A stretch of 64,000 nt of DNA from Glaucostegus cemiculus (Eukaryota). This document shows positions 1 to 64,000 of this stretch, one piece after another. The position numbers and the translations under genes were made by a program. The stretch covers positions 3,038,001 to 3,102,000 of the forward strand of contig CDPCPM010000281.1 in the NCBI GenBank assembly GCA_976551045.1. The letters run 5' to 3'. The notes below the pieces were generated by a model that was not told the origin of the DNA, ran no database searches, and saw only the letters and a program-made list of their open reading frames with translations. Positions within the stretch are counted from its first letter, which is position 1. Every line of letters starts with the position of its first letter.

Positions 1-258
1 TGGGAGAAAAGGAACTGTCAACATTTCAGGTCAATTGCATGGGCAGGTTGGGTGAGTGATAGATCATCAATTCAAAATACTAATTGTTTCGATCTTCTTA
101 AATGCCTGTTGAATGTGTCTAACATTCTCTCTTACTTCACGTTTCCAGCAGTTGATGTAATTTTGTACGCTAAAAACCCCTTCTATATATTTTACTGCTC
201 ATATTTGGATCTGGTTCTTTTGATAGGTGGGATTACTCCACAGTTCTAGCCAAGCAAT

Positions 259-680
259 ATAAATGCTGGGTGGAAACCAGCAGCAACATTATAAAGCAAC
301 ACACAAAAAGCTGGAGGAGCACAGCAGGTCAGCCAGCATCTATAGAAGGAAATGGCCAGTCCATAAATGCTGGTGCAACGTATAAAGCACTGGAGGAACT
401 CGGTAGGTCAGGCAGAATGTACAGAAGGAAATGTTCAGTCAACGTTTCTGGTGGAGACCCTTCAACTGGGCTGCCTCAACCCTAAACATCGAGTGTCCAT
501 TTCCCTCCGTGGGTGCTGCCTCACCCGCTGAGTTCCTCCAGAATTTTGCGTGTTGCTCCAGGTTCCAGCATCTGCAGTCTCTTGCATCTCTGGGAGTCCA
601 TTAATGCTACCTGACCTGCTGAGTTCCTCCAGCTTTTCTGTACGTCACTCCAGATTCAAACATCTGCAGTCTCTTGTGTC
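259..680. mobile_element. Nested or tandem inverted-repeat elements of the Penelope-type pseudo-LTR family
   Basis: Family motif ctggaggaactc..ggtcaggcagcatc..ggaaatg occurs at ~311 and ~389, and its reverse complement at ~498-590 and ~604-680. The same family recurs at 43.7, 50.2, 50.8, 53.4 and 60.4 kb. Confidence 0.7.
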
Positions 681-999
681 AGCAACCTTACAAATGCAAG
701 ATCAAGTGCGGATGCTAAATAATGTAATGATTTTAGGATTGGCTGAACAGCTCTGAAGCAGATAGCAAGAAAGCTCACTTTTAAATTGAGTTTAACTGGA
801 TATAAAAGTTGGTCAGTTTTCTGATTTCTTCTGACATAACAGTAGAAAGTTTTAGGTCTATATGAATTATTCACATGTTCCTCTGATGCCTTTCTATTAA
901 GAACTGAATTTTGACATCCATTCACACTATGTAATTATGCTTCATTTCTCCTTGTGATCAGAGGGACGCCGTTCAAAAATCTGTCCACAGGATTCCAGC

Positions 1000-1366
1000 A
1001 GGTTCTGGAGAATAAACGCCCTGGGTTGTAACCACCAGAAGGGGACGAGCGGTGACTGGGAGGGAGCGGCCCCGCACACCCGGGCTCCAGCCGCCCGGAC
1101 ACGGCGCCACGCCGCCGGGGACCGGGACCCCCGTCAACAGGCCCTCGCACGCCGCCCGCCCCTGCAGCCCCCGGAGCCTCAGCCACGGCCCCCGCTACCT
1201 TCATCCTCCTCGTCCTCCGGATCTTTAAAAGTCGGCAAAGGGTTTAACAACTCCTCCAGCTGCTGCGCGATGGAGGCCGCCATCTTCCTCCTGCCTGCAG
1301 CCCGAATGGAGCCTATTCTGGATGACACACATCCGATTGCAGAGACGACTTCCGGCTCCGGCTCCG

Positions 1367-1370
<4 letters not shown>
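1000..1370. promoter_or_regulatory. CpG island and AATF promoter
   Basis: GC- and CpG-rich stretch around AATF exon 1. On the minus strand, the ETS/GABPA motif CCGGAAGT lies at 1348-1355 and the YY1 motif AAGATGGCGGC overlaps the start codon. Confidence 0.75.
1199..1283 (-). CDS. AATF: AATF (Che-1/Bfr2 family) coding exon 1; the rest of the gene lies beyond the left edge of the window
   Basis: ATG at 1283 in AAGATGG context translates MAASIAQQLEELLNPLPTFKDPEDEEDE, then a phase-1 donor G|GTAGCG at 1198. This resembles the recalled AATF N-terminus (QLEQLLNP..DPE). AATF lies just downstream of LHX1 on the same strand in human. Confidence 0.88.

Positions 1371-1422
<52 letters not shown>
1370..1422. 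repeat. Compound microsatellite (CT)n(CA)n
   Basis: Directly visible, immediately upstream of the AATF promoter motifs. Confidence 0.97.
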
Positions 1423-3562
1423 CTCACATTTCTCTTACGACCCTCAACTTGCTTAAGATACCACTTATCACAGTAATCTTTTGGGGGATATCCTTCCCTA
1501 TAATTTTATGAACAAGAAACTGCATAAATATGATAATAATGTTAGCAACGTTATGAATCAAAGTAACGCAGCCTTAAAAAGGCAAATAATATTTATTTCT
1601 CTCATACAGCAAGTGAAATCTCTTTAGAATTCTTATAAAATTGGTCGGCAAGTATTTCGTCTTTATTCCTTTAATCTCATGGGTCTCAAGGCTTAAAATT
1701 TCCCAAGTGTTGAGGCTTTTAGCGTATTAGCAACAAAGTAGAATGTATTAATATTCAGTTGCTGCTCAGCTGCAAGAGTTATGACAGTGAAAATATTAGC
1801 CACTATTATTTCAATATATCCATATGATGAATATAGTGAGAGCGAAACATACAATACTGTAGCAGTGACTCTCGTTATTATCCACCAAAGCGTCTTATAT
1901 ATGAATCCTCTGATAACATGATTATATTACCATATTAAAATATTCATAATGGGTGAATAAATATGATTGAAAATTTATTGCCGCATCTTTCAACGTTATG
2001 GTTTATTATTTTAACGCAGTTTTTAAATTAATATACCCAGTTGGATTAAACAGGTGTTAAAGTATGAAATACAATTTACGTTGTTTAATAAAATTGTTTT
2101 AAACATTAATAACGTATATTTATTGTCGTCTCAGAAAATATAAAATTAACTTTATGATAGGTCATCTGGGGAAAGATGGAAGGGTTTTCAAATTATTTTG
2201 GCATTCCATCAAAATGTACAGAATAATAACAATAACATAGCGGCAAACGTGATATATGTTGTTTATCCTATCAGTCTGAAACCTCTCAAGAAGAACCAAG
2301 GAATTTGCTTGTGCCCAGATTGTATTCGAGAGGATGGAATGACAATTTGCAATCCATGTATATGGAAAGAGTACAATAAAGTATAGAAGTGCAATTTCCC
2401 ATCCAGAAAAGTGAAATCGACCGGAGCCTTATACAGTTACCAGCGAAATCCTTTCCTAATTATGTCACTAAAGCAACTTATATTGCCGATAACGCAATTT
2501 CAACCATTGTTCGTAACTCTAAAATCATTAATTCTGCACCAAAATTAGAAATTTGATTTTCCCCGTATTTTTGGAGGTTTGGGTTACGAATGTTATATTT
2601 TGAGGATATATTCGGAGTATTTGTACATTTCTTAAATCACGGTTTGTCACTCATTTAGATGCCTATGTAACACATCGTTCTTCATATGCTATCTGAAAGA
2701 AGAACATCAAATCGTTCTTCAGCAGTTAAAAATCAACACCGAATTTGAAAGACGATTATTCATGATGGAGGAAAAATTAGACGTTACACTGAATTTGTAT
2801 CTTTGTGGTTAAAAGCCCCAATCGCGAGAACGAAACACCTCTTGCGGTTATCCATTCGCCATAGATTCTTGTAATTAAGGGACAAGTAAAAGACCCCGCT
2901 TTGGTCAATGAATCACAATTTTAAGACTTCCCACTGCCCCATTTAAAGCAGTGAAACTCTAAGCACTTTTTCAATTATTCTCATGAAATGATACATTTTC
3001 ATATCGCTGAGACTGGTGTCAGGCAATTGTTTTATGCAAATATTAGTTCATAACATTAGAAACAAGGCCACAAGTTATTAATTATCAGATAATAAATTTA
3101 AATAACAGCGAACAGCTTTTCTTGAAATTTTTTTTATTCCTCTTCTAACTATTCAATGTGAGCTTTATAACTCGGTAGAATTGAAACAGTTAATTTTAAC
3201 ATTATATTCATTTAAAAAACAAAGACCACGAGGAAGTCCTATTTTTATGTATTTACATTTTTTACGGCGATTATTTTATCTGAATTTTTAATTTTAGGTT
3301 ATTTTGATTAACTAAAATTACATTCCATTTAGAAATAGTAGGCGTCCATTTTAATACAAAGAAGCAGAGATAAGGTGTGAAGTTTTTATATGATAATTTT
3401 TGGGTAGTTAGTTCAGTAAAATGAATATTCATAATAAGATAATATTCTGAATTAAAATGAGTAGAGACCTAAAATCAACCAAGAAACTTCCAGTTCGTTC
3501 TGCCACAACACCTTGTTCATAAACAGAGCACTGACAGTTAAAGACATTAAAACATCAATTTT

Positions 3563-3587
3563 TTTATTAAAAAGTCACAAATTTATT
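3563..3587 (-). terminator. Candidate LHX1 polyadenylation signals (two AATAAA)
   Basis: tttatt on the + strand at 3563-3568 and 3582-3587, followed on the minus strand by U/GU-rich sequence. Implies a 3' UTR of about 1 kb. Confidence 0.6.
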
Positions 3588-4570
3588 CAACATGTTTTTT
3601 TCATTTATACAGTGAATGGTCTAATATGCAACGGAGGTCACAGAAGCTTAGGCCTATCATTATGACAAAAATTGATATCATGAGGAATTCTATACTGTAT
3701 AAAGAAAAAAGTAGCAGCTATCAACTGCATATTTGACCATGTAGTAAAATTGTTTAAATATTTGACCTTTCGTTTCTGTAAGACACAAAAATAAAATCCT
3801 GTATGAATCTATATGAGCATTATTAACAATATGAATGACTTCTATGAGAGAGCTAAAAATGAGCAGAAAGTTTATTTTTAACACTCTCTTTCCGAACACT
3901 TTCTCCAGTGGATGGTGCAATGCACCTACAGTAATTGTGCTATGACTTATCTATTTGGCACCTTTCTAGTTTGTTTCTCCGCTTTTGTAAACATACGCAA
4001 AAAAATCACTCTGTACAAGCTGGAGCTGTGAACCAGAACTCCAGTAAAATTTTTTGTACATCTTTTGGAAACAAATAAAAAGGTTTGGTTACATGATGCC
4101 CGTTTGTTCAACTCAGATCAAGAGGTTCTAAAATGTTTTCTAAAACATTAAACTCCTGAATTAAATATAATACGTAAACAGTAGACTCTTTCAGTTCATT
4201 TATGAGCTTCTTTTTGTTGTTCAGCTTTGTGTAGGTAGAGTAGTTTGCGTTGAAGTCTTGAGGGCTCCCGAACGCCTTTGTCTTTTCTGAAATGTGTACT
4301 TTTTGGGTTTTAGAAACTCCGCTCAAATGCCGTCCCGTTCAAAACTTTGTTGCTCCACTAACTCGTTGCAATTTCCTTCTCGTCTGAGGCTTTCGCTTTT
4401 TTTTTAGGGAAAAAAAATGTTATTTCAGTATTTTTGTGACGAGTTTTGTTTGATGGTCTGGCCTCGTTCCTTGCTGACCGGGCAGCGAGCGAATTGTCTT
4501 TGGGGTGGGATAGAGCGCGGAGAGGGAGACACATTGTCAATTTCAGTAATTTCCGTCAAGTCGGACGTCG

Positions 4571-4965
4571 TTACCAGACGGCTGCCTCATTCATTTCCGG
4601 AGGCGGGTGTGACAAATGGTTGGTGTATCCCCCATTCGTGAGAGAGAAGGACGGGCTGGGACCCGGGCCGAACACGTCCGCCGCCATCGTGTGCATTGAC
4701 GGTCCTGTTAGCCCCGGCTCTGGGCTGGGAGAGTCCCCGTGTGAGTGAGAGATCATGTCGGTAAACCTCTGGCCGTCGCCTGGTCCCGGAAGATTGCTCG
4801 GGTGGTGGCCGGGCAGTGGATGCTCGAGTCCGCCGAGTGGGGTCGCCCCAGGCCCGGAGGAGGGCACAAATCCCAGATCCACCGGAGTCTGAGCTTGAGA
4901 TGAGGGAGGACCTTGAGGGAAGAAATCGTAATTGCTTCCAGGGCCGTAATACTCAGTCTGATAAT
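4571..4965 (-). CDS. LHX1: LHX1 coding exon 5 (C-terminal region, stop TAA)
   Basis: Acceptor ccacag|AT, phase 1, 395 nt. Encodes [31 protein letters not shown]...[12 protein letters not shown], the LHX1-type C-terminus. Confidence 0.96.
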
Positions 4966-7900
4966 CTGTGGAGGCAAAAACACGAACAAATAAAGCTACA
5001 TATGTAACATTAGGCAATCTTACACATTGCGGTTGCAAGACTTCAAGTACATATAAACCCCAGAATTAGTAAATTCCGTAAACAGATATTAGGCTTTCTC
5101 GGTAAGTATTAACAAAGCGTTGATCAAAAGCAAAACGTGAGAAAAGAGAAATCATTTTGGAAGCATAATGGAATTATACAAAATTCCTTAAAACTTAACG
5201 TGATAAAGTATGAAATGTCTAACTTGGGCTTGCATTGCGAATACATTAGAACTGAAATCGGTGATTTTGGTTTAACTCCTTTCCACATTCGCTTAGTGTC
5301 AAATGGAAGCAGCTCCAAATATAATTGGCCCTTAAATATACTAAACCCCAACCTAGTTAATCCGCTTCCAAGACACAGATAGGTTTACAATTTGATTTAA
5401 AGATTCAACCAATAGAAAGCCTTGGGCATTTATACCCAAATTATTTCATTTCATTGTTATTCTTTGTAAACCACTCAGATTGATCTGCGGTCAACATGAA
5501 ATCTGTGACCAGGAACTCAATCTTCACATATCTCTGGGATCCACAGAGTCCTGTGTTGAGATCTGTAGCAATGTGAAATAAATCGGGACCAACGTCCGAA
5601 GAGACCTAACTGTATTAAAAAACCCTTCCAATTCAATAATGTACAATTATATTCAAACAAAATCAAATATTTGCAAAATTATGGATATGTTAATTCTTGG
5701 CGGCTAAAACATTTATTAAATTCTTTCACAGCTATGGAACAGACATCAAGAACAGTTTCTTTTTTTGTGTGGGGGTACACTTAATTATTTTCTCTTTTTG
5801 CTGGTGCCCCTTGTATTCTAGCAACCCGAAAACGGCGGATCAGAATCATTCTGAATTCAGGATGGAACGCGCAAAGTGCAAGGGAAACACAAACCATGTT
5901 TTTGTTCTAATTTATACCCTATTTGTAAATCAGATTGACATCTTTTTCTCCCTCTAAAGATTTCATTTCTGTAAGTGAAATTGAAGCAGATGTGATTGCA
6001 AACAAACGCTTGGGAAACTATTCTGTGTTATTAATCCTTATCACACAGAAGGTCTGGCGCAGCAGGGACCCACTTTTTGAATAATGCTCACTCATTTTAC
6101 ACAATCGCAACCGCTCTCACAAAAACACCACTCAACTAGTCATTTTAGAGCATTCGGCAAATAACAACCTGCCACGTTAGAATCGTAGCTTGAAAAATAT
6201 TGTAAAATAGTTTATTATTCTGAACCGAGTTTTAAGTCTGCACGCGAAATTGTTAGTTGCACGATTCAGTAAAAGTGTTTTGAAAGTAGTTTTCTATCTA
6301 AATGCTTCACAGGTACTAATGTCATTTCGCATAATTCTAAAATCCTGGCATTTAAAAACAATACTTCATTTACCAATAATAATACTTCCCCAAATCGTAA
6401 TGAGATTTTTTTTAAAAAAGCAGTTAGTACGGAGTTAAGTGTTAAGGATTCAGTCAGTCCCTTTGACAAGTGTTCTGAAATTCATCCGGATCTGCTTTTT
6501 TTTCCCCCGTAAAATGCATTTTTGTTTGCTTTTCAGCTACGGCACTCTGCCTCCGACTAATTCCTTTCTCCAATTCAGCCGGAATGCCTGTTAATTTACA
6601 TAAGTAAATGAAATGGAGAATATGCGTACTAACATTGGCCACCTCGACTAAGCTAAAAGATGAATGAAAATATTCCTGGGACTTTAAAATCAGCCAATAG
6701 AATTATTGAAAACTTAAGTGCGCTCATGTCCGAACTCATTTTAATTTCAAATTTGTTGTTTCAGTGTGAGATGGAACATAGGGGGATCCCTGCCAGTTGG
6801 TCCGATTGTCGCTGCGTTTAAAATAGCGTTTTAAAAATGTTTTCTTTTTAAGGTACTTGAGAGACAAACCTAACAGCAATTAACAGCCCAGAACAATCCA
6901 ATGTGAATTTAAAAAATCATCTTGCCAATAGTGCATATTTAAAGAATGCTTAAAGCAAAAAAAATGCTGTTTTTAAAATAATTATACATTATATTATTCC
7001 TGTGAAATTAATATTAAAATGCAAAATTGTGGCTTAAGTATAAACGTTTTTATTTGAGTGGGTTAAAGGAATGTGGTTGCAACATTTACGCTTCGTGCTA
7101 CGGTCTTGTTCGAACCTCCTACTTATGCTGTACATTCACGCCATATTAATTAACCCCATCCCCTCCTGCGTGCTTATTGTCTTTCCATGTTCTCGCCATC
7201 AAATAACAGCGAGTCTGCTGTTTACAATCTACTGGAAGCCCCACCAGTATGTCACTAAACACAGACACGGAAACTTTCTAAACAACAAAGTTGACAAATG
7301 TTGTCCCAACCGAGTTGTACCGGCGAGATCTTTTCGACATCTCGGTAAATATATAAAATAATAACATTTATAACGTGTTCACTCTAATATACCTAAAATA
7401 TCAATACTATAAATAACATAATTCAGATACAAACAAATCCCAGACCCTATTCTAACTGTGCACTGCTCTGAATAGAATCGAGCCATTATAATTCAAACAG
7501 GAGCAGCTACATCAGGTAAGTGTTTTATTAATAGGCATTATAATTAAAAGGTAAGTATTTATACTATTGTATTACTTTTCCCGTGACGAAATGGTTAAAG
7601 TTAAAATAAGAAAATATATAATACATAATATATAGCAGTATAACAAGTAATACATTTCCATTTTTTTCAAAATAGTTATTTTAAAAATGCGATGTTCTTT
7701 AACTTCATGGCATTCTCTACTTTGGCATGCTCTCCAAAGTCTCTATTGAAAAATAAAATCTACAGTTAAAACCAACTTAACATTACCTAGTTTTAATAGG
7801 AATACTGGAAACCTTTAAACCTATTTTTAGAACTTGTGTATCATTAGTAACCCCAATCCTATGGGAATACATCATTCTCCCGTTCTCTGGGTCTTTTTTT

Positions 7901-8156
7901 ATACAAACTTATGTGCATATGGGAACATATGGTGTGATTATTTCAGATCTTTTTGTATATTCCCGTGGTTATCCTAAGCGGGCCATTTATTGTAGACACT
8001 ACTTTTGGAGGTTTCCTGTATCTCAATGGGATATTGTGCTGCTTAGTTGATTCTGTACATGAAACTGATCTGACATTGACAAGTAGATGGTTGAGAGAAA
8101 AGATATACTTTAGCCTTAAAATAGCACGGAGAGTCTCTTCGTATAATCAGTGATTG

Positions 8157-8178
8157 AATAAGTCAATAATAAGTCAAT
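8157..8178. repeat. 11-bp tandem duplication (aataagtcaat)x2
   Basis: Directly visible in LHX1 intron 4. Confidence 0.85.
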
Positions 8179-8321
8179 AAATGGCTAACTTCATACTGTA
8201 TTTCAATTGTCCGTCAATACATGACTGTAAAACTGAATTTGCAGCCTCTTTCTCATTAAATAAGTAATCAGTTTTTAAGCACATCCTGGGGAGTGTTTAA
8301 CAGAAATGAATTGGGACTTAC

Positions 8322-8487
8322 CCCCGTAGTAATTGAAAGGGCCGTTTCCCATCATGTCAGCCCCGTCGAGGCGATCTCCCAGGGGTCTCATCCGTCTGGG
8401 GCTGCGGAAAAACGCGTGTCTACGAGCCCCTAAAGCACTCAGCTGCTTCATCCGCCTCTCCTTGGACCTCCTGTTCTGGAACCAGAC
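8322..8487 (-). CDS. LHX1: LHX1 coding exon 4 (homeodomain helix 3 and downstream)
   Basis: Acceptor ctccag|GTC and donor G|GTAAGT, 166 nt. Encodes [40 protein letters not shown]...YYG. Confidence 0.97.
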
Positions 8488-10285
8488 CTGGAGCACAAAG
8501 CAGCCACGAGAATCCTTTTATTTCGACAATCCTGAGTTAATATTAAACCATACTTAACAACGTAAACACTAGCCTTCCAATCCCATAGTTTAGAATTAAG
8601 GCAAACCTGAAGCACATAAAAGCTTTGCTTTAACTACACTGCAGCATTAATCTCAAACCAGTCTTGAAACGCAGGTTGCTGATGTTTGCATCATCCTGTT
8701 TCATAAGACGAAGAAAAGCCAGAAACCTTGCCCAGAATTAAACATTAAAACGCATCAACAACAGTCTTGCCAAGTCTCTCAATGACGTCCAATCGATTCC
8801 TGATTCTTAGAATACCATTCAGCATTTGGAATATGTTTTGGAGTTTAATTATAACTCGACTTCCTTCTGCATCTGCAGAATCAGGAAATATGGTGGAATA
8901 ATTGTCATATCTTGCGAAAATAACATTCGAGAAAGTAAGTAACTCTTAAAATGACAAAAAGGTAAACATTTTTTCACGTTATAAAATTGAAAATAATGGG
9001 CACATTATTGTTCGAATTTTAAGTTTCACAATGTTATAATAAGCAAGCATTTAATAATGCGAAGATTACACTGAAAATGGAATGAATGATTAAAACAGTT
9101 TGTGCAGAAGCGATATGAAATTGAAAAAAAATTACAAGAGTACAACTTGTTTTGTAAGACAGGTGAAGGGTTGTGAAACTGATTCCCGTTGCTCTGTAAG
9201 ATTATAAGTAATTATTGTCCCTGGCCTGGGGCTGGTGCGCTCTTTATTTAACCCAGGTCACCAAAGTGACGGCCTTATCCTTTGGGTAACCTACTTCACA
9301 ACTCTTATTCCACAGTTCGAACAAGTGACGACAGTGTTTCCATTCTGCACTCCCTGTCTGGTGTTACTACCCCATCCCCATTACAGCAGAATCGCGTTTC
9401 TCTCTCTGCTGCCTCAGATCTGGGGCCCTGTTCTCTCCACCCAGTCCAGAGCTGAAGCTGCCGAGCCCATAAAACGCTTAGTTCTTTTCAAGTAGGACCA
9501 CTTTAATTGGGATTGGGGTGGGGGTCTCCATTCTCGCTCTTACGCTCCAATTCGTCAGTTGCCCCACCATCTACTCGGGTATTCCTGTCCACTTTCCCTC
9601 GCACTTTCTATCTGCTAAACAGCGTGGCCTCGGACAGTTTACAGTGCTCTACGTTGCTGGTGGTATCCCGGTGGAGTATTTCTCTTGTTTCCAGCTTGAC
9701 AATTGTTCGCACTGTCCTGACCACAACACAACTACAACCGCCCTCTTTACTTCTATTTGCTTGGACCCGGCTTGACCTCTCGGGTGCAGACTTGTGAGTC
9801 CTCTCGGCTTCCCGTGTTCATTTCTATCATATTTTACCCGAATAAGGAGGTCTGTTTACCTAGCTTTTCTTATTTAGCCTCGTTTCTTGTGTTATATACT
9901 TTGTATACGTTTCTCTACTGCGACGTAATCTATGGTAATCTATCTTTTTTTGTTACAAGAAACCTCTCGGAGGATTTATCCAGACCCAATAGTAGCCACA
10001 AGCAGCTTCCGCTGGTAATCCGCTGGGAGTTCGCCATCTACCCACTTGTCATGTTTGGATGGCTTCCCCGATTTAAGTGTTCTTTATTACTATTTCTCAT
10101 TTCCAAATATCCTTACCCTCATCTCCTGAAGCACATTTCCGTTTAAACACTCAAACGCTTCTCCGTAAGTTTTATATTGACCCTAAATAGTTGTCCCTCC
10201 CCCCTTCACCCCCTCCGAGCCACCCCGACCACCACTCCGTGCTTATGTTGAAATTCGCACCCTCGGTTCCGGATGGCTCGCCTAC

Positions 10286-10563
10286 CTGTATAACCCTCAT
10301 GTTTAGCCCGGTTTCCTGAGCCAGTTGCTCTCGGATGTGCCTCGTGGGTTTGGGGGTGGCTGCAAAAGCCGCTTTGAGAGTTTCCAGCTGTTTTGCTTTG
10401 ATGGTTGTGCGGGGTCCTCGGCGCTTGGCTCCCAGGTTCTGTTCCTCGTTCTCGTTATTGGCAGTCTCTTTATCTGAAATATTGGCGCTTTCTGAGTCCT
10501 TTGTGTCATCTTGTAAATGATCTTGAGAATCCGGTGATAAACTTTGATCGCTACATGCCGTTA
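10286..10563 (-). CDS. LHX1: LHX1 coding exon 3 (linker and most of the homeodomain)
   Basis: Acceptor gtacag|TA and donor CAG|GTAGGC, 278 nt. Encodes [14 protein letters not shown]...[47 protein letters not shown]. Confidence 0.97.
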
Positions 10564-11256
10564 CTGTACAACACACAAAATGACGTGGGATGAAGAATGG
10601 GTTCACATCACGTAAATAACCGATTTAACGATGATAATCACCGAGATTTTATTAATAATTAATATATAGCCCCTTTGGAGCGCCGCTTTACTGCATTTTA
10701 ACACGTTAAAATGAAATATTTACCAACGCCCCAGCTTTAGATGACATGATTTTAAATTAACTAACTGTCCGAATTAATCTTCCCCAAAGCGTATCATTCG
10801 TACGTTGTGGTTATATTAAAATGAAAATGCAAAAACAAAAAAGCACGGGAAAAAAAAAGTTTAGACGTCTAATCCGGAACAATGGACATACAGAGTAGTG
10901 TCACTTAAAAGCTACATTAAAAAAATGTACATTTCGCTACTCGCCATAATGCATAAATTAGTAAATGGTGTTTAAATCACCAGTAAATAACTGCTAAAAT
11001 GGACAGCAGTCCGCGTTGAGGGCGAGATGGGTCTTAAAACCATATCGCTGTGTCTGCTAACCATTGAAATAATATATAACACATTGTTTCGTAAAGTATT
11101 CAATTTGTTAAAACACCCGAGACGAGGTAACAGTAAAGCTATAAGTTATTGATCAACAATATTAGAGTAAACAGTTACAGGGCCACACTGTCACCCAGCT
11201 TCCTAATGAGCATAAATAAATATACACATATAAATACAATGAGGATTTGGCCTTAC

Positions 11257-11480
11257 GTGACAGCGAACCGTTTTCTTTCGAATTATTGCTGTTTAAAAAA
11301 TCGTCTTTGCAAACAAATTTGTTTTCATCGATGATGTAGAGCTCTTCTCCGGTGGAAAGTTGTTTGTTGCATATCATACAAGTAAAACAGTTCAGATGAA
11401 AGACTTTGCTCCTCGCTCTCCTCACCAGATCGCTCGGGGAGATACCCTGATAGCAGCCGGCACACTTGGTACCAAAACGA
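11257..11480 (-). CDS. LHX1: LHX1 coding exon 2 (LIM domain 2)
   Basis: Acceptor tttcag|T and donor C|GTAAGG, 224 nt. Encodes [61 protein letters not shown]. Confidence 0.97.
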
Positions 11481-13596
11481 CTGAAAGCACCAACAGTAGG
11501 GGGAAAATGGTCAAAGGAATTCTTAATTCTGTTTAGTATATTTACAGTTAACTGCATGATACTAATCGCGTAGAACGACGTTAATTTACATTCATGGTGG
11601 ATGGATTATTGTTAATATTGCACTTGTCTTGCTCCAAAGTGTCCAGGGGCGTACAAACGGAAGAACTATAGACGTAAAAATGTCGCCTATATTTGTATAG
11701 ATCTGCGTTATCAAGCAACCGAGACCAGATTAAATCGGGACCGACACATCGGCGTGTGACAGATTGATCAGTGGACTATTACATTTAGAAAATCGACTGA
11801 AAATGAGCGCAAACAATTTATGAGAAATCCATGTCAGCAAACTGGCCAAAAGTGACAGAATGTTATGTGGGATGTCTCACAATCAACCAGATTGACACTG
11901 TCGTTCGGCTCGGAGCGTGTACTTCACAATGCGGCTGATTTTCCGTCTTATTCACATTAACCAAGGCGATATATTATGTTTTGACTCTATTTCAATTCAA
12001 TGTACACAAACTTTATTAAAAGCGTTGGTAGCAATTTATGTAAAATAAGTTTTTCATTGTCGGCAAAATTAAAACCATTCGAGTACGCTCTATTCTAATC
12101 AGAATGCATGTATGTATACGGCCAGCTAAAGCCTAACTTAGTCAATATCGATTTCAACATACATAAAAAAAGTGCTCGTTAAAATTACAGGTATTTTTCT
12201 GTTTCCCTCTTAAAATATTTCGGTACAATGTTTATCTTTAGTGTACTTCTTGATCAAGACAGTGTTTTTACGAAATTGTATAACAGGTGAGCATTAACCA
12301 TTCAACGCTGTGCAAGTTTATCGACATTTTAAAAGCAAGGGAAAGGCAAACTCGTTTTATTCGAGGCAAAGAGCTGCAAGTGAGAAATGTGTTTTTAATA
12401 TAGTATGAAGCATGTCGTGCATAAACTAAAACAATATTCTACTGAAAACGACATTTTTAAAAGAATCTCATTTTCATGCTGGGTGTAAAATTCATTGGAT
12501 TAATAAATGTTACGTCATTTACAGGTGACGGCAGATTGAAATGATGATGGCGTATGATCCCGGAGGAGGAAGGAGATTTCAGGAGTGCCTTATTAGAAAG
12601 GTCTTCAAACTTGACATTAAACCATTCATTAATAATAACTGAGGGGGTGGTTGGTTCAATCAATTGTTCCGGTATATAAGCAATAGGTAAAGGATATGTT
12701 GCTGTCACATTAGCTTCTGCAACTTGAATCAGATTAATACTTTTAAGGGACTAGTACTGTAACAACTTTCTTAGTTGAAGAAAGTGAAATATATTACTTC
12801 AAGAAAAGCGTTATTCGTACATGCCTGCCGCATGGTTGCAACTTACAGTTAAACTGTAAAAAAGTTTGATATAAATAATTGATTCAACAAGAAAGATAGA
12901 AGTAACTCATCGCTAAATTTACTATCAAACTCGGGTTGTACGTTTGGTTACATTTGGTTCATGAGACGGGGGATTACAATTGTGTAGCTATTTGTGCAGT
13001 CTACTTAGGTGATTGCTAACAAAGGTTTGCCCATATGTCCTTTGTCTATGGTTTCCTCTTCAAACACTTTGTTATTCAAAAACACTTATCCCATCGTTAC
13101 CAAAAAAAAAGAAAACACCAAGGACGTAGACAGAGCCGATGGATTTCCTCCAGGATTCGTAGTTATTGATCTTTGCTTTAATTTGCCTCAGCAAAAGAAA
13201 AGTGCGAGCTCTATTTTGTCTTGCTGAATACACATTTTCCGCATTACAAGATCAGCAAAGTTACCGATCGTGGTTGAAACAGACATGTGTAAATATGTTC
13301 ACGCAATTCAGCTGTTTTTACCGTGCAGCAGTACATAGTCATGTGTAGGATTTATGTTGAATCTTTCAAGTTACAATTCCTTTTCCTCGCCTAACCGAAC
13401 GACACATGCTTTATAAATATGAAAGTTATCCAACAGCTAACTATAAGACATAAATTAATTTTATTCACTAAGTACTAACCTAGCGTCTTGGAAAACAGAT
13501 AAAACAACAGCATTTCAGTCTCGGCATAAACTTGAAGCTAACGCAATACGAATATAACATTATGATGATGCCTTGAAGTCATACCATTGCACTTAC

Positions 13597-13766
13597 CGAA
13601 AGAAGTCGTTCTTGCAGTAGAGCTTCCCTTCTCGTGAAAAACATTTTTCTGTTAAATTGCATTTGCATTCGCAGCACTGCACACACTTCACATGCCAAGC
13701 TCGGTCCAGGACGTTTAATAGGAACCTATCAAGAATAGGCCTTTCGCACCCCGCACAGTGTACCAT
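13597..13766 (-). CDS. LHX1: LHX1 coding exon 1 (LIM domain 1)
   Basis: ATG at 13766 (ACAATGG) gives [57 protein letters not shown], donor CG|GTAAGT, 170 nt. Not in the ORF track. The five exons join in frame to 1233 nt. Confidence 0.97.
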
Positions 13767-14329
13767 TGTCTTTGGATTGTTCCCAGATAATGAGATAGCT
13801 GACGGTTAGATATTTGGCTGGTAATAATGAGGTCCTCGATCGTCCAGGAGGCTGATCCTTTAGAATGGCTGTTATTAAAGGGCGATGGTTCCAACGGATT
13901 TAAATGGCCAGCGTTCTTTCTTTTGAGGTAGCTGATATCAGTCAAAGGAAATCGAAGCAGGTGTACTCCTAAAGAAACAATCGCCCTCTTAAAGAAATTA
14001 CTATAAAATAAAGAAAAGCTACACTAATCAACAAGCAACAGTGCTGTCACTCTGGAGTATTGAAGTAAATGATTTACTCCAACATGACGCAAAAGATAGT
14101 GTTTAATTTTGCCTCTTGTCTCATGTATCTCTTAAGTTTGCTTGTATTGAACACTACTAGCAAAATTATAATACATAGATATTAAATACTCCAGAAATAA
14201 AATATGGGTGACAGGCCTGTGGCAAGCATTGCTTTTGATTTCATGGTTCAACTTTCCTGCTCTGGAAGAGGAGTATCTCCAGTGGTGTTTACTGTCCGGC
14301 TGTGGTGGTGCTGTGGGTAAACATGTCAA

Positions 14330-14600
14330 TCACCGGCGCCGCTGCTCTGCCCGCCGCACGCGCTCACCCGACTGCATGTTTCCTGGAGCTCGCGCACACC
14401 TTATTCATATCGCCGTCACGCGCCCCGCCGCGTCACCGGCGCCCCCGTCCAATCAGCCGCCCCGGAGCCATGGCAACCATTAATTTATGACAGTTTTTTT
14501 CTCTCGGTGTCTTTTTTTTCCCCCCCTCTCGCCTTTGAAAGACTCGCAACATCTCGCCTAGAGAATAGCGGAAGCCGCGGCCGCTTCTGAGGTTTAGGTA
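14330..14600 (-). promoter_or_regulatory. LHX1 proximal promoter and CpG island
   Basis: CpG-rich patch ~570-830 bp upstream of the ATG. Contains CCAAT (14449-14453), an X-box-like GGAGCCATGGCAAC (14464-14477) and TAATTTATGAC (14481-14491). Confidence 0.7.
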
Positions 14601-17600
14601 TAGTTGCAATGTTTTTTTTTCCGCCTTTCTTCTGTCATATCCTTCTGGGTTTTTTTTTTGCATTTGGAAGGTTCATTTTGCAATTTTCATCGCGGTCGAA
14701 CGGTTGACTAAAACAAAACCACAAAAAAAAAATCCTCAAGAAAGTATGTTTTACATGTTCAGGCCCTCTTTCTCCTTTCGGAGTTTTTTCATTTTGCTGC
14801 TGTTGGTCATATTCTCGATTGTGTGCGGGTGAAAGAGAGACAGAGACAGAGAATGAGGCAGCTAAGATTCAAAGCTTGCATCTTACCCCATGTTTCGGTC
14901 ATTCTGCAATTGTAAACTGTAGCAGATTGATCGCCCTGTTTATAATCAAGCGGTAAGCCAACACTGGTTGGCAGAAGTTACGATACCTTCGTCGGGCCAA
15001 TCCATGTGAAATGGCAAGGATATAATTTCAGGGTGCGGGGCGGGGGTGGGCTGCTGTATGGTTGCCCATCATCAGGTGAAAATGGAAGAGGAATATTTGG
15101 CGTTTGGTGAAAACACAGTGGTGGGGTGAGTCAGTAAAATAGCTTCAATATGCATGAGCGTCTTCCCCGCCTGCATTTTAACCTTTGAAGTCGTATCCGC
15201 TGAAAACGCGAGAGACTATATGAAAGACCTAACAGGTCATTTTATCACCTCTTCACTTGTTGATGATTGCCCTGTTCCTCGGGAAATGCTTACTTGTCAT
15301 CTGTAAGGGACGTCTCCCCCGATTTATCTCAAATTCGACACCAAATAGTGCTAAACATATTTGCATATTAACGTTAGAATTGATTTTTTTTTGATGTTTG
15401 TGTATATTGCGTCTCGCGTCAGCGCGAATGGAAACAAGAAAGGCTCGACCTGAAGTCATCATCTCGAACAGTTGACAGATCACACTGGCCAAACTTGGGG
15501 CGCGGTGAAAGTTGAAGATTTGCATTTAGTTTAGACTTTTACCGTAGTTTTCCAAACAAAACGCCGACCTATAGTCCGCTTAAGATCAATCTTTTCTTGC
15601 AGCGGCTAGGGTCGGGTGGGAATAGCCACGCATTTTGTGTCTCATCTGATTGAGGCAGCAGAATTGCGAGGGATGAAAGAGGAGGCGCAGAGAAGATACT
15701 AAGACTCAACACTCCACCCAAACAGCACTTTCACCATTTCTAGTTTTATTAGAGTAGGCGCTGACAGACTGGAGTGGAGATGGTCCAAGATGCAGTTTGT
15801 CTGGAAACACAAATCCTGTTTGCAAACATTTAGTTGGCGGTGATATTAAACACTGTGAACTGCAGTGTCAGTACACATCAATTAGCGAATCCTCTCGATT
15901 GCTAGACGTTTGTGCTTTTAACATCACCATGCTCCAGTAAGTGCCTTTAGGTGTTCTTTACTCTTTCATAGTGTTCTATTTCTTCTCGGGTCCTTCGCCT
16001 GTAACCTGAGTCCAACACTTTATCACACATTTTTATATACTCCACATGATGAACATGTGTACCGCCACTCTAATTCGTCACCTTTGGACAAAATATACCC
16101 CCCCCCCCCGGACAATGTGGTAATCATTCGTCCAAGCCTGCCGACTTTGCCAATTTATTTAACATCTTTATGACTTCGCTGCATAAAGCGAGAAGCAAGA
16201 TTTTATACCATTGGGGGTCGTCTCTTACTGTAACCGCCAAATATCATTAACTTAATCGGTAAATTGGTAAAAAGACGTTGAGCGGTTTCTGATAAATGGA
16301 TGATCCATGACACCAAAAGTGTAAAACAAAACTCTTTGCTCCCTGCAGACAGGAGGCCATCCCGGTCAAACTTTGCTTGTTCCCAGTAAAGCCGTAATAT
16401 TTAGTGAGAGCCAACTCTCCTGTTTGTTGTACGGACACCGTCTTTGTTACTCAGTTGCTTCTTCAGCCCACGTCTGCTGACCTGCCACTCACAGCACAGA
16501 TTCCCCTTCAACCGACTCTTCACAGTTACTACCCTACGCACATTCTTTGCAAAGAAAAAAATCAATAAACTCTTTCTGCATATGGGATTCTTCTCATGCA
16601 AAAGGGGGAAGCGTGACTGGTAAGGACTTGGCCCTCCAGACTACACAGTGACAGCTGTAGTCTTCTATCTGGGGACTTCTTTCCTTTGACACTCTCCCAG
16701 ATGACATGTGTTGGTCAGGAATGAATAGAGATAAGAGATGAGCAACATCTTTGTGACCATCGTGTCTACTTCTACTCCAATATTTTATTCAGCTGCAAAG
16801 CATCTGGTTGTATGATTGCAACACAAGCTTCTCTCAAATATCAGAGTTTACAGTTAGGTGTCGAAAGTAATTCAGTCGAACACCTCACACAGCCCATAAC
16901 GTGATACACTTGCGAAACATGTGCGTTGTGTTTAAGAATTTAACATAAAATTGGCCAGTTTTTGTATTTACAGTACTTGTGTTAGGCAACTGAATACACT
17001 TGGAAGTTCAACATTTTGAAACCCTGGGGCCGTTCTACAGAAGTGAAATTGACTTGAAATTAACAAGCAGGACAGTTGAAGCGAAACGTCTCCAGGTTTA
17101 ACAAATTTTAACCTGCAGGGGGTAAGAGCGCCAGAAAGAGAGAAAATGTTTCCTTTGCATTCCGTCCCATGCAATATTATGGAGATGTTGCAAGAGGTTT
17201 AATCACTCAATTGAAAGGCTAGTTCAAATCACGTGGTTGGATGTGAAACTAACATTTGTGTGAAACACTTTGAAGTGAAGGTATTTATTTAAAGCGTCCA
17301 AGACTGTTGCAAGAATTATGTGTGTTTGTGACGGGGGCGCTCGGGTGGGGGAAATTAACGTATCCACCTAGTTTTCAGTTTTACATAAAGTACACTCAAT
17401 CAGTTTCGACAGGAGCCACGATCACAGGCAACCTTCCTTCACCCTCTCTTCAAATTACCGAAGTGAAATGTAATCAACTGATTACCACAGGACTCCGAGT
17501 AGAGTGCACTTTTTGACCCGGCTTTGTAAACGAACTTTCCAATTTTAAGCATCCATTTTCAGCTCGCAAGCATGATTGCATAAAAAAGTGATTACTGGAC

Positions 17601-20600
17601 ACGTTACGCAGAGCCGATATAAATTCAAATAGCTTACGAAATAGAAAATATACGTTGACCGAATAATCTGCTCTAATTTAGTCAAGAATATTTTCGTATG
17701 CTGACACATTACATTGTTCATTTTAAATGGACTGGTTGAGTTGAGAAGCAGGCAACATCACCGGGATTCAATCCAATCATTCTTGACTCCTAAACTTAAA
17801 ACCACGCCGAGTGAATTCTGTCTTAACCCTTTCCCTTTAGAAAAATCCATAGGGCGCGATTTTACAGTACTTCATCTAAGAAATGACCATGGCTGGGAGG
17901 AGAAGATTTATCAGCAAAGGCTCAAAGGCTGGCGGTATTAACAGGTCTAGAATCTCCTTAGCTTCATCAAAACAGCCAGAGTCACAGCCAGTGGCTGTCA
18001 ACGCAGAATGGAAGGAGATATCGATTGAAAGTGAGCACCCAGTCATTGTGTATGAATGTTAACGGGTCCAAACACAATTCACACACTCAGCCTTTTCCGT
18101 TACATAGCACAGGAGACAGCAGGTTCACGTCTTTGTCCACGCAGAATAGGTCCCATCACTCTCCATTTCCCTCGTTCTCTAACGCACTGCATTTGCATTG
18201 TATGCTAATATTGTACCTAGCATTACTTTGTTGGTGATCGTGCATAGCGCTTTTAACAATGCACGCACTATGCATTTACACACAATATTTGTAGATAATG
18301 GTACACCAGGCCAATCACACAACTATCGTCTGTTGCTAAATTGAGTGGATTGGAATATTATCCATACATTTTGTTAAGATTATTACAGATATATTATATT
18401 ATAATCTTGGAAATAACGCTCTTTTGTTGTAACTTTGGGCATATAGTGAATATCTATTTGGAGACTTGAATCTATTTTAAAAGTTGTGATATATGGTATA
18501 TCATTCGCTCGAGAGCTTTTTAATGAAATGGCAACGTGGAGGGCAAGTTACCCTAAAACTTGAGTTCCAAATTTCAATCTGTAATTTATCCTCTCACCAA
18601 TAATCCGTACAAAGCACACGCAGTGGAGATTTAGGTCGAGAATCACCCAGTTATAATGGTAATTTGATGTTCTATGATTATAGTTGCAGCTAATTACCAT
18701 TAAAGGGACAGTATAATGAAAGATCGCCAGCTACTCTTGCGTGTTTAAAAATCAAATTTAAAAATTATCTTCATTCAATAAAAAATAAAATAACCTTTGG
18801 CCTATCATCAAAAGCAACCACTTTGCGGGTTTGAAAGCAATGAAATTGCCCTTCATGTCAAAAGTAATCTTACTCTCCGTGTTCCAGGGACTTCCTCCAA
18901 CCCCCTCCTGGTTCGCCCCCCCAACCCCGAACCCCCGCCCCGCCAACACAAACACACACACACACAGAAAGGGCACTTTGTTTTGCCTGTGATATAAATA
19001 TTTAAAAGAAATCAGTCAAATGCCTATCCTTTACCTGGCTTTGTTTAGACTTGGGGCATCAATAAGTAGGCTACCAGAATAAGTGCTATGGTGCTCAATA
19101 AACGACGGGAAAGCCTAATTACGGAAATGGAGACCTGCTTTATAGTATCAGCTAACCTAACTACTAGAGATTATAGCACAGTAGCTGTAAGTACACCTGT
19201 AGCGTTGAAATTAAGTCAAGGGGCAGTTGTCAAGTTCAGGTTTACAGCGAAATCGTTATTGTTCATGTTTTTAACTATCGACTCCTTTGCCCTCCCCCAT
19301 AGCATGTGACTCTATCCATAGAGATCAGACTGGTTGCTTCGCTCGTCAAGATCCGTTGACTCCCCACCCTCCTCTTGACCTCTCTGTTAGAAGATGTGGG
19401 TGACACTTGTGATAAACTGAGAAATATACAGCGAGGCTGTGATCGGCCAAGTGCAACTGGATTACAAACAACTGTGAAAGATCTCCCGTGACTTGAGCGG
19501 TATAGCAACAGCTTCGCATCAAATGGACCACGAGTTGATCCATTCTGTGTTGCTGTAAACTTCGATTTGACAGACAGACAATAACTAAAGATTGCAGCAT
19601 GCTCTCAGAACCTTTCCTCTTGAACTATCTAGACCGTACACTTTCAGTAATATATCAATACCCATTCTGTCGCAACAATGTCTCTCCTGACATGGAAAGT
19701 TTAAATTTATTTTAATAGTGCATTAAGTAAATTAGTTGCATGACTTAAGAAATAGGGTTGGAATATATTATGGCATTTTATTGTTATAATTTGTTTGTGA
19801 CTATACTTCGATCAATGAGGCTGAGAAATTAAGTTCAAGCATTGCCCCATACGTCAAGACCAATGGGAAGTGAGATTGCAGCAAACCACGAGCTAAGTTC
19901 TTAGTTTTGCTTTTTGACCAAAAAGTTCTGTTGAATCCATTCTGCTTGTTTTACTTTGTTTTCTTTCTGTACCTCGAATCCATAAGGTGTGAACCACGTT
20001 TACTAAGGAAGTCAAGATATTGAAGATATATGTGCGCCAGTAACATTAGAGTACCAAAGTACTGGATAAACAATCATTAGATAAGGCAGTAGATTCTGGA
20101 AGTATGGTGTTATAGAACCTTAGGAACATGAACACTCAGTTTAATATTTCGATTTAATTAATCGGACGTGTATAAATGCAATAGTTCTCTGAAAGTATAA
20201 CAGTGGGAATGAAATCACGGCGTAACTGGAATCGTAGAGCAACAACTTTGCATCAGGTGGACCACTGGTAATCTGAGTTAATTGTAAGTAGTTGAAAATA
20301 AGGTGTAAACTAGGTCTATGAAGCAAAATTAAGATACATACATATGATAATGATCTCAATATTTTTCGATTATGGACTTGGCAACATTTTTATATGCATT
20401 TTAATTGTCTTAACAGGAGCAAAATTCATTAGGTGGCACCCCAATGATGCAACAATACATTTCTTTCCTAACAACCTATAATGAGAAATTCAGCACACCG
20501 CTCTGATAATAACATCTCCCTCTGCCACTTTAGCAATTCTAGTGATATATACAATAAAACAGCGTATTATTATGCGCATATTGTTTGCTGTGCTGAAGCT

Positions 20601-20679
20601 CTTTAAATTATAGATTTAAGTAGAATCATAGTCTTTACAGGTATGTTAAGAAAATGAATGAGTTAAGTCAATCAATTCT

Positions 20680-21180
20680 TCTACCTTATAAAGGATACAG
20701 TAGCATTGGAAGCAGTCCAAAGGAGATTCACTGGGCTAATTGCTTGAATGTTCTATCAAGAAGCTAGACAGTTTGGTTCTGTATTCTTTGGAGTTTAGAA
20801 GAATGAGGGATAACCTTCTTCAAAGATCCTAACAGGGCTTGACAGAGTAGATGTTGAGATGTTTCCATGGTGGGACGGTCACGAATAAGGGAACATAGTT
20901 ACAAAGTAAGAGGCTGGTCATTTAAAACCGAGATGCACAGAAATGTCCTCTCTCACAGGGTTGTGAGCCTCTTCACTGGCCCCGAGGGCGGTGGAGGCTA
21001 GATCATTAGCTATATTTAAGGTGGAGGTAGATAAATATTTGGAAGTTTGCTGAATTGAGGATTATGGGCAACTAGTACACAAGAGGAGTTGAGGCCAGCA
21101 TAGATCAGCCACGATCATATTGAATAGCTGGATAGACGAGGAGCCCGGTAGCTTTCTCCTGCTCCAGTTTTCTTCCGTTC
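20680..21180 (+). mobile_element. Degraded CR1 LINE 3' fragment
   Basis: Aligns by eye to the 3' half of the intact CR1 at 51735-52699 (aaggata..gcattggaagcagtccaaaggagattcac; gagtttagaagaatgaggg; ggtggaggc; gatcagccacgatc). Contains stops and indels. Confidence 0.85.
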
Positions 21181-22554
21181 CTGAGTAGAGAACTCCAAAC
21201 GCGACTCCAGTGAAAGCAGGCCATCACAGACTATTCCGAAAGATTCAACTCTTATTTACCTCGAAGCATCAATAATAAAACGATACATATCCTCTTGGGA
21301 AGTCCATCGTCAAAAGTATAGCTAGAAAACACATCGGAGAGGTGGAAGTTAGTCAAATATTTGGTTGATCAGAAACTTTTTTTGCCTGGGTTCGGCGTTC
21401 AGTAATAAAAGTTAACAGACCAAATCCACTGGTAGAGCAGGAAAGATAACACTCTAGGTAAATCATGCTCTCCATTGATCTCCCAACTTGGAAAGAATCT
21501 TTAGTTAAGTATCCCTGGTGAAATGTATGTTTTTATGCAGCTAGATTTTGGAAGCAGACTAGTTCTGCTATTGCGTTTGTAGTTTTTGGTATGAGTAAAA
21601 GATTAGCTCAAGAAGTTCCTACTCGTAACATTGCATATTCCTTTTTTGATTTTTCGTACTTTTACCTTATAACAAATTCGGAAATGGTTGTACTTCCATT
21701 AATCGTTCCGCACGCTAATTATTACTTCACCTGCGTTTGGATTTGGGCTTGTGAGTACGTGAACTTTCCCCACCACTTCGGCCATTCAGCGGACACCTGC
21801 AACTCGCCCTAGAACAGTAGTTGTGGAACTCAAAACATCTGCCAGTCGTGTCAAGATATTGACCAAAGCAACACAACAGTTTCCCCGATTTAAAAATTCA
21901 CTGGCAGCCTGGATTAGAAATTCGATGAAGGCTATAGATCTTCCTGTAGTCTTGTCACTAGGACAGCTGCTATGTTCGTTCCAAAGCCAATAATCTAGAG
22001 GCACAACGATGTAATTTCTTTTTTTTTATTATTTCCCTCATTGACTCCATATCAAGCTCCAAAACTTCAGTGAACAAACTTTTAAATCAGTTATGACATC
22101 GATCAACTTCATTTTACCCCCAGGAACCTTGTGGTACTTCTGCAACGTTTAGCAAATGCTCCAATTAATCATCTCCGCCAACAGATATAATTGAATTGCT
22201 TAAAATGTTTTGTGAAAAGATGCAGGAAAAGAGGCAAATTGTCCACCCAACGTTGAGTTTCCCAGGGAGATTCCGTTTGAGCAGGCGATACTATCAGTGT
22301 AATGTCAAAGGAAAAAGAACACATGCTACAAACTGATGCGAGAGGCCGATAAATTGCAATCGGCCTCAGCGCTACACAGCAGGTTTGGGAATAACGGCAG
22401 TCTCGGAAATATAAATGGCTTATCAATGGCGTTACGCGGGGAGGGAGAATGCATGAGAGAAAGAGAGAGTGCGAGGAAGAGAGTATATCGGAGAGGAGAA
22501 TGGAATTCCCCCTTCCAAGAATGCGGTCCCAGTCCCAGCGCATCCATCTTCATT

Positions 22555-22555
22555 G

Positions 22556-22606
<51 letters not shown>
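22555..22606. repeat. (TG)n microsatellite
   Basis: Directly visible, with one TG->CG interruption. Confidence 0.97.
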
Positions 22607-22609
<3 letters not shown>

Positions 22610-24386
22610 CAAAAGCACTATCGAAGGCACGGTTTATATTTTATTTCCGCTAGATCAGGAGGGAGATAGAGCTTTTCTTCTCGCGCTGGGAACGGGTGCT
22701 GGGGGAGAGATATTTTATTTATATTTTACGGTTTTATGTTAGCGACGTGTCAAGGAGACAAAATAAATTGCTAATGCATAAGCAAAACCCGACTGCTTTG
22801 GCTTGCTGCGTGTCAGAACTGTGTGGAAGGAGTGGTGATATGGGATTTAGAACGGATGGGAGGCTCTGAGGGATTTAAACTGGAAATTACTCTCTCGTCC
22901 TGCACAAAATCAGTGACTGATGATGGGCTTTCTGACTGAATTTGAAAGCGCTAGTCCTAGGGCAAGAGGCTGGCTCTGGCTTACTTTAAAACAAAAGCAT
23001 TTGGTAAGAAAGAGCAGTTTGACAGAAGAATAGGTGCGTAAACAAAACGAAGATATTTCCAATATCTCGCTTTCGTCTTGCCTGTGATTTGATTATACTA
23101 TTAAGAAGTATCATTTTCCAAAGCCCATTAAATTCACGCTAATTACAAATCAAGACAATGGCCTATTACAAAATGTTAAACCGTATCCATAAGTTCAAGA
23201 CTTGACCTAACATTTCAGTAAAATAACATTTTTTGTTTAATCACCTGCATTAAAGAGGTCGTATCAATTCTCAGCATAGAGTCGTTAGCTATCGCAGAGA
23301 ATAAATTCACATCGGATAATTGCGATAAATTAATATTAACAGAAACGGTCAGTTTATAGAAGATTGACTACAACAACGCATTAATCCCAACAGACCAATG
23401 AATTAAAAATGGCGACCGCTTTGACTGGGGACCTTAAATCCATGTGAGCAAACTTGATAGCGAAGAACAAACCAACTTTAGTGGTTTCATTTGATCAATG
23501 AATTCTGCAAACAATTTATTTATACGGAGTTCTACTTTCAACGTGCACGCGCAAATGCCGGAGTTGGAAGGTTCCTTTGCAAGGAAACTTTCAGCACCGG
23601 TGATATATTATGGTTATGATGTCATTTGTGTCCTGAGTGTTACAGGAATATAAATGGCCCCGAAACTGTAAAGGCTTCTTTCCCATATTTCATATGTGTA
23701 AAAAAAGGGAATTTGTAAGGGTAATTTGAATTTACTACACACCTGCATGATTGTATACAAGTAGGTATAGCATTTGCTGTGTTTGCCCTAAAAGACTGAA
23801 TTAAGCCTCTTGGAATTTAATCACCAGACCCTTAAAATAACACATTCATCCAGCGATATTTTTATAGCTTTGTATAAAATTTTGATATGATTTCTGACAT
23901 TATAATAAACCATGATTCTCATAGAGGTGGGGTAAAGGACTATAGTCTCAAGTGTCCAACCTCACACATTGCTAAAGGCAACACCGATTGAAGCACGATT
24001 AATACGCGATGAATTATATAATTAATCCTAAAATATTTTTCACACATAATTTGGAACATAGAGTTGAAGGTAGGTTGTGAATTTAGGATGCTAAGTGTGC
24101 CATTTCTTTCCATGCCAGTTTGAAATATAACTCGATCAAAATTTTGCCCTTTTAATTGCATAAATCATTACAGTGACCACGTTAGTGCTGTTAAAAAGAG
24201 TTACTTTTTCACAACGCCCAGCAATAAACTGTTGTTTGTTGTGAGTCGTTTTTCAGACACCTTTTCGGCGCTGGTTGTAAATAAAGGCTCTTCAGTGGAC
24301 ACTAGGTAATAGTTCTCACCTTGATTACAAAACTTGGTCCGTATGTTGGATGATGGAGGTTATTGGAGAACTGGAGGTCACTGAAG

Positions 24387-24446
24387 AACTTGACACTCCT
24401 CCAAGACTGACCAAGTGGCCACTTAGACTTGGAGGAGTGTCAAGTT
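24387..24446. repeat. Inverted repeat with perfect 19-bp arms and a central 12-bp palindrome
   Basis: aacttgacactcctccaag (24387-24405) is the exact reverse complement of 24428-24446. aagtggccactt (24413-24424) is self-complementary. Confidence 0.95.
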
Positions 24447-24802
24447 GAGCAAGGGTGTAGAGGTGGAACCGTGACATTCGAAACTTCGGGTTGTGGGGTC
24501 GGGCGTCAAGTTAACCTTGTTGTGGCCTTTGCCTCGAATCTGGCCTTGGTAACAATGTCTTTGATGTACTGAGCAATTTATGAGAAGCAATGTTGACACA
24601 GCGACATTCAGCGCTTTCTTTTAAGAGGAAGACGTTCTTAATTTATTCACCTCGCCGTCTCCTGTTTTAAAAGACAAATAACTCACAAACCGTCAGAAGA
24701 AATCAAAGTTGCTTAGGGGAAGGATTAAACGAGGGGAAATGTTAATCAATGATAAATGCATTTTAGGTAGGTATACAGAACGAGGAGAGGAGGAAAGAGA
24801 GT

Positions 24803-24823
24803 TATATATATATATATATATAT
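24803..24823. repeat. (TA)n microsatellite
   Basis: Directly visible. Confidence 0.95.
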
Positions 24824-26555
24824 GTGAATAGTACCAAAATTAAATTAATGCATAAGTATATACAACTTGAAACAATAATGCCTAAGCGGTTAAACAAGAA
24901 TCCCTAAATGTAGAAGAAGTTAAAGATATATTTGGAATAATTATTATAAGCAACTGATTTCGTAGTATGCTAACATTTATATTTGTATGGTCTTTAATTA
25001 TTGTCGATAAGATGTGGATTTTGTAAATGCATTAACATTTTTCATAACTAAGGCCGCTTTAGCTTGGATATTGTTGCAATGATTTAGTTCTTTTAGCATG
25101 TTATTATTCAGCAATCAGCTCTTGGGATGTCCCCTGCATCACCAGTTGTAAGCCCTGCAGGGTCCTTGACGTTGTAACTACACCTAACCCCAAAGGATAA
25201 ATGTAGTCCGTCCACAAGCGCGAATTCTAACACGGGGCTGGGTATCTGCCCAGAAATATATTTTTATTCGCCTTTTTTTTATAAACAGGAACTGAGTTAC
25301 GACGCTTCTGGAAATTGGGTCTTAACGGCATCAAGACATTGTCGAATTTCATTATAATTAAAGTCGCTGTTAAGTACAATCGAGAGTTAATTGTTATTTC
25401 TGAAGTGATGACTGGGGATAAAACGTGCAAGTGAATAAGCCATTCCTACTCCTGATTGTATATGTGCTCAGCAATCTATCCTCTCCAGGCTTCACAGAGC
25501 ACAGATAATTCCTGGTGACAGTGCTTTGAGCTAGCCGAGTTAAAACCAAAGGTTTAATCACTCCATGCACACCGAATGCCAGGCATGGGGTGTTCTCGTG
25601 GCTGCTCGCACAAGCAGCACAGAAACAAGGCCTAATCCCAATGCTTGCCTTAGGGTCAGTCAGTGCCTTCAAGGGTTTAGACGACGCAAACGCCAGGATT
25701 CACTCGCTGCTTCGGTTATGTACCGCGGGGCAGCCCCACGGAGGCAGTAACCGTGGAACTAAATCGTATCTCAGATGATCTTTGCAAAACTAGAATCACC
25801 CAATAGCTGCAAGGGTAAACAGCACCATAGGGCGACTTTCGCAAACCATACAGTTCTGCACTAGCCGGAGGGATACCGATACCCCGGAGACCCAGTCCAT
25901 CATAAATTGCAATACCATGTTGGGAACCTCCACTTTAACCTTTTAAAGTCTTCAGGAGAAACATTGCACCTACTCTTACCACAACAAATCTTATTTCTGA
26001 CATATAGTAGGTTGAGACTGTCCTATTCTTTTTCCTAATGAATAATTAAATCTCATTTTTCTCGCTCGTCATTGCGAAGACCTCTTTACATTGTTCACCT
26101 TTAAGCAACACCTCCGGCTTTTCGAACAATTTTTACCCGAATCACACCTCCAATTCCGCCGTCTCCCCCTCTTCACTCTCGAAATAAAACACCTATTCCT
26201 TCGGTAAATGGAGTGATGCCTGATACAGCAAATATTTCTGTATGTCATGTAACAAGCAGGCACACACACAGACACACACAGACAAATCCAGAACCAGATT
26301 AGAAACGTGCTCACTGCACACACTCGACTCCCAACAACTTCCCTCCCCGGTGACATAGAACTTAACTCTCTCCATAATGCTATCAGCTGGATTCAGGACT
26401 CTGGGTACATTCTCTTTCCTATTTCTTGCATCTCTTACCTGGACTGCTACTCCCTGCCTTCACAAACCTGATCACTGCTGGAGATGGTCTCACAAATGCA
26501 GTTCCCGCAGTGATGCGACTTCCTGGTCTCGTTCAGACCCCAATCCCTTGCATAA

Positions 26556-26650
26556 ATAAAACAGAAAATGTTGCAAGCACTCAGCAGATCAGGCAGCATC
26601 TGTGGAAAGGGAAACTGTTAAAACTTCAAATAAAAGGATCCTTCATCATA
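26556..26650 (-). mobile_element. Degenerate single arm of the Penelope-type repeat family
   Basis: aaacagaaaatgttg..cactcagcagatcaggcagcatctgtggaaagg..ccttcatca matches the family arm. Confidence 0.65.
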
Positions 26651-29600
26651 AATTAATCTCTTGTTCTCTTGACCGGCAGCATTATTGATTGTTCTGTTTC
26701 TGGGACATAACTGAGTTCACGGTCGGGAATAAACAAAATTAAAAGGTAGGAGAGGAAAGTAAAGGAGGACAGAGAGGATAAGGAGAGTGGGGAAATAGAT
26801 GTGATAGAAAGAATTACTTTTGTAGTTAATCCCATGCTGGAGGAGTGTGAAAAACCATGGGATCTCGCTGGTATTCCCCACTCAATAATTAAAAATGGTA
26901 AAACCTAACTCAAAAAAAAGGTCCATAGATTTATAGCAATTCTATTGTGCATAAATGCAGGAGTTTAATGAAAATAGAATGAATTAATTTTCAGATTGCA
27001 ATTGGGAAGAGAGATGAGAGCAGGTGTTTAAAAATAAGTGTGTGTTTGTATGTTTGTGTGTATGTACGTAAATCACTTTTTTTAATTTAGTTGCACAAAT
27101 GCAGCTCAGAGTCTGGGGGGGGGAGGAAATTCAATGAGAGACAGAAAAGGATAGATTGGGGAAAAATAACAGAATTGGAGAGCAGCAAAAAAGCAGAGTG
27201 TAGGAGAGATGTAATGTACAGAGATCAGAGAAGGGAATACAAATGCAAATAAGAAAAAAAGTAAGAAAACATCACAAAATGTATAGAAAGAATGAAGTGG
27301 GTGGAGGGAATAGGATATAGAGGAACAAGATAAATAGACACTTAAAGAATGCAGAAGCTATGAAAATCAAACTGTGACAGAGAAAAGAAATAATCAAAAT
27401 ATGTTGCAGGATTTGCAAGACAGGGGTTTTAAAGACTGTAAGAGAAATAAAAATATTATAAACAGAATAAGCAAGAGAGAGTTTTAAGTGATTGGAAAAG
27501 AGAAAAAGGAACTATAAAAATACAGTAGCAACAAACAGAATGAAGGTATCAGAAAGAAAATGTGCATTTTACTTGATTACCAACTATGCTTCTGTTGCTG
27601 ATGGAGTGGAGATAGTTGGCGGTAGATGAGGAACAGAGACATAAATTTGTTCTCAGGATGGGGACGGGAAATCTGCAGGAGCAGAATACCCATTGAAAGG
27701 CAGAAATGGGGAGAGAAACCTTTTCTTAATCAAACGAGGAAACATGACTGGATCTGCTAAGCGAGAAATAGTTTTATTCTAAGTATTCTAAAGCAATACA
27801 TCATTTGATTTATTCCAGACAATATTGTGGAAGATCCAAAACATCCTTGGAATTGTATAGTGTACTATCAACTCTTTCTGGAGGATCACAACAATTCATG
27901 TCCAATTAAGTTACTTTGAAAGTGTTAATAAGCTAATAGATATATAAACTATTGAAATATCATTGTGAACCAAAAGATTTTGCGTATCTATCTGCATTCC
28001 CTATTAGTGAATTCAGACTGAAAGAAGCCAGTTTTTGCTTACACCTTCTTTATATTACTCCGTGACAAATATTGTCTGTTAATGTTCCTGTAAAGTGCCT
28101 TGCCATGGTTTGGTATGTACAAGGCAATATATAAGATTTTTATTTTATGCATATGAAAAGATTCAGTATTCAGCAGAGTTAAAATTTTAAGTGCAAACAG
28201 AATTCTTGTCTGTTCAATTTAAACCAGTTAAAATGGCATTTATTTTTTGAGGGAAAATTTTAAAGTGGAACAATATAGTTAAGAAATAATGATTGAAGTT
28301 GCATACCATCTTTATGGTTTATTGAAACCTTTCTCTTTTTCAGTAGTTACAGTAATCAAACTCCTTACTTATCAGTATAACACATTAGAATTCATATTAA
28401 CCCAGTGGATTCCGTTGGATCTGGGAATGGGGGATGAATGAAAAATGTAGGAATTTGTTTTCAGCCTCTACAGTTGACCCATAAACTACAGGCTTAGCTA
28501 TATTTACAAATTTACATAGCTGATATGTATGACCAGTTGGTATTTATAGGGATAGCATGGGATTCCAATTTTGAAGCAATGATATCATGCACTCTATTTT
28601 CAAATTGCAGGGTATAAGGCTAGAGTGCATTTAGGTAGTTGGAATTTAAAGCACATATTCACCAATAAAGATAATGCTGAAACGTATTGCACATTTCACA
28701 CAAGATATTTTCTATTTTTTTCATTCTGTTCCAGGTTACCCTCTTCTTCATGCCATTTAGTGTTCCAGCTGGGACAGGAAGAACAGGCAACCTGCTCTGA
28801 GGCCCTTGCTAAAAGCTCCTCTGTAAATGGAGATGCAAGGCACAGCCTGGGATGACTCATTCCTTGATTTTTCTTTCTCATTGGGAAACCTCTCTCTCTG
28901 ATTTGGCACCACTCCCTGATTTCCTGGTGTGGAGAATCATGGGCATAAAACCTGCACCTTACTGTTCCTTGGCATAACGTTCTGGCATTTAAACAGACTG
29001 GAATATATACTACTACATGTTAAGACTGAAGGACAAGAATAATCATTGATCAAACACATAACATGGAGTTCAATATAGAATACGTTTGAAATTTAACCTT
29101 TCCCAAGTTATCAGATTCTATCCATTGGATCCTATTTGGTTTTATCATCAATTCCACATAATATGACAGAACATTCAATGTAGGAGTAGCTATATATTGA
29201 ATAATGTGCAAATTATACTGTGCACTTTTATGCATAATATATAAATGTAGTTTCTGAGTGTAAAACTTCAGACAATCTTTGCAACTACTGGTAAATAGTG
29301 TAGATTTTGGTGATTACCATTGGTTAATCTGACAGTTATAAATATCTCCTGAATAAAATACACTAACTAATACACCAGCTCTGTTTGTGAATGTCTACAT
29401 TTCGCTCCTTTTGTCCACCCCTTTATTATTCTCCAGTGGAACTTCTATTAATGTCTATCTTACAACATGATAGTCATTTTTTAACTGTCTTCATCAATAA
29501 AACATTCATTCCAGACACACAGTCTCATTTTCTTCCACCTTTAATGTGTTGTCCAACATTTTGAATAAAAGTAACAGATCAGCTGTCCTTTGCAACTCTA

Positions 29601-29887
29601 TGTTTTGGTGTGGCCACAAAAGACATAAAAGCTTCAAAAACTCTGGGTCATGTTCCTGGTTTGCGGTGTAATCACTGACCGTAGCCAAAACCAGAGTGAA
29701 AAAAAGAGATGTTTTTACTCCATAGTACCCAAAAGTTGCTTGCTATCCAATGGTCTGTGCTGAGCAAAATCAACACAGTACTAAAAAAATGTCTTGCCCC
29801 TAGTGAATCCAAATCCTTTATTTAATATGATTTACAGACCATTATCTCAACTGAACCTAAAAGATCTTATGGCATTATTTTGAGGAA

Positions 29888-30140
29888 GTGTGTGTGGAGT
29901 TTGTACATTCTCCCTGTGACTGCATAAGTTACCCCTGGGTGCTCCGGTTCCCTCCAACATCCCAAAGGACATATGGGTCGGTGGTTAATTGAATTGTGTA
30001 AATTGTCCCCTTAGTGTGTGCACGAGGGGTTGAATGTGGGGAAAGTTGAAGAGAATGTGGGGAGAAGAAAATGGGAGAAGTGTAAATGGATGGCATGACC
30101 TCAGTGGACCGAAGGGCCTGTTTCTGTGCTGCGTGATTCT
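29888..30140 (+). mobile_element. HE1/V-SINE-like SINE, 5'-truncated
   Basis: V-domain-like gtggagtttgtacattctccctgtgactgc..gggtgctccggttccctccaacatcccaaag, ending in a CR1-type tail (gaccgaagggcctgtttctgtgctg). Confidence 0.8.
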
Positions 30141-30184
30141 ACAGGAGCTGAGTCCTGACCAGTATTCATCCTTTAACCAAACAG

Positions 30185-30370
30185 GTCTAAGACAGATTAT
30201 GTGACCACCTTCACATTGCTGCTTGTTGGAGCATACATTTAGCAAAATGATGACAGTGTTCCCCATATTTTAACAATGATCGCATTTCAAGATCTGTGAT
30301 TGGCTGCAAAGCACTTTGAGATGTCCTGGAAGGGATGTGAGAGGCGTAAAGTGAATGTAAATTCCCTTTT
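30185..30370 (+). mobile_element. Deu-type SINE 3' fragment (SacSINE1/AmnSINE-like)
   Basis: attggctgcaaagcactttgagatgtcctg..gtgagaggcg..aatgtaaatt resembles the recalled 3' part of the family. A reverse-oriented relative lies at 45155-45495. Confidence 0.6.
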
Positions 30371-33269
30371 TTATCAGTTATTCATTTACAGTTATAGCAG
30401 ATGTAAGTATCTTCTTTTTTTTGAGTACAGCCACTTATTTTGCAGATCAATATTCAGAAGTATTTTTTTACAGAAAAGCCACAGTTCTAGGCGTGCAGCA
30501 CTACACTGCACTTGACCATTTTCCTCATTTAAATTTCTGCCTGCTGTTCTTAATACCCGGTGTCAGAAAACCTGGCAGCAGGATATGAAAGAAAAATGGA
30601 TATGCATTTCTATTATGAATAGCTGTATTCAATATGAAACTGTTCATTATGTGGTTTGTTTGTGTGTGATTAAGTTTCAGTAAATAGGTTAAGTTGGACA
30701 GTTTATACTCTCAAAAAGCAAGATAATTATCATATGTTGTCCATTAAGTCCACAAATGATTATTGCCATCTCTGGAATGGTGGAAATCAAATGGTGCCAC
30801 GAATGTTTGGATAACCTCAAAAAAGTAATGTTTAATGGCAAGTCCTATCTACTAATGAATTGCCATCATCAACTCTGAGACATGCTTCCTTCAATTATAA
30901 GTTTGTATGAACATTTTCATTTATTTCTGTTTAATCATAGGCCCTGCATCCATGAGCATTTTTATTTGCTCGTACTAATTTGGCATGCTATTTTTCAAAT
31001 TTTACTTTGTCTGCCCTGTTTTCAGCTGAACTAAGTTTGCTGAGAGATTTTGTTGTCGGAACACTGTCAACCAGAAAAGACATGAGTTGCTTAAGCAATG
31101 CTGAGCACAGTTTGCCCTCTGAGATTCCTGACGTGAACTGCATGCATAATGTTTGCACATTACTCAAAGGTTATTTGCATATTTTGTGTGCAGTTTGGGT
31201 GAAGTTCTGGATATTAACTGCATAGCGTAGGGAGATACTTTAGCAAGCAAGAAATGATCTAATAGCAAAGTGGGTTGATTATTATCTTGTTGCCGAGAAC
31301 TGAAGAGTAAATTGGCATGACAGGAGTCATGCTGTAAAACTTTTACATTAGTATTGAACTATATTGACACATTACTGAGAAAAGATGTAGTTTAAAGCTA
31401 AGTGAATATGAATAATGTCCACAGTTAAGTAGATATCTGTTGGGTGAATTTAATCTCAATCCTTGACATATTTAAATTTATGGGTGCACTTTTGGCTAAA
31501 ACTAAGTATGGATCATACCACTGTTATTGATTCAAAATTCTTATGTGAGCAATATCTCATATTTTGGCTGAATTTTGCATATCAGCTAAAATATCCTCAC
31601 TGATTTCTGGGCCAATAACAGGGATGCTGGAGTTGAATTTGTTAACAGATCAAGTAAAGAGAGCTTATGTTAAATTCTTAGCCATATGTTTCCCATTGAA
31701 TACTAGCAGTGGTAGTCCAGTGTTGGAAACAGAGGAACTAAAGGAATAGGAAGTTGTGGAGACTGAACAACAACAAAAGAGCATGTGGCAAATTGGGGTA
31801 GCCAAGACAAAGGGTGGAATGGAATGCAGGAAATGTGTTACTTGGGTGGAAGTCACAAATACCCCTATGTTAAGTATCAAATTAATGTCTAACTCATCAT
31901 CTACTTACATGTGACATCTTTCTTCGTATAAGAGGGCAGAACTAAAAAATAGTATAATGTAATTCCACACCTTGGCACTTAAATGTGAATATGTACTCTT
32001 GCATCAACAGAACATCTTTTGAAATGTGTTAACCCTGCTGATAATTAGTCTACCAATATTATGGTATAACTGCATTTTAAATGTCCACAGAACAAATCCA
32101 AAAAGTATGGCTCAGCATCAGATACATTTACACATCAAGATAGCTTTCAAAGCTAACAAAAATTGACTTCTGCTGGTGTCATTAGCCTCGTCCGACTACT
32201 GCAACAGTAAACATATGATCAACACTGCATTGGTTAGTCCATACTCGGTGTTCCCTCCCCTGCCAGCACTTTATATGTTCAGCTTTGATCTTGAATGGCA
32301 ATTGTCCAGTTTTACAAAGTGTGCAAGTGAAGATATGCCTCAAATAAGAAATTTGGTGAAAGATAACACCCAAATGCTAAATAAATGATACTGAAATGCA
32401 GTTAATGAAAAGCCATCTAGCATATAAATTACATTTAAGCTAAACATCTCATCATTATTGATGTGTTTCATCCCCTGATATATAACAGTAGCAATATGAT
32501 GGTACAATATTTTGGAAAAGGAATGATGACAAAATGATCATTACTCATCTTCCACTGTGTGTTCCATTGTAGCACAGACTTACTTACATGTACCACCAGA
32601 TGTTAATATTGAGTGCAAAGAAATGTATGTAAGATCTCACAAATATGTATAATTTTCAAGACATCATGACATGCAGCACAACTAAGCTACATTTCCTTTC
32701 TACTATGCCAATATTCAATTATTAGCACAAGCTCCTCAACATTTTAACATTGGGTAAGTTTCAGAATATTCCATTTTGGGATGTCCCGAGGTCCTAAGTC
32801 ACTTTATAATGTCTCCTTTGATGCACGATATGTGATTTGCTTTACAGAGGTAATAAAACAGTTAAACTTAACAAGTGTGTCAGCATTATAATGTAGGTAT
32901 GTTCCCATAAATCACTGGCATCCATTCTAGTGCATTTAAACTCTCATGAGTAAGATGTAACGAGAGAATCAAACTTTAAAAAAATCAAATAAATGCACTA
33001 TTCACCTACATTTAACACGCAAAATGAAATTCTTAGCTGGCTGGTATAAATAGTTGGGCAGCATGCATGATTCCTGAGTGTGAACACAAGATAAGATTTC
33101 ATTGTGCTATTTTTATGTAAATCAGTACATTGCTTTATAAATCGGTCAAAAAGGTGATGTTTGCAGATAAGAGATTCAACCCCTTGCTATGTCCACCTAT
33201 TTATTTACCTATACTCACTATTTACTCACTTATTTACCTAATACAATGCGATCCTAATCTTGCTGCTGT

Positions 33270-33750
33270 ACAGTGTGGTAGAATAAATTTTACTGTCATT
33301 TGCTCTCATCTTCAAGAAAGGAGACAAGTTTGACTGCAGTAATTACAAAGAGGTCTTCCTGCTGTCTGCTGTAAGGAAAATCATCGTAAACATCCTTCTC
33401 AGTTTCTTCCTCCCAGCGACTGAGTCACTCCTCCCAGGGTCGCAATGAGAATTATGTCAATCAAGAGGTGTAACATAAATGATTTCCACTGTACAGGAAA
33501 TCCAGAAGATTTGCACAGAGCAGTGCCAGACCACGCAAAAGCCGTCAACTCCAGCAACTGAGAGGGATTATGAAGACCTCTTCTCAAATTTGGCTGTCCT
33601 CAGAAATTTGTTATCGTTCTATGTATGCTGTGTGATGACATGCAAGCTGTAACCTTAACCAATAGGTTCTTAGGCCCAATCCCAGTGCAGACTGGGGTTA
33701 AGCAAGGTGGTGTCATTACACCAATCCCCTTCTCAATCATTCCTGTTGTT
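33270..33750 (+). mobile_element. Degraded RTE-clade LINE reverse-transcriptase fragment
   Basis: Broken frames give DCSNY..LLS..K, KFGCPQKF and VQTGVKQGGVITP..FSI, which are typical RTE RT motifs. Confidence 0.75.
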
Positions 33751-35374
33751 ATCTGCACACTGTGATTTGTAAGCTCAGCATTATTACAAGTTTATCTTGC
33801 ATTATATTCAGCATGAATTAACTGTATCTCTTGTTGAAGAAAATATCTTATTAGGAATTCTGTGACAGATATATACATGCAATTGACATAACATGATCAG
33901 AGACAGTGAAAACTAATATTTGCTTTATGTTCTATTTATCTATCTGATTAGAAATTACTTGCTATGGCTTAACTTAATTGTACCTACTTTTACCAGTGTT
34001 ATTTTTACTTTTATTGCAAAGGCTAACTTAAAATATCATAAATTGGTGCAAAAATTGTAAAGGTTTCGACTTGATGGATTTTTTTTGTTCACAGAATCAA
34101 CTAAATTAAAATACAAGTTAAATAAATTTATTATATACCATGTGCATTTCTTATATATCCCAAAACTTTAATCTTGGGAAATAGACCATAGACATAGAAA
34201 ATGTGAATTGCAAATTAATATTTATAGCCAGTAAACCAGTAACAATTCTCATATATACTGGCTTGCTTATTTGTAGCTGTGTTGCCAATGTACAGTATCA
34301 GAAATTGTTTCTTGGAATTGCAGCTGGAATATCCAGTTACACAGTAATAGATTTTATTTCTGCCATAGTTCCTGAAATGAATGACTTCTGTAAAAATGCG
34401 TGCACTGACAGCAATTTGCATTAATTAAAGGGCTTCAACTGCTTCTTCCCTCTACAAACATAAACAATAAGTCAAACTGCATGTGAATACAGTAAGCAAC
34501 ACTGTGTTTATTTTAGGTTCAACAGTATCTCATTTACACGTGTTAATTAGAGCTAATTGGGACTAATTAAATGAACAGGAACCCCTCTGGGGATGTTCAT
34601 ACCTATAATTTTGGTAAATAGTCTTAATTAACATATGCAAGTTAGGGCTAATTAGCATTGATTAAGGGATTTTAGCTAAATTTTAAAGCGCTGCTCTTCA
34701 AATACTTTAAGCAGTACAGAATGTGGAATGAACATTAAGCATTAAACAGATAAAATGCTTTTGTTCCATTTAACATCAAGCTTATTTACTCTGTTTTAAT
34801 TAAGATATTACTTAATATCACTTGTTTGTGTGCCAATGATTATAAAGTCTTAACTTGGAGAAATGAAATGTATCCCTTTTATTGCAGATAATAATTTTAA
34901 ATCTGGTTTGAAAATTACATAATACGTTAGCCTGAAGACTAACTTTTAACTTCAAATCTTATTTAGTGAAAATGTCAGAACTATGTTTTTCCTTCAGTAG
35001 TTGTTTCATGTACAATTGCTTGCCAATAAAGAAAAAGCCCACCAGATCAATAATGTAGCCCAAAATTATTTCATGGAGTAATTTACTTAGTCAAATGTAG
35101 GAATGGGGTCATTACATCTGGGTGAGGATATCAGCCAACAATTCTCCTTTGTCAATAAAAACATTGAGGTTGGGCAATGCTTTCTTCTGTGTGCAAACCA
35201 AGATGCAAATAAACTCAGTAAAAATTTAGTTATTTATTTTCCCGATAATTTTAATTTTCTTCACAATTTGAGGGCATTGTGAGAGTAGGGGAAAAGAGAC
35301 AACAGTCTGTATCCATATAACACCTTCAATATATCGTGGAAATATCACTAGTCAAAATGAATCACATATGGAAG

Positions 35375-36700
35375 TATTAAGGAGGTTGGTTAAAAAGGTG
35401 TTTTTTGAGGAGAAGATATGGGGGTTATGGGGGAGAGAGATAAGAATGCTTATCAAAGGAATTCTAGTGTTTTGGACTCTGGCAGCTGAAGGCGTCGTTG
35501 TCAACAATGAAGTGATTAAAATCACCGTCGATCGGGAAAAGGAGGAATGTTGATATCTCAAAGGATTATATGGCTAGAGGAGATTACAGAGATAGGGAAA
35601 GATGCTGTGGAAGGAATTTGCAAACAAGGATGAAAATTGAAAATTGAGTGGTTGTTTAATTGTGATCCAAAGTAGGTCTGCAGTGTAGGGTAATAGATTA
35701 ACAAGATTTGGTGTGAGTTGGATTCAGTGGTGAACCTTGTATGATGGCTTTTTATGAGGGATAGAAAGAAGAAAACTCTCTTTGGATTGGTTAGAAAAGT
35801 CAGGTCAAGCGGTAACAAAGCAGTAATAAACAATTCAGCAGCAGATGAACTGTGGTGGAGTGGCACCAGGTGACATTAGGGAGCTGGAAAAAGACGTTCA
35901 TTGTGATGGGACTGTGTGGTCCAAAACTCATCTCAGGATCAAATATGCCATCGAAAGTGTGAGAAGTTTTGTTCAGCCTCAGATAGTTGACAAGGAGAAA
36001 GATGATTTGGGAACAGTGAAAGTGGGGACCGATGAAAATGACTTTGAAAATGTTGCCTCATCTACTACAGGAAGTCAGACAAGCAGACTGACAATTTAGA
36101 TTTAGTGGACATGGTGGTGAGGTAGAGCGTGTCATTACTTTACACGTGGGAATGAATGCTGAACATTTGAATGATGATAGGACGTAGATGAGAAGCAAGA
36201 AGCGGGCAAGAAGTAGATCTTTGGGGAAAGTCAGAAAGAGATTAGGCAAAGAAGCTATTACAACTGATTTTTCTGGGTAGATATAGCTGGATGGATGAGA
36301 ACGAAGCCAATCAAGTTTACATCCATCAGTTGTTGACAGCTGACAGGACTGGAAGAGCATGGTATGAACTGTTGCTGCAGACAGGTTAAGAAAGACAAGA
36401 AGGGGCTAGCTGACTCTTGCTAAAGTAACATGAGATGCCACTTGAAATTTTGTTAAGAGACATTTCTGTTTTGTGGCATGGGTGAAAAACTGGTTGAAGA
36501 GATTCAAGTACAGAGTTCTGGGAATGATGGTCATAGTTTGAGAGACATCAGTATTCAAAGTCTAGAGAGAAAGGAAAGGTGTAGATAACAATGGCTTCTA
36601 AGGCATAATGGTTAAGAGTTGACATTTTGATGATGGAAGATTTGATGATGGGGGAGCAAGATGTGAGGAGACAGAACCTTTAACACTATTATGGATGTGA
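35375..36700 (-). mobile_element. Ancient, highly decayed LINE remnant (L2-like)
   Basis: Long purine-rich + strand tract with L2-like composition and fragments. No intact ORF; boundaries uncertain. Confidence 0.4.
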
Positions 36701-39700
36701 GTAAGAAAGGGAATGAAGGGATGTAAGGGATAAATTTGTCAAGTGTTTGCGCTTAGGACTAGGGTTGGGCAGGGTTATTCCATTGGGCTGAGGAAAGGAA
36801 GGAAGTGGCTTAGACCACAAATCCTATGGTCTCAATACTTGTAACAAGTAGGTTCACTAGGGTGAGCTAAGGCCTGAGGAAGCAAAGGACCTGGGTTTAA
36901 GGAGAAAGCAACAGAGCAAGCATACTACCTTTGCATTCCAGGCCTATCCTTTTGAGTATTTCCCTTGGAAAAGGAGCTGTGGTGAGATCTATACTAGGGG
37001 AATGATTAAGGTATTGTTTTTAATGGGGACCAGGACATCAAAGGTAGTTCTGAGAGCGTGGTTGATAGTATAATAGTTGCAGACATGTTGTGGTGGATGG
37101 AGGACCAGATACTATATAGTTAGGATTTTGAAAGTGCAATTGAAAGTGAATTTACCCTGCACCATTCAGCCTGTCTTTAACTTGGCATTTGTGCACTACA
37201 TAGTGCAAGTCAGAAACATACTGGGGATCAGAAGTGATGGATCTGATTTCCCATTGCACTTTACACCTGGGGCCTCACCTTGGCAAGACCGCAAGCAGTG
37301 ACCCTACTCATTTGAATGGGGCCACCAATCTTCACTAAAGGTAACTATAAAGGTAAGATTAACTAGCTCTTTCTGTTTGTTTTCCTTATTTATGTTTTTA
37401 AATAATTCACATTAATGAGATTTTAACTAACTTTATAATTTTGAAGCTTCCTTTTTTTAATCCAGTTCAACAGTTTTTAAATGTTTATAAATATCAGAGG
37501 TATTTAAAAAAATGAAAAATGCCTTTGATAACATGGAACAGTCACAGGCTCTCAGGTAATCCAGAAGTGGGGGCTTCGATTCTGTTGCCTGATGCCAAGG
37601 CATTGCTCATAGTCTGCTCTGCCTCCCAGAACTGGAGACCTGTAGCGTGGCCCATCCACGGTGCCACAGCAGGTAAGTGCAGCTCTGGGATTAGGGCATG
37701 GGGCAAATGTTGGTGCTGGGTCAGACTGAGCACAAGACAGGCCATCATAGCTGCAGCATTACATCTACATGGATTGAGAAAATGCCTAATCCACATTCAA
37801 AGAACAAAAATCCTGGAATCTACTCATTAAAATAGACCATTAATTTATTTATTTGCCACAGAATTTCTGATTATAACAATAATGAAACTCTCTGCTTTTG
37901 CCATTATTCCTCAGAGGTGCAGACAACAACTTCTGGCATCTGCACATGTTACTCCTCCAAAGGGTGTCTCCACTCAGGCAACTGAAATAAGACGGATTTG
38001 TATAGCAACTTTCCTGCTACTAAAATGTTTTGGAGCCAGTTTTGAACTGTTAAAAGTCTGTCACATTAAATTACTATCTGAGTATTCCCTATGTTGGGTG
38101 ATGTTGCTTCTAACTTCTGGAATCTACATTGTTTTGTTTAATGGGTCACTATTTAAATATAAGTCATTGTTGATCCCCTGTCTATACTGAACTGGTGAAC
38201 TCAAATGAGGCAGTTGATAGAGGTAATTATTACCTCAAAATTGCCATTTGGAAAGAGTTACTGTAGGATAGCAAGTGACTGTGAAACTGTACTCAGGCAA
38301 TAATTCAATGGCTTTTGAGGAGGGTGGAAAAACGATCATAGACCCAGCCAATCCACCATAAAAAAAAATCAAGTCGAATTTTTTTTTTTGTAAAGAAATA
38401 ATTTTTCATCCAAACTGTGTTGGAAGTGATCCTCCTGTTTCCCCACCCAGTCTTATTACACAGTCACGTGGTCTGCTGAAAGGCATCAGCTAATGCTGCT
38501 CTTGAGGTACTTGTTAGGGGAATCCAAGAAAATGAACTGGATGAATTGTTCTCTAATCTTCCTTGTTTCGAAGTGTCTCCCAACTTACACCTTCCCTGGC
38601 AGCACTATTGGTATTAGGAACTCATTGTGTGGAGAAACGCAGGTACAAATCTAACAGTCCATGTTGAAACTCGGTGGTTTCTATTACAACATTGCAACAA
38701 CTGTTACAACAACAACTCTTTGTGGCTCAGGAACTTAATATGATGTGTAAAATATCGAAACACAAACAATGCTAAAATATATATTAAACATTTGATCCGT
38801 ATGCTATTGCCCGGCAATCAGGTGGAGGGTGAGAATACAGGACAAATGCAAACAAAATTATCTTTACAGCCACATATCAAATTGAGACCAGTCTGTCAAC
38901 ATGGATAGGCTGGACTTTTTAATAAGACTGGCAGACTCTGATTTAATGGATGGTAGATTTTGATGAGGGCGTCCTTTTTAAAATCTGATATCTCATTTGG
39001 CTGCTCACTAAAATTCAAGTTGGAAATTTTCTTCCTGAATATTTTGGTCATGTAAGGCAGGCTTAGAGCTCGACTTCTTTCTTTCTATTCCAGCCGCTCA
39101 CCCTGCAGTTTCAGGTCCCCACTCAGGGGAGTGGCAAGTCATAGAACAACATCAGGGAGCAATTGGTTTGTGGAGAGACATAGCAAACACTATCTTAGGC
39201 ACGTGTGACTTCTGTATTCTTCAGAAGGTGCAAACCACTTGTAGACATCTGGCCACAACTAGAAGAAATAAGTCAATATGTAACTGGAGAATCCAGGCAA
39301 CCAGCACCACTGAGGTGTTCTCCTCTTGTTCAATGTGTGTTCAGTCACGTGTGATGAAGAGAGGGGATTAGGAAGAATATTGAACTCTGACTGATGTCAT
39401 GATTTGTCGACTCTGTATAATTCCGTCACATGTGCTCAAAAGTCCTCACCATCATGACATCTGACCTGACTTGCCTCACAAATGCATCTGTGCATGATAC
39501 ATCTGCCATTTTGCTGATGAAATGGCACCCACATCACCCAAAAAACAGGTGCCACTGCATCAAATTTCACACCAATCACATTTTACAGATATGTTATCTG
39601 ACCAAGGTCCTGTCTGCTCACTAAGGTGGAAATAAAAGATTTCTATGCAATTGTGTAAAAGAAGAGCTGGGGATTATCCCTAGTGCTCTGGCCTATATTT

Positions 39701-42700
39701 GGCCATCAATCAATAGTGCAAAAGGTGATTATTTGGTATTTATGGTTAACAGTGTCCTGTCCATTTATGCCCAGCTGCTGAAAGAAAGTGAGGACAACTT
39801 TGAGGGGACAGGAAATGACTTTGCAGAACTTTTTTGCGGGGGACAAAGAACTCCATTGCATCCTCTCACATCCCAAAGATGAACCCCTCCTTCAGGTACC
39901 TGTCTACCTCCCCTACCCCTCCAGTACCTTGACCTCATGGGCTGGGAATTTGGGTCCTTCCCTGAGGATCAGGTGTCGGTGACCCCTGTTACTGGATAAT
40001 AACAACCCCCGCCCCCCCCCCACCAACTCCACCCACATGATGGGATGGACAATCATCTCGAATTATTTCTTTCTCCCACCCCACCCCACCGCACCCCAAG
40101 GGTTGTTGATCAGATCAACCTGGACCCATACCCTGCTCCTGAGTCCTCCCAGCTGACAGGAATGTGATGGACTTCTGGGTGAAGAATACACCAAGGTCCA
40201 AAGACACTTGGTGCTGAGTAAAACCTGCAGCCTGGGATTCCCATCCAAATCTATTGGTCTCACCTTCTTACTTATCAGGATCTGCCTAGCTTAGACACAT
40301 TAGGAAATAAAATGGAAAATATACTGAATAATAGTTCAGATTTTTAGCAGATGAAGCTTTTACATTTAACCTTTGCACATCTTGTCCCATTCTGTGCTTT
40401 ATTAACTCCCTCCTGCTTACCGTGCCCATATTAATATCGAAAGCAGGGAATCTAGAGATGGGCTGTCATCTGTGGCTTGAAGAATGGGTTTATAACTCTA
40501 CTTGTTGGAGTTTGCACTCCCCCTTTTTTCAGTATTAATGTAGGTAGATTGTTAGTGCAGAAGGGGCAGTATATCTGATGCCTATATATAATATGCTTCA
40601 TTGGTTTCTGGCTGGGGCACTGTGTGCAGTATTCTGCTAGGGAACCTGAGGCCACGTTTACATAAGATCACCTTCTATAATCTCACCGATAAAGAAAACT
40701 TTACTACTAAAAGCTGCAGCCATCACAGTTGGAGAATAGTGGAGAGACATTCAGCTACAAAACAAAAAGAGAAAAAAAAAAGTCTAGAGTAAGTTTTTCT
40801 TTCTCCTATTTTTGCAATTGTTCTCGCTTTCAACAGAAATAATCACGCTGTTTGACACAATCCCACAAGCCAATCAGTGTATAAGGAGCTTGGGGAGAAG
40901 GAGACACTATAAACAATGAATGAAATCAGTCAGCTTGAAAGTAACTGCTTTATCACAGAGCACCAGACCAGCCTATTAAGTGAACCAGATGATTAAACAA
41001 GGCTTCTGGATTAATAAGGTATAGCATACCCAGAAAATAACAAAATGTATGCTAAAAAATAATGTCAGATTGTCAAGGATGGTGGATTATGGAAGGTCAA
41101 AACAACCCAAGTGTAATGGGTATCAAACCTGGTGTTAGATGTCTGCTAGTCACAGCAGTACAACCTGACCATTTCATAGTTTATCTTCCTATTCCTCGTC
41201 AGATGCTGCTCCAAACCTTGGACAGTTCCTTCTGGCTTTCTCCTGACCAGTGGGTTCTGAAAGCAGGTCACTCTAGACCTTAACACAACCCGAACAGCAT
41301 TTGTAAACAAAGAGTGACAGCTTTATTTGTAATTATGCTGTCTTTAAAGGGACAAGATGGGCTTAATGAGTTAATAAAGTGGCTGTCAGTCAAAGCAGTC
41401 GATTTGCATATTAGAACTCAGAACACTCAGACATGCAGATGATTCGGCAGAGTTTCAGCTCATGAATATTCCTAACTTGTCGTGGGGTAAAGCATGCTTG
41501 CCATAGCAACCGTTCTGCAGGTAGCATTGGTCCAGCTGCCCCTGGGGTCCCAGAAGGCTTGTAAGAAGTGAAGACTTGTGAGAGCAAGCATTTTGTCTCG
41601 GTACACTTGACAAAACAAAGACAACTCACTCTTTGGTTTCATGCCACATTTTTTATTCATAAACAAGCTGTTGGCTGTAAAGACATGATAAAGCACAGAC
41701 TGGGGCGAGACGTGCAAAGATTAAACGTAAAGCCTCATCTGCTAAAAATCCGATCTATTATTCAGTATATTTTCCATTTTTTTTTCTAATGTGTCTAAAC
41801 TAGGCAGAGCCTGACAAGTGATCTGTTGGAGTAGGAGGCTGATTGATGCAAAAAAAGCCGTTAACATAGAAAAAAATGAATGAAGTGTGGGAGAAAACAG
41901 GCTGACTGAAGTTGTCACTTCCGTTTTGCTCAGATAAGATTCTGTAGTCGTGTCAGTGTAATGTGTATTGAGAAGAATGTTTCAGTAAATATTGTACCTG
42001 CAGTGACATGAAAATAAATTGCAAGGTAAAGCTGCCCTGTTCAAAATTTATGTTAGCTCCTAGATCCTAGGACTGGCTTTGCTCTTGAGTTATACTTTGC
42101 TCATTTGGCTGAAGACATCATCTGTAGCCGTGCCAATATTTTACCCCGGGAGAGAGATGGAATAGATCCAAATCCCCACGCCATCTCCTATTCTCCCGCT
42201 GTCTATTTTGGCTAAGTACAGGTTTCTGGCTTTGTGATTCAATCAATGCAAGTCCAAATGTGTACAAGGAGAGCATAATTTTAATCTGTATTGACTGTTC
42301 ACCTCTTTGTATGCCAATTTACATCACAGACTATCTTCAACAAAATAGGCAATAATGCATTTCAGTTAAGTTCTCTCACATTAATCTATATATCATTATG
42401 GTTTTTTAAAAGCAACCTACAATGGATCTATATTATATATTAAATGAATAATGTTCTTTTTTGTTATAATTGAATTGAAAGAATTTAACTACCTCCTTAT
42501 ACCCAATGTACATAATATTCCACAATTTCTATTCAAATTTGGTCACAAAACCCAAATGAAATTACACTTAGGAAGATCATAACAACACAAGAATGCTGTA
42601 CATCATGAAGGACTGAAAATCCAAGCTTTTGTCTGCAATAATTTTAAGAAATAATATTTAAAACATGTCATATATTATTAGATATTTCAGCAGAATATCA

Positions 42701-43699
42701 AATTTAAGCTCCATAAAAATTAAGGAGCCTGCTCAATTGTAATATTATAATGGCTGGCACATGTGACTCTTTCATTTAACAATTCAAGGGTGCCGGCCTT
42801 TACAGTGCATCAGCTAAATTTGGGGATCACCTGAGCAAAAATGTGAAAGTGGAAGCATCTGGCTGCAAGGTATTTCTACTACTATCACAGAAAGCGGTAA
42901 AATACAGAGGTACAGAAGCTTTTGGTGGAAATTGTTCCAAATGGTACTGTGTATGTGCAGAATATGTAAAACTGTGCAGCAAGAGCCATTCCCTTAAAGG
43001 GATAGTGGTACCAAACACAGAACGCTCTAACTTTCATGTTAGCAGAATAAGTCCATCCATGTTTGTTTCAAATGGACTTGAGGATGGAAGATATTTGTTA
43101 CAGGGTCACTGTTAACAGTTGAGGTGCTGGACAAGATCCATGTGGAACTAAAGCCCATTGAAGGCAGCCTTTTATTTGGCTGAGCCACGGAGAGAGATTA
43201 GTAATGAAGGCTGTGTTATAGCTGTGCTGTACTCCTCTTTAGGTGCAGACCTAATTGAGTTTCTATGAACTAATGGAAAGAGATGGGGTAAGAGACGAAA
43301 GAAACTTAAATTAAATGGAATAAGTACACCATGAAGATTTGGCATTGTTGTTTTAATTTAGATTTACCATTCGTCATTCAAACAAAAGCAGTGCTTATCT
43401 GCACTTGGCAGTGAAAAATTAGTTGATGTATATGAATTTGCTGACAAAAAAAAATATTTAAAGTAGTTAAACCCCCACTGGAGAGTAAGATAACCATTTA
43501 CGCTATATAAAGCAAAGAATAGCGGTATTTTACAGAATAGTTTTCCTAGACATAGATACATGACACAATGATGAAACAGGCCATTCAGCCCAATTAATCT
43601 ATGCCTGAGTTTACAATGAAAGTAAATAGTTCAAATCACATTTATACATGTTGTTTCCTTATTCTTTTTATCTTTTTTCTTTGAATGAAAATTAAAAAT

Positions 43700-43962
43700 A
43701 ATCATGGATACTGGAAATCTGAAATAAGAACAGAACATGCTCGAAACACTCAGCAGGTTAGGTAGCATCCGTTGAAAGAGAAGCAGGGTTAATGGTTCAG
43801 GTTGAAGACCCTTTGTTGAAGGTCCAAATCCCAATGAAGGGTCTCAGCCCAAAACATCGACTGTTTATTTCCCTCCATAGGTGCTGCCTGACCTGCTGAG
43901 TTCCTCCAGCATTTTGTGTGTGTTGCTCCAGATTCCAGCATCTGCAGAATCTCGTGTCTCTG
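43700..43962. mobile_element. Penelope-type inverted-repeat element with a decayed hammerhead motif
   Basis: A diverged left arm and a well-preserved right arm flank ccaatgaagggtctcagcccaaaacatcgactg. Confidence 0.75.
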
Positions 43963-44252
43963 AATACCGTCTGTGGAGTCTTCGTTCCATGGAGATATTG
44001 TCCAGCAGTAGTGATCCCACCACAAAGTAATTTCTATCTTTATATCAATTTGAAACAAATATGGTTGGATTTAATCTGGCAAAGTGGAATTTGACCACTT
44101 TAGTGTATTTTGATCCTCTTTCCACAGATGCTGTTTGATCTGTTGAGTGTTTCCACCTTATTTCTTTGTCTATCTATTTAATTTGATCTTGAAGGTTGAC
44201 TGTATCTGCCTCACCTATTAATTCAGGAAATTAATTTCACAGTTTTACAGCA

Positions 44253-44450
44253 AAATCAGAATCAGATTTATTATCACTGACCTACATGATGTCAAATTTG
44301 TTGTTTTGGGGCAGCAGTACAATGCACAGATATAAAATTATTACAAATTACAAAAAAAAAGAATAACAAGGCAATAGATCATTCAGAAATCTGATGGCAG
44401 AGAGGAAGAAGCTATTTCTGAATCATTGAGTGTGGGTCTTCAGGCCTTCT
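44253..44450 (-). mobile_element. Rex1/Babar-like LINE 3' end
   Basis: Reverse complement of the tail at 48040-48198 (aatcagaatcagatttattatcactgac..aaatttgttgttttg..gcagtacaatgca). Confidence 0.75.
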
Positions 44451-45154
44451 CCTTGCTGATGCAAAGATGTAAAGATGGTTTCTATATTCTTTTTTATAAA
44501 TTTCTGATCATTAATCTTTTTGATGTGATGCCCTGTTCTAGAACAACCAAGGTTGTTTCTTTTCATCCGTTCCTTCATTCTATAATTCTAAAGGCTTCTA
44601 TCTATTGCTTTGTAATCTGTGTTGAAGTATTGAAATAATGCACAATTATTCTTGATTTTATGTTTGCAGTTTATACAAGACATCATCCGTGGAAATCTGC
44701 ATTGTATGCTTTTAAAGTTCTGATCTTTTTTCCAAAACTATGAAGCCTAACATTAAAAATTTTAAACGTAGAACTCGAACCTGAAATGCTTTTGTATTTG
44801 ATGAACCTGCAACCCAAACTTTTCTGCTATTCAGTCTGAGCATGATTTTCTTCCTAATAGGATAAGTCACCTAATAGTTAGTAGGAAATGGGTCATTTTT
44901 GGGGTGGTAGGTTGGGGCAGTGTTATATTATGAGAAGCATCGAGTATCATTGGAATGATTTCTCAGTGATGGGGGAGAAATGTCCATGCCCTTGATTATG
45001 CTGTCATCAGTCGGAGCATGTGGTGTAGCATTCACCATCATTCTCCTAACAATGTTTGGAGAGGCGCAGTAGAACATGGAAATCGTTAACTTGTCAAATT
45101 TATGAAGAAATCCTGAAGAAATGTTACTGCTGTCTTTACCAGGGCAATCAAAAT

Positions 45155-45495
45155 AAAGATTTGCATTTATACAGCACCTTTCATATCCCTTTCAAGATAC
45201 TCCAAGGTGTTTTGCAGTCCATAAAATAGATTGTAACTGTAGTAACTATAGGAAATTCAGCACAATTTGTGCACACCAAACTCCCACAGACAACACCACA
45301 TTAATGACTAGCTGCCCTGCTCTGGACAAAATGTTTGATGGATAAATATTGGCCAGAATGCTGGGGTCCTCACCCCTCCTATTCTTCAAGGATCTTCTAT
45401 ATCCACCTTCAAGAGCAAAGAGAACCTCAACTTAACATATCATATGAAAAATGGGATCATCCAACAGTGTAGAACTCCCGAGGTACTGCACTGTA
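45155..45495 (-). mobile_element. Deu-type SINE remnant
   Basis: ttgcatttatacagcacctttca..aatttgtgcacaccaaactcccaca..gataaatattggccag..ccaacagtgtagaactcc..gtactgcactg. Confidence 0.65.
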
Positions 45496-47479
45496 ATGGC
45501 CCCCACAGGAGGGACTGGGGTAGCAGGTTTTGAAGGACAACATTATTTTACAGAGGATAATTTTGGCTTCTGTTGCTCAGTGATGTTGGATGGTCTAGGT
45601 TGGGGGAAATCAACAGAACCTTTTCCTGATAGCGGCACTGGAAAGAACTGTGAACATCATACAAATAGAGATATTTTGGAGAGGGGATACCCTTTTGTTC
45701 GAAGCTCAATTTAACGATTCATTTGGTAGGAAGGCAAGGTAACGTTTTGGCGCTCAACTTACAGGAGAGGGAACAATAGTTTTGTTGATTAGTGAGGTTA
45801 AGGGGGAGTTTCTGCTTAACGGAAGAAAATGCCAAACACCACGTGCCTCTACCCTCACTTCTCCCCATCTGCTTCTCAGTGCAATTGCACTAATTTTACT
45901 GTTCATTAGCAAGGTTGGAATATCAGCTTGCAATGGTCTGTGTCTGCGTGTATATGTGTGAAGCTGCCAGTATATGGCACTTCATTCATCAGTTAAGGGA
46001 AAAGAGCATGAATCTTTTTTCTATTGCCAGTACTTGATTCACACTCCGCTCTGCTTTCTTTTTATTATTCCATTTTGACGCTTTTGTTAAAAATGAAACC
46101 CTATAGTTAAAAATAAAGTTCATTTCTGGTTTAGGGAAAGAAGGGAAATTCTTCAAAACTTGAATAGTTTAAGGCTTGTGTATATATCAGGCCTGAGAGA
46201 GGATTCAAAGCACACAGAACGGCACAGATTTAGACCATCATGTCTGCACCTGGCTGCTCTGTCAATGTACAGGCTTCTGTCCCCATATGCAAAGCAGGGT
46301 CCAGAACTGTGCCCGGCTTTTGCCTGGTAAACTTGATTTATTGTCAGTCTTTGGGGTGGGTGTCAAATGCTGTTCAACAGATGGTCCTTCTGGTGCCTGG
46401 GTGACAGACTCATCTGCTGATTTGTGTGGCCACTAATTTTTTCAAATTTATTTTCCTTTTCCCCTATCCTGACTCATTTCTTCTGTTTATATCTTCATTC
46501 CACCCCCAGCCTTCGTCTGCAAACCAGGAGCAGCAGATCAAGCCCTGTTTTTGCATTCAACGAGGGATCAGATAAATGCGAGCCAGCTTGCTCTGATAAG
46601 GCCTTGCTCTGGGCATTGCCTCTTTCTGAAAGACGTTTACTATGCATAGAGTCAGGCTATCTGAGTTGCTGCACCTTGACATGAATTTATCTGCACCAGA
46701 GACGAGAGAATCCTGCAGAAATTATTGAAGTGGGATTTGATCTTGGGAGGCAACCGTGTCAATTTTCCACCATTTTTTTTCTAAGGGCTTCTGGGACTGC
46801 AGTCATTTTGCACATTTTTATTAAAATTATTTGTGTGGGTTTATTCTATAATCAGAATTTAAAAATAAAACTCTGAAACGACTTGCAAAGGTGTAAACTT
46901 AATTAAACTGATTGCTTTAAGAGCAGCATGCCTAAGTATTTATCTTCTGAAAATCATACATTGACTTTAAAGCAATTTTAACCCTTTTGCTCTCCAGGAA
47001 TGATTATAATGAAACTCAGTGCAGGACCAAAGCTGTTTTGTGGTTATCTCTCCACTCTGTTCTCATTGAGGAAAGATAGACAATTTCTTTTTAAGATTTT
47101 GTGAGAATTTTAAAAGTGGCATTTTTTGATGGTGTTCCTGTCTCATGTGTGCGTCTCACAATTTGAACATCTAATCTCATCCAAGCTATCTGGAAACTGC
47201 AGATGAGATGCTTTGCCTAAATCAATGATGTGAGGGGAGCAACTATCTGTTTCTCTCTGCATCCTTGGTTGAGTCATGCAGTTCATAATTCCCATAATCA
47301 GATATCACAGAGTGTAGGGAATGGGCTTGTTGTTCCTAATGTACATCTACTTTTTATTTTTTTATTCATTCAGCAGGCATGGATATTACTAGAAGGAGCA
47401 ACAAGCATTGTCCATTCCAATCACCGCTGAACTGAATGGTCCATTTCAGAGGGCAGTTAAGAGTCAACCACATTGATGT

Positions 47480-48198
47480 GGGTCTGAACGTCAGCAAGGC
47501 CAAGGAACTGATTGCAGATTTCAGGAAGGCGCAGTTGGGAGAACACGCACCAGTCCTCATTGAGGAGTCAGCAGTGGAAAGGGTGAGCAGCTTCAAGCTT
47601 CTAGGCATCAACGTCTCAGAGGCTCCATCCTGGGCCGAAAACATTGATGCGATCATGAAGGAGGCATGCCAGTGGCCACTTCGTTAGGAGTTTGAGGAGA
47701 TTTGGTACATCACCAAAGATTCTTACAAATTTCTATAGATGTATGGTGGAGAGCATCACAGCCTGGCATAGAGCCTTCAATGCACAGGATTACAAGAGGC
47801 TGCAGAGGGTTAAAGACTCAGCCAACTCCATCAGGGGCACAACCTCCCCATCTCTGAGGACCCTTTCAAGAGGCAGTGCCTCAAGAAGGTGGCATCTATC
47901 ATTAAGGACCCTCACTATCTGGGACATGCCCTCTTCTCGTTACCATTGAGAAGGAACTACAGGAGCCTGAAGACCCACACGCAGTGATTCAGGAACAGCT
48001 TCTCCCACTCCATCATCAGATTTCTAAATGATACATGAACCCATGAACACTACTTAATTATTTCTTTTGTTGCACTACTTATTTTTGTAAATAATTGATT
48101 CTTATGTCTTTACACTGTACTGCTAACACAAAACAACAAATTTCATGTTATATGTCAATGATAATAAATCTAATTCTGATTCTAATTCTGATTCTGAT
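47480..48198 (+). mobile_element. Rex1/Babar-like LINE, 5'-truncated (C-terminal ORF remnant, 3' UTR and (TTCTGA)n-type tail)
   Basis: ORF pieces LNVSKAKELIADFRK..VERVSSFKLLGINVS..SWAENID and ILTNFYRCMVESI..KRLQRV match the post-RT region of this clade. Frameshifted. Confidence 0.85.
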
Positions 48199-50231
48199 TT
48201 TGCATTCTAATACAGGCCAGACAGGAAAAGGACATAGGGAACTTAGTGACACGTTATGATAATTCAATAGTTTCGGAGGCTGAACTGTCACTTTAATTCA
48301 AATTTATTTAATTAACTGAGGTTAAATCTCACAGCTGCCACTGTTGTGGGATCAAACTCTGGTCTCTGAATCAACAAGCAGATAACATGGGAAAATCAAA
48401 ATTCTTGCTACTTCCTTGGAATCACTCAAATCACCCAATCACAGAGCAGGATTGTCAGAGGATGGCACTAACTTTCACCTATGAGAGGGCTCACAGAAGA
48501 ACAGAGCAAAACATTTAACTTCAAAGAATTACTTGGACTTGTTATATTATTGAAAGAATGAATTGGGATCCAAATTTTTATAGACACAAATGTAATATTT
48601 GTACCTAAAGACTGCACAATTCACTTGCACATTATGTTCTGTGTAGAAAACACTCTTGGTTGCACATGGCATGTGGTCCTAAAAGTAAACACAATGTAAG
48701 CCACAGATTTAGGTCTTGAAGTATAATTAAAAAATAGTTTTTTGGACACAAGAAGAAGTAACAAAGTAGTAGTTGTCTGATGAGTAAAATTCTGTACCAT
48801 ATGCCGAATGCTGAATTTAATTCTTGAAAAGAAATTGACACCAGCTTGCAGTGATCGTGAAGAGTGTGAAAGATGGCTGCAGTAGCTACACAGATCCAAC
48901 CCACAGAGAACTAATAGGCTGATGATGTTGTGGAGGTATTCAGAAACTTTAAGTGAGATTATAAACTGACATTCAACAGTTTTCTGAAAGGCATGTTGAA
49001 GAGAGGATTTGCTACATTCTTTTGAGGATGGGAGAAAAAAGATTTGGTCTCTTCAAAAGACAGGGAATAAGTGAGTCATATGGTAAAAATCCCAACAAGA
49101 TCTTTGAAAAATTCAATACAAGTCTGGAGCTGAAAATGCATGATCAGATCTAGAGATATGAGTTGCAGACTGGAGTAGGAACTGTGTGAACTGATCAATG
49201 ATTTCTCAACAAGGCAAATTCAAGCAAATGGACATGAGGTTAATGAGCCATTTCATTTAGGGCTCATGCCCAGGTACACAGAAAGCTTTCATTGGTAAGG
49301 AGGAGCTCACTATAGCAGAGGCTTTGTACATTGCCACAATACAGTAGATGAAAGTGCTGGCCAATCAAACAGACATCCTTTACTTCAGTTCTGGGGGGAC
49401 GGAAGCAGGATTGATGCAGCTGGACCACAGAGTCAAAAGAATGAAAACTAGATAAACAGAAGACAATGCAGGTGCAGTGGATGATCACCGGTTCACAGAC
49501 GGATAGGGATCGAGCTACAGATCATGCCGCAAACTCAACCTCTGGGAGAAGATGTGCAAATCAGTAGTCAAAATATACAGAGGAAATATCTAGGGAAGAG
49601 TAAAAGGACCAATGGAAACAAAACAACATCAGAATATTCAAACAATGGAAGATAACAGAGGGTTTGTGTGCACGTTAGTTATTGGACCCCGACAACTGCA
49701 TAAAATAACTGGATGTGGCATTTCTCAGGGAACTAAGATCTACCCTTCCATTCAGATTAAAACAGTGTGAGAAACAACCATCATCCCTTTACTAACACTG
49801 GAGTGGGAGTCCAAAGTGACATTATTCCACTCAGGTTATAACAAAAGATCTTTCCGTAAAACCTGAAAGAAGGTGGGTAGCAAAGGAGAACCACCATTCT
49901 TTGAGATTTTCCATTTATTTTCCTTAAATACCTGTGATTTCATGTTTTAAAAAAAACATGCTACATTTCTTAATATTAACATGAAATTGCTATCCCAGTT
50001 ATTGAGTGGAAGAAAGTATAAGACCACTTTGGTAAGCAAAATATATCCTCTGCAAGACCAAGAAGAGGAAAGACGGAACTGAAAGATGCCTAAGCAAAAG
50101 GAAGCCAGTACAGCAACAACTGTGCTAAATGATTACCTGAAAATCTTAAAACAGCAAATACTGGAAAAGTGAAGTAAAACCAGAAAATGTTGGGAATGCT
50201 CAGCCGGTCAGGCACAAGAGAGAAAACATCT

Positions 50232-50605
50232 AGAGAAACAAAGGACTGCAGATGCTGGAATCTAGATGAAAACCACTCTGATGCTGGAGGAACTCAGCAA
50301 GCCAGGCAGCATCCGTGGAGAAAAGCAGGCAGGCAGTCAACGTTTTGGGTCAGGACCCTTCTTCAGGACTGAAGATAGGGAAAGGGGAAGCCCAATATAG
50401 AAGAGGGAAAAGCAGAGCAGTGATAGGTGGACAAAAGAGGGGAGGTGGGGTGATAGGTGGGGTGATAGGTAGATGCAGGTAAGAGGTAGTGATAGGCAGG
50501 TGCGGGGGAGGAGGGGAGAGCAGATCCATTGGGGAATGGGTCAAAGGTAAGGAGGATAAAAGGGGGGGGGAGGTAGAAAAAAGAGAGATAGGCTAGGAAA
50601 GGGTA
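50232..50605 (-). mobile_element. Penelope-type element end with hammerhead-like motif and adjacent purine-rich body
   Basis: Family arm at 50232-50340. Minus strand 50371->50334 reads CAGTC-CTGAAGA-A-GGGTCCTGACCC-AAAACGTT-GACTG. gtgatagg repeats follow on the + strand. Confidence 0.75.
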
Positions 50606-50804
50606 GAAAACATCTAAATTATGGTGCATGTGTTGAGTTTTATTATCCCTTGTGGAGGATGAAATATACACCTGGTTCTGCCCTCCTGCACGACACCCTC
50701 ACCGTCAGTTACTGAGAGGCTTAACAGCCATTCCCATTAAATAATTAGGATCCATTATCAGTCTAAAATTAACCTTTTGCTTCAGGTATTCATCTTTGAA
50801 ACAG

Positions 50805-50905
50805 GAACAGCAAACAAGATGCTGAAGGAACTCAACGGGCCAGGCAGCATCTGTGGAGGGAAATGGAGAGGTGACGTTTTGAGTTGAGCCCTTTCATCTG
50901 GACTG
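50805..50905 (-). mobile_element. Penelope-type single arm
   Basis: gatgctgaaggaactcaacgggccaggcagcatctgtggagggaaatgg..gacgttttgagttgagccctttcatctggactg. Confidence 0.7.
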
Positions 50906-51002
50906 CAGAGACTTCATATGCAGACTCATCTCTCCATCTTTGGATCAGCTTTGCTTCACTGAATGAGAGCCCCCTTTCATCTGCTTTTGTTGGGGAAATA
51001 TA

Positions 51003-51208
51003 AGATATCTTTATTAGTCACATGCACTCGAAACACACGGTGAAATGCATCTTTTCTGTAGAGTGTTCTGGGGGCAGTCCACAATTGTTGCCATGCTTCT
51101 GGCACCAGCGTAGCATGCCCACAACTTCCTACAGACAACGGCAGAATTAAACCCGGGTCACTGGTGCTGTAATAGCGTTATGCTAACTACTACACTACCG
51201 TGCCTGCC
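51003..51208 (-). mobile_element. tRNA-derived SINE, internally deleted
   Basis: The minus strand begins GGCAGGCACGGTAGTGTAGTAGTTAGC (A-box-like), has GACCCGGGTTTAATTC (B-box-like) and ends near AATAAAGATATCT. Confidence 0.7.
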
Positions 51209-51734
51209 TTGGCCATCTCCACATTCCAAGTGGCTGTAAGGTTTTCTTTTGGCCCTGGATTATTCTTTTCCCTTTGTTAGGGTCTTAAATTCAGGGTAGG
51301 AAAGAGGATCACCCTGAGTTTAGTATTAAATTATTTTGTTGAAGCCAAACATGCGAGAGGTGCAGGAGAATGGAAACTGGGTCTCAGCGTTCTTATTTTG
51401 CAGGGGCAAGTATGGGATCAATGTCCTGCAAATAAAGGACGCTTGAAAAATATCTGCAGAAATTTTGCTTTGTGCTACAGTTAATGTAAAAAAGCTGTAG
51501 TCCACTTAATTAGGGAAGTGATGAGATTAACGCCACTTTTAAGCTCCCTCTGGTGAATCTGGGCAAACCCAGGCCAGTGTGAATTAAACAATGGCTGCTA
51601 CCGAAAGATTTAGCTTAAGAGCGAAATGTTTCATTGGAGCCAGAAAAATCAGGGATGTTGCTCTGATCCCACAGTATCCTAGTGAGTACTGCCCACCTCT
51701 ATTATTAATGATCCATTCTCTCACTCCCTAGTTT

Positions 51735-52699
51735 GATTTAGAGGAAGGCATTGAGAATAGCATTAGCAAGTTTGCTGACGATACAAAGTTGGGTGGGAGT
51801 GCAACAAGTGTAGAGGAAGTAAGGAAAATTCAAAGGGACTTGGATAGGTTGGGTGAATGGGTGGAAACTTGGCAGATGAAGTTTAATGTGGAAAAGTGTG
51901 AGGTTATTCACTTTGGGAACAGGAACGGAAAGGCGAATTATTTTCTGAATGGTGTGGAGCTTGGCAAGGGGGAAAAACAAAGGGATTTAGGAGTATGTGT
52001 GCATCATTCACTGAAAGTGAATGAGCAAGTACAGCAGGCAGTAGCGAAGGCAAATGGAATGTTGGCCTGTATTACAAGGGGAATTGAGTACAAAAGCAAA
52101 GAGATTCTTTTGCATTTGTACAGGGCCCTGGTGAGACCACTGCTGGAGTATTGTGTACAGTTTTGGTCTCCGGGATTAAGGAAGGATATCCTGGCTATAG
52201 AGGGTGTGCAGCGTAGGTTCACAAGGTTAATTCCGGGGATGTCAGGACTGACTTATGCTGAGAGGTTGGAGAGACTGGGTTTGTACACGCTAGAATTGAG
52301 AAGATTAAGAGGGGATCTGACTGAGACTTATAAGATTATTAAAGGTTTGGACAGGATAGAGGTAGGAAGTATGTTCCAGATGTTGGGGAAATCCAGGACC
52401 AGAGGGCATAAGCTAAGAATTAAGGGTATGCCATTTAGGACAGAAGTGAGGAGAAACTTCTTCTCACAAAGGGTGGTAAATCTGTGGAATGCACTGCCTC
52501 AGAGGGCAGTGGAGGCCAATACACTGGGCACTTTCAAGGAAGAGTTAGATAGGTTTCTTATAGATAGGGAAATCAGGGGATATGGGGACAAGGCAGGAAC
52601 AGGTTATTGATCAGCCATGATCTCAAAATGGCGGAGCAGACTCGAAGGGCTGAAAGGTCTACTTCTGCTCCTATTGTCTATTGTCTATTGTCTATTGTC
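51735..52699 (+). mobile_element. CR1 LINE, 5'-truncated, with uninterrupted ORF2 C-terminus (51735-52610), 3' UTR and (CTATTGT)n tail
   Basis: Open frame DLEEGIENSISKFADDTKLGG..IQRDLDRLGEW..WQMKFNVEKCEVIHFG..LYRALVRPLLEYCVQFWSP..LRRLRGDL..FFSQRVVNLWNALP, the classic CR1 RT C-terminus including the FADD motif. Four CTATTGT units at 52671-52698. Confidence 0.95.
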
Positions 52700-53402
52700 A
52701 TGCTACTAGCACATAAGTGACCTGAAATTCACCTCTTTTAACTGGGCAAGCTGGCTGTGATTGCATAACATGCACAGGGAGCTCACACGATTACCATTAA
52801 AGGAATTTGAGTCCTAACTTTGAACTGGACCCTGACCTGCCTGGCTTCTGGGGTCCACCTCTGCATTCAGAGTCAATCTCAGCTCCTGAAACAAGCCTCA
52901 AGCAATTTAGACTCAAGTTATCTGCCTGGAACTCATCCTGGACAGTATACATTCACAGAGAATCAAAGAAGAAAGTAGAAGCCAAAAGAACAAGCCCAAT
53001 TTCCTCATAGGAGTTTGTTCTGGTAGATGGAATTTGTAAGTTCTAAGAGACAAGCCTGAAATTTCTATTGCTGCCTCTTAACCCTATTTCTGTTCACACC
53101 CACTCATCTTATCGCACATGATGAATCTTTCCAGCCTGAGCATAAATAACCTGGTTGTCCTAGACACAGTGGGCTGAAGTCTCTGTTGCTGTCAATGGAT
53201 GAGAATGATGGAACATCAAGTGTTTCAATAGGACTGGGTCAAAGTTTTGTTGTTGTGTTTGAAGCCGTGCCAAGATGAAGGATTCTAGATAATTGTACTG
53301 GTGGAACAGATCTATGCGTGGATGTGTTTTGTAGGGCAATCAGTACAAGTTTCTATTATTTTTTGAATATGAAAGGAGTCATCCAACAATAGTACAGGTT
53401 CT

Positions 53403-53617
53403 AAAAACAAACTGCTGGAGGAATTCAATGGGTCAGGCAGCATCTGTGGAGGGAACTGGACAGTCGTCATTTCAGATGGAGATCTTTCAACTGATAGGTC
53501 TCAACCCAAAACATTGACTGTCCATTTCCCTCCACAGATGCTGCCTGACTCGCTGAGTTCCTCCAGCAGCTTGTTTTACTTTACTCCAGATTCCAGTATC
53601 TGGAGTCTCTTGTGTCT
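53403..53617. mobile_element. Penelope-type inverted-repeat element
   Basis: Arms ~53411-53466 and ~53514-53570 are reverse complements around a decayed core ctgataggtctcaacccaaaacattgactg. Confidence 0.75.
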
Positions 53618-53904
53618 AAAACAGTTACAGATTCTTCTCTCTAATTCACTACCCATCTTAGTTATAACCTTGGGAGGACTGTTTATGTTTGGATCTGTTT
53701 CGCCAATGAGAAAGGTGAACCTTTTTTTGTGCATGTCTCAGAGAGCTCCTTCCTCACAGTGACATCACTGGTGATGTTGGTTGGAGATGGTGCATTTAAC
53801 CAACAGATTTATTGAAAGGAGCAAAGGGAAACAGAATAATTTATGAGCAGGGAGATTATGCTGCAATGGTACGCAACACTAGTGACGCCACAGTTTGAGT
53901 ACCA

Positions 53905-54395
53905 CTAGAATTTTGTGCCACGACCTTACAGGACATATATGATTACATTGGAGGGGGGACAGAGGAGATTTGCAAGGATGCTGCCTGGGTTGGAAGATTT
54001 TAGCTGAGAGGAAAGATTAGATAAGCTGAGCTTGTTTTCATTGGAACAGAGGGAAGGCAATTGAGGTGTATAAAATGATGAGGGCTTAGATAAGAAGTTC
54101 TTTCCTTAAATGGAGGGTCAAAAATGAGAAGGCATAATTTTAATGAAATTGGCAGGAGGGTTAGAGGGGAAATGAAAATGTTTTTCATCGAGAGAAGTAG
54201 GTAGCTGGAATTCACTGTCTTGAAGGGTTGTGGAGATGGAAATACTCCTCACATTTAAAAAGTGCTTGGATGCGTTGTTGAAGAGCTGTATGGGTATGGA
54301 CCTGGTGCTGAAAGTGGGATTAGGCTGGGTGGCTCCTTTTAGACTGGCATAGATATGATGAACTGAATAGCTCCTTCTGTGTTGGTGAATTCTCT
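53905..54395 (+). mobile_element. Degraded CR1 3' fragment
   Basis: Colinear with the 3' part of the CR1 at 51.7 kb (cagaggagatttgcaaggatgctgcctgg; gaggtgtataaaatgatgaggg; gaatagctccttctgtgttg). Confidence 0.8.
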
Positions 54396-55049
54396 ATACC
54401 CCTTAGCTGACTGGGCTAAAATGAGCGGGATGTGCACATTATCACATTCCTCTTGGCATCGCTCCATGCTGCAGCCATTCTCACTCTGGGTGTAAACCTT
54501 GTGCCAGGATCTAACAATTTCATAAGCCTGCTGCTTCACAAGACCCTCCTGATCTATTCCTCTCTGTAAATCTGGGAGCTCCCTCTCTGTCCCCTGCAGC
54601 CTCTCTCTCCTTCGTGTTAGCTACAATGTGTGTTGCTGCTCTGTGACTGCCATGGGGAACGTGCGTTTAAGGGCTGATGGCCTTCTCAGCTTGTTGTGCA
54701 GCAAAGTGTTGGCAGCTGTGTTCAGATGAGCCTGGTCCTGTTGGGATCACTCAGCCCTTGATCTAGTGCTTGTTTCTGGGAGTAAACCACTCTAACACTG
54801 ACTCAAATGCCTTTTTGATCAAGTTTGTGATTTTTTGATGAGGGTCCAATTTGGCAATGGTATTAAATGGAAAAATGCATCAAAAAAAGCTGTCATGCAA
54901 TTCCAGGCAACAGAAACTATACAGATAGGATACAGAAACTCACCAAAGAACTAAAAGAGCTGTACATTGCAGTTTAGAACAATTATTTTTCTTAAGGTGT
55001 AATGGGGGACAAATATACCACAGTTCACCAAAGTTCCTTTGACAGTATT

Positions 55050-55285
55050 TACAAAGACGACGACCTCCACCATCCAGAAAGACAAGGGCAAGGGGTGTAT
55101 CAGGGATCAATTTCCTCTCCTGATTACACAGTGCATGACCTGGAAATTCCTCATTGTCTTTTCAGTTGTTGGGTCAAAAACTTGGAAATCTGTACCTACT
55201 GCAGTGTAGGAGTCATGTGGAAGGTAGGTTACATCACCTTATTATAAGCAATAAGGAATGGTCTTAACCAGCTACTCCTACATCA
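55050..55285 (+). mobile_element. Old LINE 3' fragment
   Basis: Shares motifs with 62800-62895 and 63100-63295 (ccatc..gaa.gac.agggcag; gggtcaaaa..tggaa..c; gcaataa). Confidence 0.5.
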
Positions 55286-57084
55286 GATAACGTATGATGT
55301 TGTATGAAACGTGATTAATTTGTGTTATGGAGAATAGTGACATTAGTATGTGAAATGCTTTGATTCCCAATGTGTTTTATTTTGAACAAATTAATATTTT
55401 TCATAAAAAGTCAGAATTTGTTAATAGTTTCCCTACTCTTCAGTCTCTTCTTCTCTCCCTCTCTTTTGCTTCTCACTTTGAGGCTCAGTCTTTTCTTTCA
55501 CTCTCATTCAGATCCTCTGCCTCTGATCCCTGCTAATGGTTCCTCTGCTTTTTCTGACTTACAGTGTTTGCAATGGGCTACAGTACCATTAGCATTACGG
55601 ACTCTTAGCAATCCTTCCTGTGATTAATTTTCAAATATCATGTTGGATATGTTGTTAAACAAGTTTAAAGTACTCCAATTACTTTCATGTTTAATATATT
55701 GTATGAAATGGCCCTCAACTTAAATAATTAGTTAATCCATGTTCACATTTTGTCCTATAAATATTTCAGAATTAAAGCTTTCTGAGAATAAATCAAAGTG
55801 TAAATTCTGTCTGCATCTTATAAATGTTTAACAATAGGTCTACCATTATTTCAGTGTAATATTGATTTAAAAATAATTATATTATCTTTATTTAAAAGAT
55901 TGTTTATGAATATAGCTAGATAATTTATTTTTCAGCAGAGTAACATGTACTTATTTAACCAAAGGGGCAATTATTTCAAAACAAGCTCATTTATTATATG
56001 GATTTAATATAGTTGTGGTGACCAACCTCTATTTGTTGCCATGGGCTTTGAACTCTAAAACATAAAACTTACAGTGAACTAGATTCACTTGTTAGTAATG
56101 TCTGTGAGTTTAGGATTTATTCCTGTCCGTAACACATCATTATAAAGATATGATTGAATATATATTCATAAACAGCAGCATCTTTATATTATATTCAATT
56201 TCAGAGTCTATTGTGAAGTAATATAAGGAAATACTTTGTTAGTGTTGTTTTTAGGTGGACCAGCGGAAGCTGCTATGGTGCTGTGTTGTGCTGCGTGACT
56301 GCATCACTCCAGTGACCTCGTCTTTACATTGCAAAATCAGTTGATCAGCAGCAACCATCCTATCAACTATGCCCCAGGGCTCCCCTGCTCAGTGACAGAA
56401 ACCCTTTGTCTAAGGAATCGCTGGTAGAGTCATTTCTGTGGCAATGAGCCTGCTCAACAGCACCAGCTTTACTTCAGATTAATTGATAGAAAAATCCTTT
56501 TATGAAATGCAGATCATAGGCATTAGATTAAAAGCACACCCCAAACATCATTTGCTTTTGCCAATGGAAACATTTTAGATGAGATTTGATCTTGCTTTTA
56601 TTGCTAAGGTACTTCAGCAAAAGAAAACTGTGGCTTTCTGAACTACCGCACAGACAATACAGTCAGACATTAGTAAAGTACAATATCTGCCCTCCATTGC
56701 TTTGTAATAACTGCAAATTAATTATAAATTTGTTATTAGAGAAAATATTCCATTTGTGTTCAACTGTCAATAAGTTATTGGCATCAATAATAAATATGGC
56801 ACAAAAATCTTCAAAGCGTGAGTTTCCAGCTCTTTAAAAAATTATTTAAATGAAGATTTCTCATGAAGAAGCCCAGAAACGATTGCCGGTGTTATTAGTT
56901 GACATTTGCTTGAATTGTCATAATACTTCTGTCTAGCTGCTATTTTGATGCACAACTAACCCTTTAATCTTAAATAGGTTAATGGCTCTGCTAAAATAGC
57001 AGATAAAAAGGAAAGTCAGCTAAATGTATTGAAGGTTTGCATGCTAATATTGAGACCTAAGTATTAATAATATATTCTTAGATA

Positions 57085-57380
57085 ATCTAAGAATATTGGA
57101 ATACTTTGCAGACAAATTAAATGGAGAGTAGCGAGGCTATGAGAAATTTATTAAGGTGATACCTGAGATGAGAAGTTTTTATTATGAAAAATAAGGAAAG
57201 AAATTGGGGTTCTTTGCATTATGTCAAAGTCCAAGAGATGATCTAATAGAGATGTTAAAAATTGTGAGAGGTTTTAACAGTTAGCAAATTCGCAAGCTCC
57301 ATAAGACATTCAGAACTCAGAAGGGTTAAGTAGATCATGGGCATGATGGGCTGAATAGCCTCTTGTGCAAAACAATTTAA
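57085..57380 (+). mobile_element. Highly degraded CR1 3' fragment
   Basis: gagatgatctaatagagatgttaaaaattgtgagaggtttt and the tail gggcatgatgggctgaatagcctctt. Confidence 0.6.
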
Positions 57381-58384
57381 TGATGCAACTTGAAATAATG
57401 TTCTGAATTTGACAATAAAGCATTTTCAATGTGCTATAATCTGTGTATGGATTTTTTGTGACACTTTGGAGTCAAGCATAAAACTTGATTAAAAGTATAT
57501 CCTCCTTTGGGAGCCAATGCATCAGAGTGGTGGTTACTAAAAAAACCTCAGTTGCTTTTTCCAAAACCAAATCCTTTGTTTTTTCTCTAGTTATCTGTGG
57601 TGCCACAAAACCAATGGGAAGGAGTGAGGAGAGTTGAGGTGTTGAGTAGAAGAAAGGTAAACAGAGGATAGAGGTAATTAGGAGTTTAGTGAGAGAGAAG
57701 GCAAATGGCAGCAAAAGAAGCCAACAATCTAGATGGGAGAAGCAAATGGGAAAGGCGACTGCTGATGCCATTTGCTATATTGGATGCTCATATAGTCATG
57801 TTATCTCTACAAAATAGGTGCAGCAAAGATGAATTTCCTGGTAAGTGACTATCTGTACAACAGGGCTGATTTTATGGCCCCTGTTTTCGGGCACCAGACA
57901 TACAGAGCTGTTATGAACTGAATTCGTTTGCATATTCCAGTGCAGGTTATTTACTTGGTGTGGTCTAGTGCAGCAACCATCTTTGGAGAGGTATGACACA
58001 AGCTGGGATTGAATGGTTGAGGGCTGCTAGCCATTGTTCTACTAGCTCTGATGCTTGGTCAGGAATATTGGATGTTCATCTCCAGCTGCCTTATGGAATA
58101 ATGAACAGTTATAGGGCCTACAGTTCACATCATTTGGGCACTCCTCAAAATGGCTGCCTTGTTAATGAACAGAGAGGAAAATAAGGAACCTTACTTAGAT
58201 CAATTAACCTGTCTGAAAGTACAGAGCAAGCCCAAAAGTTCCTGGTGCACCAGAGTGGGAGATGCAGATCTGTTGATATGGGTCCTTTTCCCAAAGAATG
58301 CACATTCTTTGGATGCCAGTTCAGAAAAAAATGTACCATCCAATAATACATTGCAATAGAAAACTATGCCACCAAAGCTATAAC

Positions 58385-59130
58385 CAACATGAGTTGCATA
58401 TTTAAAATTGGGATTGATAAATATTTGTGAATGCAGAAATGGGAAACGGAAGGAATGGTGGGGAATCAGTCATATCTTATTGAACAGCAGAGCAGGCCAG
58501 AAGGGATATGTGCCTGCTTCTGCTTCCATTGTTTATGTTCTTCCTATCAATCCTACAGTTTGGGGTTTAAGTGCAATCTGACCCGTTCATCAATGGATTC
58601 AGAGTTATGCAGCACGGGAACAAGCCCTTGAGCTCAACTCGTCCATGCTGTCCGAGATGCTGGGAATGGAGGGACGTGGATCATGTGCAGCCCGATAGGT
58701 TTAGTTTAAGTTGGCATCATGGTCGGCACGGACATTATGGGCTGAAGGACATGTTCTTTATCATCATCATCATCACCAGGGAGGAGGTACAGAAGCCTGA
58801 AGACGACACACTCAATGTTTCAGGAACAGCTTCTCCCCCTCCACCATCAGATTTCTGAACGGTCCATGAACCCATGAAAACTACCTCATTATTCCTCTTT
58901 TGCACAATTTATCTATTTGTGTAACTTACAGTAATTTCTGTGTTTTTATGTCTTGCACTGTACTACTGCTGCAAAACAACACACTTCATGATATAGGTCA
59001 GTGATAATAAACCTTATTCAGATTTTAATTCTGATTTCTGTGCTGTACTGTTCCATGTTCTATGTCTATCTGAGATAATCTCATTTGCCTGATTTTGGCC
59101 CTTATCTCTCTAAACCTTTCCACTCTAAGT
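58385..59130. mobile_element. Cluster of nested retroelement 3' ends (CR1-type on both strands plus Rex1-like)
   Basis: CR1 tail ~58385-58545. Minus-strand CR1 tail split at ~58600-58659 and ~59065-59125. Plus-strand CR1 tail split at ~58660-58757 and ~59036-59064. Rex1-like 3' end ~58775-59035, similar to 47950-48198. Confidence 0.75.
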
Positions 59131-60433
59131 AACATTGTAGCAGTTTCAGTTACAGAAGCATCTAAACTGAATACAACTAAATATCAAATTCTGCTAAAAA
59201 CCAATTCATGCCAGAAGGCACATCTTTCTCATTTGGCAAGCAGTCACAAACACAACAATTTGAAAATCTGAATATTCAGTGTCCAAGCCCGCTGCTGAAT
59301 TTGACTGTATCATAAATAATATAACTCTTAGCCAGCTGAATAATTTAGTCAGAATACACAGTCAAATTTTATCTTGTTTTCTCAATTAATATCCTCCTGT
59401 TTTAACTCAATGCTAACTGGTCTTACCACCATTATTGCTGAAGAGTATGGTATATTGGTGGGAATGAGTGCAATGTTTGTTCCAGCAATGCTACACTATA
59501 ATGTTGTGGTGATATGTCATGGTGATAAACCTCAAACATGAAGAATACCTTTATCAGTGGTAATTACACAATAAAAGTAGGGCTAACAGATCCATTTCAC
59601 TAATTAACTATGCAGATTGTGTGGAAAGAATTCTTCTGAGTATCTATTAATTGTATTTGTTCAGGTCCACTTACTTCGACACGGTTGTTGTGCTCACACA
59701 CAAGCCAGTCTTGGAATGCTGGATGCAGGATTTGTCAGTGTAGCTAGTTTCACACTGTACTTTGGAGAAACTATTTGCCAAGCAGCAAGCTGGTTAACAT
59801 CTGGTGATCTCGAAGGTGAGCTAATCTTTACATGGACTGTTTAATGACTTTCATTTCCTACTGTAGTTAAGGTAATTGTATCAAACAGAAACAGAGAGAA
59901 AACTTCTACTGTTTGCTTAAGTACTGTATAGCAGCTATACAAAATAAATATTGAATCAGTGTTGTATATGTGTGATATTTTAAAAGTGTTCCATCATGGC
60001 AGACACAAGACCACAATTCAATCATAAAATCATTTAATGATGTTGTACTTAAGGAGGAAATTCAGTCCACTGTGCATAAACTTGTCTCATGAAAGAACAA
60101 TCCATTTATTCACAGCCCTGTGTATTGGAGATCCCCAAATGGTCGGTGAGTAAATAAGCCTGAGACATATAGGGTGATCCCAGGTCTGGTTTCTGATCTT
60201 TATTGAATTGGTAAATTGGTTTATTATTGTCACATGTACCGAGGTACAGTGAAAAACTTTGTTTTGCATGGCATCCTTGCTGTCATACAGATCAATTCAT
60301 TACAACAGTGCATCAAGGTAGTACAAGGGAAAACAATAACAGAATGCAGAAAAAAAATGTTACAGTTACAGAGAAAGTGCAGTGCAGGAAGAGAATAAGG
60401 TGCAAGGCCATAATTAGGCTGATTGTGAGGTCA

Positions 60434-60647
60434 CCATGCACAAAATGCTGGAGGAACTCAGCAAGTCAGGCAGCATCTATGGAGGGAAATAAACAGTTGA
60501 CTTTTCATCAGTCCTGATGAAGGGTCTCGACCCGAAACATCGACTGTCTATTTCCCTCCATAGATGCTGCCTGACCCGCTGAGTTCCTTCAGCATTTTGT
60601 GTATGTTGCTCCAGATTCCAGTATCTGCAGAATCTCTTGTGTCATCA
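60434..60647. mobile_element. Penelope-type inverted-repeat element with 13-bp target-site duplication
   Basis: Arms 60438-60500 and 60540-60602 are reverse complements with few mismatches. Flanked by gattgtgaggtca (60421-60433) and gattgtgaagtca (60648-60660). Confidence 0.8.
60509..60546 (+). ncRNA. Minimal type I hammerhead ribozyme motif
   Basis: CAGTC | CTGATGA | A | GGGTC-TC-GACCC | GAAA | C-ATC | GACTG: stem I CAGTC/GACTG, core boxes CUGAUGA and GAAA, a stem II hairpin, an NUH triplet and a vestigial stem III. Confidence 0.75.
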
Positions 60648-62584
60648 GATTGTGAAGTCAAGAATCAATCTTATCTTACCGGGAGCCATTCAATAGTCTT
60701 ATATCAGTGGGATAGAAGCTGTCTTTGAGCATGGTGGTATGTGCTGTCAGGCTTTTGTATCTTCTGCCTAATGGAGAAGAGAGAATGTCCAGGGTGGGTG
60801 GGGTCTTTGATTATGTAGGCTGCTTGACCAAGCCAGTGGGAAGTGTAGACAGAGTCTATGGAGGGGTGGCTGGTTTCTGTGATGTGCTGAGCTGTGTCCA
60901 CACTCTCTGAAGTTTCTTGTGATCTCGAGCAAAGCAGTTGCCGTACTAAACCGTGATGCACTCATTGGTCTTCGCAGAAAGCACATTTTTTTTGTTCATA
61001 GAGAATTTCAATTGTTTTTGAGCTTTGGGCAGGATCAGGGTTCCATGCCTTCCATTGTGGAATAGCCCATTGACATTCTTCACTTTGCCTTTCACATGAA
61101 TAATGACCACTTGAGTGAAGTATTAGAGGGTTATTGGTGCCTGTAGAACTATATCCCAGAGGAGTCTTCAGGAGAAAGACAAAACAAAATCTATATCTTG
61201 CCAAATATGACACTGAGAGCATTAGGAAAAAGGTTAAAATAGAGCAAAAGCATTTTGGCATCAATGCTTTCTGTAAAACATAGTCCATACCTGCCTCCCT
61301 ATCCAAACATAATTATTTGTTCATCTTTGGATTTCTGCCCTGGTGCGCAGATTTGCTGTGACACTGGTTTTAAAATCATAGCAATAGATGGCCGGCAATT
61401 AGGCTGTGTGTGTGGCTTTTCCACGGAACAGGGAAGGCTGCCATCAGTAAGAGAAAGGGGGTGCTTGAGGTGAAAGGACCCAGGAGACACTGGGCCTGAA
61501 ATCTCATGATGATGATTGATGTAGGCTTTGTACTGACTTCTGACACCTCTGCTGAAAATTAAAAGCCTATTTTGTATGGTAATAACAACACTTCACTTTG
61601 ATATAGCCTCAGTATCTGATACAGGCGTCTAAGAGGCTGCTATTTAGTAGTATTATCTCCTGAGGGAAGCAACCATTTGGTTTGAATGATAGAAAAATGA
61701 TTACAAGCAGATTGTAAAAGCTCAAATGAAAAACACACATTGTATCAGCATTGTACATTATCATTTTTAGATATAGGTGACTTGTTTATTATACCAAAAA
61801 GTAAACATATTATCACACTGTAATGCTTATGAAAACTGGGAAATCAAAGTGGCAGTAAACCAACGACACACTTTACATAAAGTTCATTGACAAATTAACA
61901 TATTGACTCAACTTGATCTAAATCACAGTGATAATCAACATTTTATTTTCCTGAATCACAATGCCAATAGAGATTTCACAATAGTACTAAGCAGCTTAAT
62001 CAGAAGTCCTTTTCCATTATCTGTTTCTCTATCAGAAAAGCCAGGAGAAAATATACTTTCCAGTACAAAAGAAAGCACGGACCAGGCAGTGTGAAGCCTC
62101 TGCATTCCTCTCACTTAAATGGGAAAGAAGAGCTGATTTCAAATTGTGTTGGCAGGTGTTTGTGGTCACTGGTTATCAGTATATAGACTTTGGGAATTCT
62201 ATGCATAAATAATGAAGCGAAAAACTTTAAAAATCACCCAGGGCTGCAAAAAACCTCCACACATTCCACTTCCCATTCAAATGAGCAAATCTTTCTTCAC
62301 AAGACTGGATACAATGGGTATCTCAATGTTCAGTGTCTATTAACTCACCAGGTATCATTTACGGGAAATCAACTGCATTGTATCGTAAACCAGACATCAA
62401 CTGGGCTGGGTTAGACCAACGAAGGGTGTAGGAAAATAATTAAGAGACAACACTTTTGTATTTCTAGGCATTTCTCTAAATCTTTTGCACAATATCTCCT
62501 GCTAGACATTTATCCACCCTTGTCATTGTTATTCAGGAAAATAGAAGTTGATTGTCACTGTGACTATATTTGGCCCAGTCAAAT

Positions 62585-63295
62585 GTTAACTTGTCAATGA
62601 ATTGACTTGTGATTTGCAGCTAGGCACAAGGCACAAGTCAGGCATGTGATGGAAAACTCTACACTTTCCTGACTGAATGCAAGTCCAGTAACACTCAAGA
62701 AGCTTGATACCATTCAGCACAATGAACCCTGAACACTCAGTCCCTCCACCATGGTGCAGCTTGGGTCTAGTGCAAACCTAACACAAATACACACTTGGGC
62801 TACTTGACAGCACCTTCCAAACCTGACTTCATTACCATCAAGAAGGAAAAAGGCAGCAGACACATGGAACACCACCACCTCCAGGATTCTCCCTATAATG
62901 GAAGTGAGTATTTTTAGGAATATCATTGAGTATACAGTGTATATAACTATTAATACAGGCACCATCATTAGTTGAGAATTTACTGCATTCACTAAAATGT
63001 GTCCTGTTGACAGCTCTTCCTCTGTCAGTTGATTTTGCAAACAGCAGTGCAGAAGAGTCTAAAGACTATACTCTCTCCAAGTCATGCACCGTGCTGTTTT
63101 GAAAAGATGACAGTGTTCTGTCATTGTTGCTGTGTTCTGTCATTGTTAAATCCTGGAACTCCCTCCCCAACAGCACTGTGGGCATACCTTCACCAGGAGG
63201 TCTGCAGTGAAGGGGGATCATCACCATTTCTCACAGACAATTAGAGAACGGCAATAAACACTGGCCTTGCAACACCCACATCACATAAAGGAAGA
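62585..63295 (+). mobile_element. Old LINE 3' fragments (two pieces, ~62585-62895 and ~63100-63295)
   Basis: caaggcacaagtcaggcatgtgatggaa..acactcaagaagcttgataccattcag and aaatcctggaactccctccccaacagcactgtggg..gcaataaa resemble a CR1-superfamily C-terminus and 3' UTR. Confidence 0.55.
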
Positions 63296-63501
63296 ATAAA
63301 AAGTCAACAAACATATATGGGATTTGTGGCAGTTTTGAGCAAGGCAAATCAAGCCACATATTCCGCCTTGCATGACTGTCAAAGAATTGCATGTGGTAGA
63401 AGCTGACTCAGGATTCCCACCCAAAATTCACACAAGGTTCTTCTATTGTGATGTCCTGCAACGGAAGAGGGGCAAGTTAGCGTGACAGTGGAAGATGACT
63501 T

Positions 63502-63520
63502 GGGGGGGGGGGGGGGGGGG
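63502..63520. repeat. Poly-G tract (19 nt)
   Basis: Directly visible. Confidence 0.9.
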
Positions 63521-64000
63521 AGAGAGGTCGATGACAAAATCAGAGAGAGGTGGGATAACATTGGAGTATGATAGAGAGGTGACCAGGGAGTCTAGGGAGA
63601 CTGAGCTTTCAATGAAATTCTATTGTTTAGCAGATGAAATCCTTGCATAGTGCATAAGAATTTCTAGGCCATTGAATTCTAAAAGGGTTAAATTCAAACC
63701 TTCAATGATCAATTTTAAAGTAGATTAAAGAAGTATAAATTATATTACAGTGTGGAGAATAAAGGACTAAGAACGTTTCCTGTTTAAATGTGAACCAGCT
63801 AGTAGTATGATTTGCATTAGTATTGTGACATTAATTGCCATTAACTTTCCAATCTTTGCAAATGACTTCATTCTATGTCTGAATTATCATTAGAAGAACA
63901 AAATATTAACTATGAATGAGACCATTTGGGGAGTCAAAGCAATGTGCATTCCCATTTGAATGAGCTCTATATCAGTACACAATGGGGACCTTTATGGTTG

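Follow-up and report, generated by a model that had tools for sequence, protein, structure and literature searches.

The inverted repeat near the end of the window (the whole 64,000-nucleotide stretch of Glaucostegus cemiculus DNA analysed here) holds what appears to be a small hammerhead ribozyme, and the locus raises the question of whether this motif is genuine, what sort of element brought it there, and whether it could still cleave. A preliminary description had placed a minimal hammerhead at the centre of a short inverted-repeat mobile element and had taken its AUC triplet for a CpG-decayed GUC. The reading we arrive at, and which we hold to be very probable, is that of a decayed minimal hammerhead from the pseudo-LTR (pLTR) of a Penelope-like element (PLE), likely Neptune, which lies in a fold-back stub and is likely unable to cleave.

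The motif can be laid out base by base, with the 5' strand of stem I at 60509-60513, CUGAUGA at 60514-60520, an extra A at 60521, a stem II of 4 bp that closes a 4-nt loop (60522-60525/60530-60533), GAAA at 60534-60537, C-A-U-C at 60538-60541, and the 3' strand of stem I at 60542-60546; C60541 is hammerhead position 17, with cutting predicted 3' of this base. This layout bears out the boxes, 5-bp stem I, stem II hairpin and extra A described earlier. A descriptor search and the Rfam hammerhead models had both been put forward as checks, and these gave different outcomes. The descriptor (requiring the two boxes, a UH site, and minimum lengths of 4 bp for stem II and 3 bp for stem I) found 60509-60546 as its sole match in the 64-kb window and none in 100 dinucleotide shuffles, and five matches in 1.2 Mb sampled elsewhere in the genome, with none in five shuffles of that sample, while the two boxes without stems were not enriched in the window (nine matches vs 6.1 expected). 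The Rfam models, at E-values up to 10, detected neither the focal copy nor two intact GUC copies. The motif is real and not a chance occurrence. The features of the locus, and of related insertions in the window, are as follows:

60421..60433, + strand: left target-site duplication (TSD), 13 bp
60434..60506, - strand: inverted, tailless second pLTR arm
60509..60646, + strand: sense arm, with the pLTR starting at stem I and a tail of ~40 nt (~60607-60646)
60509..60546, + strand: minimal type I hammerhead motif, A60539 a decayed G (from boxes and stems, descriptor and CpG counts)
60648..60660, + strand: right TSD, 12/13 bases identical
60195..60960, - strand: older, abundant LINE 3'-end copy split by the stub (bounds approximate)
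43827..43961, + strand: solo pLTR and tail of the focal sub-lineage, core decayed
50240..50615, - strand: 3' end of sister family B, with CUGAAGA core, GUU triplet and native pyrimidine-rich 3' UTR
50795..50908, - strand: decayed pLTR of the U4-to-A sub-lineage
53404..53618, strand not assigned: second fold-back pLTR stub of the window

Within the sense arm the ribozyme is at the 5' edge, and not, as had been thought, at the centre of the element. The two arms of the inverted repeat (60432-60506 and 60534-60608) are 88% complementary with a fold z-score of -19, and the only Rfam matches to the fold-back were sub-threshold ones of microRNA type; for annotation purposes, such hairpins look like microRNA precursors to Rfam and escape its hammerhead models. 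The inverted arm has no mirror of stem II, and therefore the minus strand carries no hammerhead. Both flanks of the stub belong to one older repeat, a LINE which we take to be Rex1/Babar-like, and among the fetched loci there were 37 pairings of flank matches within 60 bases, 26 of which overlap by about the length of the duplication (as read off the aligned rows). The target is single in uninterrupted copies of this host repeat, and the 213-bp unit is therefore a true insertion, which on these alignments we place inside the older LINE with a 13-bp target duplication. We note that a further four pLTR arms cluster at 294-684 of the window (an inverted arm, a fold-back pair and an additional tailed arm).

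The sense arm ends 3' at the same position across copies and could be traced to its parent element through longer copies. Fifteen of the best 30 genome matches to the sense arm were taken as extending into a common pyrimidine-rich 3' UTR which ends in stem I, and since these non-inverted copies extend through stem I, this stem is native and was not created by the inversion. One copy (L089) extends to a GIY-YIG-like frame, and a longer homologue of 726 aa (P0001), found with a fragment of the sister-family frame, gave weak Pfam matches to RVT_1 and GIY-YIG, below the gathering cut-offs; Pfam found no match in four degraded genomic ORF fragments. Two loci, L254 and L267, match P0001 across the reverse transcriptase (RT), and also the endonuclease (EN), from residues 29 and 42 onward. 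Each carries a tailless pLTR at its 3' end that is 86–87% identical to the focal arm and an inverted tailed pLTR at its 5' end (85–90% identical), and L254 has a clear TSD; overall, the sense arm is 85–90% identical to the pLTRs of these two ORF-bearing copies. The pLTR is thus found, via P0001, 3' of a frame that has an RT and, at its C-terminus, a GIY-YIG domain, and homologues of the family B 3' end in the window also continue into RT and GIY-YIG sequence. By these alignments the host of the motif is the pLTR of an endonuclease-bearing PLE, and the earlier attribution of the minimal hammerhead to a Penelope pLTR is upheld. A Cx2-5CxxC linker between RT and EN, present in 26 of the 31 loci covering the linker, marks Neptune and Nematis (Craig et al., PMC8557442), and Neptune and Poseidon have been reported in vertebrates (Li et al., bioRxiv 10.64898/2026.07.22.740005). 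The clade is likely to be Neptune, an assignment based on one linker motif, which Nematis also has.

The family is very abundant. In 120 stretches of 10 kb, picked arbitrarily from large contigs and not by a formal random draw, we found 282 pLTR arms in 224 insertions, which extrapolates to ~530,000 remnants in the 2.85-Gb genome (bootstrap 456,000–616,000). The repeat was also present in sequencing runs of 12 organisms from 12 studies, with mostly small shares, and is therefore common to related species. No RNA run was listed among those with the repeat, and when contigs of four runs guessed to be RNA were compared with L267, neither start nor end positions were obtained, nor any splice joint that could be interpreted. 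Among the other arrangements seen, L259 (oriented 1150-2600), L277 and L065 are partial tandems in which pLTR and tail continue into the 5' region of the element, and a frame opened by a conserved ATG 22 nt past the cut site may be where the ORF begins. At L164:5759-5983 and L113:7126-7303, truncated pLTR units are repeated head-to-tail over short stretches, and these are possible seeds of retrozyme-like arrays.

The family-wide data also allowed us to consider the AUC triplet. Among 222 arms, the dinucleotide at positions 15.2-16.2 was CA in 77, TG in 51, CG in 45 and TA in 14, a decay pattern resembling that of neighbouring CpG sites, and in the 29 arms of the focal sub-lineage the counts were CG 11, CA 9 and TG 5. 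Exact copies of the intact GUC 38-mer numbered 117 in the genome and those of the focal AUC 38-mer 41, with none for the reversed controls; the 41 copies fit recurrent CpG decay, and would also fit a small AUC lineage. Compared with the majority of ten intact copies, the focal arm differs at 7/90 positions, all of them transitions and including 60539. On these counts the AUC is a CpG-decayed GUC, as the preliminary description had supposed. The two window copies on which it had drawn (50334-50371 and ~50870-50905) are real pLTR copies; they lie, however, on the minus strand and belong to other sub-lineages, one of the GUU and one of the U4-to-A type, and in both G12 is replaced by A. As a side observation, nine of 100 exact GUC copies listed are on one contig (G000:C172) within 1.6 Mb, possibly because of local enrichment or slow CpG decay.

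Whether the focal copy can cut was considered by folding and by comparison with published minimal hammerheads, which are inactive as monomers, show low activity as dimers, for which a palindrome is required (PMC4209133). When the whole insertion was folded, the stem I pair probability was 0.0 and the ribozyme fold lay 13 kcal/mol above the ensemble, and when the motif or sense arm was folded alone, the pair probabilities of stems I and II were 0.84–1.0; a transcript starting at stem I without the inverted arm would, by the same modelling, still form both stems (pair probabilities 0.84–0.98). The focal 15.1-16.1 word is ACAU, which is non-palindromic (C15.2-A16.2), whereas that of the family ancestor, ACGU, is a palindrome, and the focal copy has no tandem partner. 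The ancestral GUC ribozyme would have cut only as a dimer through the ACGU palindrome, or with protein help. In the focal copy this palindrome has been lost, a tandem partner is missing, and stem I is predicted to be sequestered by the hairpin, so that we consider it likely unable to cut. Just 16/144 core-spanning arms of the family keep both boxes and a UH site, and 4/144 also C15.2-G16.2. That the focal copy might nevertheless be an active ribozyme or one used by the host, either through trans-cleavage with other copies or on a transcript upstream of a LIM-homeobox gene, seems highly improbable to us: it is among the best-kept copies, given the five descriptor matches in 1.2 Mb, both its boxes are intact, and one coelacanth row of the published alignment also reads C-A-U-C (PMC4209133 supplement), but its seven transitions are as in neutral decay, and the broken palindrome and the weak or absent activity of published minimal hammerheads (PMC4209133) count against it; the analysis gave no sign of its conservation or transcription.

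Lineages were defined by clustering 178 arms on the sequence 3' of the ribozyme. Covariation in the stems had been proposed as a check, and among the 56 sampled copies that are free of gaps and reach across the motif and its 3' flank no measure rose above shuffles; one compensatory change was found between lineages, with U-A replacing C-G at the first stem I pair of an old lineage with a GUU triplet (U in 24/28, A in 18/28), and this swap is one evolutionary event. A U-G wobble is frequent in stem II of the focal lineage. Position 9 is C in one lineage (19/22) and position 4 is A in a portion of another (16/36), and one ORF-bearing copy was observed with an altered core of each type (L263 and L265). 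These A9-to-C and U4-to-A lineages also multiplied. Perreault et al. (PMC3088659) state that hammerhead activity suffers much from most changes of the core. It might be argued from the lack of copy-level covariation, from the spread of the altered cores, and from there being just three stem I pairs common to all lineages, that the sequence is only hammerhead-like, its boxes having arisen through the inversion junction or through overlapping constraints of promoter, splicing or coding. We find this extremely improbable, as stem I is native in non-inverted copies, the old lineage shows the U-A for C-G exchange, and the family form agrees with the published consensus in every listed feature (PMC4209133).

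The fold-back arrangement recurs in the sample as 47 distinct head-to-head pairs, in 39 of which one arm is tailed, in seven neither and in one both. The arm 3' ends are bimodal, ~45 nt apart, and 19/47 pairs have a TSD score of at least 8 compared to 3.5% of mismatched controls. The junctions fall into 39 classes (5-nt bins), none with more than three members, and the hairpins therefore appear to have been built afresh with each insertion, which argues against the distinct short inverted-repeat mobile element proposed at the outset. The layout, in which a tailed and a tailless arm meet head to head, is already published, as PLE insertions with an inverted pLTR, a one-sided 30–40 bp tail and a TSD have been described (PMC3846280, PMC8557442 and PMC2377424). 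A PLE protein has been found to nick and extend both strands, with priming starting at two internal sites bracketing the tail and with uncleaved RNA used, and the hammerhead of that element cuts only with the protein present (Frangieh et al. 2024, PMC11167929). The simplest reading of the stub is that of two short cDNAs joined head to head, in which the element protein would nick both target strands and two cDNAs would be primed on uncleaved RNA, one at the tail end and the other at an internal start ~40 nt upstream; both would halt at or near the ribozyme and then join via microhomology. Fold-back self-priming, as proposed in PMC3846280, would have the same outcome in sequence. We note that the junction word CAG-TC-CTG (60511-60516 of the window, and in the family) is a micro-palindrome, and two cDNAs ending there could anneal to one another, which could contribute to the hot spot of junctions among paired arms.

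An alternative is that the fold-back forms a mini-element of its own, non-autonomous and MITE-, SINE- or retrozyme-like, which is copied whole from a palindromic master and whose RNA the hammerhead processes. Many copies do agree in overall size and in both outer ends, four of the best 30 matches (L009, L018, L019 and L023) share a nearly identical full junction, and the U4-to-A lineage is mostly short, with 15/19 arms ending at the start of stem I. We regard it as improbable all the same, because the number of junction classes leaves no fixed master structure, the tail may be on either arm and ORF-bearing copies have the same inverted tailed pLTR as a cap, suppression of the ribozyme fold is predicted inside the hairpin, and just 1/97 arms ends near the cleavage site. 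This last count, of ends at +24..+32, also led us to reject a cleaved-RNA template as the main route; the junctions of L068 and L118 fall on the cut site, but a 5-nt stem I microhomology explains both too. A spliced template, suggested by the pyrimidine tract and the CAG before the core, was considered because a Drosophila intron ends at helix I (PMC4209133), and is not favoured as many short copies keep the CAG; these have no common upstream exon sequence.

The 5' ends of copies were analysed for the 97/282 arms that are well fitted by extended profiles, and they pile up at the start of stem I. For 32 arms the end lies within -9..0 of C3, a rate of 0.065 per base at risk, compared to 17 within -189..-10 (0.004 per base, p = 1e-19), one of which is within -29..-10; the excess is ~15-fold and absent at the cleavage site. 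A profile artefact could be rejected, as 25/26 unpaired arms ending near stem I have non-native DNA upstream, several with an adjacent TSD. The excess is kept by lineages with the canonical core (12 ends in 323 bases vs 12 in 3,359, p = 2e-7), and the U4-to-A lineage mentioned above shows it most strongly. In all ten exact GUC copies that were retrieved, the native sequence goes on upstream, and the pile-up may therefore be weaker in the youngest lineage. Judged from the copies, it would fit uncleaved templates starting at stem I. The word at the start of stem I resembles an initiator. Our preferred reading of the pile-up is a defined RNA 5' end at this word, since PLE promoters are located in the pLTR (PMC2377424 and PMC6765202). 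The fuller proposal is more tentative, and we would give it slightly less than an even chance: the RNA would start at the first bases of stem I, the stubs would come from priming at two internal sites with run-off at this end, and the hammerhead would be dispensable, as the U4-to-A and A9-to-C lineages spread and sit on the ORF-bearing L265 and L263.

If this were true, the genome would be a natural read-out of the Penelope cycle, with uncleaved templates, two-strand priming and a dispensable ribozyme, and if the pile-up does mark the RNA start, it would link the in vitro picture of the Anolis element to events in a genome. We found no report in the literature of 5' ends of PLE copies piling up at the hammerhead. 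The focal copy is no more than ordinary debris. It is the family that provides natural data in quantity on what PLE hammerheads do, and the clues lie at this level, in insertion ends without a trace of cleavage, the pile-up at the 5' edge of the ribozyme, and the spread of altered cores.

Comparison with known systems places the focal copy as a decayed, likely inert member of a known pairing of ribozyme and retroelement. It keeps the CUGANGA and GAAA boxes, the extra base after A9 and the G10.1-C11.1 pair of the published minimal hammerheads, and shares with them the lack of helix III and the short helix I, as well as the U-rich flank, pLTR location, mass dispersal of single motifs and, in the family, the palindromic 15.1-16.1 word (PMC4209133). 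It differs from them in its stem II of just 4 bp and lost palindrome, and the family in having whole sub-lineages with A9-to-C or U4-to-A cores; the examined part of the published alignment (PMC4209133 supplement) has no entries from cartilaginous fish. The published inverted-pLTR insertions (PMC3846280, PMC8557442 and PMC2377424) share the head-to-head pLTR, one-arm tail and TSD around the whole unit, with partial tandems elsewhere (here L259 and L277), whereas both arms here are reduced to the pLTR with no ORF, and TSDs are 10–18 bp compared to 8–10 bp in the rotifer PLE paper. The Poseidon element PAc of Anolis (PMC11167929) also has two classes of 3' end ~45 nt apart and copies which retain the scissile bond, as expected of uncleaved templates; it differs in clade (the linker here is of Neptune/Nematis type) and in having an ORF from stem II, while the first ATG frame of our family closes inside the pLTR. 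Non-LTR retrozymes are likewise short, non-coding and PLE-derived with a type I hammerhead, and have been found in one chondrichthyan genome examined (Li et al., bioRxiv 10.64898/2026.07.22.740005), but they form tandem head-to-tail arrays, defined by at least two tandem units with full hammerheads, whereas the focal insertion consists of one head-to-head unit flanked by a TSD. The examined passages of bioRxiv 2025.06.08.657570 make no mention of Penelope. A search of the literature found no report on hammerheads in PLEs of sharks or rays, and the family may already carry a name in repeat databases.

Three frames elsewhere in the window are worth recording. Exons of a LIM-homeobox gene (with Pfam matches to LIM and homeodomain) lie at 4571-11605 on the minus strand, presumably of an Lhx1-like gene, and the stub is ~49 kb upstream of the detected LIM exon. 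A short frame at ~1200-1290, also on the minus strand, begins MAASIAQQLEELLNP and in our view resembles the first exon of AATF, which we take to be the usual neighbour of Lhx1. The third, at 51732-52610 on the plus strand, is a 292-aa frame, still free of stops, that covers the C-terminal part of a reverse transcriptase (weak RVT_1 match) from a LINE which we presume to be CR1-like.
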